Source of the DNA: Alphaproteobacteria bacterium
GTDB taxonomy: Bacteria > Pseudomonadota > Alphaproteobacteria > JBKEAR01
DNA: 64,000 bases
NCBI GenBank assembly: GCA_047972425.1
Contig: JBKEAR010000016.1
Span: 5,500 to 69,499 of the forward strand
Direction: 5' to 3'
Shown: piece after piece, positions 1 through 64,000 of the stretch
Layout: the number at the start of each line of letters is the position of its first letter
Position numbering within the stretch: position 1 is the stretch's first letter
The notes under the pieces: generated by a model
What the model was told of the DNA's origin: nothing
Databases searched by the model: none
What the model saw: the letters and a program-made list of their open reading frames with translations, nothing else
Position numbers and translations under genes: made by a program

Positions 1-94
1 AATTTTATTTAATAATTATTATGCACTCACCCCCAACCGAATTCAGCCTTGGCAAGCCATTATTTTAAAGCTGCAATAAAGGATACATAACCCA

Positions 95-1705
95 ATGACA
101 AGCCCAACCAACCCTACCCCATGGAAAGAAGCCGTTATTTACCAAATCTACCCGCGCTCCTTTAAAGATAGCAATAATGACGGTATTGGCGATATAAACG
201 GAATTATCGAAAAGCTCGATTATATCCAATCATTGGGTGTCGATATCATTTGGCTTTCGCCCTTTTTTAAAAGCCCCATGGATGATATGGGCTATGATGT
301 CTCGGACTATCGCGATATTGACCCGATATTCGGCACGATGAAAGATTTTGAAAATCTTGTGGCCGAAGCCGAAAAACACGGGCTTATCATTATGATGGAT
401 ATGGTGATGAACCATTGCTCGGATGAACATTTTTGGTTTACCGAGGCCTGTAAATCGGTGGATAATTCTTATCATGACTATTTTATATGGACAGATAAAC
501 CCAATAATTGGGTATCGTTATTTAGTGGCTCGGCTTGGGAATATGTGCCATCGGTCGGGAAATATTATTTGCATGTATTTTCTAAAAAACAGCCCGATCT
601 CAATTGGGAGAACCCCCAATTACGTGCAGAAATGCAAGATGTTATCCGCTTTTGGCTCAACAAAGGGGTAAAAGCCATTCGCTTTGATGCCATTACTTCT
701 ATCTCCAAACCCCATGGCTTCCCCGATGCACCCAATAATTTAGGCTTAACCGATTTTATCTCTTTTGGCCCCCATTTGGCCGAATGGTTAGAGGAAATTA
801 ATAGGGATGTTTTTGCTGAATATGATGTAATTACCGTGGGCGAAGGCCCGGCCATTGTGGATGATGAAATTACCACCATTACGGGTGATGATAAATGTTT
901 GCAAACCCTGCATGTGTTTAATGCCCATGGTCAGGATATCCGCGGTGGTGTGTTATTTAAGGCATGGCCGTTTGATGCTGCCCAATGGCAAAAAGATAGC
1001 CAAAGCTGGGCACAAGATTGTGATCGGCTCGCTATTTGGAATACAAGCGTTATTCAAAATCATGATTTACCGCGCATTGTCTCTCGCTTTGGTAACGATG
1101 GTGAATATTGGCAGCAATCCGCCAGCTTATGGGCAGTATGGAGCCTCACACAAAAGGCAGCTATTTATATTTATCAGGGCGAAGAATTGGGCATGCGCAA
1201 CCATGAATTTACGAGTCTTGATGAATATAAAGATGTTCAGGTACTCAATTTTGCTAAAGAAGTAGAGGATAGAGGTGAAAATTTAGCTGATTATTGGAGC
1301 GATATTAACTACCGCGCACGCGATAATGCTCGCACCCCGATGCAATGGGATAAAACCCAACCCTATTACGGATTTTCTGCCCACAAGCCTTGGATTAACG
1401 GCAATGAAGACGCTATTGATGCTTTAACGTCGCCCATTGTTGATGTATATCGCAAGCTTATTACCTTGCGCAAACAATATAAAGATATTTTGGTTTATGG
1501 CGATATTGTTTTTGATGAAAATAAAGGAGACGGTATTATTGGCTATAAACGCATCGGCAAGGATGAAATTTGGCAAATAATCCTTAATTTTTCCGATAAT
1601 ATTAAAGATTGTAATATCCCAAAAGGAAAAATCATTTATAATGATTACAATCACTTGAACCATGCGCAATTGCAGCCATGGCAGGCTCTGATTATAGAGT
1701 TATAA
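95..1705 (+). CDS. GH13 alpha-glucosidase / oligo-1,6-glucosidase
   Basis: WKEAVIYQIYPRSFKDSNNDGIGDI N-terminus; DMVMNHCS, RFDAI, QNHDLPR, YIYQGEELGM and RDNARTPMQW motifs. Confidence 0.93.
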   Translation: MTSPTNPTPWKEAVIYQIYPRSFKDSNNDGIGDINGIIEKLDYIQSLGVDIIWLSPFFKSPMDDMGYDVSDYRDIDPIFGTMKDFENLVAEAEKHGLIIMMDMVMNHCSDEHFWFTEACKSVDNSYHDYFIWTDKPNNWVSLFSGSAWEYVPSVGKYYLHVFSKKQPDLNWENPQLRAEMQDVIRFWLNKGVKAIRFDAITSISKPHGFPDAPNNLGLTDFISFGPHLAEWLEEINRDVFAEYDVITVGEGPAIVDDEITTITGDDKCLQTLHVFNAHGQDIRGGVLFKAWPFDAAQWQKDSQSWAQDCDRLAIWNTSVIQNHDLPRIVSRFGNDGEYWQQSASLWAVWSLTQKAAIYIYQGEELGMRNHEFTSLDEYKDVQVLNFAKEVEDRGENLADYWSDINYRARDNARTPMQWDKTQPYYGFSAHKPWINGNEDAIDALTSPIVDVYRKLITLRKQYKDILVYGDIVFDENKGDGIIGYKRIGKDEIWQIILNFSDNIKDCNIPKGKIIYNDYNHLNHAQLQPWQALIIEL

Positions 1706-1758
1706 GTTATTTTTTAGATTATTATCAATAAAATGATTAGAAAAAAATATAAACTTAC

Positions 1759-1787
1759 TTGACGAAACACTATAGTAATCCTAAATT
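1759..1787 (+). promoter_or_regulatory. sigma70-type promoter of trxA
   Basis: TTGACG-N17-TAAATT upstream of GAAGGA RBS and ATG 1830. Confidence 0.55.
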
Positions 1788-1829
1788 GAAAATACCGACC
1801 ATAGAGAAATTTAGAAGGAATAGAAAGTT

Positions 1830-2144
1830 ATGACCTTAAATGTAACCCAAGATAATTTTCAGGCAGAAGTCATTGATGCCGATAAACCCGTTATCGTTGA
1901 TGTTTGGGCAAGCTGGTGTGGCCCATGTAAAATGCTCTCACCCATTATTGATGCCCTTGATACCGAAATGGACAATGTAAAATTTGTTAAACTTAATGCC
2001 GATGAAAATCAAGAGTTAACCGCAGCCTTAGGTGTACGCAATTTACCAACACTTGTATTATTTAAAAATGGTGCCGTTGAAACCGTGCGTATGGGTGCAG
2101 CCCCTAAAGGCCAAATTCAAGCATGGGTTAATCAAAATATCTAA
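1830..2144 (+). CDS. trxA: thioredoxin
   Basis: WCGPC active site, 104 aa. Confidence 0.97.
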   Translation: MTLNVTQDNFQAEVIDADKPVIVDVWASWCGPCKMLSPIIDALDTEMDNVKFVKLNADENQELTAALGVRNLPTLVLFKNGAVETVRMGAAPKGQIQAWVNQNI

Positions 2145-2172
2145 ATGATTCAATATCTATTATAAAAATTTT

Positions 2173-2197
2173 AAGAGGGCTTTTGCCCTCTTTTTTT
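2173..2197 (+). terminator. intrinsic terminator after trxA
   Basis: AAGAGGGC-TTTT-GCCCTCTT followed by T run. Confidence 0.85.
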
Positions 2198-2304
2198 GTT
2201 CAAATAAATAATTGCATGAAACCATGCATATGTAAAATGCGCTTAACAATAAATCAATATCATGTTACAGATAATAGAGATTTCATAGAACAAGGCGCAT
2301 AATA

Positions 2305-3429
2305 ATGGGTGAGCAAAAAGTAACGTTAGATAAAGCAAGTTTATATTGGATAATCGCTACAGTTGTGGTTATTACATTCGCTTTTTTAAATATGATCCAA
2401 ATGTTTTTGGTTCCATTATTTTTAGCCGCTATTTTAAGCATGTTATTTGCCCCGATATTTCGTTGGTTTAATCAACATTTAAAAAATCGCCCAATCTTTT
2501 CATCAATACTCACTATATTTACGGTTATTATAGCCCTGATATTTCCGCTATTTTTCATTATTGATATCATTATCAAACAAACAAGCGAATATATGGTTCA
2601 TGCGCGAACACTCACAAGCAATATCTCCCAAACCAGTACAGCCGATACCATTATATTTATCGAAAAACTCCCATTTGGTCACTGGATTATTGCACACCAA
2701 ACAGAAATTTTAACCAAAGTTGCCGAAATTTCTCAAAAAATAGCAACAATTGTTCTGAATTTATTGCCGGCTATTGGGCAGCAAGCGGTTTCCTTCTTTT
2801 TAAGCATGTTTATCATGCTTTATGCCATGTTTTTCTTTTTACAATATAAGGGAAATCTTTTTAGCAAGTTATTTGCCTATACAGGATTACCAAACGAAAT
2901 TAAAGATGAGTTATCGGAGCGTGTTATTTCCATTAGCCGCGCAACGATTAAAGGAACGATTATTATTGGTATTGTCCAAGGACTTTTAGGTGGTATCGGT
3001 TTTGCGCTTACAGGCGCACCTGCCCCCGCATTTTTAGGGGCTGTTATGGCCATAGCATCAATCATACCGGGTATTGGTACGGCGGTTGTTTGGATACCTG
3101 TTGTAATTTATTTATTTATGCAAGGCCAAACCATGCATGCCACTATATTATTGGCATGGTCGGCCGGTATTGTGGGAACAATCGATAATATTTTACGCCC
3201 CCGTTTGGTGGGAAATGATACAAAAATGCCAGATTTATTAATATTAATCAGCACATTAGGCGGTATAAGCGTTTTTGGTGCTGTGGGTATTATCTTAGGC
3301 CCTGTAATTGCCGGTTTATTTGTGAGTATTTGGGCTGTAGTTAAGGATCATAATAACGATATTGATTATAAAATAGATGATGTGTCTCAAGCACAAGGAG
3401 GATCTAATGCCAACAAAAAAAGAGCTTGA
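2305..3429 (+). CDS. AI-2E family transporter
   Basis: Multi-TM 374 aa; IPGIGTAVVW, DNILRPRLVG and GAVGIILGPVI motifs. Confidence 0.9.
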   Translation: MGEQKVTLDKASLYWIIATVVVITFAFLNMIQMFLVPLFLAAILSMLFAPIFRWFNQHLKNRPIFSSILTIFTVIIALIFPLFFIIDIIIKQTSEYMVHARTLTSNISQTSTADTIIFIEKLPFGHWIIAHQTEILTKVAEISQKIATIVLNLLPAIGQQAVSFFLSMFIMLYAMFFFLQYKGNLFSKLFAYTGLPNEIKDELSERVISISRATIKGTIIIGIVQGLLGGIGFALTGAPAPAFLGAVMAIASIIPGIGTAVVWIPVVIYLFMQGQTMHATILLAWSAGIVGTIDNILRPRLVGNDTKMPDLLILISTLGGISVFGAVGIILGPVIAGLFVSIWAVVKDHNNDIDYKIDDVSQAQGGSNANKKRA

Positions 3430-3694
3430 AGAACAAGTAAAATATTTACAGCAAGAGCTAGAAAATGCCAAAAAAACAACGGCTACACGAGTGCAAACTA
3501 CAGGGGAGCTACCCTTTGAGGATAAACAGATAGAATATGAGGAAGCGGTAACGGATATTGATTTTAAAGAAATTGAATCCGAGCTTTCGGAGCTATTAAA
3601 AGAGCTTAAATCATTTACAAAAGAGTACCCGATGATGAGTATGGTGGGTGCTGGTTTATTAGGCATTTTAATCGGCCGCTTGGTTTCGAAATAG
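3407..3694 (+). CDS. DUF883/ElaB-YqjD-like tail-anchored protein
   Basis: AAGGAGG RBS at 3395-3401 favours ATG 3407 over 3377; coiled-coil N-terminus and C-terminal P..S..GAGLLGILIGRL anchor. Confidence 0.65.
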   Translation: MPTKKELEEQVKYLQQELENAKKTTATRVQTTGELPFEDKQIEYEEAVTDIDFKEIESELSELLKELKSFTKEYPMMSMVGAGLLGILIGRLVSK

Positions 3695-3705
3695 GGGAGG
3701 AAAAA

Positions 3706-4218
3706 ATGAATTTTGGTCAGCATCTCAAAATATTTTTAACCACACAAAAAATCCTAAGTGAATATCAAGCCAAAAGTAATTTGCACCGCTATACTTACTA
3801 TTTATTTGCAGTGATGTTTTTATTTTTTGCAATCATTTTGCTTAATGTGGGTATCTATTTTTATTTAATGCCTATTTTTGGGCTGGCACGCTCGGCAATG
3901 ATACTCTCGCCGGGTAATATCCTTGTTGCCTTTGCATTATATTATTTTGCCACCCGCCGAAAAGAAAGCGATGAAATACAAGCTTTAAAGAAAATACGTA
4001 ATCAATCTTTAACCGAGCTAGAGGCATCGGTATCGGAAATGAAAACCGATTTTGATTCTGTACGCACAGATATAACCAAATTACAGCAAAATATACACCA
4101 ATTCTCAAAAGACCCTATCGGTACATTAATGCCCATGTCGGCCTTTTCATCAGCACTTAATTTAATCCGTATGGCAAAGTCAAAAAAGACAAAAGGAAAA
4201 GAAATCGAAAAGTCATAA
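3706..4218 (+). CDS. YqjE/phage-holin-superfamily-like membrane protein
   Basis: Two TM helices then coiled coil; follows ElaB-like gene as in yqjD-yqjE modules; GGGGAGG RBS. Confidence 0.5.
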   Translation: MNFGQHLKIFLTTQKILSEYQAKSNLHRYTYYLFAVMFLFFAIILLNVGIYFYLMPIFGLARSAMILSPGNILVAFALYYFATRRKESDEIQALKKIRNQSLTELEASVSEMKTDFDSVRTDITKLQQNIHQFSKDPIGTLMPMSAFSSALNLIRMAKSKKTKGKEIEKS

Positions 4219-4228
4219 TAAAATAAAA

Positions 4229-4253
4229 AAAGAGCCATAAAACATGGCTCTTT
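4229..4253. terminator. bidirectional terminator
   Basis: AAAGAGCCAT-AAAAC-ATGGCTCTTT between convergent genes. Confidence 0.8.
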
Positions 4254-4259
4254 ATTATT

Positions 4260-5759
4260 TTAACGTCCTCTCATAATAGAACCTAAAATTCCACGGGCAA
4301 TTTCGCGCCCAATTTTGCTCGATGCCGCCCGAACAGCCGACTTCATTGCAGCCTCGGCCATCGTTTGGCGGTTTGATGACCGTGTGGTGCGGTAAGAAGT
4401 TGAAGAGCGGCGTTCACGCTCATACTGAAACTCACGCTCTTTTTCCCTTTGTGCCAATTCGGCATCGGCCACTTTTTTCTCAGCACGCTCCTGCAACATC
4501 TCATAGGCCGAGCGCGGATCTTCCTCGGTATCATATTTAGTGCCAATGGGCGAAATAGCAATTAAATGGCGGCGCTCAGCATCGGTAATCGGGCCCATGC
4601 GGCTATGGGGCGGGCGAATAAGCGTGCGTTGCACAACCGATGGCACACCCTTTTTCTCTAAAGTAGAAATCAAAGCTTCGCCCACACCCATTTGGGTAAT
4701 AACCTCTAAAGTATCAAATTCGGGGTTCGCTCTAAATGTATCGGCCGCGGCACGTATTACCTTTTGCTCATTGGGTGTATAAGCACGCAAAGCATGTTGA
4801 ATACGGCAACCCAATTGTGCCGATACACTATCGGGCAAATCTTTGGGGTTTTGTGTCACAAAGAATACCCCCACCCCTTTGGAGCGAATTAAGCGCACCA
4901 CTTGCTCAATTTTATCGAGCAATGCATTTGAGATATCATCAAAAATCAAATGGGCTTCATCGAAAAATAAAACCAATTTGGGTTTATCTACATCGCCAGC
5001 CTCGGGGAGTTCTTCAAATAATTCCGAGAGTAAATAAAGCAAAAACGTACCGTAAATCTTTGGTCTTGTCATTAAATTTTCGGCTGCTAAAATATTAATC
5101 GCTCCCCGCCCACTTGCATCGGTGCGCATTAAATCATTAAGCTCCAATGCGGGCTCGGTAAAAAATTGTTTGGCTCCTTCTTGTTTAAGTGCCATTAATT
5201 TTCGTTGTATTGTCCCCACCGATGCCGTTGTAATATTGCCATATTCAAAGGCAAGGTCTTTACGGTTTTCGACCATAAAATTCAGCATTGCCGAAAGGTC
5301 ATCTAAATTGAGCATCAACATACCTTGGTCATCCGCAATGGCAAAAGCCGCATATAATATGCCCTCTTGCGCTTCGCTTAGCTCTAAAATACGGGTAAGC
5401 ATTAATGGCCCCATTTCCGAAATTGAGCTACGCACCGGATGACCAAGCTGCCCATCAATATCCCATAAAATACTCGGAAAACCCATCATACCATAAGGCT
5501 CATACCCAATTTTTTTAGCGCGTTCTTCTAAAAAAGGCTTCATTTCGCCCGGTTGCGAAATACCGGTTAAATCCCCTTTAACATCAGAAACAAAAACCGG
5601 TATGCCGTAATCGGATAAACTTTCGGCCAAAGTTTGCAACGTTACGGTTTTACCTGTACCGGTGGCTCCGGCAATAAGGCCATGGCGGTTAATATATTCA
5701 ATATCCAACTCAACCGTATTGCCAGCTTCGGTTCCGCCAATAAAGATTTTATCTCCCAT
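4260..5759 (-). CDS. DUF853 / YjgR HerA-like ATPase
   Basis: RHGLIAGATGTGKT Walker A, SDVKGDL, LFFDEAHL Walker B, IRSKGVGVFFVTQNP. Confidence 0.92.
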   Translation of the reverse strand: MGDKIFIGGTEAGNTVELDIEYINRHGLIAGATGTGKTVTLQTLAESLSDYGIPVFVSDVKGDLTGISQPGEMKPFLEERAKKIGYEPYGMMGFPSILWDIDGQLGHPVRSSISEMGPLMLTRILELSEAQEGILYAAFAIADDQGMLMLNLDDLSAMLNFMVENRKDLAFEYGNITTASVGTIQRKLMALKQEGAKQFFTEPALELNDLMRTDASGRGAINILAAENLMTRPKIYGTFLLYLLSELFEELPEAGDVDKPKLVLFFDEAHLIFDDISNALLDKIEQVVRLIRSKGVGVFFVTQNPKDLPDSVSAQLGCRIQHALRAYTPNEQKVIRAAADTFRANPEFDTLEVITQMGVGEALISTLEKKGVPSVVQRTLIRPPHSRMGPITDAERRHLIAISPIGTKYDTEEDPRSAYEMLQERAEKKVADAELAQREKEREFQYERERRSSTSYRTTRSSNRQTMAEAAMKSAVRAASSKIGREIARGILGSIMRGR

Positions 5760-5772
5760 CTATTTAAGCTCC

Positions 5773-7182
5773 TTAATTATTATATAATTGATGTTCTACC
5801 CAGCTAGAAAATTGGGGCAATTGCTCCCAATCTAAACTTTCGGGGTAAGAGTTTTTTCCAAATGTTCGGGCATCTTGCAATTCTTCTATGGTAATTGTTA
5901 ATCCCCATAAATGTTCTTTGCGTTTTTTGGCAACATCAAATATTTTAACCACCATTTCTTGCACAGCGGCATCTAATGCCACATATTGCGGCGCAACGGT
6001 AATATATTCACCATCAATCACAAAAACATCATCGGCAATCTGATACATCGTGCTATCAATATCTTGCTCTAAAGATGATAATACCCGCATGCCGCCCATC
6101 ATAATCGCAATCGCCAACGCCCGAATTTCAAATTTTGATAAACCCAAATTACGCCCAACCTCGCGCAACGGGCCTTCAGATAAATAATTGAGACCATAAC
6201 GAAAGCTATTCATAAATGTGGCAATCTCTGTGAGCGATGCTTTTTCGGTCATCCGATGAAAAGCTGCCGTATAATCAAGTTTATCGCTATTGCGGGTAAA
6301 ATACTGCTCAATAATTGCATCGAAATTTTGGGGAGCAAACATTGGCACCGCCAAAGCTTCTTTGGGCCAACGGGTGGGTAATTTTTGTTTCAGCCAAGGT
6401 GAATTGGGGTCATTCAACAACAAATCTATCACCTTACGCATGCCATCGGCTTCGCGATTAGTTCTCGTTTGCCATAATTTTCTACCCGCTAAAAATCCCT
6501 TGCTGATTTGTTGCCAATCCATTTTTTGCCGAAAAATCGGCTCGGCCATTTGTAATAAATAATTTTTGGCTTCATCTTTAGTTAAATAACCCAATTTGGC
6601 ATCGGTGCCACTACGTATCAGCATAACAGCCCGCACAATATCCCAAGCTAAAATGTTAGAATTTGCATAAAATTGCCGATTATGCTGAATATCGTTTAAA
6701 ACTTTTTTATCTTTTTCAGATTCTAGCTGATTAATAAATTGTTGGGCATCTTGTATTTCTTTTTGCACAACCGATGCGATCATCAACTCATCTACCCGCC
6801 GAGAGCCAACGGTTCGCATTTGCTCTAAACAATTTAACAGGGCATTTTTATTTTTTATCTTCCAAAACTCAATAAGGGTTTTGGGGTCGGTTTCAATAAT
6901 ATCTACGGCTTGCCGATTGGCTATAGCATAGGGTGCACCCAGTGCAATCGTAAAATTAAGCGCATTATTTACAAATTTATCAATGGTATTTTTATAAATA
7001 ATTTCGTTTTCGGTTATTTTTTTGGTCGGTAATTCTTGGAAGGATTTTCTGTTTCGCATTCCCTTTGGTGTTAACATTAAAATTAACAATACCGAGCACC
7101 CAAAAATGAGAACAAAAAAACCAATAATAACGGCCGCAGCTAATAATGGATGAATTTTTGCCCATTCTGTTATAATTGTCAT
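5773..7182 (-). CDS. membrane-anchored DUF1266-domain protein with extra C-terminal region
   Basis: N-terminal TM; ILAWDIVRAV..GYLTKDEA..GFLAGRKLW..LLNDPNSPW pattern typical of DUF1266. Confidence 0.65.
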   Translation of the reverse strand: MTIITEWAKIHPLLAAAVIIGFFVLIFGCSVLLILMLTPKGMRNRKSFQELPTKKITENEIIYKNTIDKFVNNALNFTIALGAPYAIANRQAVDIIETDPKTLIEFWKIKNKNALLNCLEQMRTVGSRRVDELMIASVVQKEIQDAQQFINQLESEKDKKVLNDIQHNRQFYANSNILAWDIVRAVMLIRSGTDAKLGYLTKDEAKNYLLQMAEPIFRQKMDWQQISKGFLAGRKLWQTRTNREADGMRKVIDLLLNDPNSPWLKQKLPTRWPKEALAVPMFAPQNFDAIIEQYFTRNSDKLDYTAAFHRMTEKASLTEIATFMNSFRYGLNYLSEGPLREVGRNLGLSKFEIRALAIAIMMGGMRVLSSLEQDIDSTMYQIADDVFVIDGEYITVAPQYVALDAAVQEMVVKIFDVAKKRKEHLWGLTITIEELQDARTFGKNSYPESLDWEQLPQFSSWVEHQLYNN

Positions 7183-7388
7183 TTATATTATAACCTTTTT
7201 ATTTCTTTATATCTTGGTTTTACCATAGATTTTTTATATCTAAAAGTCAAAGCCTTTGCACGGTTAAATACAGTATGCAGATTCGTTTAATAAAGCCAAC
7301 ATTTAAATATTTTTAAACCATATTGATAGACATTTATTATAAAAATTGAATATTTTGCCCGAAAATTCAAAAATAATCGGCTTGTTAC

Positions 7389-7417
7389 TTGCTTATATAG
7401 ATTATGCGGATTAAAGT
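7389..7417 (+). promoter_or_regulatory. putative promoter of ilvBHC
   Basis: TTGCTT-N17-TAAAGT upstream of GAGGAG RBS. Confidence 0.4.
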
Positions 7418-7458
7418 GGTATGCTTTTTATAACTTAGATGCAAGAGGAGTATCGCAA

Positions 7459-9231
7459 ATGAGCGAGCATACATATACTGGAGCTGAAATTGTAATGAAA
7501 GCCTTGGCGGATCAAGGCGTGGATGTTATGTTTGGTTACCCCGGTGGTGTGCTATTGCCCGTCTATGACGAACTCTATAAGCAAAATCAGGTCCGCCACG
7601 TGCTGCCACGGCATGAGCAAGGCGGTGTCCATGCGGCCGAAGGTTATGCAAGGTCTACCGGTAAAGTAGGTGTTGTTATGGCAACATCGGGGCCCGGCGC
7701 AACCAATACCATTACCGGTTTGGCCGATGCCATGATGGATTCTATCCCCCTTGTTTGTATTACAGGGCAAGTTCCGCTTTCCATGATTGGTAACGATGCC
7801 TTTCAAGAGGCCGATACTGTAGGCATTACCCGCCCGGTGACAAAACATAATTATTTGGTAACCGATGTTAATGATTTGGCCAAAACAATCCATGAGGCTT
7901 TTCATGTTGCTGCAACCGGCCGCCCCGGCCCTGTTGTGGTGGATTTACCCAAAGATGTTGCTTTATCTCGTGGGCAGTATCAAAAACCATCAGAGGTTGA
8001 ATATGTAAATGTGGTTCAATATCGCGAACCTACAATGGCCGAGATTGATGAAGTTTTAGATATGATTTCTAATGCGCGCCGTCCGGTTATATATGGTGGT
8101 GGTGGCTTAATTGTTGCCGGCCCTGAGGCTTGCGATAATTTACGGCGTTTTAGCTCACTTGCTGCTCTACCTGTTACCTTAACCTTAATGGGCTTAGGTG
8201 CTATACCGACTGACCACCCCAATTACTTGGGTATGCTTGGTATGCACGGTACATATGAGGCCAATATGGCCATGTATGAGTGCGATTTAATGATTGCTTT
8301 GGGCGCACGTTTTGACGACCGTGTAACGGGGGTGCTTTCTAAATTCTCACCCCGCTCTAAAAAAATTCAGGTCGATGTTGACCCTTCTTCTATCAATAAA
8401 AATGTATTGGTTAATTTACCGATTATTGCCAATGTTGGTACATTTTTAGATATGCTCGTAAAACGTTGGGAAGAACGCGATATGAGCGTTAATCCGGAGC
8501 AAAAATTTTGGTGGAACCAAATTGAGGCTTGGCGTGCCCGTGAGAGCTTAAAAGTTCGCAGTAACGATAAATTGCTCCGCCCGCAAAATGTGGTTAAAAT
8601 GGTTGATGAGATGACCAAAAATCTCAACCCGATTATTGCAACCGATGTTGGCCAACACCAAATGTGGGCAGCACAATATTGCTCGTTTAAAAAACCCAAT
8701 GATTGGCTTACAAGTGGTGGCCTTGGTACAATGGGTTATGGTTTGCCGGCCGCTATGGGTGCCCAAGTAGCTAATCCGGATAGACTTGTATTATTATTTA
8801 CGGGCGATGGTTCTATCCAAATGAATATCCAAGAGCTTGGTACATTAAAAGCCTATGATTTACCCGTAAAAATTATTTTATTAAATAATGGTAGCTTAGG
8901 CATGGTACGCCAATGGCAACAAATGTTCCATGGTAAGAGATATTCGGAAAGCTTATTCCAAGACCAACCCGATTTTGTTAAATTGGCCGAGGCTTACGGC
9001 GCAAAAGGTATACGGGTATTTACCCCCGATGAACTTGAAGGCGCTATTAAAGAAATGCTTGCCCATGATGGTGCAGTATTTATGGATATTATGGTAGAGC
9101 CCGAAGAATTGGTATTACCCATGATCCCTGCGGGTAAAGGCCATAATGAAATTATTATGGGCAGTTATGACGATGACGATAACGATAATTTTGGTAAAGA
9201 CGGTGCCGAAGGCGGCATGGTTTTAACCTAA
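7459..9231 (+). CDS. ilvB: acetolactate synthase large subunit
   Basis: FGYPGG, RHEQGGVHAAEGYAR, TDVGQHQMWAAQ, GDGSIQMN TPP motif. Confidence 0.97.
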   Translation: MSEHTYTGAEIVMKALADQGVDVMFGYPGGVLLPVYDELYKQNQVRHVLPRHEQGGVHAAEGYARSTGKVGVVMATSGPGATNTITGLADAMMDSIPLVCITGQVPLSMIGNDAFQEADTVGITRPVTKHNYLVTDVNDLAKTIHEAFHVAATGRPGPVVVDLPKDVALSRGQYQKPSEVEYVNVVQYREPTMAEIDEVLDMISNARRPVIYGGGGLIVAGPEACDNLRRFSSLAALPVTLTLMGLGAIPTDHPNYLGMLGMHGTYEANMAMYECDLMIALGARFDDRVTGVLSKFSPRSKKIQVDVDPSSINKNVLVNLPIIANVGTFLDMLVKRWEERDMSVNPEQKFWWNQIEAWRARESLKVRSNDKLLRPQNVVKMVDEMTKNLNPIIATDVGQHQMWAAQYCSFKKPNDWLTSGGLGTMGYGLPAAMGAQVANPDRLVLLFTGDGSIQMNIQELGTLKAYDLPVKIILLNNGSLGMVRQWQQMFHGKRYSESLFQDQPDFVKLAEAYGAKGIRVFTPDELEGAIKEMLAHDGAVFMDIMVEPEELVLPMIPAGKGHNEIIMGSYDDDDNDNFGKDGAEGGMVLT

Positions 9232-9265
9232 GATAATGCAGAAAAATATATAAGGAGTATGTAAT

Positions 9266-9784
9266 ATGACCAATGATCCAACCATTAGAACCCATACAAT
9301 CTGTGTTATCGTTAAAAATGAGTCCGGTGTCTTATCCCGTGTCATCGGATTATTTTCGGGGCGCGGATATAATATTGATAGCTTAACCGTGGCTGAGGTT
9401 GATGACGAAAAAGGCCTAAGCCGTATTACCATTGTCACCTCAGGTACCGAGCAAATTATCGAGCAAATTAAAGCCCAGCTTAATCGTTTGGTTCCGGTGC
9501 ATCGGGTACGCGATTTAACGGTGGATGGCCCTGCCGTTGAGCGTGAATTAGCCTTAATTAAAGTACAAGGCACCCATGATGACCGCCTAGAGGCTTTACG
9601 CATTGCCGATATTTATCGCGCCAGAGCGGTAGATAGCACATTAGAAAGCTTTGTGTTCGAAATTGTGGGCTCAACCGAAAAAATTAACGCCTTTATTGCG
9701 CTAATGAAACCATTAGGGTTGGTCAATATTGCCCGTACTGGTGTTGCGGCGATATCGCGTGGCTTAACCGATGACCAAAAATAA
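9266..9784 (+). CDS. ilvH: acetolactate synthase small subunit
   Basis: NESGVLSRVIGLFSGRGYNIDSLTV ACT domain; ERELALIKV. Confidence 0.96.
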   Translation: MTNDPTIRTHTICVIVKNESGVLSRVIGLFSGRGYNIDSLTVAEVDDEKGLSRITIVTSGTEQIIEQIKAQLNRLVPVHRVRDLTVDGPAVERELALIKVQGTHDDRLEALRIADIYRARAVDSTLESFVFEIVGSTEKINAFIALMKPLGLVNIARTGVAAISRGLTDDQK

Positions 9785-9866
9785 TAGGTCATAATACTTG
9801 ACCTATATGGCCGTTACCGATAAAATGGCCGAGTTTTTTATATTTATTTATATTTATTGACTTTAG

Positions 9867-10919
<1,053 letters not shown>

Positions 10920-10945
10920 TATTTAAAAATTCGTTTATATTTTAG

Positions 10946-10984
10946 TGCCTTTGTTATAACAGCTATAACAAAGGCATTTTTTTT
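10946..10984 (+). terminator. intrinsic terminator after ilvC
   Basis: 13-bp stem TGCCTTTGTTATA/TATAACAAAGGCA plus T run. Confidence 0.85.
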
Positions 10985-11071
10985 AGCCTTTATTTCAACA
11001 TAAAGTTATGGTTATTTTAGCTTGTCACAAAAATACTGTGTCGAAATAAACATTATTCAAGGAATATTCGA

Positions 11072-11575
11072 ATGAAAAAAGTACTTTTAGCTACAGCATT
11101 ATTCACATCTTTTGCGACTGCTGCCTATGCCGCAGATATGCCCAGCCCTGAAGAAACATTAAAATTTATGACTGAGCAGATGGAAAAAAATATTGCCGAT
11201 ATGGATACAGACGGTGATAAAGCTGTTTCTGTTGAAGAATATACAAAAGCCACTAACGATAAAGCTGCAACTTTTGATACAGACGGTACAGCCGGTTTAA
11301 GTGCAGAGGAATATAAAACATTTGCTTTAGCTCAATTAGATGAAGCTGCTGCTGCAAACCCTGCAATGGCAAGCCAAATGGACCAGATGAAATCAATGAT
11401 GGATGCTGGCCTTGCTGTGGTTATGCAACAATTTGATGCCGATAAAGATGGTAACTTAAGCATAGAAGAACTCGGGCCAGTTAATGCAAGCGGTTTTTCA
11501 ATGACTGACTTTAACCAAGACGGTAAAATTGATATGACTGATCTTGATGTTATCAAAGCACAAATGGGTATGTAA
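11072..11575 (+). CDS. secreted EF-hand calcium-binding protein
   Basis: Signal peptide (AYA); four DxDxDG-like loops: DTDGDKAVSVEE, DTDGTAGLSAEE, DADKDGNLSIEE, DFNQDGKIDMTD. Confidence 0.8.
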   Translation: MKKVLLATALFTSFATAAYAADMPSPEETLKFMTEQMEKNIADMDTDGDKAVSVEEYTKATNDKAATFDTDGTAGLSAEEYKTFALAQLDEAAAANPAMASQMDQMKSMMDAGLAVVMQQFDADKDGNLSIEELGPVNASGFSMTDFNQDGKIDMTDLDVIKAQMGM

Positions 11576-11593
11576 GTTCCCTTTATATCCTAT

Positions 11594-11622
11594 AAAAAGG
11601 CTCCTTTGGGGGTCTTTTTTTA
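11594..11622 (+). terminator. intrinsic terminator
   Basis: AAAAAGGCTCC-TTT-GGGGGTCTTTTTT. Confidence 0.65.
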
Positions 11623-11679
11623 TAGATTTTTTATACAATTTTAAATAGTATAGTTTACTTATTTAGTAGGAAAATATGA

Positions 11680-12369
11680 ATGACCTTTTTAAAACGCTTA
11701 TTTTTTGCCGCCTTGGTTTCATTATCGGTTACTATATCCAATTACGCCATTGCCGATGACCAGCAATTGATGAACGAAGTACTTGTTGATCTTAAAAAAG
11801 ACAACCCTTTTTTAAAATTATGGTTTAAGGAATTCCCCAGTGCCGAGCAAAAATTTCGAGATGTCATGCTGCAAGAAATTGCAAAAGGGAATAGCGATAC
11901 AACAAGCCTAATGCGGGTGGGTGCCGACTTGGGCATGCAAATGGGGCAACAAGATTTACCCGCTATTTTTGTTAAACTTAATGATGAAGGCCTTAATGAT
12001 ATTTTAAATGCTTTAAGTGACCTGATGGTAGAGGCGGGAAAATCCGACCAGTCTATTTGTCGCATGTTAATCATGGGCAATACCAGACCTTATATGGATT
12101 GGCTAATGAGCAACCCTGCATATATTATCCAAGTGAATGAAGCCATGAATAAAGTGGCCGATAATTACGAGAAAGACCGCGAAATCCCCGATGTCAGTCT
12201 TGCAACCAAAGCCCTTAACAAAATGAACAAAAAGGATAAAAAAATCATTATGAGTATGCAAAATATTGCCGCCGTTAATTGTGATAGCTTAGCCGATTTA
12301 TACAAGCTTATGGGCAGAAACCCAGAGTTTGCCCGTGCCAATTTTGCAGCTGCCATACCGCCGCAATAA
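11680..12369 (+). CDS. hypothetical secreted protein
   Basis: Signal peptide (AIA), AGGA RBS; no family recognised. Confidence 0.7.
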   Translation: MTFLKRLFFAALVSLSVTISNYAIADDQQLMNEVLVDLKKDNPFLKLWFKEFPSAEQKFRDVMLQEIAKGNSDTTSLMRVGADLGMQMGQQDLPAIFVKLNDEGLNDILNALSDLMVEAGKSDQSICRMLIMGNTRPYMDWLMSNPAYIIQVNEAMNKVADNYEKDREIPDVSLATKALNKMNKKDKKIIMSMQNIAAVNCDSLADLYKLMGRNPEFARANFAAAIPPQ

Positions 12370-12384
12370 TAGAAGCACATAAAC

Positions 12385-12413
12385 AAAAAAGCCACCCAAT
12401 GGGTGGCTTTTTT
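12385..12413. terminator. bidirectional terminator
   Basis: AAAAAAGCCACCC-AAT-GGGTGGCTTTTTT between convergent genes. Confidence 0.9.
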
Positions 12414-12430
12414 TAACCATTTTATATAAA

Positions 12431-13243
12431 TTAATTTACTTGGTGAACATCGCGTTGCGGGAATGGAATAGAAATATTATTCGCATCGAATGCTTGTTTG
12501 ATATTTTGTGTTAAATCGAATTTAACAGCCCAATAATCAGCATTTTTTGCCCAAACTCGTATAACTAAGTCCACAGAGCTTTCACCCAAATTGGCCACAC
12601 CCACAAAAATTTCTGGATCGTTTAAAGTGGCCGCATGTGCCAAAGCGGTATCAACCATTATTGCTTTTGCGGCTTCAATATCATCGCCATAACCAATGCC
12701 AACCGTAATATCCACACGGCGTAAATCATGGTGAGAAAAGTTTCTGACCTCGGCACCCCAAACAGTCCCATTAGGTACAATGATTTGCACATTATCGGGC
12801 GTTACAAGCTCGGTTGTAAATAAAGTAACCGATTTTACTGTACCAGCCACACCGGCTGTTTCCACATAATCGCCAACTTTAAATGGGCGAAAGAATAATA
12901 GCATTACACCTGCAGCCACATGTGCCAATGTGCCCTGTAATGCCAAACCGATAGCCAAACCAGCCGCACCTAAAAGAGCAACAAGCGATGCAACATTAAC
13001 ACCAAATTTTGTTAATACGGCAATAACCGTAATGGCAATAATCAGATATTTTACTAATGATCCAAAAAATCCGGCCAACATTTCATCGGGGCGCGGAGAC
13101 TTCATCACACGGTTTGTTACAAATGCCGCAGCACGGCCTGCAATAAAGAAACCAATAACTAAAATAACAATTGCCGCCAGAACATTCATGCCCATGCCAA
13201 CAAAATCGATGCCTTTTAGGCTATCTAAATTTAAATTTTCCAT
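12431..13243 (-). CDS. mscS: small-conductance mechanosensitive channel
   Basis: LGAAGLAIGLALQGTL, RPFKVGDYV, IIVPNG, ISIPFPQRDVH. Confidence 0.95.
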   Translation of the reverse strand: MENLNLDSLKGIDFVGMGMNVLAAIVILVIGFFIAGRAAAFVTNRVMKSPRPDEMLAGFFGSLVKYLIIAITVIAVLTKFGVNVASLVALLGAAGLAIGLALQGTLAHVAAGVMLLFFRPFKVGDYVETAGVAGTVKSVTLFTTELVTPDNVQIIVPNGTVWGAEVRNFSHHDLRRVDITVGIGYGDDIEAAKAIMVDTALAHAATLNDPEIFVGVANLGESSVDLVIRVWAKNADYWAVKFDLTQNIKQAFDANNISIPFPQRDVHQVN

Positions 13244-13396
13244 AAATTTGTTCCTCTCTCAAACAAAAAACAGATTAATAAATAACAGATTTATTCTTAT
13301 AAATAAAGCACATAATGCAACCCCTATCATTTAACGCTATAAAATCGCCATTTTATCAGCTATAATTATTTTACGATTAATTTTTAGGAGAATATA

Positions 13397-14326
13397 ATGT
13401 CACTATCCCCCTTTTTAATTGCCATTATCGTTTTGGCTGTTTTGGTTATTGTCCTTTTATCAATGAGTGTCAAAACCGTAACCCAAGGTTACGAATGGAC
13501 AGTTGAACGCTTTGGCCGTTACCATAAAACCCTTCGCCCCGGCTTGCATATTATTGTGCCGGTGATGGATAAAATCGGCTCTAAAGTGAATGTGCGCGAA
13601 CAAGTGATGGACGTACCCAGCCAAGAAGTGATTACCAAAGATAACGCTATTGTTACGGTTGATGGTATTGTGTATTTTCAGGTACTTAGTGCTAAGGCTG
13701 CCACTTATGAGGTGAGCAATTTATTTACTGCAATTTTAAACTTGGTAATGACCAATTTACGTACGGTTGTGGGCTCTATGGATTTAGACGAAACATTATC
13801 GCAACGCGAGCATATTAACACCAAGCTCATGCATGTGGTGGACGAAGCCACAAACCCATGGGGTGTTAAAGTAACCCGTATCGAGATTGCCGATATTCAG
13901 CCCCCACGGGATATTGCCGATGCCATGGGGCGCCAAATGAAGGCGGAGCGTGAAAAAAGAGCGGCTATTTTAGAGGCCGAAGGTTTGCGCCAATCGGAAA
14001 TTTTAAAGGCCGAAGGTTTAAAACAATCGAAAATCTTAGAGGCCGAAGGTCGCCGCGAAGCTGCCTTTAGAGATGCCGAAGCCCGCGAACGTGCTGCCGA
14101 GGCCGAAGCCCAAGCTACCCGCATGGTGTCAGAAGCCATTGCATCGGGCGATATTCAGGCGATTAACTATTTTGTGGCAACAAAATATGTAGATTCGTTA
14201 CGCGATATTGCCTCTGCACCCAACCAAAAAGTAATGTTTTTACCCATGGAAGCCACCAGCATTTTAGGCTCTTTAGGGGGTATTGGCGAGATTGCCAATG
14301 AAGTATTTAAGAAAGGCAAAGGATAA
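13397..14326 (+). CDS. qmcA: SPFH/band 7 protein (QmcA-like)
   Basis: VERFGRY, QEVITKDNA, QMKAEREKRAAILEAEG repeats; followed by NfeD gene. Confidence 0.9.
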   Translation: MSLSPFLIAIIVLAVLVIVLLSMSVKTVTQGYEWTVERFGRYHKTLRPGLHIIVPVMDKIGSKVNVREQVMDVPSQEVITKDNAIVTVDGIVYFQVLSAKAATYEVSNLFTAILNLVMTNLRTVVGSMDLDETLSQREHINTKLMHVVDEATNPWGVKVTRIEIADIQPPRDIADAMGRQMKAEREKRAAILEAEGLRQSEILKAEGLKQSKILEAEGRREAAFRDAEARERAAEAEAQATRMVSEAIASGDIQAINYFVATKYVDSLRDIASAPNQKVMFLPMEATSILGSLGGIGEIANEVFKKGKG

Positions 14327-14329
14327 AAT

Positions 14330-14770
14330 ATGCATTTAGATCCGGCTCTTATTTGGCTTATTATCGGTGCTGCGCTCATTATTATCGAGCTTTTTGCACC
14401 GGGTGTATTTTTGCTGTGGTTTGGTATTGCCGCCATTATAACCGCTATCTTTACTTGGTTTATGCCCATTGATATTGGTATGCAAATTATCATCATGAGC
14501 ATTACATCGGTTATTTCGGCACTGGTTGGGCGCATGGTTTATAAAAAATTGGGCGATACAACCGATACCTCCCAAGAGCCAATTAACGAGCGCACCGCCC
14601 GTTATATTGGCATGATTACCCAAACAGAAGAAGCAATTATTGACGGCCGTGGCCGTGTAAAGATAGAAGATAGCAGCTGGTTATGCGAATGCCGTACCGA
14701 CTTACCCAAAGACTCAAGGGTTCGGGTAATTGGCGCTAATGGCACGGTTTTAATTGTAGAGCCGGCTTAA
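14330..14770 (+). CDS. NfeD family protein (YbbJ-like)
   Basis: WLIIG..ELFAPGVFLLWFG TM region, C-terminal OB-fold GRGRVKIEDSSW. Confidence 0.9.
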   Translation: MHLDPALIWLIIGAALIIIELFAPGVFLLWFGIAAIITAIFTWFMPIDIGMQIIIMSITSVISALVGRMVYKKLGDTTDTSQEPINERTARYIGMITQTEEAIIDGRGRVKIEDSSWLCECRTDLPKDSRVRVIGANGTVLIVEPA

Positions 14771-14789
14771 AAAATTGACCATCAAAAAC

Positions 14790-14824
14790 AAAAGCACCAA
14801 GGATACCTCTTTGGTGCTTTTTTT
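14790..14824. terminator. bidirectional terminator
   Basis: AAAAGCACCAA...TTGGTGCTTTTTTT between convergent genes. Confidence 0.8.
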
Positions 14825-14841
14825 ATAAAAAAATAAAATGG

Positions 14842-15750
14842 TTATTCCAAATAATCGGCCGATAAAAATTCGCGCCCCTCAGCCCCATGGTAAAAACCAT
14901 TAGAATAAACAATATTCGGTGTATTTTCTAACAATAAGGCATCGGCCTCGGCGGCATTGATTTTTTTATTGATTAAATCGCGCCAAATTTTATTCACCAC
15001 CAACATATCGCAATCTTGGGGGGAAATTCTAAAAGCATGCACGCCAATATTGGTTAAATGCTGGCTTTCAGCCGTTAAACTAATATAAGAATGGCTCATG
15101 GTACAAGTGCCATTCACATTTAAAAATGGCTGTAACTCTAATGTTTGCACATCCATGCCATCGTAATCCTCGTTACAAACATATTGGCATTTCGATTTTC
15201 GTAATCCGCGAGAGCGTGCATGATAACAGCGGCTCGATACTGCTAAGGGTAAACGCCCAAAGGTCTGGATTTCAATCTCGGCCGATGTATTTTTGGTAAT
15301 GGCCTCAATGGCATCTTCGGCCAATTCATAGGGTAAGCATATACGCTGTGCCCCTTGTTTGGCCATATATTCGGCTGCACCTTCGTTATAAATATTAATA
15401 AACGGCCCCACATAATGGGGTTTGTTTTTTATATAAGAAAGTGCCGATGCATCATTGGCCTCTACAGTATATCTATCATTTTCACATACGGTTTTTAAGG
15501 CTTCTTCCTCGTAAATATTCATAATCAGTGCCAATGTCGAGCGTATCACTTTTTTGCCCGATTGGGTTAAACGTTCCGCAATAGCATCAATTTCATTTTC
15601 GTAAAAAGGCAAACGGCGCGAGCATATGACCTCGCCCAAATAGACTTCTTCAAAATCACTTTCATCAGCTATTTTAAAATAAAAATCTTTCCAATCATCA
15701 AGCTTCCAATTAAATAAGCAAGGCCCTAAAGTTAAAATCGGTTTTGTCAT
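14842..15750 (-). CDS. ubiV: O2-independent ubiquinone biosynthesis protein UbiV (U32 family)
   Basis: LGPCLFNW, VYLGEVICSRR, FGRLPLAVSSRCYHAR, C...C Fe-S ligands; adjacent to ubiU/ubiT. Confidence 0.92.
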   Translation of the reverse strand: MTKPILTLGPCLFNWKLDDWKDFYFKIADESDFEEVYLGEVICSRRLPFYENEIDAIAERLTQSGKKVIRSTLALIMNIYEEEALKTVCENDRYTVEANDASALSYIKNKPHYVGPFINIYNEGAAEYMAKQGAQRICLPYELAEDAIEAITKNTSAEIEIQTFGRLPLAVSSRCYHARSRGLRKSKCQYVCNEDYDGMDVQTLELQPFLNVNGTCTMSHSYISLTAESQHLTNIGVHAFRISPQDCDMLVVNKIWRDLINKKINAAEADALLLENTPNIVYSNGFYHGAEGREFLSADYLE

Positions 15751-15785
15751 ATCGTTTCATTCTTTATTTTCTAATCATGGTAAAA

Positions 15786-16775
15786 TTATTGCCAACGGCG
15801 ATTATAAGCACCTTTGGTTGAGCGCCCGCCCTCGGACAGATTTTGCAATCCCGATGCATCGTAACTTCTGCCCTCGGCAATGGCATCCACAGCTTCTCTG
15901 AAGGCCGAGACTATTTGGCGCACATAAGCACGTGAGCGTTGACGGCCTTCTATCTTTAGCGCCGTCACACCGGCATCTTGCAGCTGATCCAAAATATCAA
16001 TTACCGAAAGCGATGTGGGTTCTTCAAACAACCAACTGGGTTTACCTTGGGCAATAAAGCGCCCTTTGCATAAGGTGGGGTAACCGGCATTTTCATTTTC
16101 ATCAAAAACATTAATGGTAGAGCCCCCAAGGCGCGAGACCAATTTACCGCCATTTTGCTGATAGCTTACATGGCTTGCTGGCGAGCATACGCCATCCTTA
16201 TTGGGCGAAAGCCCAGTAACATAAGATGATAACGAGCATCGGCCTTCGGCCATCACACATAACCCGCCAAAAACAAAAACTTCGCTTTCCACATGTATTT
16301 TGCTATTAAGTGTACGGATTTCATCTAAAGTTAAAACACGGGGTAAAACCACCCGTTTCACATCAAATTCTTCCACATAATAATTAATACTGGCTGCATT
16401 CGATGCCGAGGCCTGTACCGATAAATGACGCCGAAGCTCCGGCACATTTTCTTTTGCCCACGAAAGCAGCCCCATATCGGCCAAAATAACTGCATGCACA
16501 CCAATCTCGGCGGCATCTTCTAAACCCTTTTTCCAAACATCGGCATTGCCAGCCTCGGCCCATGTATTCATGGCCAAAAGCAATTTTACATTATGATCTT
16601 TAGCTTTTTGCGCGGCCTCTTTAAGTTCCGCGCGAGAGAAATTTAACCCCGGAAAATTCCGTGCATTGGTTGCATCGCGATAACCGCAATATATCGTATC
16701 GGCACCGGCCTCTAGGGCGGCATCAAAAGCAGCAGGCGTACCTGCAGGGCATACAAGTTCTAATTTTTTGGTCAT
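15786..16775 (-). CDS. ubiU: O2-independent ubiquinone biosynthesis protein UbiU (U32 family)
   Basis: ELVCPAG, NARNFPGLNF, FGGLCVMAEGRCSLSSY, CKGRF, LKIEGRQRS. Confidence 0.94.
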   Translation of the reverse strand: MTKKLELVCPAGTPAAFDAALEAGADTIYCGYRDATNARNFPGLNFSRAELKEAAQKAKDHNVKLLLAMNTWAEAGNADVWKKGLEDAAEIGVHAVILADMGLLSWAKENVPELRRHLSVQASASNAASINYYVEEFDVKRVVLPRVLTLDEIRTLNSKIHVESEVFVFGGLCVMAEGRCSLSSYVTGLSPNKDGVCSPASHVSYQQNGGKLVSRLGGSTINVFDENENAGYPTLCKGRFIAQGKPSWLFEEPTSLSVIDILDQLQDAGVTALKIEGRQRSRAYVRQIVSAFREAVDAIAEGRSYDASGLQNLSEGGRSTKGAYNRRWQ

Positions 16776-16779
16776 ATAT

Positions 16780-17475
16780 TTAGGCTTCCTTTTTTGTGCG
16801 ATTCACATTGCGCTTTTGCCGAACTCCCGCTTTGGTTAAGCTGGCTTTTAAATTGGTAATTTCTTGGTTAAGCTCACTTATGGTATTGGCTTGCTGTTCT
16901 AACTGTGTTTTTAAATTACCGTTAATCGCATTTTGTACAATATTCATATCTTGCGCCGCCTTTTTATAAATATTTTCGGCGATATGCCCGGCATGTTTCA
17001 CCGGCTTTGCAAGGGGGCCGAATATTTGTAATATTTCATCACCCATATCCACGCCGGTGGCATCAATGGCATTTCTTAAGGCAACAACGGCTTCGGTAGA
17101 ACCTTCAATTTCTAAATCCCTTGTAAAAAATAAAGCATCACCGTCCGAATCACCATTCATCATTTTCAGTAAATTTTCAAAGGATGCATGTATCGTCGCC
17201 ATCGCCTCTGGCCGCTCCCCTTTTTTTTCATGGGCGGTAATAAGTATTTGGCCATCAACCGCTTGCATATAAAAGGCAAAAGGCAAGTCAATTGGGTTAA
17301 TCAGCCAGCTCGGTTCATCTAAATCGCTTAACCGCTCCACAAAAGACGGATGTTTAATTTGCATATTTTTGGCAATTTTTTGGGTTAAACGCTGTATCAG
17401 CGAAAGCGGTGCCGTACGCAAGGCAAAACCCAAAAATAATGTAGGCCCAAAAGGTGGGTGCGACTGAACAGCCAT
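16780..17475 (-). CDS. ubiT: SCP2-domain protein UbiT
   Basis: DGDALFFTRDLEIEGSTEAVVALRNAID motif; upstream of ubiUV. Confidence 0.9.
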   Translation of the reverse strand: MAVQSHPPFGPTLFLGFALRTAPLSLIQRLTQKIAKNMQIKHPSFVERLSDLDEPSWLINPIDLPFAFYMQAVDGQILITAHEKKGERPEAMATIHASFENLLKMMNGDSDGDALFFTRDLEIEGSTEAVVALRNAIDATGVDMGDEILQIFGPLAKPVKHAGHIAENIYKKAAQDMNIVQNAINGNLKTQLEQQANTISELNQEITNLKASLTKAGVRQKRNVNRTKKEA

Positions 17476-17620
17476 TTTGTAATCCTTAGTTTTTTAAAGT
17501 TAGGTATAAAATAACATGAAACCGCTTTTTGTCAAAACGCTTTACCACTTAATCGGTGTTCTATAATTTTATCATTTTTTTGCTATTTTTTTAAGTATAA
17601 ATAAGGGCGTATATAAATAT

Positions 17621-18082
17621 CTATTTTTGAGTTAAATCCTTAACAATCGCATCGCAACCCGTTATGATTTGCTGCATCATCATATCAAAATCTTCTAAGC
17701 TACCATAATAAGGGTCCGCCACCGAACAATGGGGTTGCTCCATAAAATAATCGCAAAAATATCGAATCCGCGCGCCCGATTGTGGCGGTTTATTCTGGAG
17801 CAAATAACGGTAATGGCCGTCATCCATGGCGATAATATCATCAAATGTAAAATAATCATCGGGTGTAATTTGCCTTGCCCGAATATGGCTAATATCAAAG
17901 CCGTATTTTTTGGCTGTTTTTATAGCTCTTTGGTCTGGTGCATCGCCTTCGTGCCATCCGCCCAAGCCCGCACTATCGACATGAATATGCAATATATTTT
18001 GCGCTTGCAATTTTTGTTTTAATATTGCATCGGCCGAGGGCGAGCGGCAAATATTGCCGGTGCATATAAATAAAACAGACAT
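17621..18082 (-). CDS. low-molecular-weight protein-tyrosine phosphatase
   Basis: VLFICTGNICRSP P-loop and DPYYG; start set to ATG 18082 with AAAGGA RBS. Confidence 0.95.
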   Translation of the reverse strand: MSVLFICTGNICRSPSADAILKQKLQAQNILHIHVDSAGLGGWHEGDAPDQRAIKTAKKYGFDISHIRARQITPDDYFTFDDIIAMDDGHYRYLLQNKPPQSGARIRYFCDYFMEQPHCSVADPYYGSLEDFDMMMQQIITGCDAIVKDLTQK

Positions 18083-18227
18083 TGATTTTCCTTTAACTTT
18101 CAAAAAATTTACTTTTTATTAATATTTTTCGCTTGGCGTTTATGGCAAAATTGTGTAAAAGCAAGGTTACCAAAAAATCTTATGAACATAAAGATGAATT
18201 CGGCTTAACCGATTTTAGGATGATTAA

Positions 18228-18350
18228 ATGCGATTACAGATTACTGTTATTTTTACATTACTATTATTAGTAGCATCGGCTTTTGTATCACTCACACAAG
18301 CTTATAATATGCACCATCAATTACCCGAAAGCACCCAAGCACCCCGTTAA
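18228..18350 (+). CDS. unannotated 40-aa signal-peptide-bearing small ORF
   Basis: Manual translation MRLQITVIFTLLLLVASAFVSLTQAYNMHHQLPESTQAPR; TAGGA 7 nt upstream. Confidence 0.45.
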   Translation: MRLQITVIFTLLLLVASAFVSLTQAYNMHHQLPESTQAPR

Positions 18351-18737
18351 AATTTTTATTAATTATTAATATTTTATCCCAAAATCAATGTAAAACAGCA
18401 TCAATATACAGAATTATAAATAATTTTCTGTAATTATACCTGCATGCAAAAAAAAATTCTTTACGGCTTTTTAAATTTACCATATAATATTCATGCAAGT
18501 AACGTTGGTAAAAGTTATACCCTCGTGCATCGTTTCTTTAACAGTTAAAAATATTACTTTCCTCTCCTCCCCCTTTTTTGAATGTTAGAGAAACGAGCTT
18601 GCACAAAAGAGCATAATCCCCTTTCTGTTTCCCATTATTTATTTATCTTTTTTTGAACATATTTGTTTTGTTGCGAAAAACAAAGAGGTCGGGTAAAGTA
18701 TAAGCAATTTTAAAACGCTTTTATAAGGATTTTGTTT

Positions 18738-20240
18738 ATGTTCTCTCAATGGAAGTCTGCGCTATTCGGTGCTTCGCTTTTGGTTTTTTCATCTCCTTTT
18801 GCCTTGGCACAAACCACGGCCGAAGAACAGCAAGCATTAGATAAAACCTATAACGAACTTGCATTATTTGGCCAAGTTTTCGATCATATTCGCGAAAATT
18901 ATGTGGAGCAGGTCTCTGATGAAGAGCTGATTAAGGCCGCCATTGACGGCATGTTGCGCTCGCTTGACCCCCATTCTAACTTTTTAACGGGCGAAGAAGC
19001 CCAAGATATGATGGATCAAACTTCGGGCACTTATGGCGGGCTGGGTATTCAGGTAAGCCAAGATGAAAACGGCATGGTTTTAGTGATTGCCCCCTTTGAT
19101 GATACCCCTGCCGCCAAGGCAGGCATTGAGCCGGGCGATCGGATTAGCCATGTGGATAATGAACCCACCATGGGCGAAAGCTTAGACAAAGCCACCGAGA
19201 AAATGAAGGGCGAACCCGGCACCGATGTTGTCCTTACTATCATGCGCGAAGGCGTTGAGCCTTTTGATGTAACCGTTACCCGCGATATCATCCGCCCCGA
19301 CCCTGTGCGTTGGCGCTTAGAAGGCAAAAACGGCTATATCCGTTTAGCTGCTTTTAATCAGCGCTCTACCGAAGTTTTAATTGAGGCCGTGAATGACCTC
19401 AACAAACAAGCCGAAGAGCAAGGTTTTGAAATTAACGGTTTTGTGCTCGATTTACGCTCTAACCCCGGCGGATTGTTAGACCAAGCGGTTTCGATTGTAG
19501 ACAGCTTTGTGGATGAAGGCGAAATTGTGAGTATTCGGGGGCGCGATGCCAATGAGGGCGAACGCTTTACCGCAACCGAGGGCGATGTTACCGATGGCAA
19601 ACCATTGATTGTACTCATCAATGCCGGCTCCGCTTCGGCCTCCGAAATTGTTGCCGGTGCCTTGCAAGATTTAGAACGTGCCATGATTTTGGGTGAACGC
19701 AGCTTTGGCAAAGGCTCGGTACAAACCGTTGGCCAAGTATCTGCCGATGGTGATTTGGTGCGCATGACAACCGCCCGTTATTTTACGCCATCAGGCCGCT
19801 CTATCCAAGGTGAGGGTATTCATCCCGATATTGAAGTGAAGCCAGCAAAAATTGAGGTAGTTGAGCGCGAAATCATCCGCGAGGGTGATATCCCCGGTGC
19901 CTTAACCAACCCCGGCACGGGTGTTCCGCGGGATAATGTAACACCGGCTGAGGAACAACCAACCACAGAGGAAACACCACCGGCAATAACCGAGCAACCC
20001 GCCAGCGATGAAACATCAAGCACTGATGATGAAAGCAAAAAAGGCTTGGCCGATACCATTAAAGATGCCCTAAAAAATACAAAAGAAAAAGAAGATGAAA
20101 AATCTAAGGGCAATAAAGTAGCCGATGAAGTGGTGCAAAAAGAAATTGAAGCCGCCGAAAAAGATAATCAGCTTCAACGGGCGCTCGATTTATTAGACGC
20201 CATTTCGGTTTACGAAAATTTTAAAAATAAGCAACAATAA
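18738..20240 (+). CDS. ctpA: S41 carboxy-terminal processing protease
   Basis: LDPHS, GGLGI PDZ domain, VLDLRSNPGGLL, SASASEIVAGALQD, SFGKGSVQT; ATG 18738 after AAGGA. Confidence 0.95.
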   Translation: MFSQWKSALFGASLLVFSSPFALAQTTAEEQQALDKTYNELALFGQVFDHIRENYVEQVSDEELIKAAIDGMLRSLDPHSNFLTGEEAQDMMDQTSGTYGGLGIQVSQDENGMVLVIAPFDDTPAAKAGIEPGDRISHVDNEPTMGESLDKATEKMKGEPGTDVVLTIMREGVEPFDVTVTRDIIRPDPVRWRLEGKNGYIRLAAFNQRSTEVLIEAVNDLNKQAEEQGFEINGFVLDLRSNPGGLLDQAVSIVDSFVDEGEIVSIRGRDANEGERFTATEGDVTDGKPLIVLINAGSASASEIVAGALQDLERAMILGERSFGKGSVQTVGQVSADGDLVRMTTARYFTPSGRSIQGEGIHPDIEVKPAKIEVVEREIIREGDIPGALTNPGTGVPRDNVTPAEEQPTTEETPPAITEQPASDETSSTDDESKKGLADTIKDALKNTKEKEDEKSKGNKVADEVVQKEIEAAEKDNQLQRALDLLDAISVYENFKNKQQ

Positions 20241-20251
20241 ACGGAAGATAA

Positions 20252-20719
20252 ATGGAACTTAATAATTATCGCCCGGGTGTTGGCGCTTGTATTTTTAATA
20301 AGGATAATAAAGTTTTTGTTGCCGAGCGCTTGGATATCCCCGGGGCTTGGCAGTTGGTGCAAGGTGGTATAGATGCGGGCGAAAACCCCGATATTGCCCT
20401 TTACCGTGAGTTATTAGAAGAAACCGGCATACAAAAAGAAAATTTGGAATTATTAGCCAAATCGAAGGAATGGATAACATACAAATTCCCACAAGATGCC
20501 GGATTTTTTAAAGGCAAATATATCGGGCAAAAACAGCTTTGGTATGCGCTACGTTTTTTAGGTGCGGATAAAGATATTAACCTCAACCATACCCATCATC
20601 CAGAGTTTAGCCGCTTTAAATGGGTGGATTTAGCTGAGATTGAACAATTTGCCGTTGACTTTAAAAAAGAGCTTTACCATAAAATAATTAATGAATTTAA
20701 AGATTTGAGTGTAGGTTAA
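20252..20719 (+). CDS. rppH: RNA pyrophosphohydrolase (Nudix)
   Basis: YRPGVG, WQLVQGGIDAGE..ALYRELLEETG, GQKQLWY, EFSRFKW, FKKELY. Confidence 0.92.
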   Translation: MELNNYRPGVGACIFNKDNKVFVAERLDIPGAWQLVQGGIDAGENPDIALYRELLEETGIQKENLELLAKSKEWITYKFPQDAGFFKGKYIGQKQLWYALRFLGADKDINLNHTHHPEFSRFKWVDLAEIEQFAVDFKKELYHKIINEFKDLSVG

Positions 20720-21667
20720 ATGACATTATTAAACTGGGTTACATTTATTTTGGGTTTTCCGGCTTTGCTTATTGGTGCGGATCTTTTGGTTAAAGGGGCA
20801 TCGGCCATTGCCTCACGTTTGGGTGTATCCTCGGTGGTTATTGGGTTAACAATTGTTGCCTTTGGTACATCGGCACCCGAACTTTTAATCTCGGTACAAT
20901 CCTCCTTAGAAGGCCGTGGCGATATGGCCATTGGTAATGTGGTTGGCTCAAACATTGCTAATATTTTGCTTATTATTGGCATTGCCCCACTTGTTAAAAC
21001 ATTCATTACAAAAAATACTATTAAACAAAAAGATTTAATATTCTTTATTGTCGCCATGGTGGTTTTGGTTGCCTCCCTTGCTTTTCCTGTTTATGGGCGG
21101 GTTTCTGCTATCATTGGTCTGCTTGTCTTTGCCTTTATTTTATATAATAGCTGGGAAAACCAAGCTGCTGATGCCGAAGCCGAAGAAATAGAAGATAATA
21201 AAAAACCAATAATTATTTATATTCTTTATACCATCATCGGTGCAATTGGCTTGGCTGTGGGGGCGGACTGGCTAGTGGATAACGGCCAAAAAATTGCGCT
21301 TATGATGCATATCTCACCTGCTGTGGTTGGCTTAATCTTTTTTGCTGTGGGTACATCTTTGCCTGAGATTGCCACCTCGGTTTATGCGGTCAAAAAAAAT
21401 GAGTTTGGCTTATCTTTAGGTAATGTCATTGGCTCTAACACATTTAACGGCTTGCTTATTTTACCCGCGGCTGGGCTGATTAAACCCATATATGTCGATA
21501 AGCTTATTCAAATACGCGATTTACCCTTTTTGGTTATTGCCACCCTTTTATTGGCTTATATTATTTATAAAGGTAAGGCCATCACCCGCATTAGCGGATT
21601 TTGCTTTTTAGGCATCTATGCTGTATGGATTGCTTTTGTCGCTTTAACTGCAAGTAGCGGAGTATAA
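20720..21667 (+). CDS. Ca2+/Na+ antiporter (YrbG family)
   Basis: GLTIVAFGTSAPEL..GNVVGSNIAN and GTSLPEI..GNVIGSNTFN alpha repeats. Confidence 0.93.
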   Translation: MTLLNWVTFILGFPALLIGADLLVKGASAIASRLGVSSVVIGLTIVAFGTSAPELLISVQSSLEGRGDMAIGNVVGSNIANILLIIGIAPLVKTFITKNTIKQKDLIFFIVAMVVLVASLAFPVYGRVSAIIGLLVFAFILYNSWENQAADAEAEEIEDNKKPIIIYILYTIIGAIGLAVGADWLVDNGQKIALMMHISPAVVGLIFFAVGTSLPEIATSVYAVKKNEFGLSLGNVIGSNTFNGLLILPAAGLIKPIYVDKLIQIRDLPFLVIATLLLAYIIYKGKAITRISGFCFLGIYAVWIAFVALTASSGV

Positions 21668-21670
21668 TCT

Positions 21671-22405
21671 ATGGTGCAATCGGCTTTAATTACAGGGGCA
21701 GCCAAACGCATTGGTAAAGAAATTGCCATTCACTTGGCAAAAAACCATTATAATTTGGCACTCCATTACGGAAAGTCCGCCCAAAAGGCTAAAGATTTAG
21801 CCCAAATGCTACAAAGCGAATATGGTATAAAAGCTATAACCATTCAGGCCGATTTAAGCGATGAAACACAGGTACAAAAGCTTATTCCCCAAATAAATGA
21901 TCGTTTTGGCACCATCGATTTGTTAGTCAATAATGCCTCTTGCTTTTTGCGTGATAGTTGGGATGATAGCCCCGCTGCGGTTTGGAACGAAAATTTAGCC
22001 GTTAATTTACGTGCACCCTTTTTATTATCATCGGCCTTTGCCAAGCAAGCCCCAAAGGGTAGTTTAATTGTTAATATGCTTGATAGTAAGCTAGAAAACC
22101 TCACCCCGGCTTTTACCAGCTATACCGTAGCAAAATCGGGTTTATATGCGCTCACTAAAACCCTTGCCCAAGCTTTAGCCCCCAATATTCGGGTTAATGG
22201 GATTGGCCCGGGGCATGTGATACCATCGGTTCATGACACCAAAGAAACTTGGGAAAAAGCCATTGAGCAAACCGCCCTTAAACACGCAACGAGTATCGCC
22301 GAGATTGCCCAGACAATCTTATGGATGCACAACACCCCTAGCCTAACCGGACAAATGATTATGCTTGACGGCGGTGAGCATTTGGGTTGGAAATTCCCAC
22401 ACTAA
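21671..22405 (+). CDS. SDR oxidoreductase (pteridine reductase/FolM-like)
   Basis: TGAAKRIG, LVNNAS, YTVAK, RVNGIGPG. Confidence 0.88.
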   Translation: MVQSALITGAAKRIGKEIAIHLAKNHYNLALHYGKSAQKAKDLAQMLQSEYGIKAITIQADLSDETQVQKLIPQINDRFGTIDLLVNNASCFLRDSWDDSPAAVWNENLAVNLRAPFLLSSAFAKQAPKGSLIVNMLDSKLENLTPAFTSYTVAKSGLYALTKTLAQALAPNIRVNGIGPGHVIPSVHDTKETWEKAIEQTALKHATSIAEIAQTILWMHNTPSLTGQMIMLDGGEHLGWKFPH

Positions 22406-22443
22406 CTTCGTTAGAATGAATTTGCGTACGCTGTATTAAACAA

Positions 22444-22520
22444 CCGTCATTCCTGATTTAATCAAGGAATCTGATGGCTCAAGCCTTGTATTCAGACTCC
22501 TGCTTACGCAGGAGTGACGG
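22444..22520. repeat. CGTC-type REP doublet
   Basis: CCGTCA-TTCCTG..GGAATC ... GACTCCTGC-TTAC-GCAGGAG-TGACGG; ends are inverted. Confidence 0.75.
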
Positions 22521-22545
22521 CTAAAATTTATTGCATAAACCTTAC

Positions 22546-22834
22546 AGAATAAAGCATAGGGAAAGCGTCATGTTGTAAACATGCTTTCAGCATGACGAGG
22601 AAACCGTCCCCTAGTAACTTAAAATATTAAAGAATAGAGCATAGAAAAGCCGAATAGGCTTTCCCTGCCTTGTCGGAGACAAGCCAATTATAGAGTTGGC
22701 ATGCAAAGCATGACAGGTCAACGCTTGTGTTGCGGGGTGTCTTGTCGGAGACAAGCCATTATAAATAGGCATGCTTTCAGCATGACGGGCAGAGCCCCAT
22801 ACATAAAGGGAAACCGTCCCCTAGTAACTTAAAA
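22546..22834. repeat. BIME-like mosaic of palindromic repeats
   Basis: CATGCTTTCAGCATGACG at 22580 and 22770; GGAAACCGTCCCCTAGTAACTTAAAA at 22599 and 22809; CTTGTCGGAGACAAGCCA at 22669 and 22741. Confidence 0.85.
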
Positions 22835-22901
22835 AAATACGCTACCAAAATATCATAAAAGATATTTCAATAGCGCACTTAAATTCAGCAACACGAAGTG
22901 T

Positions 22902-25900
22902 TTACCAGCGAATACGCACACCCAAATCGCCACGGATATTTTGATAATCGCTAAAGTCTGTTATATAACCAATATCGCCGTAAAGCTGGATTGTTTGATT
23001 GAGGTCGGCTGTAACACCGGCTCTGATCTCGCCAGCGGTATCAAAATTATGGGCTTCAAATATGCCATGGTCTAATGTACCATAATTAATTTCTGGTGCA
23101 TTGGTGAACTCATGGAGCATGCCTAAATAGAGGTAAGGTTTTACTTCGCCCCGTTCAGTTTTTATGGTTTTTTCGGTACGTATACCCAAGCGCCCGGTAA
23201 TGTAAGTATGGCTATCAATGCTTACATCGGTTTCGTCCGAGCGAAAATCATTCCATTTTACATGGGCGAGCTTCACTTGGGCTTGGGGTTCGATAATCCA
23301 ATTTTTGGCTAAGTCGAAACTATGGCCAACCTCCAGCGAGCCGGCAAGGGCATAACCATCGACCGATACATTATCATGGGCATCGACATCGGCATTAAAA
23401 TCGATATATTCGGCAACAAAATCCAAATAGCTTCCGGCGGTACTAAAGAATGTTGCATAAGCGCCAATCGACCATGTATCTACACCGATAGATGCCCCAT
23501 TAAAGGCATTATATTCGGGGCCTATACCATTGGTTTCAAAATCACCTGTTTTATAGCCGCCAAATAAACCGCCGTACATGACCCAATCGGGGGAATAATT
23601 ACCGAGCTCGAATTTTTTATCGATACCAAAGTTAAACCCACCGTAAGTTCCGTTTAAATCATAGCTATTATCCGAGCCTAAATCCAAATGCGATAATGTG
23701 CCACGCAACCACGCATTGGCTTTGGTATCATCGAAATTAACGGCATTATGCCAAGCTTGACCTAAATTGGTTTTTAAGTTCGATGCACCTGTACCAACCC
23801 AACCCTGATTATTGCGCAATTCACCTAAACGCTGATGCAAAGTATCGAGCTCATTCATTGCAATTTCGCGGCCAATTGTTGGCAATGCAACATAGGCCGG
23901 AATATCCGATGTTACCATGGTTGGTTTTTTGGGATCGGTCGGCATAACTGGTTTGGGGTCTCGGGGGTCTTGGGCATAGGTTAACACCCAATCATTACCC
24001 GATGTCTCAAGGGACCAAACAAACGGATTATTGGCAAATAAACCCAAATTACTATTACCCTCGTAACGTTGAGATTGTGTTAAAACAAAATTTTCGTCCG
24101 ATTTATCGGCATCATTCGGTGCCTCAACCAGTAAAATTTTACCATTTGCCGCCGCCGCCGCTTGTGCCATACCGATATTTGTATCGGCATAGCTATCGTA
24201 ATCTACATTTGTTACATCGTTAATGGCAATAGTGCCATCGGCGGTTACATTGCCGTTTACAGTTATATAATCGGCAAGTTTATCATTAAAATCCGTATCG
24301 AATATATAAGTACCTGTACCCGATAAATCACCAATCGCTGCCGCATAGGCGGTAGGGTTGCCATTACCTGTAATGGTTAAATGGTCACCAATATGGCCAT
24401 CGGCAAAGTCAAAAACACCATTATTTTCCACACCGGCATCAATGGTGTAATCACCACTACCGCCACCGGTCATAATAATTTTAGAGCTTTCATCTATGGT
24501 ATAGGTTATGGCTTGGGGGGCGGCATAAGCATTGCCAAAATCAAGAGCCGAGCCTAAAATAACACCCACATCTTCAAAATTAATATATTCGGGTAAATCG
24601 GCGGCATTGCCTGTAAAAGACATAATGTTAAACTGATCCGAAAATCCGTCTGCCCGCGATAGCCAATCATCGCCACCGTCAACAACGCCTTCAATCAGTC
24701 CCCCTTTGTAATTCACCACATCACTACCATCTTGGGCTAAAATATCCCCAATGATATGCCCTTGGGTGGTGAGCGTCATATTTCCGTCGGAATCACGAAT
24801 GGCCGTACCCGAAAGCGAACCGTTAAGCGTGCCATTAGCCGAGATGTCAATTGTGCCATCGGGGCCACCGGTTTCGCTGAGTTGCCATGTGGATATACGG
24901 GGTGCCGAAATTTGGATGGCTGTGCCGTAAAACTGAAACTCGGCTGTTGAAAACGGCGGTATATATACGCTGTCTTGTCCACCCACAACAGTACCGTCTA
25001 TTACGTTAATATCGTAAGTACTGCCGCTATTGCCGTCTAAATAAACTTGCAAGCCATCGGCACCTCCGTTGCCCTTACCAGTAACGGTTGCGCCGTTGGT
25101 AACATTAATAATGGCCGTTGATGCCTGCCCGCTATCAATCTCTTGCTCTATTCGTACACCGTCGCCATCCCAACCGGCGGCGGTAATATCGGCATTGGCA
25201 TTCACTAAAACATCGTTACCTTGGCTATATAATATATCCACCCCCGAAGATTGTGCGCCGGTTGCTACATCAATTTCGCCATTAACATCAGCTTGGATAG
25301 CCCCGCTGCCTTCGCTTATAATCGAAATACCATGGGCATGCGCCGGAAATAACGTTGAGCCGAAAAACGGGTAAGGCTCACCCGCCGCCGTATGAATTGT
25401 ACCATTATTCACAATATATATTTCGCCTGTATTCTCGCTATTATTAATTTGCGCCAATATGGCATCGGAGCCTTCACTATTACCGGTGATAGAGCCGTTA
25501 TTTTCGATGTAAATATCACCTTTGGCCGCCATACTGGTTTTACCCAATATACCTTCGGCATCGGAATTATTTGTGGTAATTTCACCATTATTGATAACCG
25601 AGACCAATGTGCTTTCAACGGCCGATTGCGTGGCTTCGGCCTTAATACCATTGGCACCGCCACCTGTTGTGATAATAGTGCCATCATTGGTGATGGTTGT
25701 TGTGCCCGGGTTGCCCGTGCCTGCGGTTTCGGTATATATACCATAAGCTTCTGAGCCCGATGTATTTATGGTTGCTGCCGAAGTTAAGGTGATTGTACCA
25801 TTTTGTGTACCTTGGGTTTGGGCACGTATACCCATGGCATCTACGCCAGTAGTGGTTAAATTAACATTTTCTGCCACGTTAATATTGGTTACCCCTACAG

Positions 25901-26429
25901 CACCGTTATAGCTACGGCTTGCTATAGCTGCACCAACCTCACCCGATGTCGAAATATTACCGCCAGTAACATTGAGCGTAATATTACCGCCATCAGCCGT
26001 TTGAGTTTCGCCATATAGGCCAATATTGCTTTTAGCTATACTATTTACTGTAACATCAGCTGCCGAGTTAATCATGACATTCCCTGTTTTTGTAATGGCT
26101 TGCAAACCCCGCTTATAATTGGAATCGGTACTTACATAAACAGATGAACCTTTGGCCGCATTAATGGTTAAATTTCCATAATTACTGCCGCCACCACTTG
26201 CAACACCTAAGGCCGAAGGCGTATTTGCCGTACCCACTTGTGTGCCATTTGATAAATTAATTGTAGCCCCATAAACCCGATAGATAATGCCATTGGAAAA
26301 TACACCCGATTGGCAATTGGCTGTTCCGCCATTGCTAATGGTTCCGCATTCATTTGTGGCAAATGCCGATAATGTGGTAACCGAAACCATTGCCGAAGAT
26401 AGCATTAAAAAACGACTCAATCTGTTCAT
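22902..26429 (-). CDS. autotransporter (type Va) adhesin-like protein
   Basis: Signal peptide; G/T/N-rich beta-helix-like passenger; Pro-rich linker DPRDPKPVMPTDPKKP; barrel with IIEPQAQV and terminal GDLGVRIRW. Confidence 0.92.
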   Translation of the reverse strand: MNRLSRFLMLSSAMVSVTTLSAFATNECGTISNGGTANCQSGVFSNGIIYRVYGATINLSNGTQVGTANTPSALGVASGGGSNYGNLTINAAKGSSVYVSTDSNYKRGLQAITKTGNVMINSAADVTVNSIAKSNIGLYGETQTADGGNITLNVTGGNISTSGEVGAAIASRSYNGAVGVTNINVAENVNLTTTGVDAMGIRAQTQGTQNGTITLTSAATINTSGSEAYGIYTETAGTGNPGTTTITNDGTIITTGGGANGIKAEATQSAVESTLVSVINNGEITTNNSDAEGILGKTSMAAKGDIYIENNGSITGNSEGSDAILAQINNSENTGEIYIVNNGTIHTAAGEPYPFFGSTLFPAHAHGISIISEGSGAIQADVNGEIDVATGAQSSGVDILYSQGNDVLVNANADITAAGWDGDGVRIEQEIDSGQASTAIINVTNGATVTGKGNGGADGLQVYLDGNSGSTYDINVIDGTVVGGQDSVYIPPFSTAEFQFYGTAIQISAPRISTWQLSETGGPDGTIDISANGTLNGSLSGTAIRDSDGNMTLTTQGHIIGDILAQDGSDVVNYKGGLIEGVVDGGDDWLSRADGFSDQFNIMSFTGNAADLPEYINFEDVGVILGSALDFGNAYAAPQAITYTIDESSKIIMTGGGSGDYTIDAGVENNGVFDFADGHIGDHLTITGNGNPTAYAAAIGDLSGTGTYIFDTDFNDKLADYITVNGNVTADGTIAINDVTNVDYDSYADTNIGMAQAAAAANGKILLVEAPNDADKSDENFVLTQSQRYEGNSNLGLFANNPFVWSLETSGNDWVLTYAQDPRDPKPVMPTDPKKPTMVTSDIPAYVALPTIGREIAMNELDTLHQRLGELRNNQGWVGTGASNLKTNLGQAWHNAVNFDDTKANAWLRGTLSHLDLGSDNSYDLNGTYGGFNFGIDKKFELGNYSPDWVMYGGLFGGYKTGDFETNGIGPEYNAFNGASIGVDTWSIGAYATFFSTAGSYLDFVAEYIDFNADVDAHDNVSVDGYALAGSLEVGHSFDLAKNWIIEPQAQVKLAHVKWNDFRSDETDVSIDSHTYITGRLGIRTEKTIKTERGEVKPYLYLGMLHEFTNAPEINYGTLDHGIFEAHNFDTAGEIRAGVTADLNQTIQLYGDIGYITDFSDYQNIRGDLGVRIRW

Positions 26430-26784
26430 TACTTAAACCCCATTATTTGTATAGATATTTTTTAACAATAAATAAAAATATTTATAAATAATAAAATAAT
26501 TATAGCATTTAGAATATAAATAAAAAAATATATTAAACATCATATGTTTTATATAAAAATTCATAAAAACAATTATAAAACTAAGGTTTATTTCATTTTA
26601 CATAATAATATTATTAAATATAATATTTTATAACATTATCAATTTACATTATTATTTATTTTTATTGATAACCCTGTTGCAATCATGCAATAAATTTATT
26701 CCTAATTGCCTACTTAACTCTATTGACACTTCTCGTATTAAGACCTAAAAATGACTAAATAAATAGAAATAAGGATATATTTTT

Positions 26785-27315
26785 ATGACCCAAATAATTG
26801 CATTTGCAGGCTCTACCCATAAAAGCTCTATTAACAAACAATTGGCCGTTTATGCCACCCGTTTTTTAGACAAACAGACGGTTGAACTACTGGATTTAAA
26901 TGATTATCCATTGCCGATTTATAGCGAAGATACCGAAAGTGAAGATGGATTTCCGCTTGAATTACTAGCCTTTAAAGCTAAGCTTGATGCTGCCGATGCT
27001 TTTGTGATTGCAACAGCAGAGCATAATGGTAGCTGGACAGCCGCTTTTAAAAATTTTTACGATTGGCTTTCACGCTTGGATCGTAATATTTTTGGCGATA
27101 AAAATATCCTACTCCTCAGCACTTCGCCCGGCACAGGCGGTGCAGGTAGCTCTTTAGGGATGGCGAAACGCAGCTTTCCTTTTGCTCAAGGTAAAATCGT
27201 GGCTGAGTTCTCCCTACCCTCCTTTTACGAGAATTTTGCAAATGGCAAAATCTCAAACCCTACCCTTAATGCCGAGTTCGAGTTACAAGTAAAACAATTT
27301 GAGGCCAGCTTATAA
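26785..27315 (+). CDS. NADPH-dependent FMN reductase
   Basis: AFAGSTHKSSIN, ATAEHNGSWTAAFKN, LSTSPG. Confidence 0.92.
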   Translation: MTQIIAFAGSTHKSSINKQLAVYATRFLDKQTVELLDLNDYPLPIYSEDTESEDGFPLELLAFKAKLDAADAFVIATAEHNGSWTAAFKNFYDWLSRLDRNIFGDKNILLLSTSPGTGGAGSSLGMAKRSFPFAQGKIVAEFSLPSFYENFANGKISNPTLNAEFELQVKQFEASL

Positions 27316-27405
27316 TCGGCGTATTTTAGGTGTATTTTATTTGACAGCTTAAGTGTAAAAGCTTAAAAACATAGTGATTAAAATTAGAAATATCAGAGGT
27401 TTTTT

Positions 27406-28398
27406 ATGCGTATATTTTCGGGGGCTCAGCCCACTGGTAATCTTCATTTAGGTAATTATTTAGGCGCATTACGCAATTGGGTAAATATGCAAAATGATTA
27501 TGAATGTATCTATTCCATTGTGGATATGCATGCCATTACAGTTTGGCAAGAGCCCGCTGACCTTAAAAACTCTATCCGCGAGCTTGCCGCTGCTTATATT
27601 GCCGCCGGTTTAGACCCCAAAAAGAACATCATTTTTAATCAGTCCGCTAATCCCAACCATGCCGAGCTTGCTTGGGTGTTAAGCTGTGTGGCGCGCATTG
27701 GCTGGCTGAATAAGATGACTCAATTTAAGGATAAAGCTGGTAAAAACCGCGAGGCCGCATCGGTGGGTTTATACTCTTACCCCTGTTTGATGGCGGCGGA
27801 CATTTTGGGTTACAAGGCCACCCATGTTCCTGTGGGTGAGGATCAGAAACAGCATTTAGAGCTATCGCGCAATATCGCCCAAAAATTCAACCATGATTAT
27901 AAGGTGGAGTTCTTCCCCCAGCCCGAGCCTGTGATTATGGGCCCGGCCACACGGGTGATGAGCTTACGTGATGGTTCTAAGAAGATGTCGAAGTCGGACA
28001 CGGCCGAAAATTCGCGGATTAACTTGGCCGATAGCAGTGATGATATTGCCAAAAAAATTCGCAAAGCCAAAAGCGATGCCGATGCTTTACCTTCTGAAAT
28101 CAAAGGCTTAGAAGGCCGCCCCGAGGCCACTAATTTGGTGAATATCTATGCGGCGATATCCGGTAAATCCGCAAACGATGTACTTATTGAATATGCCGGC
28201 CAAGGTTTTGGCCAGTTTAAGCCGGCTTTGGCCGATTTACTGGTGGCACATTTTGAGCCAATACGTAACCGAATGAATGACTTACTCAATGACAAGGGCG
28301 AGATTGATAATATATTGCGCGATGGCGCATTGCGTGCCCGCACCATCACCCAACCCATTTTAGATGAGGCTTATGATATTGTAGGCTTTTTGCGCTAA
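27406..28398 (+). CDS. trpS: tryptophan--tRNA ligase
   Basis: [34 protein letters not shown]. Confidence 0.98.
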
Positions 28399-28442
28399 GC
28401 CATTTTTGGCCATATAAAACCAAAATCATCCATTAATTATCC

Positions 28443-28505
28443 AAAAAACCAGCTTCATTTTCCCTAACCCGATAAGGCAAACAAGGAAAATTAGCTGGTT
28501 TTTTT
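28443..28505. terminator. long hairpin / bidirectional terminator
   Basis: AAAAAACCAGCT...AGCTGGTTTTTT with inner TTTTCC/GGAAAA between convergent genes. Confidence 0.7.
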
Positions 28506-28553
28506 ATACCAATATCTTACGTTATTATGTATATATTCGGCTTAAAACGGATT

Positions 28554-29363
28554 TTATTGGGTATAAATAGTGCCCTCTAAATATAATTTACCATAACCGC
28601 TAATCAGTACACGGTCGCTATTTTTTTGCACTTCACCTTGTAAATAACCACCACGTTTAGAACATTGAAAGGCAACCATTTTCTCTTTATTAAGCACCTG
28701 CGCCCAATAGGGGAAAAGCTCGGCATGGGCAACGCCCGTTACAGGGTCTTCATCAATACCCACATTCGGTACAAATACACGGCTGGCAAAATCGCTATCC
28801 GCCCCCTTTTTGCTTTGGGCGGTGAGCACAATCCCGGCTGGGTCAAGCTGTGCAATCGCCGCAAAATCGGGGTGAAAGCCCTGCACATATTCCGGCTTTT
28901 CTAAACGCAAAATCAAATGGTTACCCTTAAGAGCGGTGAGAATACGGTGGCCAATGACTTTCTCGAGCTTATCGGTAATTGCCCTTGGTGTTAGGCTATA
29001 TTGCGGAAAGTCCATCACCACTTTATCGCCATCAAAACTCAGATAAAGCAAGCCTTTTTTGCGGGTTTTTAGGGTGAGTTTATCTTTTGCCCAACCGAGC
29101 TTTTGTTTGAGCAAAACCCCTGTACCCAAGGTGGCGTGGCCACATAAATCAATCTCATGGGTGGGGGTAAAATAGGTAATATCAAAATCCACATTTTCAT
29201 CAGATGATGGTACAAGGAATGCGGTTTCCGAAAGGTTATTTTCGGTTGCAATTTTTTGCATCACTGTATCATCTAACCAAGTATCTAACACAACAATACC
29301 AGCGGGGTTCCCTTTAAAAACCTCTTGCGTAAATGCATCAACCACATAATATGAATAAGCCAT
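28554..29363 (-). CDS. PhzF family epimerase/isomerase
   Basis: VDAFT..GNPAG, NNLSETAF, EIDLCGHATL, EDPVTG. Confidence 0.93.
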   Translation of the reverse strand: MAYSYYVVDAFTQEVFKGNPAGIVVLDTWLDDTVMQKIATENNLSETAFLVPSSDENVDFDITYFTPTHEIDLCGHATLGTGVLLKQKLGWAKDKLTLKTRKKGLLYLSFDGDKVVMDFPQYSLTPRAITDKLEKVIGHRILTALKGNHLILRLEKPEYVQGFHPDFAAIAQLDPAGIVLTAQSKKGADSDFASRVFVPNVGIDEDPVTGVAHAELFPYWAQVLNKEKMVAFQCSKRGGYLQGEVQKNSDRVLISGYGKLYLEGTIYTQ

Positions 29364-29391
29364 TTAGCCTCCATTATTTATTTATGTAATG

Positions 29392-29424
29392 AAAAACCCC
29401 GGGGTGGAAATCCAAGCCGGGGTT
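29392..29424 (-). terminator. intrinsic terminator after DUF308 gene
   Basis: On minus strand AACCCCGG..CCGGGGTTTTT. Confidence 0.65.
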
Positions 29425-29448
29425 CCATTTATTTTATTGTTTTAAACC

Positions 29449-30009
29449 CTAGGCTTGTTGTTTAAGTGCTTTGCGAACTTGGAAAGCCAAAATGATGGAT
29501 GAAATACCGACAACAATGCCGAAGATACCCATTGTCCATGTAAGCGCAATGAGTGATTGCATGGGTTTTTGAATGAATACAAAACCAAAAATTATCCAAA
29601 GCACACCTAGGAATATGGCCCACCAGCCACCATCTTTACGGGCTTGCCAGCCAGCAATAACCTCGAACACACCAAGGAAAATGGCTTCTACACCAATGAA
29701 TACGGCAATAGTTAAACCAAAAATTAATGTGCCGCTTGCAGGTTTTACAAATAAAATAAGAATACTTGTTACTAAGCCCAAAATCGCCCGCAGCCAAAAT
29801 AACCAATTAATATTAGATTGGATACGCCCTGAAATCAGCCCAAAAATCAAAAAAATTGAATCGACAAAAATAAAACAAGCAAAAAAGATTAATAAGGAAA
29901 GTGTGGTAATCCCCGGGTATGCTAAAGAAACAACACCAAAGAGAATAGCCACTATCCCCCTAAAGAGTAAAAAGCCCCAAGATGGTTCGAATAAACTTTG
30001 ATTAGCCAT
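29449..30009 (-). CDS. HdeD/DUF308 family membrane protein
   Basis: WGFLLFRGIVAILFG..PG, six hydrophobic segments; GGAGG RBS before ATG 30009. Confidence 0.85.
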   Translation of the reverse strand: MANQSLFEPSWGFLLFRGIVAILFGVVSLAYPGITTLSLLIFFACFIFVDSIFLIFGLISGRIQSNINWLFWLRAILGLVTSILILFVKPASGTLIFGLTIAVFIGVEAIFLGVFEVIAGWQARKDGGWWAIFLGVLWIIFGFVFIQKPMQSLIALTWTMGIFGIVVGISSIILAFQVRKALKQQA

Positions 30010-30127
30010 AGTTACCTCCAAATATATCCTATTTCATTTAATGAAAATAGAGTTTAAGTCTAAGATATATATAGTAACTTGGCAATGATTTTTTAGATAC
30101 TCTCATTTTTGCTAAATATAAATTCAA

Positions 30128-30276
30128 ACAGACGAAGTCTGTTACTCCTTCAAAAAGCTAGAGTCTGGCTGAAAGATTTGAGCCCTAGATTCCCGATTTA
30201 ATCAGGAATTTCGTGCAACCACTCCTTATACCCTTAACCAGATGCCCAATCAAGTTGAGCATGACGGCTAAAATTA
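30128..30276. repeat. degenerate REP cluster
   Basis: AACAGAC-GAA-GTCTGTT; ATTCCCGATTTAATCAGGAAT and TGACGGCTAAAATT closely match 22449-22528. Confidence 0.65.
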
Positions 30277-30281
30277 ATTGG

Positions 30282-31373
30282 CTATTCTATATTCTTTTTT
30301 AGCTTGGATATGCGCTGATAGGACTGATTAATGCGTTCTTCGCTGAGTTCGCCCCGATTAATCGCATCAAGCACCGCTTTGCGGGCGGCGCGGGCATTAT
30401 CGGCATCGGGGTCTTTAGCGGCGGCTATTAAGGTGATATCTGCACCCGCTTTAATCGCTTGCACAATGCGCTCATCAAAATTGTAATATTTATCAATGGC
30501 ACCCATCATTAAATCATCGGTAATCACCACCCCATTATAACCCAACTGATTACGCAATACACCGGTGATGACCTCGGGCGCAAGGGTGGAAGGCATAGGG
30601 CTCCATTTTTGATTGACCACATGGGCAGTCATCACAACATCAACCTTATTTTTTGCCATTAAGCTTTTATAAGGCTCTAACTCTTTGGCTTGCCAAGTGT
30701 CCGTTACATCAACAAAGCCCTCATGGGTATCGCCTTTTGCGCTGCCATGGCCGGGGAAATGTTTAATGCTGGTTATCACTTTGCATGGTTGATGGGCATC
30801 AATAAAAATCTCGGCCCATTTAACCACCTTATTCGGGTGTTGAGAGAATGAGCGCCCCCATTTACCAATAGCTGGTGAATCAGGTACTAAATTGAGGTCA
30901 ACCACAGGGGCTAAATTGAAGTTAATACCGTAATCTTTCAGCTCGCATGCCATATTCTTCCATGTTTGATAAGCGGCTTGGGTATCATCAGCCTGCATCA
31001 TATCAAAGGGGCGCGGATATTCGCCAAAGCCATTTTTATGGTTTAGCCTTGCCACAGCACCGCCCTCTTGATCCACCGAAAATAAAACGGGCTCGCCTGT
31101 TATTTGCTCACCCTGTTTAGCAGCTGCCAATAATGGCTTCATTAAGCTTTTAAGCTGTGCGGGGCTTTTAACATTAGAGCCACTAATAATCACACCGCCC
31201 AATTTGCCCGATTGTAAATCTTGGGTAAGCTCGCCAATTTGCATATCATTCGGGTCATCGGCATAAAAGGCAACCATAATCATTTGCCCGATTTTTTGCT
31301 CTAAATCAATAGCAAAGGCCGATACCGAAATAGTGAATGCCGCTGCGGTGATAATTGTTTTTACTATTTTCAT
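30282..31373 (-). CDS. nagZ: GH3 beta-N-acetylhexosaminidase (periplasmic)
   Basis: SVDQEGGAVAR, APVVDL, KHFPGHG, DTH, ITDDLMMGAI; signal peptide. Confidence 0.88.
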   Translation of the reverse strand: MKIVKTIITAAAFTISVSAFAIDLEQKIGQMIMVAFYADDPNDMQIGELTQDLQSGKLGGVIISGSNVKSPAQLKSLMKPLLAAAKQGEQITGEPVLFSVDQEGGAVARLNHKNGFGEYPRPFDMMQADDTQAAYQTWKNMACELKDYGINFNLAPVVDLNLVPDSPAIGKWGRSFSQHPNKVVKWAEIFIDAHQPCKVITSIKHFPGHGSAKGDTHEGFVDVTDTWQAKELEPYKSLMAKNKVDVVMTAHVVNQKWSPMPSTLAPEVITGVLRNQLGYNGVVITDDLMMGAIDKYYNFDERIVQAIKAGADITLIAAAKDPDADNARAARKAVLDAINRGELSEERINQSYQRISKLKKNIE

Positions 31374-31501
31374 GGGTCTTCCTATCCAAAATATTTATTT
31401 ATCATTTATTCATAACCGAATTTTATTAAATGACTCTTAATAAAGAATTTCTGCTGATAAATTAATTGTAAATCATGGGCAAATTATGGTTAGGCGTGTC
31501 T

Positions 31502-31706
31502 ATAGTCTATACATAATAAAATGATTATATAGACATCAGTAATAATTTGATGTTAAGGGGTTTGCAACCCGTAAAGCCGAAGGCTTTCTAAAAAAAGATA
31601 ACTTGTCTCCGACAAGATATAATCCCCGCACACAGCTACGCTGTGGGCAACCTCAAAGCATTAGGTAATACTAAAATTTATTATCATTTTAAGTAGTATT
31701 ACCTAT
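31502..31706. mobile_element. 205-bp non-autonomous MITE-like element, copy 1
   Basis: 203/205 identical to 34547-34751 with unrelated flanks; imperfect terminal IRs; no coding capacity. Confidence 0.88.
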
Positions 31707-31881
31707 ATTATAAAAATTTTCAGACAATCTCGATTTTTATTTTAAAGTTTATATATTAAAATAATCGAATATTTATCTTTACACAAAACCACGCCAATGT
31801 TATGGTTTATATGAAGAAATATTTGTAATCAATAATGAAAAAAAAAATTGTAAGGATTGATTAATTAACACGGAGGCAAAT

Positions 31882-33453
31882 ATGCTTAACTCATTAGGGA
31901 AAAGAGTTATATTTTTGTTTTCTGCTGTCTCAATATTTTTATCGGCCGAGGCGGCTAATGTGGATAATATTATCCCTGCCCCCCATGACCATAGCGGTTA
32001 TGAAGAATTAAAAGGGCCGTTTACTACAGCTTTTGAGGTAACCGAGGCTTGTTTATCTTGCCACGAAAATACAGCAGATGAAATTCATGCAACCAGCCAT
32101 TGGCAATGGAAGAGCCTAGAGAATGAAAATTTGGGCAAATATTCACGTTCGCTCAATAATTTTTGTATTGCCACACCGGGCAGCGAGGCCTTTTGTACCT
32201 CTTGCCATATTGGTTATGGTTGGAAAGACCCCAATTTTGACTTTAGTAGCAATAACGCCATAGATTGTTTGGTTTGCCACGATACAACAGGCCTATATAC
32301 CAAACAAGATGCCGGCATGCCCAAATTGTTAGATAAACCCGATGGCAGCCCAACCTTTTTAGATGATATTGCCTTAAATGTTGGCACGCCGGGGCGTGAT
32401 AACTGTGGTGGCGCATGCCATTTTAAAGGCGGTGGCGGCGATGGCGTAAAACATGGCGATCTCGATAGCTCGCTCACCAATCCTCCGCGCGAATTAGATG
32501 TGCATATGGCGGCCGATGGTGCCAATTTTGCTTGCCAAGAATGCCATACCACCCGCGAGCATCAGGTAGCTGGGCGCTCTTATACCACCCCTGCTTTCGA
32601 TGAATTTAAAAGCTTGGTGGATGACCATAATATGAGCAAACTGCCTTGTACGTCTTGCCATAGCGATACCCCCCATAAAGACAAGCTTGCCGCAAAACTA
32701 AACGACCATACCGATACCGTTGCTTGCCAAACATGCCATATACCCGCATTGGCACGGGGCGGATTACCCACCAAAGTTTCATGGGATTGGTCTACAGCTG
32801 GCAAGCTTAAAGATGGCAAACCCTATGAAGATAAAAATGAAGAAGGAAAAACCATTTATGCCAGTAAAAAAGGCGATTTTATTTGGGAACATAATGTAGC
32901 ACCCGTTTATTTTTGGTATAATGGTGCCATGAGCTATATTACCATTGATGATAAAATTGATGATAGCCAACGTGTTACCATTAACCATCCCCTTGGCGAT
33001 GTAAACGACCCAAGGGCGCGGATTATGCCGTTTAAACGCCATATAGGCAAACAGCCTTACGATACGGTGAATATGACCATGTTACAGCCCGATGTTGCCG
33101 GAAACGGCACGGAAGAAGCCGATGCCGCCGCCTTTTGGAAGCATTTTAACTGGGCAAATTCTTTAGCTGTTGGTACAAAAATACGTGGGCAAGAATTTAG
33201 CGGGGAATTTGATTTTATTGACACCGAGTTCTTTTACCCCAGTACCCATATGGTTGCCCCCAAAGAAGATGCACTTAAATGTGCCGAGTGCCATAACGCC
33301 AATGGCCGCCTAAAAGATGTTGCGGGCGTATATATGCCCGCGCAAAAACATTTTGAGTGGATAGAAATTCTTGGTTGGCTCATGGTAGGCTTTACAACTT
33401 TAGTATCGATTATTCATTTGGTACTACGCATCATCAACAGAAGGAGAGGCTAA
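31882..33453 (+). CDS. octaheme c-type cytochrome, tetrathionate reductase (OTR) family
   Basis: 7 CxxCH plus one CxxxCH; NNFC, GGGGDGVKHGDLDSSL, DVHM motifs; signal peptide and C-terminal TM. Confidence 0.9.
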   Translation: MLNSLGKRVIFLFSAVSIFLSAEAANVDNIIPAPHDHSGYEELKGPFTTAFEVTEACLSCHENTADEIHATSHWQWKSLENENLGKYSRSLNNFCIATPGSEAFCTSCHIGYGWKDPNFDFSSNNAIDCLVCHDTTGLYTKQDAGMPKLLDKPDGSPTFLDDIALNVGTPGRDNCGGACHFKGGGGDGVKHGDLDSSLTNPPRELDVHMAADGANFACQECHTTREHQVAGRSYTTPAFDEFKSLVDDHNMSKLPCTSCHSDTPHKDKLAAKLNDHTDTVACQTCHIPALARGGLPTKVSWDWSTAGKLKDGKPYEDKNEEGKTIYASKKGDFIWEHNVAPVYFWYNGAMSYITIDDKIDDSQRVTINHPLGDVNDPRARIMPFKRHIGKQPYDTVNMTMLQPDVAGNGTEEADAAAFWKHFNWANSLAVGTKIRGQEFSGEFDFIDTEFFYPSTHMVAPKEDALKCAECHNANGRLKDVAGVYMPAQKHFEWIEILGWLMVGFTTLVSIIHLVLRIINRRRG

Positions 33454-33454
33454 A

Positions 33455-34042
33455 ATGACAGAACGGACTTATGTGTTTACACGTTTTGAGCGCCTATGGC
33501 ATTGGTCTCAGGCTGCGATTATATGTATGCTTTTACTTTCGGGCTTTGCTATCCATGGTAGTTTGGGCGGGTTCATTGATTTTTCTACCGCTCACCGCAT
33601 GCATATGGTATTTTTATGGTTATGGTTAGGCTCTTATGTATTTTTGCTGTTTTGGTTACTTGTTACGGGTGAGATTAAACAATATAAACCCACAACCGAA
33701 AATGTAACCAATTTGTTTAGCTATTATTCATCGGGGATATTTAAAAAAGAGCCCCACCCCCACCAAGTACGCCGGGATAAAAAACTGAATGCTTTACAAA
33801 TTATCTCTTACGATATGGTATTGTTTATTTTAGCCCCCATACAAATAATATCGGGCTTATGTTACCTTTATTATAATCAATTTGGCCTCAGCCACGCAAG
33901 TTTGGGTATCATTGCGGCTATCCATACTTTGGGTGCATTTTCCTTTTTGGCTTTTTTGGTTATCCATATTTATTTAGCCACTACAGGGCCTAAGCCTTCC
34001 AGCTATTTTAAAGCCATGTTTACCGGATATAACGAGCATTAA
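33455..34042 (+). CDS. cytochrome b/b6-domain membrane partner of OTR
   Basis: FERLWHWSQA, HRMH, NALQ, HTLGAFSFLAFLVIHIY heme-b histidines. Confidence 0.88.
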   Translation: MTERTYVFTRFERLWHWSQAAIICMLLLSGFAIHGSLGGFIDFSTAHRMHMVFLWLWLGSYVFLLFWLLVTGEIKQYKPTTENVTNLFSYYSSGIFKKEPHPHQVRRDKKLNALQIISYDMVLFILAPIQIISGLCYLYYNQFGLSHASLGIIAAIHTLGAFSFLAFLVIHIYLATTGPKPSSYFKAMFTGYNEH

Positions 34043-34111
34043 ATATTGTTGAAGATAAACGAATAATAAAATAATGTCCTTTGCGAAAGGGAATATGACG
34101 ATATATGATTT

Positions 34112-34126
34112 GTTCACTTTTTGTTC
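34112..34126 (+). promoter_or_regulatory. alphaproteobacterial LexA (SOS) box
   Basis: GTTC-ACTTTTT-GTTC (GTTC-N7-GTTC) abutting a -35 element. Confidence 0.7.
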
Positions 34127-34155
34127 TTTACAAAATATATTTTTTATGGTATGGT
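34127..34155 (+). promoter_or_regulatory. sigma70-type promoter upstream of DUF559 cassette
   Basis: TTTACA-N17-TATGGT. Confidence 0.6.
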
Positions 34156-34231
34156 TTTAACAGAATAAAAAAGTGTGATACGGATTTTTTGGGGATAAGA
34201 AAATAATAGAATAATATCCTCTTTTTAGAAG

Positions 34232-34310
34232 GTTTTGTCGGAGACAAATGAATAATAAAATCGTCCCCTCTTTAGAGGGGAGTCAGGCTTTAGCCTGACG
34301 GGGTGTGTTT
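34232..34310 (+). repeat. left 79-bp inverted repeat of DUF559 cassette
   Basis: 73/79 identical to reverse complement of 34918-34996; three internal hairpins. Confidence 0.92.
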
Positions 34311-34336
34311 AATCGTTTAATAAGGTATATTTTAAA

Positions 34337-34934
34337 ATGACAAATAGAACAATGCCCAAACAGGCTATTATCCGCTATCATCCTGATTTAAATTAAAAAG
34401 CCAGATACTTACGGTCGCATAGCACAAAAGCGGAAGTTATTTTATGGCAGCATCTAAAAAATAAAAAATTACTTGGTTATCAGCTTAAAAGACAAAAACC
34501 TTTATTATCTTATATTGTCGATTTCTATTGTGCCGAACTCAGGCTCATAGTCTATACATAATAAAATGATTATATAAACATCAGTAATAATTTGATGCTA
34601 AGGGGTTTGCAACCCGTAAAGCCGAAGGCTTTCTAAAAAAAGATAACTTGTCTCCGACAAGATATAATCCCCGCACACAGCTACGCTGTGGGCAACCTCA
34701 AAGCATTAGGTAATACTAAAATTTATTATCATTTTAAGTAGTATTACCTATATTATTGAGCTTGACGGTTATTCTCATGATAATGAAAAATCACAATCTT
34801 ATGATCATGACAGAACTAAAGAATTAGAAAATTATGGTTTACATATCGTGCGGTTTACCAATGAAGACATTTATCATAATATAGAGGCTGTACTTGCATC
34901 AATTGAGACATATAAAAAAACACACCCCATCTAG
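34337..34934 (+). pseudogene. DUF559 (Vsr-like) endonuclease, interrupted
   Basis: Removing the 205-bp insert gives ...ARYLRSHSTKAEVILWQHLKNKKLLGYQLKRQKPLLSYIVDFYCAELRL|IIELDGYSHDNEKSQSYDHDRTKELENYGLHIVRFTNEDI...; also in-frame TAA at 34394-34396. Confidence 0.9.
34547..34751. mobile_element. 205-bp MITE-like element, copy 2 (inside DUF559 gene)
   Basis: Direct repeat of 31502-31706; clean removal restores the reading frame. Confidence 0.9.
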
Positions 34935-34996
34935 CTAAAGCTAGACTCCCCTCTAAAGAGGGGACTATTTTATTATTCATTTGTCTCCGACAAAAC
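34918..34996 (-). repeat. right 79-bp inverted repeat of DUF559 cassette
   Basis: Reverse complement of 34232-34310; overlaps the DUF559 stop codon. Confidence 0.92.
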
Positions 34997-35029
34997 AGGA
35001 AAACATTGGTTTTTCTCTAAATTTCAGCT

Positions 35030-35464
35030 TCATTTATCTTTTCTGTTACGGGCGGCGGTTTCGCAATAATGTTTAAAAGTCGCCACCATGGGGATATCGG
35101 CGGGTGGCATGGGTAAATTATCCAACTCACTTGGTTCTATCCATTTAAAACGCTGCCCCTCATGGCCTTTCAGTTCACCCTGCCAATGATAAATTGCCCA
35201 AACCGGCATAAATAAATGAAACTTCTCGTAATCGTAAGAAACAAAAGTGATGGCATCAATATCATCTATCGCAATATCCACCCCCAATTCTTCTTTAAAT
35301 TCCCGAATAAGGGCATGCTCAGGGATTTCACCTTCTTCTATCTTACCACCGGGGAACTCCCAAAAGCCCGCCATGGACTTTCCTTTTGGGCGCTCTGCCA
35401 CTAAAATTTTGCCCACCTCATTCACCATAATCCCAGCAGCCACATAAACAACGGGTTTGCTCAT
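35030..35464 (-). CDS. mutT: 8-oxo-dGTP diphosphatase
   Basis: RPKGKSMAGFWEFPGGKIEEGE..ALIREFKEELG, MPPAD; downstream of argJ. Confidence 0.93.
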   Translation of the reverse strand: MSKPVVYVAAGIMVNEVGKILVAERPKGKSMAGFWEFPGGKIEEGEIPEHALIREFKEELGVDIAIDDIDAITFVSYDYEKFHLFMPVWAIYHWQGELKGHEGQRFKWIEPSELDNLPMPPADIPMVATFKHYCETAARNRKDK

Positions 35465-35470
35465 ATTTTA

Positions 35471-36712
35471 TTAGCTCCGATAATCGGCATTAATGCTGAT
35501 ATATTCGTGGGTTAAATCGCAAGTATAAACCGTTGCTTTACCTTGGCCGATGGCTAAATGCACATCAATTACAATATTTTGCCCTTTTAAATGAGCCGCA
35601 ACAGGGGCTTCATCGTAACCTGCAACCGCTAAGCCTTTTTGTGCCACTTCTATGCCGCCAAATTTTATGCTTAATAAATCTCTATCGGCAGGCTCGCCCG
35701 CTTTACCAACGGCCATCACCACACGCCCCCAATTGGCATCTTCGCCCGCAATTGCTGTTTTCACCAAAGGGGAATTGGCAATGGCAAGGGCTATCACTTT
35801 AGCCGAGCGCGCGCTTACGGCACCGGTTACATTTACCTCTATAAACTTAGTTGCGCCCTCGCCGTCTTTAACCACAAGCTGCGCCAGTTTTATAAGCACA
35901 TCCTCCACCGCTTTTTTAAAGACAGAATAGTCTGTATTTTCATCATCGGCTATAATAGGGTTATTTGCTTGTTGGGTAGCAAAGGCCATTAGGGTATCCG
36001 ATGTCGAAGTATCGCTATCCACCGTAATGGAATTAAAGCTAGTATCCACGGTTTCGGTTAAAATTTGCTGTAACATTTTGGCTTCTATTTTGGCATCGGT
36101 AAACAACCAAGCGAGCATGGTTGCCATATCGGGTGCTATCATGCCCGAGCCTTTGGCAAAAGCATTAATTGTTACTGTTTCCCCACTAAGCTCAATTTGA
36201 GTTGTTACACCCTTAGAGAATGTATCGGTGGTTTCGGTAGCATACACCGCCTTTTGCCAATCGCCATTTGCCGATAAATTATCAACCATGCCATTATAAT
36301 GTTTGGTAATGGCCTCTACATCTAAAAACTGACCAATCACACCGGTGGAAGCCACAAAAATTTGCTCCTTAAAGCAATCGACAATATCGGCCAAATAGCC
36401 GCATTGGGCTTCAACAGCCTCAATACCCTTATTGCCAGTAAAGGCATTGGCATTGCCAGAATTGACAATTAGCGCCACAGGCGATTGATTGTTGCGGTGC
36501 TGCCAGCGCAATTGACGCTTGCACCAATCCACAGGGGCAGAGCGTGTTTGCGATTTGGTATAAACACCGGCTGCAACCGTGCCTTGGCCAAGCTTTACCA
36601 AAAGTAAATCATCTTTTTTATAACGTGTACCACTATGGGCAACGGAAAACTCAATGCCTTTAATGGCCGGCATTTTGGGGAAGTCTTCTTTAAGGGGAGA
36701 AATTTTATTCAT
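35471..36712 (-). CDS. argJ: bifunctional ornithine acetyltransferase/N-acetylglutamate synthase
   Basis: NSGNANAFTG, AKGSGMIAPDMATML, DSDTSTSDT, DGEGATK, TCDLTHEYISINADYRS. Confidence 0.97.
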   Translation of the reverse strand: MNKISPLKEDFPKMPAIKGIEFSVAHSGTRYKKDDLLLVKLGQGTVAAGVYTKSQTRSAPVDWCKRQLRWQHRNNQSPVALIVNSGNANAFTGNKGIEAVEAQCGYLADIVDCFKEQIFVASTGVIGQFLDVEAITKHYNGMVDNLSANGDWQKAVYATETTDTFSKGVTTQIELSGETVTINAFAKGSGMIAPDMATMLAWLFTDAKIEAKMLQQILTETVDTSFNSITVDSDTSTSDTLMAFATQQANNPIIADDENTDYSVFKKAVEDVLIKLAQLVVKDGEGATKFIEVNVTGAVSARSAKVIALAIANSPLVKTAIAGEDANWGRVVMAVGKAGEPADRDLLSIKFGGIEVAQKGLAVAGYDEAPVAAHLKGQNIVIDVHLAIGQGKATVYTCDLTHEYISINADYRS

Positions 36713-36730
36713 GATAATATACCCTATTAT

Positions 36731-37486
36731 TTATGTTGATAATGATTGTAAAAAGCTAAAGCCCTGTTGGCAAGCCGAAAGATAAGATGAGCCAAATAAA
36801 TTATAATGGTTAAGATAATGGTAGAGATTATAAATCATCTTTTTTTGCGGATATTGGGGACTTAAGGGTAAATTTTGATTATAAGCCCGATAGAAATCCT
36901 CAGAAAATCCACCAAACATTTCCGTCATTGCTATATCGGCTTCTCGGTCGCCAAAATAAGCTGCAGGGTCAATCAGCCAAATATCTTGGGCATCAAATAA
37001 AACATTGCCCGCCCATAAATCCCCATGGATTAAGCTGGCATAGGCGGTAGAGCCATTTAAAAAATGAATAAGGGATTGCTGATATTCGCTTAAAATCTGG
37101 GCAAAATGCTCTTTCACTTGGTTATTTTTTATCAGCGATATTTGAAAACCAAGGCGATATTCCACAAAAAACTGCCCCCAATCTGAGCTTAAGATGTTGG
37201 GTTGCGGGTTAAGGCCAATATAATTGCCATGTTTAAAACCATAAGATGATTGTTTTTGATGATGGATGAATGCGAGCCCTTTGCCCAAATTTGCCATTTG
37301 CTGCTGGCTTGCGGGTTGGGTACGAATATGGGTGATTTCTAACTGGTTTTCATCCACTTGGTAAATATGGGGGGTTTTTATATAAGGGTTATCGGCTGCC
37401 AATTTACGCAAATATTCAAGCCCTTCAGCTTCCTTTAATAAAGCATCGGGGTATGGGCTATGATTATATTTAGTAAATTTTAACAT
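36731..37486 (-). CDS. fructosamine kinase family protein
   Basis: EAEGL, NYIG..PQ.N, LIHGDLWAGN, IDPAAYFGDREADIAMTEMFGGF; ATG 37486 after AAGGTG. Confidence 0.92.
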   Translation of the reverse strand: MLKFTKYNHSPYPDALLKEAEGLEYLRKLAADNPYIKTPHIYQVDENQLEITHIRTQPASQQQMANLGKGLAFIHHQKQSSYGFKHGNYIGLNPQPNILSSDWGQFFVEYRLGFQISLIKNNQVKEHFAQILSEYQQSLIHFLNGSTAYASLIHGDLWAGNVLFDAQDIWLIDPAAYFGDREADIAMTEMFGGFSEDFYRAYNQNLPLSPQYPQKKMIYNLYHYLNHYNLFGSSYLSACQQGFSFLQSLST

Positions 37487-37503
37487 CAGCTTCACCTTAA
37501 ACA

Positions 37504-37536
37504 ATAAAAGCCCCAACTATTATAGCTGAGGCTTCA
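37504..37536 (-). terminator. terminator after PPIase
   Basis: Minus strand AAGCCTCAGCTAT/ATAGTTGGGGCTT-TT. Confidence 0.6.
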
Positions 37537-37562
37537 TTTATTGCAAATAATCCAAATAAAGA

Positions 37563-38693
37563 TTATTGGGTTTTGGTAATTGCGGCATCACCGGCTTCTA
37601 TCGCATTGCTTAAGCTTTCAGCAACGGCTTCTTTTGCTTGATCCGCTGCTTCTTCGGCAACCTCTTCAACAGCTTCTACGGCCTCTACAGCCTCTGTTGC
37701 TTCTTCAACAGCTTCGGCGACTTCTTCGGCAACAACGGCTTCTTCTACCATTTGCTCGGCAATGGCTTCATCACTTGCTGCAGCTTCTTCCATAGCTGCA
37801 TCAGGGGCAACTTCACCTTCTACAGGTTCAACTTCATTGGGGGCTTCGGGCATAACCATTACCTCGCCATTAACATCATAGCGGGTAATATCGGCATTGC
37901 GTTGGAGCTCCTCAAAATATTGCTCTTCTAAATCCCGCTGCAACTCACCTTCTAATAAAGCTTTTACATCTTCAAATTGTGGAACTTCTGTTTTACGTAT
38001 ATCTTCTACAAAAATCACATGATAACCAAAGCTTGTTTGCACCGGTGTTTTACCATAAGTGCCTTTTTCAATTGCCCAAGCGGCATTGGCAAATTCGGGG
38101 ACAAATTCATTTTTCGAAGCCCAACCAAGCTCACCACCATTAGCACCCGATGGCCCAATAGAAGCTTCTATCGCAAGGGTATTAAAATCCTCACCGGCAT
38201 CTAAACGTTTAATAATTTCCTCGGCTTTTTCAGGGGTTTCCACTAAAATATGGCGTGTTTTACGTTCTTCTTCGGGGGTGAAATCTTTGATTTTATCTTC
38301 ATAATAAATTTTCAGATTTTCCTCGGTCATATTTTCTTGAATATAGGCTTTTAAAGCTAAATCTTGCAGAATATTAACCGATGTGAACGCAACATTTTTT
38401 TTATATTCATCACTTTCGTCTAGTTTTTTGTTAAGCCCATCTTGTTTAGCCAATTGTAAACGAATGGCTAAATCTTGCAATGTCGGGAATAAGCTATCAA
38501 AGTCATATTGGCTCCAAGGCTCTTGTAAATTTTGATGAATAATCTCAAGATCCGATTTATTTAACCCCACACCATTCACAACGGCCACAACAGGGTCATC
38601 GGTTGTTTCGGCGGCATTTGCCCCAACCATGGCTGTTGTCGCGATTAAGGTTGAAAAGAAAATATTACGAACAGCTTTTGCAGCATTTATCAT
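37563..38693 (-). CDS. PpiC-type peptidyl-prolyl isomerase with acidic tail
   Basis: TRHILV, GEDF..LA, GGELGW, PEFANAAW, PVQTSFGYHVI; divergent from secA. Confidence 0.92.
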   Translation of the reverse strand: MINAAKAVRNIFFSTLIATTAMVGANAAETTDDPVVAVVNGVGLNKSDLEIIHQNLQEPWSQYDFDSLFPTLQDLAIRLQLAKQDGLNKKLDESDEYKKNVAFTSVNILQDLALKAYIQENMTEENLKIYYEDKIKDFTPEEERKTRHILVETPEKAEEIIKRLDAGEDFNTLAIEASIGPSGANGGELGWASKNEFVPEFANAAWAIEKGTYGKTPVQTSFGYHVIFVEDIRKTEVPQFEDVKALLEGELQRDLEEQYFEELQRNADITRYDVNGEVMVMPEAPNEVEPVEGEVAPDAAMEEAAASDEAIAEQMVEEAVVAEEVAEAVEEATEAVEAVEAVEEVAEEAADQAKEAVAESLSNAIEAGDAAITKTQ

Positions 38694-38815
38694 TCATTTA
38701 TCCTTTATATAAATATTGATTTCATTTTATAATTATTGAATAATTTTGGCATATTGATGACTATAACTTTATTTATAAAAAATAACAGTATTTTTTTTAA
38801 ATTTCACGCTAATCA

Positions 38816-38844
38816 TTGACAATAGCCTGATTGCGGTCTAAATC
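38816..38844 (+). promoter_or_regulatory. putative secA promoter
   Basis: TTGACA-N17-TAAATC (alphaproteobacterial CTANAWC-like -10). Confidence 0.5.
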
Positions 38845-38896
38845 TGTATACATAATTTATAAAGAATTTGATTATTAATAATTTAAGTGAAAAAAC

Positions 38897-41569
38897 ATGT
38901 TTGGAAAATTTGCAAAATCAGTCTTTGGCACAGCCAATGAGCGTTATATCAAAAAGCTTCAAAAACATATTCATGCTATTGAAAAATTAGAGCCAGAATA
39001 TGCCGCATTATCCGATAATGAAATTAAGGCAAAAACCGAAGAATTTAAAGAACGCTTGCGTAATGGTGCAAGCTTAGATGATATTTTGGTTGAAGCTTTT
39101 GCCAATGTGCGCGAAGCAGCAAAACGAACCTTAAATTTACGTGCTTACCCTGTACAGCTGATTGGCGGCATTGTTTTACACCGTGGCCAAATTGCCGAGA
39201 TGCGCACGGGCGAAGGTAAAACTTTGGTTTCTACCTTTGCGGTTTATTTAAATGCCCTTGAAGGCAAAGGTGTGCATGTTGTTACGGTGAATGATTATTT
39301 AGCAAGCCGCGATGCCGAATGGATGGGGGCTGTTTATAAGTTCCTTGGTTTAACTGTGGGTTGTATTGTGCATGGGCTAAATGATGATGAGCGCCGTGCT
39401 GCTTATAATTGCGATATCACTTATGCCACCAATAATGAGTTGGGTTTTGATTATTTGCGCGATAATATGAAATATTCCCGTGCCGATATGGTGCAACGCC
39501 CTTTTAATTATGCGATTGTGGATGAGGTCGACTCGATTTTGGTTGACGAAGCCCGTACACCATTGATTATATCTGGCCCTTCGGAAGACCATTCTGATTT
39601 ATATAAAACCATGAATGAGATTATTAAAACCTTAAAGCCCGAGGATTACGAGATTGACCAAAAATCGCGCTCAATCCAGTTTACCGAAGAAGGTAACGAG
39701 GTTTTGGAAACCAAGCTGCGCCAAGCGGGTATTATGACCGAAGGCTCTCTTTACGATACATCGAACATTACCCTTATTCACCATTCTACCCAAGCGGCTA
39801 TGGCCAATTTTGTATTTGTACGCGATGTTGATTATATGGTCAAACCCGGAAACTCTGGCAGTTTAGAAGTCATGATTATTGACCCCTTTACCGGCCGCAC
39901 TATGGAAGGCCGGCGTTGGTCCAACGGTTTACACCAAGCGGTAGAAGCCAAAGAGGGTGTGGATATTCAGTCTGAAAATCAAACATTAGCCTCAATCACT
40001 TATCAGAATTATTTTCGCCTTTATCCCAAACTGGCTGGTATGACGGGTACGGCGATGACGGAAGCTGGTGAATTTATGGAGATTTACAAGCTCGAGGTCA
40101 TTGATATACCAACCAATGTACCCATTACCCGTAAGGACCATGATGACTTAATTTATCTGACCGAAAAAGATAAATTAGATGCCGTTATTGCTCAAATTAA
40201 AGAATGTATCGGTAATAATCAGCCGGTTTTAGTGGGTACGGCATCGGTAGAGAAATCCGAAGAATTATCCAATATTTTAAAGAAACTCAATATTAAACAT
40301 AATGTGCTTAATGCCCGCCAGCATGAAAGAGAAGCCGAGGTTATTGCCTTAGCTGGCGAGCCGGGTAATGTGACTATTGCCACCAATATGGCCGGGCGCG
40401 GAACCGATATTCAGTTGGGTGGTAATTTAGATAAACTTATTAAAGATAACCCCAATGACGAACCCCAAAATATTAAAATCCTTGTGCAAAATAATCGCGA
40501 GAAAGTATTGGCCGGTGGTGGCTTAGCTGTTATTGGTACCGAGCGCCATGAAAGCCGGCGTATTGATAATCAGCTCCGCGGGCGTTCTGGCCGCCAAGGC
40601 GATGTAGGTTTATCGCGCTTTTACCTCTCGCTTGAAGATGATTTAATGCGGCGTTTTGGCTCTGACCGTTTAGATGGCATGCTGCGTAAATTTGGCCTTA
40701 AAGAAGGCGAAAGCATTGAACATCCTTGGGTGACTAAAGCTTTAGAGCGTGCGCAAAAAAATGTGGAAAACTATAACTTTGATGCCCGTAAACAATCGTT
40801 AAAATATGATGATGTTTTAAATGATCAGCGCCGCGAAATTTATGGTCAACGTATTGATATTATGGATGCCGATGACCTACAAGAGACAATTTTAGATGTT
40901 TTTGAAGAAACGGCTGAACGTGTAATTACCCGCTCTATCCCGGCTAAAGCCTATGCTGACCAATGGGATATTGAAACTTTAACCCAAGATATGAGCCGCA
41001 TTTTCGGTATTGATGATGTGCGTGTAGATGCTTGGATAAAAGAAGAAGCTGTTGATGAAAATATGCTGATTGAGCGCGTTTTAGAACAGATGAATAAGCG
41101 CTATCTTGAGCAAAAAGAATTATATGGCGAAGCCTTTAACGATATTGAAAAAAATCTGATGTTACAGATTATTGATCGCCAATGGCAAGAGCATCTTTTA
41201 ACTTTAGACCATTTGCGCCAAGGCATTGGCTTGCGTGCTTATGGCCAACGCAACCCGCTTGATGAATATAAGCGCGAGGCTTTTGAGTTGTTCCAAATCT
41301 TGCTCGAGAAAATCCGCGAGCAAACATGCTCGGTATTATCCCATTTGGTGATTCAAGCCCGTAATACTGCCGAAGATGATGCGCAATCTATGCCACCACA
41401 GCAAGCCCCAGAGGGTAATATTGCTGATACAAATGAGCCGGAATTAGAATATCCCGAAGGTTTCGACCCCAATGACCCCGAAACATGGGCGAGCTTTGTA
41501 TCACGAAACTCACCCTGCCCTTGTGGCTCCGGCAAAAAATTTAAACAATGCCACGGTAAACTCAATTAA
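38897..41569 (+). CDS. secA: preprotein translocase ATPase
   Basis: [40 protein letters not shown]-terminal [18 protein letters not shown]. Confidence 0.99.
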
Positions 41570-41586
41570 AAAATCTAAATATTTAC

Positions 41587-41611
41587 AGCCCGCTTAATTA
41601 AGCGGGCTTTT
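41587..41611 (+). terminator. terminator after secA
   Basis: Perfect 22-bp palindrome AGCCCGCTTAATTAAGCGGGCT then TTT. Confidence 0.8.
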
Positions 41612-41952
41612 ACATGACCTTACTGACAAGATTTGTTTGATGAATTAAAGTTGCTATACCCAGCTTGACAAATTATCTGGTTGGTTAGGGTGAAATACCC
41701 AACTCAAGTCAACAATATAGACTTTATAGAAAAAAATGCGCTGCTTAATCGAATAAAAAATCGTTAATGTAGTATAAATTAATAATACAAACAAAAACTG
41801 CCAAAAAAATAAATATGAATATTTATACATTTTCGTGATTAAAAATAAGAATTTTTTTGATAATGACCAAATGAATAAATTTTAAGTTTGTAATAATTGA
41901 GTTACAATTGCTTGTTAATATTGGGGCAATTAAATTTATTTAGGAAGAGAAT

Positions 41953-43359
41953 ATGTCGGATAAAAAGAAATTAACAATCAAAAAGCTTTTTAAATATTGG
42001 CCTTTATGTATTGTTATTTTTTGTTTTTGGCTTTTATTGGGTGTAAAAGTGCCTTTACCAACCAACCAACCATCACCTAATGGGGCAATAGGTAATGGGG
42101 GCAAAACCAAAGAGATTTCCTTATTGCGTTATCTGGTTGCTCCGCCAAAATCTCAGGCTTCACAAAAAAAACCAACAGAACAATCATCTGGCCTAAAAGC
42201 CCTTTCGGTCTTAAAAATATCTCATAATGAATTTACACCCGTTTTAGAAACTTGGGGTGAGGTTCAATCGCCCAGCGGTGCAGCGTTGGAGCTTGTGAGC
42301 GAAGTTTCTGCTAAGGTCATTGAGCTGGCCGATATCCACCCCGGCTCTACTGTTACCAAAGGCCAAGTTTTGGTTCATTTAGACAATACCGATACCACTT
42401 ATGCTTTAGAGCAAGCCCAAGCAAAGTTAGATGAATTAGAAGCCAGTTTAGATTCTGCTCAAACACTCCTTCCCCTAGAGCAACAAGTGTTAGAAGTTGC
42501 CGAAAAATCTTATGCACGTTATCAAGATTTAGCCAAGCAAAATGTTACATCGACTGCCAATGTAGAAGAACAGCTACGCACTTTTTTACAAGCCCAACAA
42601 TCGGTACAAACCCAAAAAAATAGTATTGCAAGCTTAGAGGCGCAAATCGCTAGCCAACAATCAGTTGTCAGAGAAGCACAAAATAATTTAGATAAAACCC
42701 AAATAAAGGCACCGGTTAACGGGCGTATTTTAGAAATTAATATTCAAGTTGGGCAGTATTTAAATGCCAATACAGCGGTTTTGCGTATGGTTAATATTAA
42801 CGAGCAAGAGGTTCAATCGCTCATATCATTTTCTAAATTAGTTGCTTTTTTACCCGATACAACTGTTATTGATAATTTGATTGGTCTTAAAGGTTATTTT
42901 ACATTAGAGGAAAATGGTTATGAGCGTAATTGGCCAATAACCATTAGTGCCATACCCGCCGAGCTTTCGGCAGAGAGCCGCGATATTAAGGTGCGCTTTT
43001 CCTTTGACGACCCAGCATCGGCACCATTATTAGGAACCTATGGTCAAGTCACCCTGCTTTCACCCGAAAATCGCGATATTATCATCGTTCCGCGAGATTC
43101 AATCCGCCAAGGTAAAGCTTATATTTTAGATGATACAAATGCCATTCATGCCACGCCTGTTAAAACATCAATCATCGGCGATAAATGGCTTTGGGTACAG
43201 CAAGGTTTAAATATTAATGAACAGCTGGTTATTCAGCCCCCCATTCCATTTGTTGAAAATATTATTTATGAGCCTAAAGATGATGCACGAGTGACCGATT
43301 TACTTAATGAATTTATTGTATCCACACAGCAAGATTTGCAAGATAAGGGTGCAAAATAA
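41953..43359 (+). CDS. RND efflux periplasmic adaptor (MFP)
   Basis: N-terminal TM, LVSEVSAKVIEL..GSTVTKGQVLVHLD, coiled coil, IKAPVNGRI, IIVPRDSI. Confidence 0.9.
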   Translation: MSDKKKLTIKKLFKYWPLCIVIFCFWLLLGVKVPLPTNQPSPNGAIGNGGKTKEISLLRYLVAPPKSQASQKKPTEQSSGLKALSVLKISHNEFTPVLETWGEVQSPSGAALELVSEVSAKVIELADIHPGSTVTKGQVLVHLDNTDTTYALEQAQAKLDELEASLDSAQTLLPLEQQVLEVAEKSYARYQDLAKQNVTSTANVEEQLRTFLQAQQSVQTQKNSIASLEAQIASQQSVVREAQNNLDKTQIKAPVNGRILEINIQVGQYLNANTAVLRMVNINEQEVQSLISFSKLVAFLPDTTVIDNLIGLKGYFTLEENGYERNWPITISAIPAELSAESRDIKVRFSFDDPASAPLLGTYGQVTLLSPENRDIIIVPRDSIRQGKAYILDDTNAIHATPVKTSIIGDKWLWVQQGLNINEQLVIQPPIPFVENIIYEPKDDARVTDLLNEFIVSTQQDLQDKGAK

Positions 43360-46300
43360 TGATTAAATGGTTTATTCGCCACCCAATTGCCCCCAATTTA
43401 CTTATGTTTTCTATTTTTGTATTGGCGCTTGCCATGGTGCCTAAGTTACAAAAAGCGACTTTTCCTTCTATCCCTGATCGCACAGTGAGTGTTTCGGTGA
43501 GTTGGCAGGGCAGCACTGCCGCAGAGATTGAAGATGCAATTTGTAAACCATTAGAACAAGAATTAGATGGTATAGATAATATTGAAAGTTATACATGTAC
43601 AGCATCGGATAATAGTGCATCGGTACGCGCAACAATGGATTGGGGCAGCGATTATAGCGATTTTTATGAAGATATAAAATCAGCGGTGGATCAAACCAAT
43701 TTACCGGCCGAAGCCGAAACCCCTAAAGTATCCAAAGCTTCTCGCGGTTTTCAGACAACCGTTGCCATTTTAGCCGTAACAGGTATTGATAATTTACAAG
43801 ATTTAAAAGATTATACCGAAGATATTAAAGACCAAATTGTTAATCTAAACGAAGTGAGCTTAGCAACAGTGAGCGGATTTGATGATATTGAGTTTCTTAT
43901 CCAGCTTATCCCCGAAAGATTAGAGGCACTGAATTTAACCGTTAATGATGTGGCATCGGCACTGCAAGCACAATCGGTAGAACAAACTTTGGGCGAGTTA
44001 AAATCGGTCAATAACAGCTATACCTTAAAGATTGAGCAAAGAGCAACGGATATATCTTCTTTTGAAGATTTGATTATTATGGTACTGAGCGATGGTGCCA
44101 TTATTCACCTAAAAGATATTGCCAACATCACCAAAGCTTTTGCCGAGCCAAAACCCAAAGCTTTAGTGGATATGAAAGCAGCCGGATTAATTACGGTGGA
44201 GCGCTCAGAGAGCCAAGATATTTTAACCGTTGCCGATGCTGTTTATGCCTTTGTGGATAAAGTGCAGGCAACAGCACCCCAAGGTGTTAAGGTTGAGGTT
44301 GTGGGCGATATTTCGCAAATGACGCGTGATCGCCTAAATTTGGTTGTGCATAACGGCATCAATGGTTTACTCCTTGCTTTCTTTACGCTCTGGCTATTTT
44401 TTAATATTCGTTATAGTTTTTGGATTACCATTGGTCTACCTATATCTTTTGCCGGCGGTTTGGTGCTAATGTTATGGTTTGGCCAAACCATTAATGTCAT
44501 GTCGCTTGTGGGGCTACTTGTGGCTATTGGGATATTAATGGACGATGCCATTGTGGTAGCCGAAAATATCCAAGCACAATATCTTAAAGGCAAAAGCAAA
44601 ATGCAAGCCGCTATTGATGGCACGTTAGAAGTCATGCCGGGGGTTATATCATCTTTTCTAACCACAATCATGATTGCCTTAGCGGTATCTTTTTTGCAGG
44701 GTGAAATGGGTGTGATTTTACGGGTAATCCCTATTGTGATGATTATGGTATTATCGGTTAGCCTGATTGAAGCCTTTTTGATTTTGCCCGCGCATTTGGG
44801 GCATAGTTTAAGGGATCGCACCGAAAAACAACCCCATTTTCTTTCTGACTATATTACCAATTTTTGCGGTATTTTCATTACATTCAGTACCGTTTTTATC
44901 CTTACCAAAGGCATTGAAGAAACCGCAAAACGGTATATTTTATTACCCATAATCATCTCTGCAATTATTGCCGCATTATTGCTTACATTATATACACGTA
45001 ATCGTTATAATAAACAAAATCATCATGGCAAAGCGCAACAGCCTTTTATTCGGCGTAATTTTTATCGGCTATTTAATTATGTGCGCGATAATATTGTTTA
45101 TAAAATTGCACAATTTTCGATTAAACATCGGTTATTTACCATTGTTATCGCCATCTCCTTCTTTTTATCGGGGCATTTTTTACTGCAATGGGGTGGCGTG
45201 CGTATGACATCTTTCCCATCGGTTGAGGCCAATACGGTAGAGGCACGCATTCTTTACCCATCGGGCTATGCGCAAGAGGCCATAGAGCCGGGTATTCAGC
45301 AAATTTTAACGGCTTTTAATGCGATGGAACAAAATTATCAGGAGCAATTCCCCGATGCCCCACCTTTATTAGAATCCATGAGCATTCAATATGGTGTCAA
45401 TAGAGATAGCAGCGATAGCGGCGAGCATCAGGCAACCATTGGTATTGATATTAATGGCGATAGAGAACAAACTGCCGATGAAATTGCCCTATTATGGCGC
45501 GAAGAGATTGGTACAATCCCTGATATATTATCGCTAAATGTTTTACAAGATGCCCCCGGCCCCGGTGGCGATGATTTAGCCATACGGATATTCTCTAAAG
45601 ATGATGATGCCTTACTTGAGGCCTCTTTAGCCTTAGAAGGTTATTTGGCCACTATTAATGGCATTAAAGGGGTGGTGCATGATTTACGTGCCGGTGCGCC
45701 CGAATGGGTAATGCATTTAAAACCTCTTGCTCTCGATTTAGGGTTAAGTGCCAGCAATATATCATCGCAAATCCGTGGGGCGATTTTTGGTTATGAGGTC
45801 GATGAAATTCAGGTAGGTAATGATACCGTAGAGGCCAATATTCGGTACGGAAATCTGGATACACGCTCGGTAAATTTATTAGATAATTTTCTAATTAAAA
45901 CCACAAATGGACAAAAAATCCCCTTAACAATGTTGGTAGATTTTGAGCAAACCTATAGCCCCACACGTATCTCACGCCGTAATGGCGCAAGGGTAAATAC
46001 AGTACGGGCATCTTTAGATAAAAATATCATTTTAGATACCGAGGCCGAAAAAATGGTGCGCGAAGAATTTATGGTACCCATGGCCGAAACTTACCCCGAT
46101 GTGCGCTTTAGCTTTGGCGGCCGCCAAGAGGATAGGGTAAGAACCATGTCTTCGATGCAATCGGGCTTTTTATTAGGCTTATTTGGCATATATGCTATTT
46201 TAGCCTTGCAGTTTCGCAGTTGGATACAACCTTTTGTGGTTATGCTCATTATCCCCACCGGTTATGCAGGCACTATTTGGGGGCATTATTTGCTTGGCTT

Positions 46301-46718
46301 TAATTTCTCGACTATGTCCATGATTGGCTTTGTTTTGCTATCGGGGGTTGCGGTAAACGATTCCATTTTATTGGTTACCTTTATTAAAAACCGCCTTAAT
46401 GAAAATATTCCTCTTAGAGAAGCCGCTGCAACAGCTGCTAAAGAGCGTTATAGAGCCGTATTTTTAACTTCCATTACCACTATTGCCGGTGTTATCCCCC
46501 TATTGGCCGAAAGCGATATTCAGGCACAAGTCATTCAACCCCTTGCAATTTCTATTGCTTTTGGTTTAATAACAACAACAGCTATGGTATTGTTTTTAGC
46601 ACCAACATTATATGTTATGGTAGAAGAAGCCAAACAAAAGATACAATCGTGGTTTAAGCCCCAAAACGGAGAGATAACCGAGCATGATACCGAAAAATTG
46701 GAACAAAGAAGCCCATAA
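43359..46718 (+). CDS. RND efflux permease (AcrB/D/F family)
   Basis: FIRHPIAPNLLM, GILMDDAIVVAEN, GVAVNDSILLV, RAVFLTSITTIAG. Confidence 0.95.
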   Translation: MIKWFIRHPIAPNLLMFSIFVLALAMVPKLQKATFPSIPDRTVSVSVSWQGSTAAEIEDAICKPLEQELDGIDNIESYTCTASDNSASVRATMDWGSDYSDFYEDIKSAVDQTNLPAEAETPKVSKASRGFQTTVAILAVTGIDNLQDLKDYTEDIKDQIVNLNEVSLATVSGFDDIEFLIQLIPERLEALNLTVNDVASALQAQSVEQTLGELKSVNNSYTLKIEQRATDISSFEDLIIMVLSDGAIIHLKDIANITKAFAEPKPKALVDMKAAGLITVERSESQDILTVADAVYAFVDKVQATAPQGVKVEVVGDISQMTRDRLNLVVHNGINGLLLAFFTLWLFFNIRYSFWITIGLPISFAGGLVLMLWFGQTINVMSLVGLLVAIGILMDDAIVVAENIQAQYLKGKSKMQAAIDGTLEVMPGVISSFLTTIMIALAVSFLQGEMGVILRVIPIVMIMVLSVSLIEAFLILPAHLGHSLRDRTEKQPHFLSDYITNFCGIFITFSTVFILTKGIEETAKRYILLPIIISAIIAALLLTLYTRNRYNKQNHHGKAQQPFIRRNFYRLFNYVRDNIVYKIAQFSIKHRLFTIVIAISFFLSGHFLLQWGGVRMTSFPSVEANTVEARILYPSGYAQEAIEPGIQQILTAFNAMEQNYQEQFPDAPPLLESMSIQYGVNRDSSDSGEHQATIGIDINGDREQTADEIALLWREEIGTIPDILSLNVLQDAPGPGGDDLAIRIFSKDDDALLEASLALEGYLATINGIKGVVHDLRAGAPEWVMHLKPLALDLGLSASNISSQIRGAIFGYEVDEIQVGNDTVEANIRYGNLDTRSVNLLDNFLIKTTNGQKIPLTMLVDFEQTYSPTRISRRNGARVNTVRASLDKNIILDTEAEKMVREEFMVPMAETYPDVRFSFGGRQEDRVRTMSSMQSGFLLGLFGIYAILALQFRSWIQPFVVMLIIPTGYAGTIWGHYLLGFNFSTMSMIGFVLLSGVAVNDSILLVTFIKNRLNENIPLREAAATAAKERYRAVFLTSITTIAGVIPLLAESDIQAQVIQPLAISIAFGLITTTAMVLFLAPTLYVMVEEAKQKIQSWFKPQNGEITEHDTEKLEQRSP

Positions 46719-47859
46719 TTTATGGGAAAAAAACGAAAAGCAAGCCGCTATAAATATTTTACTCGCCCAAATTAATCAATTTGGTACACAAAAACCCCGC
46801 GATTTAACGTTACAATTTTCTTATTATCTTTTTTTACTGGGCGATTATGGTACCGCAGCCGATGTTTTGCGCCTTGCCCATAGCCAACAACCCGATGATA
46901 ATGAGATTTTACAAAATCTGGTGGCCACTTTATCTCGTGCCGGTTTTTATAACGATGCACTTATTTATGCCCAACAATTATTAAAACAAGACCCCAATAA
47001 TTTTTTAAATTATGATGGGTTATCTAAAATTTATGCCCATCTTGAGCGTTATGACGAGGCTAGTGCCGCCGGTACACAATCTTTGATAATAAAAGACCGT
47101 ATTTTTGGCAATACCCCGACGGATTGGCAATTACCCAATCTGAATATAAAAACCGAACTTAAAAATAAAAAAAAGGTGATTAGTTTTAGCCTTTTTGGTA
47201 ATAACCCTAGTTATCTTAAGGGGGCTTTACTTAATTTGTTACTTGCCCCGCGCATTTATCCGGATTGGGAAATTTGGTTTTGGCTCGATGATACCGTACC
47301 GCAAGAATTTCAAGATTTAATGACTGAGTTGGGTGCTATTATCAAAAAGCAACCTATTAATCAACCAATATTACAAAAACTCAGTTGGCGTTTTTTGGCC
47401 TCGGACGATAAGGAAATTGGTTATTTTCTCGTACGTGATGTTGATTCCGTTGTAAATATTCGCGAAGCCTTCGCCGTAAATGAATGGATAAAATCTGGCA
47501 AATATTTCCATATCATGCGCGACTGGTGGACCCATACCGATTTAATATTAGCCGGTATGTGGGGTGGCGTTGCCGGCCTATTACCCAATATGCAACAAGC
47601 CCTTAGCAACTATCGCCCCGAGGCCGTCGAAACTCCCAATATCGACCAATGGTTTTTACGCGATTATATTTGGAAATATGCCAAAACAAGCATATATATC
47701 CATGACCGTTGTTTTCAGTTTATGACACCCCATTCTTGGCCAAGTGCCTTAGCACCCAACGGAACAAACCATGTGGGAATGGACGAAACCGTACAACTAT
47801 CCCCTTATCTTTCATCTTTACTTCAAGATTGGGAAAAAAAATATCCTTGCTTACAATAG
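46684..47859 (+). CDS. TPR protein with C-terminal putative GT-A-like domain
   Basis: N-terminal TPR-like helices; KKVISFSLFG, WRFLA..D, RDVDS (DxD), HIMRD, ILAGMWGG, DQWFL. Confidence 0.6.
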   Translation: MIPKNWNKEAHNLWEKNEKQAAINILLAQINQFGTQKPRDLTLQFSYYLFLLGDYGTAADVLRLAHSQQPDDNEILQNLVATLSRAGFYNDALIYAQQLLKQDPNNFLNYDGLSKIYAHLERYDEASAAGTQSLIIKDRIFGNTPTDWQLPNLNIKTELKNKKKVISFSLFGNNPSYLKGALLNLLLAPRIYPDWEIWFWLDDTVPQEFQDLMTELGAIIKKQPINQPILQKLSWRFLASDDKEIGYFLVRDVDSVVNIREAFAVNEWIKSGKYFHIMRDWWTHTDLILAGMWGGVAGLLPNMQQALSNYRPEAVETPNIDQWFLRDYIWKYAKTSIYIHDRCFQFMTPHSWPSALAPNGTNHVGMDETVQLSPYLSSLLQDWEKKYPCLQ

Positions 47860-48429
47860 TTATTCTAAGCCAAAATCCACTTTAAAATTATCGGGGGCTT
47901 TATTGAGATATTGGGCTTTTGCTGCGCCCGATACCGCTTTGCCCGCATTGTCATAAGTCCACCATCTTTTAGGCCCCATATCGATATGCACCGTATTATT
48001 GCCCCAACCATATGCAGTAAAACCGGCTTTATTAGCGGCACTATAAAACTGTGCACGGCGGTGCATCGGCACCCGAACATCAAAGGCTAAACCTTGCACA
48101 TGTTGGCTATTGGTAGCCCCACCAACATTTTTATTTTTTTGTGGGTCACGATACCCCGAAACCACCTTCCATCGCCGATTAGTCGCCATGCGAATTTGGT
48201 TCATACCTTTATAAGCTTGCTCTTGCAAGCCATCGCCACCAAGCTCTTTATAAGAATAAGGGAATAACGCAATAATATTACCCCAAAAAATTAAAATGAC
48301 CGCAAAGAGCAAAAAAACAAAACTAGATAATCCGACCAAATACTGATTTTTGCGTAAATAAAAATACCCAATAGCAACTAAAGAAGCCACACAACATATG
48401 ATAACAAAGATAAGAAAAAAATTGACCAT
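47860..48429 (-). CDS. membrane-anchored peptidase M15A (D-Ala-D-Ala Zn peptidase fold)
   Basis: SGYRD...N..VGGA.NSQH..GLAFD and HID motifs; two N-terminal TM segments. Confidence 0.85.
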   Translation of the reverse strand: MVNFFLIFVIICCVASLVAIGYFYLRKNQYLVGLSSFVFLLFAVILIFWGNIIALFPYSYKELGGDGLQEQAYKGMNQIRMATNRRWKVVSGYRDPQKNKNVGGATNSQHVQGLAFDVRVPMHRRAQFYSAANKAGFTAYGWGNNTVHIDMGPKRWWTYDNAGKAVSGAAKAQYLNKAPDNFKVDFGLE

Positions 48430-48431
48430 TA

Positions 48432-49061
48432 TTACCGCCGTTTCGAGGTAAATCGGGTGGCTTTACCATGATATTTTTTAGTCATTTTCATCCGTTTGCG
48501 CACCAAAGTAGGTAATGTATAAATTTGGTTTAAAAATAGCTCGGTAAACTGGCGCAACATTTCGGCTTGGTCTAAATCAAACGGCTTTTCATCATGGGTG
48601 GCCTCGTTACCGTCAACGCGAATGATATTCGCCCATTCGCCTAACTCGTCCGAGATATGGTTATGTTTAACGGCATCGTTAATTTTATCGTAAATGGATT
48701 TATCCTGAAGCTCCTTAGGTACAACATCATTAAGAGCAATCTCTAATGTTTTTCTAAACATTGCCCCTGCAGCATCGGGGTTTGATGGCAAGGATTTCAC
48801 CCCTTGGATAAAAAAGTTTTCCACATTATCGGGTAAATATCGCGGTACTTCGATAACCGAACCATCGGGGAAAATCTGATTAATCGAAAATTGTCCATTT
48901 TTGCTTTTTATTTTCTCTATAATCACCGCATTATTACAATAACCACATGCATATATATCATGATCTTTGGTCTCTGTAACTTTATGACTATAAACAAATG
49001 TAAATGCCACCTGCTTGGTTTGGCAATGGGGGCAATCGAGCTTAATTAATTGTTGTGTCAT
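48432..49061 (-). CDS. Zn-ribbon plus DUF4145 protein
   Basis: CPHC...CGYC; AAGAMFRKTLEIAL, IRVDGNEATH. Confidence 0.8.
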   Translation of the reverse strand: MTQQLIKLDCPHCQTKQVAFTFVYSHKVTETKDHDIYACGYCNNAVIIEKIKSKNGQFSINQIFPDGSVIEVPRYLPDNVENFFIQGVKSLPSNPDAAGAMFRKTLEIALNDVVPKELQDKSIYDKINDAVKHNHISDELGEWANIIRVDGNEATHDEKPFDLDQAEMLRQFTELFLNQIYTLPTLVRKRMKMTKKYHGKATRFTSKRR

Positions 49062-49077
49062 GATAATACGATAACAA

Positions 49078-49112
49078 AAAAACTACGCCACTTCAATAAG
49101 GGCGTAGTTTTT
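49078..49112 (-). terminator. terminator after TRAP permease
   Basis: AAAAACTACGCC...GGCGTAGTTTTT. Confidence 0.8.
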
Positions 49113-49124
49113 AGTTTCAATATT

Positions 49125-51827
49125 TTAAGCAGTAGCTGCTTGCGTTGTTGGTGCAGGCGGCGGATCTTTACGAACCCGCTGACGTTGCAGAACCACAACA
49201 GCACCAATTAAGGCAAAGCCAAGCAACCAGAAGAAATACCCGTTCATTCGTTTATTTTCTACCTGCAATATCTCAAGATTAGCATCAAAATCCACTTGTT
49301 TTTCCGATGCTAAAGAGCCAAATTTCACGCCATCAACCAATAATTGACCATCTTTCACAATGGTATATTCAATACCAACAGCATTCAAACGGTCTTCAGC
49401 TGTGCCTTCATTGGCCGTAAATGGTAAATAACGAACACGCGGTGTTTGGCCATTTTTCATGGTAGCCGGCTGCACTTTTATGCGGGCTTTATCGCCTAGT
49501 TTCATGTCACCAAGCTCTTGCATAATCGCCTCGGCACCAGTGTAGTCGGTATAGGGTGGCTCTATCATATCTAAAAAGAAGTTGGGTCTAAACAGAATAA
49601 ACGCTGCTAATAAAAGCATACCCGCTTCCCAAATTTTATTTTTCATCAAAAACCAACCTTGAAGACCCGCTGTAAAGATTAATATGCCAATGGTCGAGAT
49701 AATCGCAACGGTTATCCCTTCTACCCAGCCGACATCCCATAAAAGAAGGCGCGTATTAAAGATAAATAAGAATGGTAAAATTGCTGTACGTAAGCTATAG
49801 AAAAACGCAACCGCACCTGTTTTTAGTGGGTCACCACGCGATATAGCCGCCGCCGCAAATGATGCCAGCCCCACAGGTGGTGTAACATCAGCCATAATAC
49901 CAAAGTAAAAACAGAACATATGTGCTGCCACAAGCGGAACAATTAAGCCATTGGCTTCGCCCAATTCCACCACCACAGGTACCATTAATGTCGAAACCAC
50001 AATATAGTTGGCCGTTGTTGGCAACCCCATACCTAAAATAAGGCTGAGTACGGCGGTCATTAATAGAATAAGGATAATACTATTACCGGCAATCGCCTCT
50101 ACCAAATCGGCAAATTTACTACCAATACCGGTTTGGCTAACCACACCCACAATAATACCTGCAGCTGCTGTTGCCAAAGCAATACCAATCATGGAGCGTG
50201 AACCGGCAATTAAGCCTTGATATAAATCGTTAAAGCCCCATTTAAAATGTGTAGCAAACTCGCCTGTTTTTCTAAAAAAGGCAATGAGCGGGCGTTGGGT
50301 AACAATAATAAATATAAGCAATAAGCTACCCCAAAAGGCCGATAATTCGGGCGAAAGACGGGCAACCATTAAACACCAAATTAACAAAATAACCGGCAAT
50401 AAATAATACATACCCGATAAAAAGATAGGACCGGGGCGAGGTAAGGGAATATCAATCTCGGGGCTGCCATCGGGGTCTAAACCCGGAAAACGGCTACAAT
50501 AACCGACAAGCGCTATATAAATACTCACTAAAATCGCACCAAATGCCCAAGTACTTAAATCGCCCAATATTTTACTTAAAAAACTAACAATAATAAAGGC
50601 CAACCATGAAAACGCACAAATAGCCGCAACTGCACCTAATATGCGCATAAGCCTTGTGGCTGCAGGTGCCGGTGTGTATCCGCGAGGTAAAAGTTCAAAA
50701 TTATTTTTACAAGCCTCTAAATGCACAATATATACAAGGGCAATATAAGAGATAATGGCTGGTAAAAATGCGTGTTTGACGATATCGGGATATTCTAAGC
50801 CGTCAATATAGCTTACCATTAAAAAGGCTGCAGCCCCCATAACAGGTGGCATAATTTGCCCGTTTACTGATGATGAAACTTCTACCGCCCCCGCTTTTTC
50901 AGGGGAAAATCCTACTTTTTTCATCATAGGGATAGTAAATGTACCCGTTGTTACTGTATTGGCAATTGATGAGCCCGAAATAAGCCCTGTTGCACCCGAT
51001 GCCACAACGGCCGCCTTGGCGGGCCCACCGCGTAAATGGCCTAAAGTGGAGAAGGCAATACGAATAAAGTAAGAGCCTGCACCGGCTTGCTCGAGCAACG
51101 AACCAAATAGCACAAATAAAAATACAACCGTCATCGAAACATTAAGCGGTGTACCGAATACGGATTCTTGAGTTAACCATTGGTGATTAATAAAGGCCTT
51201 AAAACTAATATTATTGGTTGCAAAATCACCCAAAATTTTGGCATCGCCAAATAATGTGTAAGCAATACCTAAAGAGGCAATGATAACAAGGGCCGGGCCT
51301 AAGCTTCGGCGCGTGGCTTCAAGTAAAATAACAAGTCCAATACAGCCCATAACAATATCGGTTGTTGTGGGTAGACCAATGCGACTTTGAATGGCCTCCC
51401 AAAATACAATCTGATACAATACGGCCGATACACCAGCCAACATGAGCATCCAATCGTAAAATGGTGCCCGATGTTTGGGGGCTTTTTTAGTCATGGGGAA
51501 AGATAAAAAAACCAAACCTAAGGCAAAAGCTAAATGAATAATCCGCCCTTGTGATGAACCAATAGCAATATTGATTTGAGTGCCGGGGGCAATTTGCTGG
51601 GTAATTGCCGAAAGCCAGCTATTCATCATATATTTTAAAGGCGATGCATACCAAATTTGAAAGATAGACCAAGATAAAGCCAAGGTAATAAATACTTTAT
51701 ATTGCCAACCTTCCACTTGTCTTCCGCCGGAATCGACCGATACAAGCTCTTTAATCCGATCTTCTTCGGCCTCATGTCTTTGATGTTTTTTTGTTTCATC
51801 AAATGTTTTTGCTTTATTGTCTTCCAT
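49125..51827 (-). CDS. TRAP transporter 4TM/12TM fusion permease (TAXI type)
   Basis: LLEATRR, GGPAKAAV, SGSSIANTVTTG, GQIMPPVMGAAAF, LGMGLPTTANY, ADVTPPVGLA; start set at ATG 51827. Confidence 0.95.
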   Translation of the reverse strand: MEDNKAKTFDETKKHQRHEAEEDRIKELVSVDSGGRQVEGWQYKVFITLALSWSIFQIWYASPLKYMMNSWLSAITQQIAPGTQINIAIGSSQGRIIHLAFALGLVFLSFPMTKKAPKHRAPFYDWMLMLAGVSAVLYQIVFWEAIQSRIGLPTTTDIVMGCIGLVILLEATRRSLGPALVIIASLGIAYTLFGDAKILGDFATNNISFKAFINHQWLTQESVFGTPLNVSMTVVFLFVLFGSLLEQAGAGSYFIRIAFSTLGHLRGGPAKAAVVASGATGLISGSSIANTVTTGTFTIPMMKKVGFSPEKAGAVEVSSSVNGQIMPPVMGAAAFLMVSYIDGLEYPDIVKHAFLPAIISYIALVYIVHLEACKNNFELLPRGYTPAPAATRLMRILGAVAAICAFSWLAFIIVSFLSKILGDLSTWAFGAILVSIYIALVGYCSRFPGLDPDGSPEIDIPLPRPGPIFLSGMYYLLPVILLIWCLMVARLSPELSAFWGSLLLIFIIVTQRPLIAFFRKTGEFATHFKWGFNDLYQGLIAGSRSMIGIALATAAAGIIVGVVSQTGIGSKFADLVEAIAGNSIILILLMTAVLSLILGMGLPTTANYIVVSTLMVPVVVELGEANGLIVPLVAAHMFCFYFGIMADVTPPVGLASFAAAAISRGDPLKTGAVAFFYSLRTAILPFLFIFNTRLLLWDVGWVEGITVAIISTIGILIFTAGLQGWFLMKNKIWEAGMLLLAAFILFRPNFFLDMIEPPYTDYTGAEAIMQELGDMKLGDKARIKVQPATMKNGQTPRVRYLPFTANEGTAEDRLNAVGIEYTIVKDGQLLVDGVKFGSLASEKQVDFDANLEILQVENKRMNGYFFWLLGFALIGAVVVLQRQRVRKDPPPAPTTQAATA

Positions 51828-51855
51828 ATTTCCCTCTTTACACATAAAAAACGTA

Positions 51856-51892
51856 AAAAGCCGCCTATACATATGTATACAGGGCGGCTTTT
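51856..51892 (-). terminator. intercistronic hairpin between TAXI binding protein and permease
   Basis: AAAAGCCGCC...GGCGGCTTTT; probably attenuates permease transcription. Confidence 0.65.
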
Positions 51893-51909
51893 ATTAAACT
51901 ATAAATGGA

Positions 51910-52878
51910 TTATTGTAACCAACCCATTTCTTTATAGTATTTTTCTGCGCCCGGATGAATAGGGGCAGATTGGAAATGTGTAACCATATCTTGCTCGTTT
52001 AAGTTTGCAAAGGCTGGGTGCAAACGTTTAAAACGGTTAAAGTTTTCGAAAATGGTTTTTGTTACATTATAAACAACTTCGTCCGGAACATCTGAATAAG
52101 AAAGTAATGTGGCACCCACACCAAATGTTTCTACATCATTGTCGGTTCCTTTATACATTCCGCCCGGAATAACAGCCGGAGAATAATAATCATGCTCGGA
52201 AATTAATTTATCCATAGCAGGTTTTGTTTCTGGATCGGTAAGCGGAACCATAATTACATCACAAGTTGCGGCGGCTTCAGAAAAAGCTGCTGCCGGATGA
52301 CCAGCGGCATAAATAAAGGCATCTAAGTTGTTATCACATAAAGCTTGGGGAGCCTCTGCAGGTTTAAGTTCTGCAGCAAGTTTAAAGTCGGCATTTGTCC
52401 AACCAAGTTCATTCATGATTTCTTCCATTGTGCCACGATAGCCAGAGCTTTGTGGGCCAATATTTACGCGTTTACCTTTAAGGTCGCTAAATGTTTTAAT
52501 GCCAGAGTCGGCACGGGCAACAACGTTAAAAGGTTCGGGATGGATTGAAAATACAAAACGTAATTTATCATCAGGGCCTTGGTCTTCAAATTTAGAAGAA
52601 CCGTGAGTCGCATGATATTGCCAATCGGACTGAGCCACACCAAATTGCAAATCGCCGGCTTTAAGGCCATTAATATTTGCAATAGAACCTGCCGTAGATG
52701 GGGCCACACAGTTAATATTGACATCGGCAGCATTAACAAGCTTACAAACCGATTGTCCGACTTGATAATATACACCAGTTTGCCCGCCTGTACCGATTGT
52801 TACTGATTCCTCAGCAACGGCGCTTGTCGCAAATGCAGTAGTCGCAACAAATACAGTGGCTAAAATTGATTTTTTCAT
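51910..52878 (-). CDS. TAXI family TRAP solute-binding protein
   Basis: IGTGGQTGVYY, STAGSIAN, QSDWQYHA, DLKGKRVNIG, PIHPGAEKYYKE. Confidence 0.95.
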   Translation of the reverse strand: MKKSILATVFVATTAFATSAVAEESVTIGTGGQTGVYYQVGQSVCKLVNAADVNINCVAPSTAGSIANINGLKAGDLQFGVAQSDWQYHATHGSSKFEDQGPDDKLRFVFSIHPEPFNVVARADSGIKTFSDLKGKRVNIGPQSSGYRGTMEEIMNELGWTNADFKLAAELKPAEAPQALCDNNLDAFIYAAGHPAAAFSEAAATCDVIMVPLTDPETKPAMDKLISEHDYYSPAVIPGGMYKGTDNDVETFGVGATLLSYSDVPDEVVYNVTKTIFENFNRFKRLHPAFANLNEQDMVTHFQSAPIHPGAEKYYKEMGWLQ

Positions 52879-53229
52879 GTTGTCTCCTTATTTTGTACGT
52901 ATCTATGAGTACCTTAGTCATAATAACGGCTTGCATTGATAATTGCAATTATTTTTATAAATACTCATAAATGATAGATTTTATTTCACTTTTTTCTTTT
53001 TTATTTGCAAAGTAAATAACTAAGCTTTTCATCAGAGAATAACATATAACTTTACACTATATACTAAAATCATTTAATATAACTTGTTACGTTTTTTATA
53101 GTTGCTATTTAGATCTGAAATTTAATTTTCACCCATATATTTCTAAATGCTTAAAAAAGAATCGACATTCCGAATATTTTTTGTCAATGTAAATAGCTTG
53201 TGAAAATACAATGATTGGAGCCTGCACAA

Positions 53230-53748
53230 ATGATGAATTTAGATAATTATATTGCCCGTGTACCAGATTTTCCGAAACCCGGCATTTTATTTTACGACAT
53301 TGTCCCCCTACTGGCCGATGCCGATGCTTGGCAAGTAGCTATTGGGCGATTATCTAAAGAAGTCAGCCGCTTGCAGCCCGATATTTTAATTGGTATTGAA
53401 TCTCGCGGATTTTTGGTTGCCGGCCCTGTTGCTGCCCATTTGGGATTAGGCTTTGCTTTAGTGCGCAAACCCGGCAAATTACCCGGCGAAACAATTGGAT
53501 TGGATTACGAATTAGAATATGGTTCCGACCGTTTAGAAATATCGAAAAATATTATTAAACCCGGCATGCGTGTTGTATTAATGGACGATTTGCTTGCAAC
53601 TGGCGGCACATTAAAAGCTACCGCCGATTTAATTGAAAAAGTAGGTGGCGAGGTTGTTGGTGCCGCCTGTATTATTGAGCTTAACGACCTTAATGGCCGC
53701 AATAAAGTTAACTTCCCTTGTGTTTCTCTATTAAATTACGATGGCTAA
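53230..53748 (+). CDS. apt: adenine phosphoribosyltransferase
   Basis: [43 protein letters not shown]; start uncertain (53230/53233). Confidence 0.96.
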
Positions 53749-53750
53749 TA

Positions 53751-54782
53751 TTATAAATCTTTTAAGGCTTTTTTTATAACAGTCGGGAGGGCAATTTGTG
53801 CCAAATTTTCCCTGCTCACCCAATAGGCATCATTCCACCCAATTATATGCTCCATTGTTACATTATAAACTTTTGCCCGCAACTCAATATGGGTAAATAT
53901 ATGTTTATATTCATAAAGGAGCGCTTTATTATAAAGGCTATTTTTTAACCGATCTTCTATCGAGCTTGTGTCATCATTATACCAATTATTCGATGGTAAA
54001 ACATACATCGATGCCAATAAGCCTTGGTTGGGACGTTTAAAAAATAAAATTTCTCCCTGCCGATTGTATACACGATAAAATTGTGCATAACGAATCTCTT
54101 TAGCCTTTTTTACCTGTTTTATCGGATAGTTATTCACTTTACCCTGATTAAATGCCTTACAATGACTTACAATTGGGCAATGGGTGCATTGGGGTTGGTT
54201 AGGGCGGCAAATAAGTGCACCCAGCTCTATCAGCGCTTGGGTGAAGTCCCCTGCTCTATCGGGAATATAAGTAAGTAATTGTTTTCGCTGCTTCTGTTTT
54301 AATTTTTCGCCTATGTCATCCATGAGCCAAAAACGGGCGAATAACCGCGCCACATTGCCATCAATTGCCGCCGCTTTCTGATTAAAAGCAATTGAGGCAA
54401 TTGCTGCCGCCGTGTAATCGCCTAATCCGGGAATTTTTTTGAGTTTATCTAAATCTTGCGGTAACTGCCCACCATATTCACTTTTTATATATTGAATACC
54501 CTTATAAAGATTGCGCGCCCGCGAGTAATAGCCCAACCCTTGCCAAAAATGGTAAATTTCATCTTCGCTTATTTGCAAAAATGCATTAAAACTAGGCCAT
54601 CTCTCCATAAATTCTAAATATCGCGGCATAACTGTAGCAACTGTTGTTTGTTGCAACATGACCTCAGATACCCAAGTTTGCCAAGGTTCTACCTTATTAT
54701 CCTTATCGGCACGCCAAGGCATGGTTCGCTTATGGGTATCAAACCATAATAATAATCTGTTTGGCCATGTTTGTTGCGTCAT
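53751..54782 (-). CDS. mutY: A/G-specific adenine glycosylase
   Basis: WVSEVMLQQT, WQGLGYYSRARNL, LPGLGDYTAAAI, ELGALICRPNQPQCTHCPIVSHC; start set at ATG 54782. Confidence 0.96.
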   Translation of the reverse strand: MTQQTWPNRLLLWFDTHKRTMPWRADKDNKVEPWQTWVSEVMLQQTTVATVMPRYLEFMERWPSFNAFLQISEDEIYHFWQGLGYYSRARNLYKGIQYIKSEYGGQLPQDLDKLKKIPGLGDYTAAAIASIAFNQKAAAIDGNVARLFARFWLMDDIGEKLKQKQRKQLLTYIPDRAGDFTQALIELGALICRPNQPQCTHCPIVSHCKAFNQGKVNNYPIKQVKKAKEIRYAQFYRVYNRQGEILFFKRPNQGLLASMYVLPSNNWYNDDTSSIEDRLKNSLYNKALLYEYKHIFTHIELRAKVYNVTMEHIIGWNDAYWVSRENLAQIALPTVIKKALKDL

Positions 54783-54862
54783 TTTGCTCTTTCCATATTT
54801 TTTCCTTGTTATTACCTTACATTTGCCACAGTTTAAAGTATTAATTACCAAAGGAGGTTTAT

Positions 54863-55249
54863 TTGAACACCAAAAAAAAGCGAAATGATTATTGGATAAG
54901 TCAGCATAGATATGGTACATATGCGCTTTCTGATTCAATTTCGCGCCTAGCTGCTCTTAATTTTATTAAACGTGGTCTTGGTGATGGTGCTATTGTTAAA
55001 GAATGGGTGAATATTTGGCCAAAACCATGGTCAGATATCACAATACCCAGACGGATCCGATGGCCTTCGAATGAACAGAGAAACGGTGTTTTAGAGATTT
55101 CGTTACGGAATCCGGCAATGGGAACCATTTTATTGCACGAGAAAAATAACCTAATTGAGTCTATTAATATATGGTTTGGTTATCGCGCAATAGATGATAT
55201 TCGTATTGTTCGGCCGTCCGAAAAAAAAACACTTACTTTTTTAAAATAG
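54863..55249 (+). CDS. DUF721/DciA family protein
   Basis: W..I...P..I.WP....GVL.I...IESINIWFGYRAIDDIRI; divergent from mutY; AAGGAGG before TTG. Confidence 0.75.
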   Translation: MNTKKKRNDYWISQHRYGTYALSDSISRLAALNFIKRGLGDGAIVKEWVNIWPKPWSDITIPRRIRWPSNEQRNGVLEISLRNPAMGTILLHEKNNLIESINIWFGYRAIDDIRIVRPSEKKTLTFLK

Positions 55250-55302
55250 GTTAAGAGAATATCTTTGCCCAATTAATAATACTTTTAGGAGACTAGATAG
55301 TT

Positions 55303-55815
55303 ATGAATTTTAAAACGATTTTAGCAACAACAGCAATTCTTGCTACAACCGCAACTTTATCTGCATGTAAAGAAGAAGCCAAAGAAGCCGTTCAAGATAC
55401 ACAAGCTGCTGTAACAGAAACAACTGAAGCCGTAACCGATGCTGCTACAGAAGCCGCTGAAGCAACAACAGAAGCTGTTGAAGCCACTGCTGATGCCGCA
55501 ACAGATATGGCAACTGATGCCGTTGATGCAACAAAAGATGCTGCTGAAGCCACTGCTGATGCCGCAACAGATATGGCAACTGATGCCGTTGATGCAACAA
55601 AAGATGCTGCTGAAGCCACTGCTGATGCCGCTACTGACGTAGCAACTGATGCTGTAGACGCAACTAAAGATGCTGCTGAGGCGACTGCCGATGCGACAAC
55701 AAATGTTGTTACAGATGCCGTAGACGCAACTAAAGATGCTGCTAACGCCACTGCTGATGAAGTTGGCAAAGCTGCCGATGCCATTAACAATGCTGTTGAT
55801 GCCATCAAAAATTAA
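55303..55815 (+). CDS. Ala/Thr/Asp-rich repeat lipoprotein
   Basis: Lipobox LSAC; four 22-aa repeats. Confidence 0.8.
   Translation: MNFKTILATTAILATTATLSACKEEAKEAVQDTQAAVTETTEAVTDAATEAAEATTEAVEATADAATDMATDAVDATKDAAEATADAATDMATDAVDATKDAAEATADAATDVATDAVDATKDAAEATADATTNVVTDAVDATKDAANATADEVGKAADAINNAVDAIKN
55483..55746 (+). repeat. 66-bp coding tandem repeat x4
   Basis: 55483-55548 and 55549-55614 identical; two further diverged units. Confidence 0.9.
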
Positions 55816-55844
55816 TTTTTAATTATATGGTAAGGAGAACACCT

Positions 55845-56609
55845 ATGCTTACAACCTCTTTACCAAAAATTCCCGTGCGTAATTTTTTACGCACGGTATT
55901 GTTTTTGGTATTATCTATTTTTTATTCCCAACATGCGCTTGCCGCCGAACAACAATCGAGTGACGCACCCCAATTGGCCATAATCAACATGGATAATGCC
56001 CAATTTACAAAAGGTTTTGAAGATATGAAAGACCTTTTAAATGCCGCCGAGTTCGACCCCAATAAAGTGCGTATTCTCGGTACCCCCGATGCTCCATTAA
56101 CACTTTGGGATATATCGGCCTATAGCTGCCCCCATTGTGCCAATTTTCATAAAGATGCTTTACCCGAAATTTTTAATAAATATATCGAAACCGGTAAATT
56201 ACGCGTAGCCTTTATGAATACAGCATTTGATGAATTAACGGCCTATTTTACTGCAGCCACCTATGCCACACAAAATATGGAACAATTCTTAGCTTTAACC
56301 AATATGATTTATGCCGACCAAAATAAATGGTACTCGCAAAATTATCAGGCCGAGCTTAACCGTATGCTTGCTGCCAATGGTATTAGCCAAGAGCAGTTAA
56401 CAAAAACATTGGAATCTGAAAGTTTAAATAAAAATTTACCCCGGATTTTTGAATATATTTCCGAAGGGCTACAAATTAAAGGTACACCCCATTTTATTTT
56501 AACAAAAACTGGTGATGCACCCGAGCAATCCATTGGTTTTGTTGAAGGCAATGATAAAAAAGCGGTTTTAGACTTAATCGAAAAAGGTCTTACACAAACG
56601 GCCAAATAG
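55845..56609 (+). CDS. DsbA-family thioredoxin-fold protein
   Basis: LGTPDAPLTLW..SAYSCPHCANFH, IKGTPHF; AAGGAG before ATG 55845. Confidence 0.88.
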   Translation: MLTTSLPKIPVRNFLRTVLFLVLSIFYSQHALAAEQQSSDAPQLAIINMDNAQFTKGFEDMKDLLNAAEFDPNKVRILGTPDAPLTLWDISAYSCPHCANFHKDALPEIFNKYIETGKLRVAFMNTAFDELTAYFTAATYATQNMEQFLALTNMIYADQNKWYSQNYQAELNRMLAANGISQEQLTKTLESESLNKNLPRIFEYISEGLQIKGTPHFILTKTGDAPEQSIGFVEGNDKKAVLDLIEKGLTQTAK

Positions 56610-56640
56610 CCTTGTCAATTAAGAACAAATAATATAATTT

Positions 56641-56679
56641 AAAAGCTCAAGAAGATTGTATGATTTTCTTGAGCTTTTT
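56641..56679 (+). terminator. 13-bp hairpin after dsbA-like gene
   Basis: AAAAGCTCAAGAA...TTCTTGAGCTTTT. Confidence 0.6.
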
Positions 56680-56682
56680 ATT

Positions 56683-57066
56683 ATGAATGAGCCACAAACA
56701 ATGCAAAATAACGAACCCAATAATTTTGAAGAACGCCTCAATACAGCTAATCAGCGAGATTCATCGGATCAGACCCGTAATCGGTATACAAAAGCTGTTC
56801 ATAAGAGTACGAATCCAAATCATAACCGGCTACTCGGTATAACATCAGAGCTTTTAGGTGGCCTGTTTGTTGGCCTTGGTTTTGGCTATATGCTCGATTA
56901 TTTTTTGGGTACAAAACCAATCTTTTTAGCAATAATGACTCCCTTTGGTGCTTTTATAGGTCTTTATAACGTGTATCGGCTTATTTTAAAAACACCATCT
57001 TCACCATCTTTACCGCAAGAGACTAAAAATGAAACATCTCACGAAAAAAAGATTGACGAAAGCTGA
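56683..57066 (+). CDS. atpI: ATP synthase protein I (AtpI/AtpZ family)
   Basis: SELLGGLFVGLGFGYMLDYFLGTKP..GLYNVYR upstream of atpB; start uncertain. Confidence 0.85.
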   Translation: MNEPQTMQNNEPNNFEERLNTANQRDSSDQTRNRYTKAVHKSTNPNHNRLLGITSELLGGLFVGLGFGYMLDYFLGTKPIFLAIMTPFGAFIGLYNVYRLILKTPSSPSLPQETKNETSHEKKIDES

Positions 57067-57166
57067 TTATCTGTTACATTTTATCACTAACTAGCTATGA
57101 ATTTTATAGCAAATTAACAGTAAACTATGTTGATTTAAGTGAACACAGGGTAAAAGGGAATAAACA

Positions 57167-57919
57167 TTGGTCGCAAGTAACGATTCTCAGAGCTTTCCGG
57201 ATCCTCTCCACCAATTTGATATTGTCGATATCGGCCCCCAAATTCATATTGGCGGAATAGATCTTTCGTTTAACAATTCAGCTTTATGGATGCTCATTGC
57301 GGCTGGCTTAGCTTTTAGCCTTGTTTTTTTTGGTAGTGCTAAAAAGTCGCTTGTTCCCGGTCGCCTTCAGGCTTTTGTCGAAATGCTTTATGGCCTTGTT
57401 ACAGGCTTAATTAAAGATAATATCGGTTCTAAAGGTCGGGCATTTTTTCCTTTTGTTTTCACTTTATTTATTTTCATTTTCTTTGCTAATGCCCTTGGGT
57501 TAATCCCATGGAGCTTCACACCAACATCGCATATTGGCCTTACTTTATTTATGGCCGCATTTGTTATGACAATGGTTACCATTACCGGCTTTGTTCGCCA
57601 TGGTATTGGCTTTTTAAGACTATTTGTCCCCCATGGGGTTCCCCCGCTTTTGCTTGTTTTGTTGGTACCCATTGAATTATTTTCGTATTTAGCACGTGTA
57701 ATGAGTTTATCTGTTCGTTTATTTGCTAATATGTTTGCCGGCCATATGGTAATGAAGGTATTTGCATCCTTTATTTTAGTCTTTGGCCTTGTTGGCTCTT
57801 TGGGCATGTTGGTTAATGTTGCCCTTTATCCGTTCGAGCTATTTGTTGCATTCATCCAAGCGTATATCTTTTCAATCTTGACTTGTTTATACCTTAATGA
57901 TGCTGTGAATATGCATTGA
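57167..57919 (+). CDS. atpB: Fo ATP synthase subunit a
   Basis: DPLHQF, PGRLQAFVE, SLSVRLFANMFAGH, IQAYIF. Confidence 0.97.
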   Translation: MVASNDSQSFPDPLHQFDIVDIGPQIHIGGIDLSFNNSALWMLIAAGLAFSLVFFGSAKKSLVPGRLQAFVEMLYGLVTGLIKDNIGSKGRAFFPFVFTLFIFIFFANALGLIPWSFTPTSHIGLTLFMAAFVMTMVTITGFVRHGIGFLRLFVPHGVPPLLLVLLVPIELFSYLARVMSLSVRLFANMFAGHMVMKVFASFILVFGLVGSLGMLVNVALYPFELFVAFIQAYIFSILTCLYLNDAVNMH

Positions 57920-57953
57920 TAAAATAACTTTTTAAAATACAGAGGTAAAAATT

Positions 57954-58193
57954 ATGGAATCATTTTTAGATCTTACAATTCTTAAGGCCATCGGTGCAGG
58001 TTTTGCTGTTCTTTGTTTAGGTGGTGTTGCCGGTGCTATTGGTAACGTATTTAATGCGGCTATTAACTCTATTGCGCGTAATCCTGCGGCTAAAGCCGAT
58101 ATTCAATCATTTGCATTCATTGGTGCAGCGTTTGCCGAGGCTCTTGGCCTTATGGCTGTGGTTATTGCTTTTCTTATTCTGTTTACACTATAA
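57954..58193 (+). CDS. atpE: Fo ATP synthase subunit c
   Basis: IARNPAA loop, AFAEALG conserved Glu. Confidence 0.96.
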   Translation: MESFLDLTILKAIGAGFAVLCLGGVAGAIGNVFNAAINSIARNPAAKADIQSFAFIGAAFAEALGLMAVVIAFLILFTL

Positions 58194-58209
58194 AATAAGG
58201 ATTTTTGCA

Positions 58210-58770
58210 ATGAAGTTTAAAGCACCCATAATCATTACGGGTAGTTTACTATTAAATATAGCCTTTGCCGAAGGTGGTAGTATTCCGCAATTAGATTTTG
58301 CGACTTGGCCAAAACAGATTTTTTGGTTAGTGATTATTTTTGGTGGTTTATATTTAGCATTGCAAAAAGTTGCTTTACCCCAAGTAAGTGATACAATTGC
58401 TTTAAGGGAGAACCGCATTGCGGATCGCCTTGCTGACGCAAAAAAACTTTTTAAAGAATCACAAGAAAGCCAATCAGAGCAAAATACCCGTTTGATTTCA
58501 GCACGGGAAGAAGCCAATAAAATTCGTATTTTGGCTCGTGACGAGGTTGGTAGTCTGCATAAAGCTGAGCTTTCTAAATTAGATGAACAATTGAATGAAA
58601 AGCTTGATCAAGCCGAGGCATCAATTGCGCAACAATCGAAAGATGCTCTATTAGAGATTAACGATAGTGCGGCCAAAGCAGCAGAGCAAATTTATACGCA
58701 AATTACTGGCAAGCCGATTACTGAAGGTGCAGCCCAAAATGTAATCTCGGTATTAAGCAAAGGGAATTAG
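58210..58770 (+). CDS. Fo ATP synthase subunit b'
   Basis: IPQLDFATWPKQIFWL, LPQV..I..R..RI..L; start set at ATG 58210 (track ORF 58021 overlaps atpE). Confidence 0.9.
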   Translation: MKFKAPIIITGSLLLNIAFAEGGSIPQLDFATWPKQIFWLVIIFGGLYLALQKVALPQVSDTIALRENRIADRLADAKKLFKESQESQSEQNTRLISAREEANKIRILARDEVGSLHKAELSKLDEQLNEKLDQAEASIAQQSKDALLEINDSAAKAAEQIYTQITGKPITEGAAQNVISVLSKGN

Positions 58771-58773
58771 CGG

Positions 58774-59364
58774 ATGAATAAATTATATGCTCTTTTCATA
58801 ACTTTTTTTGGTTTACTTTCAATGCCCTCTTGGGCACGGGATTTATCCCATGGCGCAGAAGAAGGCCATAAAAGTATATTATCCGACCCCACTTTTTGGT
58901 TAGCAATATCTTTTATTATCTTTATTGCAGTTGCTGCAAAACCAGCTTTTAAAGCCATTGCAGCCATGTTGGATAAACGTGCGCAACTTATTGAAGAGCG
59001 TTTAGAAGAAGCCCGTAAATTAAAGGAAGAAGCTGTAGAAATGCGTGCCGAAGCCGAACGTGCCCAGCATGAGGCTATTGAAGAAGCGGCTCGGATTATA
59101 GAATATGCCAAAAAAGATGCCGAACATATTCGGGAGCTTGGTATTACTAGCTTAGAAAAAGCGATTGAAAAGAAAAAATCACTGGTCGAGCAACGCATAA
59201 GTTCGGCACAAGAAAAAGCAATTAATGAGATTAAAGGGCAAACGGCCAATATTGCGTATCAGGCGGCCAATAAACTCATTGATGAAAATTATACGTCTAA
59301 AGATGATGATACCTTAATTGATGATACAATTAATAATCTTTCGGATCTGATGCAACGATCTTAG
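58774..59364 (+). CDS. atpF: Fo ATP synthase subunit b
   Basis: DPTFWLAISF, LDKRAQLIEERLEEARKLKEEA, RISSAQEKAINEIK. Confidence 0.92.
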   Translation: MNKLYALFITFFGLLSMPSWARDLSHGAEEGHKSILSDPTFWLAISFIIFIAVAAKPAFKAIAAMLDKRAQLIEERLEEARKLKEEAVEMRAEAERAQHEAIEEAARIIEYAKKDAEHIRELGITSLEKAIEKKKSLVEQRISSAQEKAINEIKGQTANIAYQAANKLIDENYTSKDDDTLIDDTINNLSDLMQRS

Positions 59365-59389
59365 GATTTATTATTGATAAATCGACTTT

Positions 59390-59414
59390 AAGCTCCTATA
59401 ATTAGGAGCTTTTT
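59390..59414 (+). terminator. terminator after Fo operon
   Basis: AAGCTCCTA-TAAT-TAGGAGCTTTTT. Confidence 0.85.
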
Positions 59415-59435
59415 CTTTATCGATAAGGACTCTTG

Positions 59436-59765
59436 ATGATTGCCCAAACTCCACCCCCACCCTATTATGCCGTTATTTTTACTTCTGTTCGTACCCAAGG
59501 AGATAACGGATATGATGCCATGGCAAATAAAATGCTTGAGCTTGCACAAAAACAAAAAGGTTTCTTAGGTTTGGAAAGCAGCCGTACCGATATTGGTATT
59601 ACGGTATCCTATTGGGAAAGCTTAGAAGCAATAAAAATATGGAAAGAAAATTTGGATCATAAACTTGCCCAAAAATTGGGGAAAGATAAATGGTATCAAT
59701 CTTATAAAATTCGTATCGCTAAGGTTGAGCGTGATTACGGTTTTAGCAATCAACCCGCAACATAA
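59436..59765 (+). CDS. antibiotic biosynthesis monooxygenase (ABM) family protein
   Basis: TPPPPYYAVIFTS, QKGFLGLES, ITVSYWESLEAI..WK..H, WY..YKIRIAKVERDY. Confidence 0.9.
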   Translation: MIAQTPPPPYYAVIFTSVRTQGDNGYDAMANKMLELAQKQKGFLGLESSRTDIGITVSYWESLEAIKIWKENLDHKLAQKLGKDKWYQSYKIRIAKVERDYGFSNQPAT

Positions 59766-59776
59766 GGATAAAGATA

Positions 59777-60156
59777 ATGCATATTGCCCATATAGCCATG
59801 CCAAAGATATAGAAAAGCTTAAAGAATTCTATATAAAATATTTTCGTGCAACATCTAATGAAAAATATACGAATGCAACCAAAGGATTTGAAAGCTATTT
59901 TTTGACCTTTAATGGCCAAACCACATTAGAGATTATGAAAAAAACAAGTATAGCAGGAGAATTTGATAGTACCGAAACTTTTGGCCTTACCCATATTGCA
60001 TTTTCTGTGGGTAGTAAAGAGACCGTAGATAAACTTACAGCAACCCTTATCCAAGACGGTTACACCAAGCTTGATGGCTCAAGATATACAGGCGACGGTT
60101 ATTATGAATCTCTCTTTTTAGACCCAGAGAATAATCGGATAGAAATCACCATTTAG
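59777..60156 (+). pseudogene. VOC/glyoxalase family gene with 5' frameshift
   Basis: ATG 59777 gives MHIAHIA then stops at 59812; remainder (KDIEKLKEFY..HIAFSVGS..DGYYES..DPENNRIEIT) is in another frame. Confidence 0.75.
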
Positions 60157-60362
60157 AAATAGATACGAAAAAGGGCCCCTTGCGGAGCCCTATATCGTGT
60201 AAAAAAGGGGAGAATATCGAAAAAGAATCTTATGCTCTTTGCTCGATAATAATAATATAGGCTGTCAATGTGCAAATAGCGAGGTTTTAAAGTGATTTTT
60301 TTGGGGTCATTTTGTGTCCAAAATATGTTAATAACATCCAACCGGGGAGTTTAAACGGTTTT

Positions 60363-61478
60363 TTATACAACTTCCCGATTAATATATTTTTTTAACGCAT
60401 AACGTGCAGCACCATAAGCATAGACCTTTTGCCCAACTTCGGTGGCTATTTTGATTTTTGCTTTACGCTTAGACACACGCTCTGGTGCCTCAAGATAATC
60501 CAAACTAATAAATTTGCGCATTTCTTTTAATACCAGCCGCGGGAATAACCCACCCAATATAATCTTTTTAGGGTCAAATAACTCCACCACCGCACTTAAA
60601 GGCATTGAAAGTTCGGTACCTTGTTGTTCTATCCACTGCATGAGTTTACTGTTTTTTTGCCGAAAAAGGGCTTCAATTTTATCAACCGATAATTCATTAA
60701 CATCGGTATTTAAATATTTAGCCAAATCTACCACCGATGGCCGCGGGTTTTTATAAGGGAAAAATGCGCCAATATTACCGGCATAAGAATGTGCGCCCAA
60801 ATAGCTTTTACCTTTTACAATCAATGCACCGCCAATACCGTAATCGACATTAAAAATAAAAATATTTTTTGATGTTTTTTTATTCCGCACCGTGGCAAAA
60901 AACGATAGCGCAATACTATGATGAATGATCCAAATAGCCGGGTCATCAAAACTCTCTACCAATATTGAGTGAAAATCCACCTGCTCTAACTCATTTTCAA
61001 AATATGCAAAATCGACAATTGCTCCTTTATTGGTTGTTGTCGCAGGTAACGATAAACTAATATAGTCAATATGTTGCCGGTTCGGGATATAACATTTTGC
61101 CTCTTTAATTAAATTGTTATATTGTTGCTGATAGTAATTGGCATCAAAAATTTTAGGGAGTTGTATTTCTTTTTCCCATATAATATTTAGGCCAAAATCC
61201 ATAATGCAAATTGTAATATTCCACAACCGAGCAGAAATACCCATAAAATAAGCTTTTGTCGGATTAATATTCAATATTTTATAAGGTTTACCTTTCTCAC
61301 GTTTTTGTAAATCAGGATCCGATTCTGCAATAAACCCACCCTCTATTAACCGATTAACAATTTTTGCCGTGGCGGCTTTGGATAGACCGACTTTATCTTG
61401 GATATGAAAACGGCGGCATCCGGTATTTTCGCGAATGAAGTCTAAAAGTATTTTATCGTTATTTTGTTTGTAATTCAT
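60363..61478 (-). CDS. ROK family transcriptional regulator
   Basis: N-terminal HTH GLSKAATAKIVNRLIEGGFI; GIGGALIVKG..YLGAHSYAGNIG; FDPKKIILGG. Confidence 0.85.
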   Translation of the reverse strand: MNYKQNNDKILLDFIRENTGCRRFHIQDKVGLSKAATAKIVNRLIEGGFIAESDPDLQKREKGKPYKILNINPTKAYFMGISARLWNITICIMDFGLNIIWEKEIQLPKIFDANYYQQQYNNLIKEAKCYIPNRQHIDYISLSLPATTTNKGAIVDFAYFENELEQVDFHSILVESFDDPAIWIIHHSIALSFFATVRNKKTSKNIFIFNVDYGIGGALIVKGKSYLGAHSYAGNIGAFFPYKNPRPSVVDLAKYLNTDVNELSVDKIEALFRQKNSKLMQWIEQQGTELSMPLSAVVELFDPKKIILGGLFPRLVLKEMRKFISLDYLEAPERVSKRKAKIKIATEVGQKVYAYGAARYALKKYINREVV

Positions 61479-61578
61479 CTGATATCGCCTTGTATTGCTT
61501 GATAATCATAAGCAAAACCCTTTTTTAATGCAAGCAGTCTTCATAATTTTTCTTTTGACAGAAATTTAAAAATATGAT

Positions 61579-61599
61579 TTAGTCTCCATTGTAGACTAA
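61579..61599. promoter_or_regulatory. putative ROK operator
   Basis: TTAGTCT-N7-AGACTAA palindrome just downstream of TTGACA (61555-61560). Confidence 0.6.
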
Positions 61600-61626
61600 T
61601 TAATGATGATAGGATTTATACTATAA

Positions 61627-62454
61627 ATGTTTCAGTTTTCACAAATAAAAAATGGGGTTATTTACCCATCAACACATCGGGGCAATTGCTTAAAAGCCCC
61701 CGAAAATACTTGGGCTGCATATCAATCGGCTTATAATGAAGGTTGTCGTGTGATTGAGTTGGATTTTTCTATCACTACCGATAACCGTCTAGCTGTTATC
61801 CATGATCACCGTTTAGATCGTACAACAAATGGCCAAGGCGTGGTCGAGGAAGCATCATGGGAATATATAAAAACGCTCGATGCCGGTAGCTGGTTTAATG
61901 AAAAATTCATTGGCGAAAAAGTCCCCCTTTTAGATGATGTTGTCGATTGGGCTATTAGTAAAAATATCGGCCTTATAGCTGAGGTTAAACAACGCAACTT
62001 CCCTGAACGATTAGTGCCTGCCATGCAAAATTTGTTTAAAAAAATGCCAAAAGCAATTGATCATATATTGCTCTTAGCCTTTGACCATCATTTGATTAAC
62101 CAAGTGAAAGCCGTAGAGCCTAAATTACGTTTAGAATGTGTAACATTAGCCCGCTATAATAAACAGCTCGATTCCATATTGGCTTCTAATGCCAGCTCGG
62201 TTTCTATTGAGTTTCCGAATTTTCATCTGGATGACGGCTTAGCCTATAAAAAAGCGGGGATTACAACACGCCTTTATTTACCTGAGGACAAAGTAAATAA
62301 CGATCCTATCAAAAAATTATCATGGACTTACGGCGAAGATGCCGAAGCCAAAATTATCGATTGGATGCAAGCAGGTGTAATTGACATGATTTGTTATGAC
62401 GATATGACCTATATGAAAAATCTTATTGAGCGTGCCGGGCTTAACTGGCAATAA
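61627..62454 (+). CDS. glycerophosphodiester phosphodiesterase family protein
   Basis: HRG...APENT..AY, ELD......V.HD..LDRTTNG, IAEVK. Confidence 0.9.
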   Translation: MFQFSQIKNGVIYPSTHRGNCLKAPENTWAAYQSAYNEGCRVIELDFSITTDNRLAVIHDHRLDRTTNGQGVVEEASWEYIKTLDAGSWFNEKFIGEKVPLLDDVVDWAISKNIGLIAEVKQRNFPERLVPAMQNLFKKMPKAIDHILLLAFDHHLINQVKAVEPKLRLECVTLARYNKQLDSILASNASSVSIEFPNFHLDDGLAYKKAGITTRLYLPEDKVNNDPIKKLSWTYGEDAEAKIIDWMQAGVIDMICYDDMTYMKNLIERAGLNWQ

Positions 62455-62485
62455 AAAAAACTCAAAAATACAGGGAGAAAAAACA

Positions 62486-63559
62486 TTGAGCCATTTAAAG
62501 TTAGAACATGTAAGCAAATATTTCGGCCAATTTACAGCCTCAGAAGATATTTCTTTTGAAGCACCATCGGGATCTTTTGTTACTCTATTAGGGCCTTCAG
62601 GCTGTGGTAAAACCACTTTACTTAAGGTAATTGGCGGTTTTCATAATGCCGATAAAGGTAAAATTTTTATTGACGGTAAAGATATCACTCATCTCCCACC
62701 CGAAAAACGCGATACCGCTATGTGCTTTCAGTCTTATGCGTTATTTCCCCATTTAAGTGTGCGTAAAAATATTGCCTTTGGTCTTGAGCAACAGGGCATG
62801 GCCAAAGATAAAATGAAAATTCGGGTTAATGAATCTATGAATCAAGTCGATATCACCTCGCAAGCTCTCAAGCTCCCAGGAGAGCTTTCGGGCGGGCAGC
62901 AACAGCGTGTTGCCCTTGCCCGCGCCATGGCACCCAGACCATCGATTATTCTATTTGATGAGCCGCTTTCTAACCTTGATGCCAAATTACGCGAAAAGGT
63001 TAGATTTGAGATCCGAGAACTACAAAAAGCACTTAACTTTACAGCTGTTTATGTAACCCATGACCAGTCCGAAGCTTTAGCGATGAGCGATATTATCATT
63101 GTGCTAAATGCTGGCCGTATTGAGCAAATGGGTAGCCCCAAAGAAATTTATAACGAACCCAAAAATCGCTTTGTAGCCGATTTTATTGGTGCGGCAAATA
63201 TCTGCAAAGCCAAAATTGTTAAAAGTGATGATAACCATAATTATTGGCTAGAAAGTGATATTGGCTATTTACGGGCTAACTCACCCAAACCACCCCAAGG
63301 GGAACATATTTATATTTGTTGGCGACCAGAAGATGCTGAAATGACCCATGAGAGAGAAAGTGAAAATATTATAAATGCTCATGTTAAAAAAACAGCCTTT
63401 TTAGGTAATTATGTCGATGTTTTTGCAAAATCTGCCCAAAGTAATATTGATTTCAGGTTAGAGATGGCACAAAAAGACGGTATTGAAGAAGGCCATGAAA
63501 TGCGCTTTCATTTAAACCCCAATAACATTCATCTGCTTGAGGAGGTAACGGATGAATAA
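62486..63559 (+). CDS. ABC transporter ATP-binding subunit (PotA/MalK-like)
   Basis: GPSGCGKT, FQSYALFPH, LSGGQQQRVALAR, FDEPLSNLDAKLR; TTG 62486 after GGGAG. Confidence 0.95.
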   Translation: MSHLKLEHVSKYFGQFTASEDISFEAPSGSFVTLLGPSGCGKTTLLKVIGGFHNADKGKIFIDGKDITHLPPEKRDTAMCFQSYALFPHLSVRKNIAFGLEQQGMAKDKMKIRVNESMNQVDITSQALKLPGELSGGQQQRVALARAMAPRPSIILFDEPLSNLDAKLREKVRFEIRELQKALNFTAVYVTHDQSEALAMSDIIIVLNAGRIEQMGSPKEIYNEPKNRFVADFIGAANICKAKIVKSDDNHNYWLESDIGYLRANSPKPPQGEHIYICWRPEDAEMTHERESENIINAHVKKTAFLGNYVDVFAKSAQSNIDFRLEMAQKDGIEEGHEMRFHLNPNNIHLLEEVTDE

Positions 63560-64000
63560 GCTCCCCCCTTGGAAAATCCCCCTTCTTTTGTTACCGGGTA
63601 TTGGTATTATCGTTGGTTTTATCGGTATTGTGGTCTTTATGGTTTTTGCCCAAAGCTTTGGCTATTTTCGGGCTACGGGCGAAAATATATTTTCTACCGA
63701 ATATTGGCAAATTGTTATGAATAACCCAATATTTTGGCGCTCAACATTTTATTCCCTTAAAGTATCCACATTGGGGGCAATAGGTGCCGTAATGTTGGCT
63801 TATCCATTTGCTTTATGGTTGCGTAAACCTTTTAAAGGCAACTTGGCAATTACAGGTATATTGCGTGCACCTATGTTTGTGCCCGGTTTAGTTGCCGCCT
63901 TTTTATTTGTCAATTTTATTTCTTATCATGGATTTTTAAACGAAATTTTTGTGCGTTTAGGAATTTTTGACGAACCCAAAACCATGCAAAATGACCCCTA
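63552..64000 (+). CDS. ABC transporter permease (PotB-like), truncated by window end
   Basis: Manual translation WKIPLLLLPGIGIIVGF...FYSLKVS...LAYPFALWLR...PMFVPGLVAAF...GFLNEIF; GGAGG RBS; no stop before 64000. Confidence 0.85.
   Translation, partial: MNKLPPWKIPLLLLPGIGIIVGFIGIVVFMVFAQSFGYFRATGENIFSTEYWQIVMNNPIFWRSTFYSLKVSTLGAIGAVMLAYPFALWLRKPFKGNLAITGILRAPMFVPGLVAAFLFVNFISYHGFLNEIFVRLGIFDEPKTMQNDP

What the first reader, a model, noticed from the sequence alone, without database searches (positions are those of the whole stretch)
31502..31706. Recently active 205-bp MITE built from stacked hairpins, with ambiguous target duplication
Seen: two copies 203/205 identical with unrelated flanks. 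Ends form imperfect IRs (about 21/29 over the terminal region), and each end also folds on itself (GTCTATA/TATAGAC; AGGTAATACTA/TAGTATTACCT). The core holds four triloop hairpins: GGGTT-TGC-AACCC, AAAGCC-GAA-GGCTTT, CTTGTC-TCC-GACAAG, CACAGC-TAC-GCTGTG. Both copies sit immediately 5' of ATTAT. Junctions fit either no duplication (ATAG...CTAT, HUH-like) or a TA duplication around TAG...CTA (IS630-like, needing one T>C change at 34546). I cannot assign the mobilising enzyme.
Basis: partly seen in the sequence, partly recalled or inferred. Interest (0 to 1): 0.65.

Follow-up and report, generated by a model that had tools for sequence, protein, structure and literature searches.

The report
Ordinary TA-flanked bacterial MITE, two copies
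This is a real small non-coding jumping element (a MITE) in an uncultured alphaproteobacterium; its TA-flanked inverted-repeat ends fit the commonest bacterial MITE type, so it is a new family of a known kind, not a new mechanism.

Summary
Two copies (31502-31706 and 34547-34751) are 203/205 identical and have unrelated flanks. They carry 29-nt imperfect terminal inverted repeats (21/29) and a core of short hairpins; folding z is -5.5 as RNA and -6.5 as DNA.

New evidence:
- Two relatives about 90% identical in DNA have an empty site at copy 1. Removing exactly 205 nt restores it without a gap, leaving a single TA.
- Removing 205 nt from copy 2 restores a full-length DUF559 reading frame.
- About 95%-identical copies occur in gut, wastewater and estuary metagenomes with other flanks. 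T precedes ATAG at 5 of 6 loci and A follows CTAT at 6 of 6. The ATTAT context is not conserved.
- Other contigs share only one end, so there are sister families or a parent element.

Best reading: a 203-bp element TAG...CTA that duplicates a TA target and is moved in trans by an IS630/Tc1-mariner-like DDE transposase. The HUH (IS200/IS605) reading is disfavoured because the ends are inverted repeats and no 4-5-nt target is conserved. No autonomous partner was found in the window, about 8.5 kb beyond it, or the public collections. The enzyme is therefore inferred, not shown.

It is a new member of a known kind, of low to moderate interest. A more intriguing side observation is the hairpin-bracketed DUF559 cassette that copy 2 interrupts.

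The parts
31503..31705 (+). MITE copy 1, element proper under the TA-duplication reading (TAG...CTA, 203 bp). It lies in the divergent intergenic region between a GH3 glycosidase gene (30282-31373, minus strand) and a multihaem cytochrome gene (31882-33453, plus strand).
   Evidence: Empty site in L006 and L008. Gene families.
31501..31502 (.). Left TA flank of copy 1, the presumed duplicated target.
   Evidence: The empty sites in L006 and L008 hold one TA (TCT|ATTAT and TTT|ATTAT).
31706..31707 (.). Right TA flank of copy 1, the presumed duplicated target.
31501..31529 (+). Left terminal inverted repeat, including the TA.
   Evidence: 29 nt, 72% complementary to 31679-31707.
31679..31707 (-). 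Right terminal inverted repeat, including the TA.
31662..31705 (+). Right-end hairpin. An internal copy of the terminal 12-mer (TAGGTAATACTA) pairs 12/12 with the terminus (TAGTATTACCTA). It may be a second transposase-binding site in inverted orientation.
31533..31645 (+). Core of five short hairpins (31533-53, 31558-70, 31573-87, 31602-16, 31631-45). The 31571-31618 block, holding hairpins 31573-87 and 31602-16, is missing from a variant in run X3. It resembles a two-hairpin module at 22740-22789.
34548..34750 (+). MITE copy 2 (TAG...CTA). It is inserted inside a DUF559 pseudogene between codons Leu (CTC) and Ile (ATT).
34546..34547 (.). Left flank of copy 2: CA, where TA is expected. It is the single exception among six left junctions.
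34751..34752 (.). Right TA flank of copy 2.
34337..34546 (+). N-terminal part of the interrupted DUF559 gene. It also carries an in-frame TAA at 34394-34396.
34752..34934 (+). C-terminal part of the interrupted DUF559 gene.

Best explanation
The element is a non-autonomous cut-and-paste transposon (MITE). The mobile unit is the 203-bp sequence TAG...CTA, bounded by imperfect inverted repeats of about 27-29 nt. It inserts into a TA dinucleotide and duplicates it, for a net gain of 205 bp.

It encodes nothing, so it must be moved in trans. The most likely enzyme is an IS630/Tc1-mariner-type DDE transposase encoded by a parent element with the same ends elsewhere in this or a related genome. The terminal 12-mer occurs again internally in inverted orientation and forms the right-end hairpin; this may be an additional binding site.

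The core is assembled from short G+C-rich hairpin modules that also occur elsewhere in this genome. These modules are probably passengers or stabilisers, not part of the transposition chemistry.

Both window insertions arose after this lineage split from relatives about 90% identical. Copy 1 landed in a divergent promoter region. Copy 2 landed in an already decaying DUF559 gene.

What is shown: the copies, the ends, the empty sites, the net 205 bp, the TA flanks, and the existence of sister elements sharing one end. What is inferred: that the TA is duplicated rather than merely split, and the family of the transposase.
For: - Identity and ends: two copies 203/205 identical with unrelated flanks; inverted repeats 21/29.
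- Empty site at copy 1: relatives L006 and L008 are about 90% identical in the flanking genes. Window minus 205 nt aligns to them without a gap across the junction. It scores better than minus 202, 203 or 207. The empty site holds one TA.
- Copy 2: joining the two DUF559 halves after removing 205 nt gives the canonical C-x5-[IVA]-I-E-[LV]-DG spacing seen in 12 homologues. The joined protein matches PF04480 in one stretch, E = 1.2e-34.
- Independent loci in eight metagenome runs carry copies about 95% identical. The base before ATAG is T at 5 of 6 loci, and the base after CTAT is A at 6 of 6. No further flank positions are conserved.
- In one wastewater copy, the single TA to the right of CCTA is followed by TAGTCT, like the MITE's left end; it may be a second element.
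- Size variant: one copy lacks 31571-31618, like the size classes of Correia elements described in PMC2229807.
- Contigs sharing only the left ~33 nt or only the right ~35 nt, with other interiors, point to a family with common ends.
- Literature: IS630/Tc1-mariner elements insert almost exclusively into TA and duplicate it. For ISY100 in vitro, 34 of 39 insertions were canonical and 5 of 39 aberrant (PMC2170065). Most bacterial MITEs have 4-30-bp inverted repeats with TA at the termini and fold stably (PMC5896051, PMC2229807).
Against: - No autonomous element was found. No other match to either end occurs in the window.
- No transposase-family Pfam hit was found for the genes checked: those called on contigs overlapping the window and about 8.5 kb beyond its right end, plus the remaining window ORFs of at least 120 aa that were scanned.
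- There were 0 hits for the core 22-mer or for a degenerate end pattern in the genome and metagenome collections, and 0 hits for the end pattern in the viral collection.
- Nothing useful was found in plasmids.
- Copy 2 has CA, not TA, on the left.
- A TA duplication and a duplication-free insertion between T and A give identical sequences, so the sequence data cannot prove that a duplication occurs.
- Other bacterial TA-flanked MITEs, such as Correia, have never been tied to a transposase, so 'IS630-like' may be wrong even if 'TA-duplicating' is right.
Confidence: 0.7

Rival explanations
1. It is a TA-duplicating MITE, but it is moved by a transposase outside the IS630/Tc1-mariner family. Candidates are an IS5-family subgroup with 2-bp duplications, or an unknown enzyme as for the orphan Correia elements.
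For: The evidence for TA flanks and inverted-repeat ends is the same as for the best explanation. No IS630-like partner was found anywhere. The outermost bases TATAG...CTATA are those I recall for Correia ends; this is from memory and was not tested.
Against: IS630/Tc1-mariner is the family for which strict TA targeting with a 2-bp duplication is the rule (PMC2170065). From my knowledge of ISfinder descriptions, IS5-family ends usually start GG or GA; these ends do not.
Confidence: 0.15
2. It inserts without target duplication. The element would be ATAG...CTAT (205 bp), placed between T and A, or C and A for copy 2. The enzyme would be a single-strand HUH/Y1 transposase of IS200/IS605 type, or another non-DDE recombinase, that recognises the end hairpins.
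For: Copy 2 is flanked by C...A, which fits this model with no extra mutation. The right end carries a strong 12-bp hairpin, and the whole element is hairpin-rich. Filled and empty sites are equally compatible with this parse.
Against: The ends are inverted repeats (21/29), which IS200/IS605 elements lack. No 4-5-nt target is conserved on either side across 6 loci: the right flanks are ATTAT, ATTAT, AAATT, ATGTT, ATAGT and AAATA, and the left flanks are GTCT, GCTC, ATCT, CAAT and GGTT. The conservation is two-sided (T on the left, A on the right), not one-sided. The left-end hairpin is intact only in copy 1. No Y1_Tnp gene was found in the sequence examined (and the gene tables).
Confidence: 0.07
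3. The element belongs to a lineage-specific hairpin-repeat system. In this view the hairpin modules shared by the MITE core, the cluster at 22.5-22.8 kb and the arms around DUF559 are spread by the DUF559-type nuclease, in the way REPs are spread by RAYTs.
For: The 13-mer TTGTC-GGA-GACAA occurs 6 times in 64 kb, in all three contexts. The DUF559 gene is bracketed by 79-nt inverted arms made of hairpins. The inner part of that layout (CCCCTCT hairpin, variable hairpin, GGGGTGTGTT) brackets a 63%-identical homologue in another organism.
Against: The MITE's termini do not resemble the DUF559 arms. The shared 13-mer is internal to the MITE, and a MITE variant lacks it. The only DUF559 gene seen here is a pseudogene and is itself a victim of the MITE. 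No nuclease of this family is known to me to transpose DNA.
Confidence: 0.04
4. It is not mobile: a duplicated structured non-coding RNA gene or regulatory module.
For: The element folds strongly. One terminator-like hairpin lies on the minus strand.
Against: There is no Rfam match, even at E up to 10. One copy sits inside and destroys a coding sequence. Relatives have precise empty sites. Copies with many different flanks occur in other metagenomes. No RNA run holds it, which is weak evidence.
Confidence: 0.02

Closest known systems
RUP (repeat unit of pneumococcus), the MITE attributed to IS630-Spn1
   Same: It is small and non-coding, with stop codons in all frames. It has inverted-repeat ends and inserts at TA. 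Its copies are highly similar, which has been read as recent spread. It often lands in other selfish genes (PMC2229807), as copy 2 does here in a DUF559 gene.
   Different: RUP is 107 bp, and its ends match a resident IS630-family element. Here the element is 203 bp, no parent IS is known, and the core is a stack of short hairpins rather than one long stem.
Correia / NEMIS elements of Neisseria
   Same: They have TA at both termini and a TA duplication, with inverted repeats of about 24 bp. Size classes differ by an internal block of about 50 bp; here a variant lacks 48 nt. No transposase is known for them. They insert near promoters (PMC2229807).
   Different: There is no demonstrated sequence homology; only the outermost TATAG is alike, and that is from memory. 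The host phylum differs. Correia transcripts form one long end-to-end stem, whereas here the predicted fold is mainly local hairpins.
IS630/ISY100 and Tc1-mariner transposons (the presumed parent type)
   Same: TA target with a 2-bp duplication, terminal inverted repeats of 20-30 bp, and occasional non-canonical flanks (PMC2170065).
   Different: Those elements encode their own DDE transposase. No such gene with these ends was found here.
IS200/IS605-derived palindrome-associated elements (PATEs) and REP/REPIN-RAYT systems
   Same: They are hairpin-rich and insert without a duplication. For REPs, the palindromes flank the gene of the mobilising enzyme, a layout echoed by the DUF559 cassette next door.
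   Different: They lack terminal inverted repeats and need a fixed 4-5-nt target on one side. Neither condition holds here.

Membership tests
Bacterial MITE (generic) | Small (about 100-400 bp) and non-coding | tested here: met
Bacterial MITE (generic) | Terminal inverted repeats | tested here: met
   29 nt, 21/29 complementary.
Bacterial MITE (generic) | Multiple copies with unrelated flanks, and empty sites in relatives | tested here: met
   There are two copies in the window. At least four further loci occur in metagenome runs. Relatives L006, L008 and L005 have empty sites.
IS630/Tc1-mariner-derived MITE | Insertion at TA with a 2-bp TA duplication | tested here: met
   TA is on the left at 5 of 6 loci and on the right at 6 of 6. 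The empty site holds a single TA, and the net gain is 205 = 203 + 2. Caveat: the parse T|ATAG...CTAT|A without a duplication gives the same sequences, and copy 2 has CA on the left.
IS630/Tc1-mariner-derived MITE | Ends match those of a resident or catalogued IS630-family element | tested here: inconclusive
   No further match to either end occurs in the window. There were 0 hits for the end pattern in the genome, metagenome and viral collections.
IS630/Tc1-mariner-derived MITE | A DDE transposase of that family is present in the host | not testable with these tools
   Only about 72 kb of the genome could be read, and none of the genes checked in it had a transposase-family Pfam hit.
IS200/IS605-type PATE (HUH/Y1) | No terminal inverted repeats; different left and right ends | tested here: not met
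   The ends are inverted repeats, 21/29.
IS200/IS605-type PATE (HUH/Y1) | A fixed 4-5-nt target abutting one end, with no duplication | tested here: not met
   ATTAT follows only the two window copies. Other loci have AAATT, ATGTT, ATAGT and AAATA. Left flanks are also variable apart from T at -1.
IS200/IS605-type PATE (HUH/Y1) | Conserved subterminal hairpins at both ends | tested here: inconclusive
   The right-end hairpin is strong (12 bp). In several metagenome copies it carries a T>C change at 31672 with no compensating change reported. The left-end stem is perfect only in copy 1, and the other copies have A at 31532.
Correia/NEMIS | Sequence homology to the Neisseria consensus | not tested
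The resemblance is limited to TATAG...CTATA as I recall it.
Rickettsia palindromic elements (RPE) | In-frame insertion that keeps the host ORF open | tested here: not met
   Reading into copy 2 gives ...LRL-IVYT-stop, and all frames of the element carry stop codons.
Known structured RNA family (Rfam) | Match to a covariance model | tested here: not met
   There were 0 matches at gathering score over the window. Only chance-level hits appeared at E up to 10.

The most novel reading that the evidence does not exclude
The short hairpin modules may be an independent, lineage-specific mobile or recombining layer, linked to the DUF559 (Vsr-fold) nuclease gene. The modules include TTGTC-GGA-GACAA and AAAGCC-GAA-GGCTTT. 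They are shared by the MITE core, the cluster at 22.5-22.8 kb and the inverted arms bracketing DUF559. The inner part of those hairpin arms is conserved around a 63%-identical homologue in another organism. On this reading the system would be a REP/RAYT-like pairing built on a PD-(D/E)xK nuclease. The MITE would be a TA-transposon that has picked up these modules and then hit the nuclease gene itself.
Probability: 0.1. Interest if true: 0.7.

Novelty: new member of a known kind. Interest (0 to 1): 0.3.

Why it matters
For this finding itself the value is modest.
- It adds a new MITE family, with defined ends, target and empty sites, in an uncultured low-G+C alphaproteobacterial lineage that is seen in gut, wastewater and estuary metagenomes.
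- It breaks short-read assemblies of that organism, because contigs stop inside it.
- It can serve as a strain marker.
- Two direct copies 3 kb apart bracket a multihaem cytochrome / cytochrome b operon. That operon could therefore be lost by recombination between the copies.

If the parent transposase turns out not to be IS630-like, the element would join Correia elements as a TA-flanked orphan, and that would be more interesting. The neighbouring DUF559 cassette, with hairpin arms conserved in part across organisms, deserves its own look.

Tried and rejected
- **Collection scans.** Exact scans of the genome-representative and JGI metagenome collections with a conserved core 22-mer, and of those two plus the viral collection with a degenerate pattern covering both ends, all gave 0 hits.
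- **Plasmids.** A blastn against plasmids gave only a chance 27-nt hit.
- **RNA families.** Rfam gave nothing at gathering score or at permissive thresholds.
- **RNA runs.** None is listed for the element.
- **An uninterrupted DUF559 allele, to settle CTC versus CTT at the target.** The closest intact homologues are only 63% identical. Near-identical strains carry the same insertion. More distant relatives lack the whole cassette.
- **Extending the contig.** About 8.5 kb beyond the right end holds no further copy and no transposase. On the left, the fetched contigs begin inside the window and add nothing.
- **Alternative duplications.** A 3-bp ATA duplication (net +203) and a duplication-free 207-bp or 202-bp element were rejected. 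Only minus-205 aligns to the empty sites without a gap, and only it restores the canonical DUF559 spacing.
- **Composite transposon (MITE-operon-MITE).** Rejected as the origin of the cytochrome operon, because relatives have the operon at the same place without MITEs.
- **Promoter scan.** No excess of promoter-like sites was found in or around copy 1.

Full report
**1. The observation**

The window holds two direct copies of a 205-nt sequence, at 31502-31706 and 34547-34751.
- They differ at two positions: 31532 (G/A) and 31553 (T/C).
- The similarity stops abruptly on the left. On the right it runs 5 nt further (ATTAT).
- The ends are imperfect inverted repeats: 31501-31529 against 31679-31707, 29 nt, 72% complementary.
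- The right terminus pairs 12/12 with an internal copy of itself (31662-31673 / 31694-31705).
- The whole element folds much better than shuffled controls: RNA -53.3 kcal/mol, z -5.5; DNA z -6.5; 0 of 200 shuffles as good.

Two details need correction.
- The left-end self-fold is perfect only in copy 1. Copy 2 and every metagenome copy that covers 31532 carry A there.
- The ATTAT context is not general (see section 4).

**2. Host and context**

Protein neighbours place the window in an uncultured alphaproteobacterium.
- The best named ArgJ hit is 77% identical, from an 'Alphaproteobacteria bacterium' MAG. Rhodospirillales follow at about 57%.
- G+C content is about 40%.

Copy 1 lies between two divergently transcribed genes: a GH3 glycosidase and a multihaem cytochrome c.

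Copy 2 lies inside a DUF559 (PF04480) gene.
- The two halves are 34337-34546 and 34752-34934. Joined, they read ...DFYCAELRL|IIELDG....
- The joined protein matches the Pfam model in a single stretch, E = 1.2e-34.
- Twelve homologues all show the same C-x5-[IVA]-I-E-[LV]-D-G spacing, with no gap at the junction.
- The insertion is therefore exactly 205 nt net.
- The gene also has an in-frame TAA at 34394-34396, so it was or has become a pseudogene.

**3. Empty sites**

Public Logan contigs from related strains could be fetched through neighbouring proteins.
- L006 and L008 are about 90% identical to the window in the flanking genes. L005 is about 82% identical. All three have the GH3-cytochrome intergenic region without the element.
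- Window minus 205 nt reads GGTTAGGCGTGTCT|ATTATAAAAATTTT.
- L006 reads GGTTAGAAATTTCTATTATAAAAAATTTT. L008 reads GGTTAGGCAGTTTTATTATAAAAATTTT.
- The spacing between the conserved anchors is identical in all three. The minus-205 reconstruction scores better than minus-202, -203 or -207.
- The empty site contains a single TA at the insertion point.
- Strains 99.8-99.9% identical to the window (L001, L003, L004, L009) carry both insertions. Their contigs break 25-30 nt inside the element, as expected for a repeat.

**4. More copies**

Words from the element occur in eight public metagenome runs (gut, wastewater, estuary). The laid contigs are about 95% identical to the window copies and run into different flanks.

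| Junction | Sequences at independent loci | Conserved base |
|---|---|---|
| Left, before ATAG | GTCT, GCTC, ATCT, CAAT, GGTT, ...T | T at -1 in 5 of 6 |
| Right, after CTAT | ATTAT, ATTAT, AAATT, ATGTT, ATAGT, AAATA | A at +1 in 6 of 6 |

- With T or A at about 32% each, the chance values are roughly 0.015 for the left and 0.001 for the right (my arithmetic).
- Nothing further out is conserved.
- The consensus junction is therefore TA|TAG...CTA|TA.
- In one wastewater copy, the single TA to the right of CCTA is followed by TAGTCT, like the MITE's left end; it may be a second element.
- One variant lacks 31571-31618, i.e. two of the hairpins.
- Other contigs share only the left ~33 nt or only the right ~35 nt and then continue with unrelated interiors. 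These are sister families or the parent element. Only 30 nt of their interiors can be seen with these tools.

**5. Mechanism**

- The parses TA|TAG...CTA|TA (2-bp duplication) and T|ATAG...CTAT|A (no duplication) yield identical filled and empty sequences.
- What tips the balance is the combination of inverted-repeat ends, two-sided T...A conservation, and the absence of any one-sided 4-5-nt target.
- This is the signature of TA-duplicating DDE transposons of the IS630/Tc1-mariner group. For these, TA targeting and duplication are shown biochemically. Aberrant flanks occur in about 10% of events (ISY100: 34 of 39 canonical; PMC2170065).
- It also fits the textbook description of bacterial MITEs: 4-30-bp inverted repeats with TA at the termini, 100-400 bp, and stable stem-loops (PMC5896051, PMC2229807).
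- The CA flank of copy 2 is then a T>C change after insertion or a non-canonical event.
- One hint, not a test: contig L009 stops exactly one base before that C. Other contigs run 25-30 nt into the element. A T/C branch in the population would produce this.
- IS200/IS605-type (HUH) mobilisation is disfavoured. Those elements lack inverted-repeat ends and need a fixed target on one side. Neither condition holds here.

**6. What was not found**

- No parent element. There are no other matches to either end in the window.
- No transposase or RAYT Pfam domain was found in the genes checked: those called on contigs overlapping the window and about 8.5 kb beyond it, plus the remaining window ORFs of at least 120 aa that were scanned.
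- There were 0 hits for the core in the genome and metagenome collections, and 0 hits for the ends in the genome, metagenome and viral collections.
- Nothing was found in plasmids, Rfam or RNA runs.
- The enzyme assignment is therefore an inference from the target and the architecture of the ends.

**7. The hairpin core**

- The 13-mer TTGTC-GGA-GACAA occurs six times in 64 kb: twice in a hairpin cluster at 22.6-22.8 kb, once in each MITE copy, and at the outer end of each arm flanking DUF559.
- MITE positions 31568-31617 are 70% complementary to 22740-22789 and have the same two-hairpin layout.
- A natural variant lacks almost exactly that block.
- The core therefore looks modular, assembled from lineage-specific hairpin units. 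I treat these as passengers.

**8. Verdict**

This is a real, relatively young MITE of the common TA-flanked type. It is a new family in an uncultured lineage, and its transposase is unidentified.
- Novelty: a new member of a known kind.
- Interest: low to moderate (0.3).
- The most novel reading still open, at about 10%, links the hairpin modules and the DUF559 cassette into a REP/RAYT-like system.

Noticed in passing
window 34232-34996 (arms 34232-34310 and 34918-34996); L002 4590-5478: The DUF559 (Vsr-fold nuclease) pseudogene is bracketed by 79-nt inverted arms, 92% complementary and made of hairpins. The arm layout is TTGTC-GGA-GACAA, GAATAATAAAAT, a CCCCTCT-N4-AGAGGGG hairpin, a variable hairpin, then GGGGTGTGTT. 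The two versions of the variable hairpin differ by compensatory changes. The inner part of that layout (CCCCTCT hairpin, variable hairpin, GGGGTGTGTT) brackets a 63%-identical homologue in another organism (L002), which also has a gene-less mini copy upstream. The whole cassette of about 900 nt is absent from relatives L005 and L010. It looks like a mobile unit, resembling a RAYT gene flanked by REPs. A text search found no paper that describes this.
   Followed up: partly
window 22490-22840: This intergenic cluster of short G+C-rich hairpins includes CATGCT-TTC-AGCATG, AAAGCC-GAATA-GGCTTT and CTTGTC-GGA-GACAAG. A two-hairpin unit is duplicated at 72-nt spacing. A 31-nt direct repeat (22599-22629 / 22809-22839, 94%) brackets a block of about 210 nt. 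The cluster shares modules with the MITE core.
   Followed up: partly
window 31502-34751: The two MITE copies lie in direct orientation, 3045 bp apart. They bracket the multihaem cytochrome c and cytochrome b561 genes and half of the DUF559 cassette. Recombination between the copies would delete the operon. Relatives have the operon without MITEs, so it was not brought in as a composite transposon.
   Followed up: partly
run X3, relative to window 31571-31618: A MITE size variant in a wastewater metagenome lacks 48 nt (two hairpins) and has CTTA in their place. This is reminiscent of the short and long Correia classes.
   Followed up: no
window 34545/34546; locus L009 end: Logan contig L009 ends exactly one base before the non-canonical C of the CA flank of copy 2. 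It does not run into the repeat as other contigs do. This may reflect a T/C polymorphism in that population.
   Followed up: no
window 55318-55759: Five tandem copies of a 66-nt unit (61-84% identical) lie inside an ORF with no Pfam match (55303-55815). This is a 22-residue protein repeat. Contig L013 begins inside the array (window 55650).
   Followed up: no
window 34394-34396: The DUF559 gene carries an in-frame TAA upstream of the MITE insertion, so the gene is doubly inactivated.
   Followed up: yes
window 34046-34269: A 35-nt module (short hairpin, GAATAATAAAAT, short hairpin) occurs three times between the cytochrome b stop codon and the DUF559 cassette. It occurs once more, inverted, at 34959-34993. 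The GAATAATAAAAT core of one such unit is present at this position in relative L005, so the cassette arms may include duplicated local terminator sequence.
   Followed up: no

Follow-up and report, generated by a model that had tools for sequence, protein, structure and literature searches.

Does the DNA ahead of a decayed DUF559 gene hold a promoter that responds to DNA damage, and, if so, what would that promoter serve? The window analyzed here is a stretch of 64,000 nucleotides (C61:5500-69499 of a 69-contig, 94%-complete assembly of 2.12 Mb and 40% G+C). It contains a direct repeat, GTTCACTTTTTGTTC, which matches GTTC-N7-GTTC exactly and is followed without a gap by a TTTACA -35 hexamer, a 17-nt spacer and an extended -10 (Table 1). 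A promoter scan of the window returned this TTTACA/TATGGT pair with 9 of 12 matches and the TG. The original prediction, of a LexA box-controlled promoter pointing into the DUF559 cassette, had described these elements exactly as we read them, base for base. Its estimate of about one chance match in 64 kb was also fair, as the one match observed compares with 0.64 expected and 51 of 100 shuffled windows contained at least one. The window alone thus proves nothing about the box, whose significance comes from evidence outside it, namely the presence of 16 paralogous box-plus-promoter units and a score of 14.6 bits that ranks 23rd genome-wide.

Table 1. Features at and around the candidate promoter, in window positions.
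Feature	Start	End	Strand	Remarks
REP-like unit (TTG..GATAAACGAATAATAAAAT + hairpin)	34046	34100		Direct-repeat family D1, inverted pair I2; just upstream of the module
Predicted SOS-promoter module, window copy (C61:39611)	34111	34189	+	nhmmer profile match, E=1.3e-17
Candidate LexA operator, GTTC-ACTTTTT-GTTC	34112	34126	+	Exact match; 14.6 bits, rank 23 in the genome
-35 hexamer, TTTACA	34127	34132	+	Offset identical in 16/16 copies
Extended -10, TGg-TATGGT	34147	34155	+	TG at 34147-34148, TATGGT at 34150-34155; 17 nt after the -35; also in the promoter scan
Predicted transcription start, ~A34162	34160	34164	+	7 nt downstream of the -10 by usual sigma-70 geometry
Left 79-nt inverted repeat of the DUF559 cassette	34232	34310		Inverted pair I1, 92% complementary to 34918-34996
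DUF559 (Vsr-like nuclease) pseudogene	34337	34934	+	In-frame stop near 34394; 205-bp MITE insertion at 34547-34751
Right inverted repeat	34918	34996		Inverted pair I1; terminator-like hairpin and T-run on the plus strand, 34947-34974
mutT, convergent	35030	35464	-	From the ORF list; edge of the lineage-specific insert 31374-35029

The organism encodes a LexA of its own (C44:18395-19057), which scores 161.8 bits against the TIGR00498 equivalog model (cut-off 110.95) and combines a DNA-binding domain with an S24 self-cleavage domain, as a cognate LexA does. At its DNA-binding N-terminus, it shares 63-69% identity with the LexA proteins of many Alphaproteobacteria. The LexA consensus of Caulobacter is GTTCN7GTTC (PMC12700426), and of 80 other Alphaproteobacteria, 78 have a perfect match, usually preceded by T, in the 250 nt ahead of lexA, which bears out the identification of the motif as the alphaproteobacterial LexA site. 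In the study genome, this direct repeat recurs, with the same kind of T-rich spacer, at lexA, recA, uvrA/ssb, ruvA, dinB/polA and rarA. The lexA locus has three tandem half-sites, the recA box (GTaCTCTTTTTGTTC) lies just 3' of a -35-like TTGCAA hexamer, the uvrA/ssb box occupies the intergenic region between the two genes and that of rarA stands 5 nt before the gene. The divergent polA and dinB genes have one common box (19.0 bits), located 5 nt before the dinB start and overlapping the -35 region of an extended -10 promoter that faces polA (C64:6200-6420). A weight matrix made of 87 lexA-promoter boxes, from other Alphaproteobacteria only, was scanned over the whole genome (~4.2 million positions) and places the window box (14.6 bits) among those of lexA (15.4), rarA (14.4), recA (11.7) and dinB (19.0). 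As far as sequence can show, GTTC-N7-GTTC is the LexA operator of this organism.

The position of the box is less usual. Most canonical SOS boxes of this genome are located at the -10 or downstream of it, and in the direction of the gene they read GAAC, whereas that of the window lies upstream of the -35, its last base directly preceding the hexamer, and reads GTTC towards the promoter. The only canonical site that resembles it is the polA-ward side of the polA/dinB box, where an extended -10 (TTTTTATGGTATAAT) gives the same arrangement, so that a box reading GTTC towards its promoter is not unique to the family described below. With the operator flush against the -35, steric overlap of bound LexA with the core promoter is plausible.

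Boxes were also seen in other settings. A perfect one (17.8 bits) stands 5 nt upstream of a DJ-1/PfpI-like ORF at C51:8870, which is open for only 63 codons and may be what is left of an SOS gene. A near LexA box (ATGTTTCATATTTGTTCTG, 15-16 bits) occurs ~40 nt inside the terminus of a multi-copy IS element (C69:48785, C29:351, C25:11682 and C5:19046).

The genome contains 37 perfect matches to GTTC-N7-GTTC, and 16 of them, including the window box, share a much longer sequence. A profile search with nhmmer retrieved exactly these 16 copies (E values from 6e-12 to 7e-22) along with two weak partial matches; both half-sites are intact in every copy, and 15 of the 16 boxes fall within the 29 best matrix positions of the genome. 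The common unit, hereafter the module, spans ~75 nt and consists of the box, the -35, the 17-nt spacer and the extended -10, with the consensus T-GTTC-N4-TTT-GTTC-TTTACA-AAAA-N5/6-TTTTATG-N-TATGAT-TTATC-TATAAT. In pairwise alignments it starts at -1 (or at -25 together with a REP hairpin) and ends at ~+62 to +77, which makes the LexA box its 5' edge. For the window copy, the pairwise BLAST alignments begin at -9/-4 and end at +71/+77, counted from the first base of the box. A GNA-triloop REP hairpin is found directly upstream in 9 of the 16 copies.

All copies carry TTTACA-17-TAnnnT at an identical offset on the forward strand, with 8-11 of 12 matches and with TGn in 15 of 16. On the reverse strand, the best candidates in the 16 copies were weak and differed in position from copy to copy, and none was consistent. 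We read the site as a LexA-repressed sigma-70 promoter and as one member of a lineage-specific family of 16 SOS promoters of ~75 nt, and put the probability of this reading at roughly three in four. The sequences themselves show the anatomy, the number of copies, the pattern of conservation, the genomic context and the fact that the box matches the SOS operator of the genome; from these we infer LexA binding, repression, damage induction and the start site, as well as any mode in which copies spread. A LexA dimer would bind GTTC-N7-GTTC at about -50 to -36, against the -35, and would thereby block RNA polymerase at a promoter predicted to be intrinsically strong (TTTACA, 17 nt, TGnTATGAT). Upon DNA damage, activated RecA would lead LexA to cleave itself and the promoter would fire. 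In the window, the predicted transcript would start at ~34162 and run first through a REP hairpin and then through the left inverted repeat before reaching the dead DUF559 gene; its probable end is the terminator-like hairpin in the right inverted repeat.

What lies behind the other copies bears on what such promoters could be doing. All 16 are intergenic, and about 9 of them occupy convergent intergenic regions, a class that accounts for 21% of the intergenic regions of at least 250 nt (P ~0.002). Five are in tandem regions, all five co-directional with the genes, and one is in a divergent region; over half of the copies face no gene or a convergent gene. As a whole, the family is distributed as a portable promoter would be, in intergenic DNA only and by preference between convergent genes, where it would be least harmful. 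The nearest co-directional genes follow leaders with ribosome-binding sites and encode a GST_N_4-type GST (C67, 31 nt), an orphan 194-aa protein (C57, 46 nt) and another GST (C28, 103 nt). A LysE exporter, an NMT1-like binding protein and an esterase lie farther away (243-442 nt), and a seventh gene, lipB, is behind an intervening tRNA. The genes directly behind modules are unrelated to each other, and there is no repair gene among them.

Most of the genes beside modules are accessory and look recently acquired. In G001, the one sister species compared, orthologs are missing for five of six downstream cargo genes. Four of these have no match at all, and the fifth, the C67 GST, is matched only by a relative of 35% identity that contains a stop; the esterase has a 57% homolog with no box upstream. 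Core neighbors are kept in G001 at amino-acid identities of 82% (mutT), 86% (ppa) and 97% (ycgN), and argJ and nagZ at 73-74% DNA identity. The one full module copy of G001 follows ycgN, and the orthologous site in the study genome holds other repeats instead. Some regulator genes near modules are repeated in the assembly: contigs C36 and C63, with different module loci, both end in an identical 251-nt fragment of a DeoR-type gene, and the module loci of C45 and C69 have a 97%-identical AraC-type gene region in common. These are either duplicated regulators beside modules or unresolved assembly branches.

The abundance of convergent copies lends itself to a further reading that is compatible with the proposed LexA-repressed promoter family: those copies would drive damage-induced antisense or non-coding RNAs that dampen the genes they face, with AraC-, GntR- and DeoR-type regulators, a U32 peptidase, the intact DUF559 gene of C26 and mutT/argJ as targets. 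Several of these targets are regulators, and the convergent copies keep box and promoter as intact as the others do. We nevertheless consider this unlikely: no conserved transcript, structure, terminator or small ORF follows the modules, convergent enrichment is equally expected of selfish insertions that are tolerated, and in the window the terminator-like hairpin precedes mutT.

We also considered whether the module itself encodes a small RNA or a small peptide and rejected both, as there is no conserved terminator, structure or ORF downstream. The homology between copies ends ~25 nt after the predicted start, which is not what a family of small-RNA genes would look like, and a search of 12 module loci against Rfam gave no match to the module, only an unrelated tRNA. 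One relative without a box (C54:14323-14400, minus strand; TTGCAA-AAATCAAATTTTTATGC-TATGTT) has a hairpin ~25 nt past its -10, with seven consecutive T behind it, and looks like a small RNA gene.

We then come to the gene at which the window promoter points. The original prediction that nuclease expression is or was inducible by DNA damage survives in part: a strong candidate operator is joined to a near-consensus sigma-70 promoter pointing rightwards, and the DUF559 remnant is, as had been noted, the sole plus-strand coding sequence between it and the convergent mutT. The terminator scan of the window found no plus-strand terminator-like site between the module and the remnant; from ~34162 onwards, the first one is in the right inverted repeat, where the scan gave TCCCCTCTAAAGAGGGGA followed by CTATTTTATT. 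The dead nuclease gene is thus what the window copy would transcribe, with the left inverted repeat in the 5' leader. That the gene is dead is seen with tblastn, in which the intact DUF559 protein of C26 aligns to the window as two segments of 64% and 56% identity, the first of them containing a stop. The MITE that also interrupts the gene has copies 99-100% identical genome-wide. A damage-induced transcript at this locus, which is what the prediction literally says, is possible.

The stronger version of that claim, in which the box is the cassette's own damage-inducible control and the nuclease an SOS function, is improbable. It draws on the fact that both DUF559 loci of the genome lie 250-630 nt from a module, which has a chance of ~0.4-3% by rough estimates, on the co-directional window gene with a terminator-like hairpin only after it, and on the likewise accessory nature of the other co-directional cargo. 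Dedicated control fails, however, on four lines of evidence. The only intact DUF559 gene, on C26, is antisense to the neighboring module, and its own upstream region contains no box; modules at the 14 other loci stand without DUF559, ahead of unrelated genes or of none; the window copy is dead; and the closest relatives of the protein (39-53% identity), which come from Bacteroidota, Ignavibacteria and other phyla, carry no module. The check that had been proposed, a search for the box in homologous cassettes, was run on 80 DUF559 homologs elsewhere, none of them alphaproteobacterial, and gave no module and one chance box in 40.8 kb. Modules and DUF559 both accumulate in long, repeat-rich intergenic regions, which also weighs against a functional pairing.

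No conserved, co-oriented association of box and promoter with DUF559 was thus found. Transcription of the dead DUF559 gene is a property of the window locus and not of DUF559 cassettes generally, and we regard the adjacency of both DUF559 loci to modules as an unexplained coincidence. The link between the two is weak, and the DUF559-specific result is mainly negative and narrows that hypothesis.

The locus as a whole is specific to the lineage. The comparison of the window with G001 revealed a 3.65-kb block that is missing in the latter, where argJ, mutT and nagZ are contiguous and mutT is directly followed by nagZ; the block 31374-35029 is therefore lineage-specific. It lies between nagZ and mutT and comprises a MITE, an octaheme cytochrome, a cytochrome b, the module and the DUF559 cassette. 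The insert splits an apparent operon, and its cytochrome b has no homolog in G001.

The MITE deserves a description of its own. This 205-bp element (window 34547-34751 and 31502-31706) has ~17 copies at 97% identity or more and ~9 diverged ones (73-78%) genome-wide, and occurs elsewhere on C51, C54, C22, C18, C15, C57, C34, C10, C7, C67, C11 and C35. For four young copies, the distance to a module is 450 nt or less, compared with ~1.2 such copies expected (P ~0.03), and a fifth is 190 nt from the LexA box at C51:8870.

Is the module, then, itself such a repeat, inert and merely resembling a box with a promoter, and conserved only through recent copying or gene conversion? Its surroundings would fit: its flanks are mostly other repeats, modules sit within repeat arrays, often with the REP hairpin upstream, and more than half of the copies face no gene. 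It does not, however, belong to the MITEs or the REPs. No terminal inverted repeats or target duplications were found around the module, as a MITE would have, and its core is no palindrome and has the REP hairpin as an optional neighbor only (9/16), which sets it apart from REPs and REPINs. A search of the assembly, which is 94% complete, gave no match to the Y1 (RAYT) transposase family PF01797, and control genomes did give matches.

The divergence of the copies argues more directly against recent copying. Over the 70-nt core, pairwise identity averages 69% (range 56-86%) and falls to 42% at the 14 clearly variable columns, near saturation, so the modules are not recent duplicates. For the 19 columns named as functional beforehand, the majority base is present on average in 15.84 of the 16 copies, versus 11.41 elsewhere, and 100,000 random draws of columns did not reach this value once. 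Little or no variation is seen in both half-sites, the -35, the TG and positions T1, A2 and T6 of the -10. The -35 is TTTACA in 14 copies, TTTGCA in one and TTTACG in another, and the -10 shows the classic pattern of TAnnnT in 16/16 with identical spacing and free middle positions. Because the left half-site is invariant despite variable sequence on both of its sides, gene conversion by tracts is hard to invoke. Decayed relics are almost absent, with a single box-less relative (C54:14359).

The copies are mosaics in which every type of box spacer is paired with every type of sequence after the -10, and recombination between copies therefore occurs, as the view of an inert repeat would have it. 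The latter can also point to spacer positions that are invariant for less obvious reasons. An A-tract and a T-tract surround five variable spacer bases (AAAA-N-TTTT) and are as invariant as the hexamers in 16/16 copies, at module positions +21 to +34 (window 34133-34146). They may be a second operator, a curvature element or a TRTG -16 motif. As this invariance exceeds the needs of LexA and polymerase, another factor or gene conversion may contribute. With over half of the copies facing nothing or a convergent gene, conservation of the half-sites and promoter need not reflect a benefit to the host and could instead reflect what the element needs for spreading. Still, a matrix built independently of this genome ranks the module boxes with those of dinB and lexA, and three copies lead into genes through typical leaders with ribosome-binding sites. 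Together with the pattern of divergence, this makes an inert repeat very improbable.

The evidence on how copies of the putative LexA-repressed promoter arise is limited to co-duplication with flanking DNA and recombination between copies. Longer common flanks are found for C67-C68, with an upstream REP array, and the C22 module keeps a remnant of a C67-type GST start. A scheme in which promoter and cargo were duplicated together and the cargo then decayed explains only C22 and, weakly, C69. No clean empty site was recovered from G001 at the three loci tried; downstream of ycgN and at dnaA-GST-ppa, the intergenic DNA was completely remodelled or synteny was broken, and at the third, the window locus, G001 lacks the whole 3.65-kb block.

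Activation has to be weighed as well. Activators of the response-regulator type typically bind 11-bp-phased direct repeats just upstream of the -35, and LexA of Rhodobacter sphaeroides reportedly stimulates recA transcription as well as repressing it. A study of M. tuberculosis LexA describes cases of positive regulation (PMC3381160). A different regulator acting on the direct repeat, or LexA acting as an activator, would suit a box at -50 to -36 that abuts the -35 from upstream, but it is highly improbable, since the core promoter is near consensus (10/12 plus TGn in most copies) and needs no activator, and the identical motif marks lexA, recA, uvrA/ssb, ruvA, dinB and rarA.

Beyond the genome, the module is rare. 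An exact-pattern scan of ~185,000 species genomes recorded three occurrences, namely the G001 copy, a copy on a contig binned as Paracoccus and a copy in one Dongia MAG, and a metagenome scan for the module returned nothing. The Paracoccus sp. contig (JBKEBH010000130.1) is AT-rich and 1.6 kb long, with the module divergent from an Ada-like zinc-finger gene; it is probably mis-binned, given its composition and its origin in the same study as G001. The Dongia module (on CAYOYT010000181.1) is 60-69% identical to copies of the study genome, lies in a low-G+C island (218-3425, minus strand) and stands immediately ahead of three genes, an orphan of 534 aa and two paralogs of ~235 aa. These three cargo proteins had no match in Pfam, NCBIfam or PDB, and the layout of the island can be likened to an SOS-induced toxin-immunity or bacteriocin cassette.

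In its operator and its predicted logic, the module would be an ordinary alphaproteobacterial SOS promoter. As in Caulobacter, Rhodobacter and Sinorhizobium, the operator has a 7-nt T-rich spacer and usually a preceding T, and the cognate LexA is intact; the module box also abuts the core promoter. The amplified, copied unit is the new aspect. In an ordinary SOS regulon, which in Caulobacter comprises ~31 units (PMC12700426), unrelated promoters each evolve a box, whereas here 16 operators are paralogous copies of 75 nt that outnumber the seven canonical SOS loci found and mostly stand ahead of non-repair accessory genes or of nothing.

One precedent is that of the putative mobile promoters, highly similar promoters found ahead of unrelated genes in one genome (Matus-Garcia, Nijveen and van Passel 2012; PMC3575422). 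Many module pairs would qualify as such, with identity of at least 80% over at least 50 nt and non-paralogous downstream genes (for example C32-C34, 86.7% over 75 nt, and C34-C61, 85.5% over 76 nt). Both are without a known route of movement, and the module also turns up once in Dongia, a distant genus. It differs in having a candidate repressor operator as its 5' edge, and what is copied would thus be regulated transcription and not merely a constitutive promoter. Correia elements, ERIC and REPINs are promoter-bearing repeats to which the module can be likened, but Correia elements and REPINs have terminal inverted repeats, which the module lacks, and no partner transposase was found for it.

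Repeats and mobile elements tied to LexA are known in other forms. The 13E12 units of M. tuberculosis are protein-coding insertion elements of ~1.3 kb. They resemble the module in being a multi-copy, LexA-linked repeat family and differ from it in that the module is a 75-nt non-coding promoter with varying cargo. LexA also controls genes of mobile elements, such as the Tn5 transposase, integron integrases, and colicin and pyocin operons, where SOS boxes on moving DNA couple expression to damage and regulate the element's own function. By contrast, module copies share neither cargo nor a mobility gene, and no family was matched by the cargo of the Dongia copy. As for the 13E12 (REP13E12) repeats, most members are bound and directly controlled by LexA, accounting for 6 of 25 ChIP-seq peaks, and the units are described as insertion elements with phage attachment sites (PMC3381160). 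Our literature searches returned no report of a short, non-coding LexA operator-promoter unit amplified beyond the canonical SOS operators, and nothing on LexA boxes carried by MITE-type repeats.

Two thirds of the candidate LexA operators in this genome (16 of ~23) are copies of a single 75-nt unit, whereas regulons are usually thought to grow by the slow, independent evolution of binding sites. We tentatively propose, as one possibility among several, that the module is a portable LexA-gated cassette that spreads within and occasionally between genomes, wires new genes into the damage response and keeps a strong foreign promoter off as long as the cell is undamaged. With it, this 2.1-Mb genome would have come to hold roughly three times as many LexA operators. 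In eukaryotes, stress regulons have been rewired by repeats in a comparable way, as with the p53 sites carried by endogenous retroviruses. The module also raises the questions of whether repression works from a box set against the -35, whether LexA is titrated by the additional operators and whether convergent regulators are subject to antisense effects. If LexA binding and induction hold, it would be a clear case of a bacterial stress regulon expanded by the copying of a ready-made regulated promoter, and it would suggest a safe route for the expression of acquired genes, which would stay silent until the cell is damaged.

Follow-up and report, generated by a model that had tools for sequence, protein, structure and literature searches.

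The window analysed here is a stretch of 64,000 nt (64 kb) from an uncultured, AT-rich alphaproteobacterium with 40% GC. Between its cytb and mutT genes lie two inverted arms of 79 nt each that enclose a decayed gene of the DUF559 family, which has a Vsr-like PD-(D/E)XK nuclease fold (Table 1). The arms found by the repeat search are 92% complementary with 607 nt between them, and 73 of the 79 aligned positions are identical. DUF559 is the sole ORF between the arms. At the locus neither a transposase ORF nor an integrase is present, and no direct repeat (target-site duplication) flanks positions 34232 and 34996. The sequence-only reading, which had described such arms around a single, dead DUF559 cargo lacking transposase, integrase, and a clear target-site duplication, is upheld in these points by the repeat search, the alignment, the ORFs, and the Pfam match. 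Several mobile cassettes are rejected for the same locus. A TIR transposon or MITE as the cassette is excluded by the missing target-site duplication and transposase, an integron attC/cassette by arms that are inverted and not direct and by the missing integrase, and IS200/RAYT by the absence of an HUH protein. Rfam gives no family match for the arms or for anything else in the window.

Table 1. Features of the DUF559 locus, with positions counted from the first nucleotide of the window
Feature	Position	Strand	Basis or remark
Two degenerate direct copies of the outer module with decayed Y/R hairpin (34046-34095 and 34186-34231), with spacer DNA	34046-34231	+	repeat search
GTTCACTTTTTGTTC, match to the alphaproteobacterial LexA box	34112-34126	+	225 nt upstream of ATG; hint only
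Left arm, composite as judged here: outer palindrome, AT spacer, and triplex-motif unit with tail toward the gene	34232-34310	+	repeat search, alignment, fold
Outer hairpin TTGTCGGAGACAA, separate repeat module	34234-34248	+	copy count, fold
Hairpin TCCCCTC-TTTA-GAGGGGA, pyrimidine and purine arms (triplex-motif strands 1 and 2)	34264-34281	+	motif scan, fold
Variable hairpin GTCAGGC-TTTA-GCCTGAC, within loop 2 of the triplex motif	34282-34299	+	covariation across 10 units
Tail GGGGTGTGTTT, purine arm in mirror image with G kept and T in place of A, candidate third strand	34300-34310	+	
DUF559 (Vsr-like PD-(D/E)XK) pseudogene	34337-34934	+	Pfam match, family alignment
In-frame TAA at codon 20 of the pseudogene	34394-34396	+	
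MITE-like insertion, 205 nt plus shared ATTAT, interrupting the ELDG catalytic motif	34547-34756	+	
Right arm	34918-34996	-	repeat search, alignment, fold
Right arm, tail complement	34918-34928		
Right arm, variable hairpin	34929-34946		
Right arm, Y/R hairpin	34947-34964		
Right arm, AT spacer			
Right arm, outer palindrome	34980-34994		

Folded as single-stranded DNA, either arm forms three hairpins (z = -4.5 to -5.6 against shuffles): TTGTCGGAGACAA, TCCCCTC-TTTA-GAGGGGA, and a variable stem. One of the six differences between the arms is in the AT spacer and another is a C>T change that gives a G-T pair. The others, AG>TA and CT>TA, are two compensated pairs (GTCAGGC/GCCTGAC versus GTCTAGC/GCTAGAT), indicating that the arms keep their fold via compensatory changes in the variable hairpin. 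The CCCCTC-TTTA-GAGGGG hairpin followed by the variable hairpin and GGGGTGTGT occurs only in the two arms within the 64-kb window. Outer hairpins are more frequent. Further copies of TTGTCGGAGACAA are found at 22670, 22742, 31603, 34648, and 34981, giving six in the window where 0.84 are expected. Judged by comparison with its relatives, the 79-nt arm is a composite whose outer hairpin and AT spacer form a local module that the relatives lack. Thus the arm stands as an inverted repeat, as had been proposed, but not as the single unit for which it had been taken. Note that the outer hairpin as a separate module, the insertion inside the gene, and the mirror-image tail that defines the triplex motif (the inner 11 nt, GGGGTGTGTTT, which functions as part of the unit) had all been overlooked.

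The gene itself is a dead family member, inactivated by a premature stop and by the insertion of a MITE. Its reading frame is interrupted by the TAA at codon 20, which recurs in an independent Logan assembly, and by the 205-nt insertion in ELDG. A second copy of this insertion exists at 31502-31711 and is 99% identical to 34547-34751/6. The stop codon of the pseudogene, TAG at 34932-34934, falls within the right arm. After repair, the protein aligns with positions 4-105 of the 109 in the PF04480 profile (E=5e-35) and carries the catalytic and structural pattern of DUF559, VDF..C, E-x-D-G-x-x-H, D, and R. Fourteen residues do not vary among 36 sequences, of which the repaired protein is one: R26, E33, W37, R52, Q53, D62, C65, E73, D75, G76, H79, D88, R91, and R104. 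The family profile also matches the N. gonorrhoeae protein 3HRL (E=1.8e-34), and, on these matches to 3HRL and Pfam, the fold family can be regarded as settled.

A search for an empty site between cytb and mutT in relatives had been suggested by the sequence-only reading. In two relative contigs (L086 and L087, ~88% nucleotide identity) the gap between these genes is 74 nt with a plain terminator, versus 987 nt in the window. Therefore the empty site exists, and both filled and empty alleles are known. The extra DNA of the window exceeds the inverted-repeat cassette in size, and a target-site duplication is undefinable. The only part of 34046-34231 matched in the empty site of the relative is the 12-mer GAATAATAAAAT directly after the cytb stop. 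A Logan contig with an identical cytb protein stops at the MITE, and no empty site was obtained there. The LexA-like box upstream of the gene overlaps promoter-like hexamers at 34113-34155. It is the only GTTC-N7-GTTC box in the 64 kb, where ~1.7 are expected by chance, and is therefore no more than a hint at the SOS control that the sequence-only reading had considered possible. No such box was spotted by eye upstream of DUF559 in the four closest relatives, and no gamma-type LexA box is found near the locus.

The sequence-only reading had taken the whole locus for a candidate undescribed element. This does not hold for the repeat, since its core corresponds in sequence to the published intrastrand-triplex motif BoxC/PIT/TM (PMC4666352), to which a hairpin in loop 2 has been added. 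The strand order is the same: a C-rich pyrimidine arm (CCCCTC), a loop, a G-rich purine arm (GAGGGG), a second loop, which here contains the variable hairpin, and a G/T(A) mirror-image third strand (GGGGTGTGT). All three blocks of the motif, CCCCTCT, AGAGGGG, and GGGGTGT, are present in both arms. In the purine-motif triplex code the third strand runs antiparallel to the purine strand and reads G*G-C, T*A-T, and A*A-T. BoxC/PIT/TM and the window units alike follow this code, G*G-C with T*A-T or A*A-T. The tail repeats the purine arm in reverse order without complementing it; G stays G, and A becomes T or A. Because it mirrors the purine arm, the tail is a candidate third strand.

Stem and tail vary jointly across lineages. 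CCCCTC/GAGGGG occurs with GGGGTG, CCCCCTT/AAGGGGG with GGGGGAT, CCCTCTCC/GGAGAGGG with GGGTGAGG, and CTCCCTT/AAGGGAG with GAGGGAT. A complete mirror tail is present within 45 nt in 88% of the 253 testable Y/R hairpins, compared to 17% when the A positions are permuted. When each of the 65 stem types is counted once, the values are 78% and 10%. The A-to-T/A mirror covariation is not expected from a G-quadruplex reading of the G-runs, which is therefore rejected as the main logic. If the tail were instead Watson-Crick paired with the C-arm, asymmetric stems would contain mismatches, as a check by hand shows, and this alternative is rejected as well.

The variable hairpin in loop 2 also covaries. 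Across ten distinct units, four of the five shared pairs change on both sides and 96% of the cells are paired, with a covariation score of 0.489 versus 0.216 in shuffles (0 of 500 shuffles reach 0.489). On this covariation the earlier claim of selection on the fold of the second stem is correct. Many loop-2 hairpins of window-type units have GAA triloops. GAA triloops are typical of stable DNA mini-hairpins. Loop 2 probably must stay compact for the tail to reach the Y/R hairpin, hence the selected fold. Loop 2 is 19 nt long and hairpin-forming in the window, in the four closest relatives, and in 93 metagenome units, and exceeds the short loops of described TMs. Loops of 0-10 nt were reportedly allowed by Hoyne et al. 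In the ITxF search, the loops are limited to 1-6 nt (PMC4666352). The window repeat is thus a new structural variant of a described class, which differs from BoxC/PIT/TM in its 19-nt loop 2 with a covarying hairpin and in a stem of only 6-7 triplets.

The repeats of this class have been named in turn BoxC, PIT elements, and TM/TMECO, and were treated by Bachellier in the 1990s, Hoyne and Maher in 2000, and Holder et al. in 2015. Like the window units, they are intergenic and occur as solo, inverted-doublet, and tandem copies, and the taxa shared with the present survey include Enterobacteria, Cyanobacteria, and Neisseria. It is reported that CD and NMR show a stable triplex for the E. coli TMECO in vitro, that PIT/TM elements block DNA polymerase in vitro, and that purine-motif triplexes do not form in RNA (PMC4666352). 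PIT elements have no promoter or terminator activity, and Holder et al. found no triplex footprint in vivo (PMC4666352). TM loci are unusually variable, the motif was not detected on mobile elements, no shared function of the flanking genes was seen, and both the function of TM and the logic of its flanking genes were left unexplained (PMC4666352). The published work reports no gene partner, whereas the window has only two units in 64 kb and these bracket a nuclease gene.

This arrangement is found in many other bacteria. In the four loci with the closest proteins (L001-L004, 60% identity), CCCCTC-N4-GAGGGG, a variable hairpin, and GGGGTGTGT exist on both flanks of the DUF559 gene with tails inward, and the same contigs hold many units, further solo ones included. 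The survey was extended in GTDB to 80 more loci with genes of 40-54% identity from Bacteroidota, Cyanobacteria, Chloroflexota, Pseudomonadota, CPR, and Calditrichota, giving 84 DUF559 genes from at least six phyla. When the upstream flank is compared with the reverse-complemented downstream flank, the median inverted-repeat score is 35 versus 18 in shifted controls, and 71% of the surveyed loci are above the 95th percentile of the controls. At least one strict unit is found in 57 of the 73 intergenic segments adjoining DUF559 (78%) and in 40 of the 273 others at the same loci (15%). The density of strict units is 4.7 per kb adjoining DUF559 versus 0.8 per kb elsewhere, a ~6-fold enrichment. 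In 46 loci the nearest unit has its tail toward the gene, and in 15 the tail points away. Thus the expectation that DUF559 homologues are flanked by such repeats is borne out across phyla.

The association is also seen when sampling starts from the repeat. When metagenomes were scanned blind for the variant with the loop-2 hairpin, 93 units turned up in 430 kb. Where ~0.02 would be expected, six of these (~300-fold over chance) have a DUF559 ORF no more than 250 nt away, and all six turn their tail toward it. Since only six of the 93 adjoin the gene, most units are solo, as is the case with REPs. Gene and repeat have diverged together. Protein identity correlates with TM similarity in Mantel tests (r=0.29 overall and 0.25 between phyla, p<=0.0005), and the correlation persists when labels are permuted within phyla only. 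Within one genome, gene-adjacent and distant units are of identical type in 55% of cases; between genomes the proportion is 18%. DUF559 genes are therefore linked to triplex repeats by adjacency, orientation, co-divergence, and matching of types within genomes. Neisseria and Picosynechococcus DUF559 loci also have TMs, in other arrangements, the flanks in N. gonorrhoeae being direct repeats. No other small genes were found between convergent units at the sampled loci. As no paper linking DUF559 or ycjD to triplex repeats was found in the open-access literature, the partnership of gene and repeat appears to be undescribed.

Signs of mobility differ among lineages. Between L001 and L002 the DUF559 ORF is 95.6% identical with 9 synonymous codon changes in 130 codons, compared to 81% and 116 in 425 for the adjacent MFS gene, and the block of high identity stops at the outer hairpins. 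In Flavobacteriaceae, by contrast, the divergence of the DUF559 gene matches that of 5 kb of syntenic DNA. Such long vertical synteny in some lineages fits a domesticated gene and is silent on activity at the repeats. Phages (2 of 50,697 records) and true plasmids have almost no members of the family, and phage or plasmid cargo is rejected on this ground.

The same pairing is found in E. coli. TMECO no. 9 (1351239-1351204) is ~170 nt from ycjD, the DUF559 gene of K-12, and between them are two units in decay and a duplicated part of the 3' end of ycjD. Three further TMECO copies have the same sequence as no. 9, and all belong to the most frequent type. Neither ycjD nor any endonuclease is mentioned in the TM paper (PMC4666352). 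At the ycjD locus TMs are downstream only, with the tail away from the gene. Four of the five TM doublets of MG1655 are convergent with tails inward, which is the geometry of the window without the gene. H69-H73, considered as a ycjD remnant, turned out to be another TM doublet locus, gcvP-ygfF. Of 5426 E. coli genomes, 3378 have ycjD, with a median of one and a maximum of two copies per genome. TM places were counted in an evenly spaced sample of 59 chromosomes. All 37 with ycjD have 14-32 other TM places (median 21), while the 22 without it have 2-23 (median 5). Twelve of the 22 have 2-5, and all twelve sampled genomes with at most five TM places lack ycjD. O157 strains lack ycjD and retain ~15 TMs. 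The predicted relation of repeat number to gene presence is thus seen, but it follows phylogroups and therefore represents few independent events. E. coli ycjD is found in phylogroups A/B1/C, and the eef operon is there in others (PMC12817139).

Several known systems are similar to the DUF559 loci in part. YcjD and 3HRL, about 38-40% identical to the window protein, belong to the same Pfam family (ycjD is annotated as DUF559) and have TM units beside their genes; they differ from the window in having units downstream only (E. coli) or as direct repeats (Neisseria). Vsr and VsrA are of the same fold family. VsrA of Caulobacter, the one member of DUF559 that has been studied, behaves as an SOS-induced, methylation-linked Vsr-like repair nuclease and is genotoxic without its cognate methylation (PMC12907096). 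The SOS induction of VsrA is paralleled by the LexA-like box of the window. With VsrA as an example, a repair function stays in play for DUF559. In contrast to these enzymes, no cytosine methyltransferase adjoins the window gene, and flanking triplex repeats are unreported for Vsr and VsrA.

The EDxHD homing endonuclease I-Bth0305I has a homologous catalytic domain (3R3P), matched by the family profile with E=2.2e-5, in which the acidic and histidine catalytic residues are conserved. It is an example of a Vsr-like nuclease as a mobile selfish gene and acts as a dimer on a pseudo-palindromic target. I-Bth0305I differs in its residence in a phage group I intron and in its long N-terminal DNA-binding region. 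DUF559 genes are chromosomal and intergenic, encode about 130 aa, and are almost absent from phages. The window gene is found neither in an intron or intein nor free-standing in a phage, and has no added DNA-binding domain.

The likeness to REP/REPIN-RAYT, drawn by the sequence-only reading, is apt. In both, a usually single-copy and largely vertical nuclease gene is flanked by an inverted repeat that is dispersed in the genome, the repeats are often inverted doublets, and the repeat type matches the gene lineage. The enzymes are different. A hydrolytic Vsr-like PD-(D/E)XK nuclease without strand-transfer chemistry is found here in place of the HUH Y1 transposase. The repeat is a triplex-capable unit of three segments, and the GTAG/CGTC heads are absent from the arm sequences.

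We consider it somewhat better than an even chance that YcjD-family DUF559 nucleases and BoxC/PIT/TM repeats form a REP-RAYT-like partnership, a two-part system that is widespread and mostly chromosomal, and that this locus is one of its decayed members. The interpretation given earlier is partly supported. The pairing across phyla suggests that BoxC/PIT/TM repeats, orphans for 30 years, have a partner enzyme. The nuclease would recognise the folded repeat in transiently single-stranded DNA, such as replication forks or extruded cruciforms, and would nick there or next to it. Units may then be copied, homogenised, or deleted through host repair, template switching, or gene conversion. A hydrolytic PD-(D/E)XK enzyme is unable to transpose DNA alone, and therefore any spread of the hairpin repeats by the nuclease, as put forward by the sequence-only reading, would be via host recombination. 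The repeats would depend on the usually single-copy gene, as REPINs do on RAYTs. We infer recognition, nicking, and repeat turnover from the Vsr/homing-endonuclease ancestry, the REP-RAYT parallel, and the instability of TM loci. Several points count against the partnership: the missing triplex footprint in vivo (PMC4666352), the exceptions to the tail orientation in E. coli and N. gonorrhoeae, the few independent events behind the E. coli correlation and the TMs kept by O157 strains, the repair-nuclease behaviour of VsrA, and the lack of TMs other than the two arms in the 64 kb. The more specific proposal that YcjD-family DUF559 proteins are the missing cognate enzymes of BoxC/PIT/TM, triplex-reading nickases that drive the birth, homogenisation, and loss of repeats, is put forward tentatively, with a chance somewhat below even.

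If true, it would add a second, mechanistically independent REPIN-RAYT-like replicator, extending from E. coli K-12 to Cyanobacteria, Bacteroidota, and CPR. BoxC/PIT/TM repeats, in the literature since the 1990s, are in vitro triplexes that mark unstable loci and have no assigned function, origin, or partner protein, and the very large DUF559 family likewise lacks an assigned role. The link gives each of them a testable function in a model organism, where E. coli has ycjD and 23 TMECO copies. Should it hold, DUF559 would be the first natural protein family dedicated to an intrastrand DNA triplex, and the arrangement of a domesticated nuclease with a structured repeat would have evolved more than once.

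The association may have other causes. DUF559 could be a free-standing homing-type selfish gene for which TM doublets are neutral landing sites, the repeats being spread by something else. The match to the I-Bth0305I domain, the presence/absence polymorphism (the window versus L086/L087, and ycjD in E. coli), the L001/L002 cassette that is younger than the neighbouring gene, and the four convergent MG1655 doublets with gene-less cassette geometry are all consistent with homing. We regard it as unlikely all the same. The gene is essentially single-copy despite at least 20 candidate targets per genome, which argues against simple homing into TMs; the protein, only about 120-130 aa, lacks the long N-terminal region of I-Bth0305I, and phages have almost no members. 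Hairpin-variant doublets are mostly divergent, and the Flavobacteriaceae gene has diverged in step with its neighbours.

Rather than being targets, the repeats could be cis regulatory or insulating elements for a potentially toxic Vsr-like mismatch or damage nuclease that is inactive on them. The arms would terminate outward transcription and, as RNA, pair the 5' and 3' UTRs and so limit expression. Both arms are in fact terminator-like when read outward (on the right, the hairpin followed by CTATTTTATT), and transcription from the promoter-like sites at 34081-34155 would include both of these arms, which are complementary over 79 nt. The SOS induction and genotoxicity of Caulobacter VsrA and the LexA-like box at 34112 point the same way. 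However, the T-run derives from the local AT spacer, which is missing in L001-L004, and PIT elements, as cited above, have neither promoter nor terminator activity. Dispersed solo, tandem, and doublet units far from the gene and the covariation of the mirror third strand with the stem are left unexplained. A role in RNA or regulation alone is disfavoured by the solo copies and by a triplex chemistry confined to DNA, and we hold the regulatory explanation to be slightly less probable than homing. Least probable, and improbable in our view, is a host-beneficial, structure-specific nuclease that clears replication-stalling triplexes, adjacent to TMs only because both occupy unstable intergenic hot spots. 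The polymerase block by PIT/TM in vitro and the variability of TM loci agree with this, and the E. coli ycjD locus is a replacement hot spot occupied by the eef operon or ycjD. Chance co-location predicts none of the ~6-fold enrichment, the orientation bias, and the inter-phylum co-divergence, and E. coli lineages without ycjD thrive while retaining TMs.

The 12-mer GAATAATAAAAT occurs three times in the window, against 0.13 expected, and its sites lie in the two arms of the inverted repeat and in the 3' flank of the cytochrome b gene, cytb (table). It is also found at about 1140-1151 of L086, a relative with an empty cytb-mutT site, at the equivalent position after cytb. As the 12-mer is present in both arms as well as after cytb in the window and in the empty site, local target DNA may be the source of the arms' outer part; flank sequence would then have undergone an inverted duplication. 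The genes for the multihaem cytochrome c and cytochrome b are closely paired, and mutT and argJ converge on them.

Features in and around the DUF559 locus
Feature	Position	Remarks
Multihaem cytochrome c, 523 aa	within 31882-34042	families precomputed for its product: Cytochrome_cB and related ones
Cytochrome b, Ni_hydr_CYTB type, 195 aa	within 31882-34042	
GAATAATAAAAT, cytb flank	34061-34072	just past the cytb stop codon
GAATAATAAAAT, left arm	34250-34261	
GAATAATAAAAT, right arm	34967-34978	
MITE-like element, copy 1	31502-31711	205-210 nt; 99% identity between copies
MITE-like element, copy 2	34547-34756	

The DUF559 gene is interrupted by one of two copies of a MITE-like element. This element has imperfect terminal inverted repeats (ATAGTCTATAC... 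/ ...GTATTACCTAT) and contains a TTGTCTCCGACAA module and two GC hairpins. Both copies are followed by ATTAT.

Other small repeats are found elsewhere in the window. Composite repeats are clustered at 22560-22860: TTGTCGGAGACAAGCCA..CATGC(n)GCATGAC..GGG is present as a direct repeat in two copies, GGAAACCGTCCCCTAGTAACTTAAAA occurs twice, and GGGGTGTC, at the end of one unit, is similar to the tail of the triplex motif (TM). At 55318-55759 a 66-nt period is repeated in five tandem copies (61-84% identity to the reference copy), and three CGGCTATTTTAGAGGCCGAAGGTTTGCGCCAAT-like 33-nt repeats exist in tandem at 13962-14060.

A sample of 59 E. coli chromosomes shows roughly three bands of TM copy number. 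Genomes with ycjD, the E. coli DUF559 gene, have about 15-33 copies. Some genomes lacking ycjD have about 10-23 (e.g., O157:H7, with 15), and others, including APEC O1:K1:H7, have 2-5. In E. coli K-12 (L088, 11250-11440), the last ~40 nt of the ycjD 3' end are duplicated downstream of the gene, and each copy of this end has a decayed triplex motif after it, with the intact motif TMECO no. 9 coming next. This arrangement looks as if repair or recombination had taken place repeatedly at the repeat.

The DUF559 protein of N. gonorrhoeae (L089), also the source organism of the DUF559 structure 3HRL, is 38% identical to the window protein. Its gene lies between direct repeats of ~100 nt (260-390 and 860-1000), each ending in the triplex motif CCCTCTCCC-TGT-GGGAGAGAG-CT-AGAGAGAGGG. 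In one Bacteroidales chromosome (L019) two DUF559 genes are arranged in tandem (3001-3378 and 3552-3845). Between two Mucilaginibacter loci (L015 and L020), the flanking genes can be aligned at ~76%, but no DNA-level alignment is obtained for the DUF559 genes that occupy this site, suggesting that the cassette was replaced at a conserved site.
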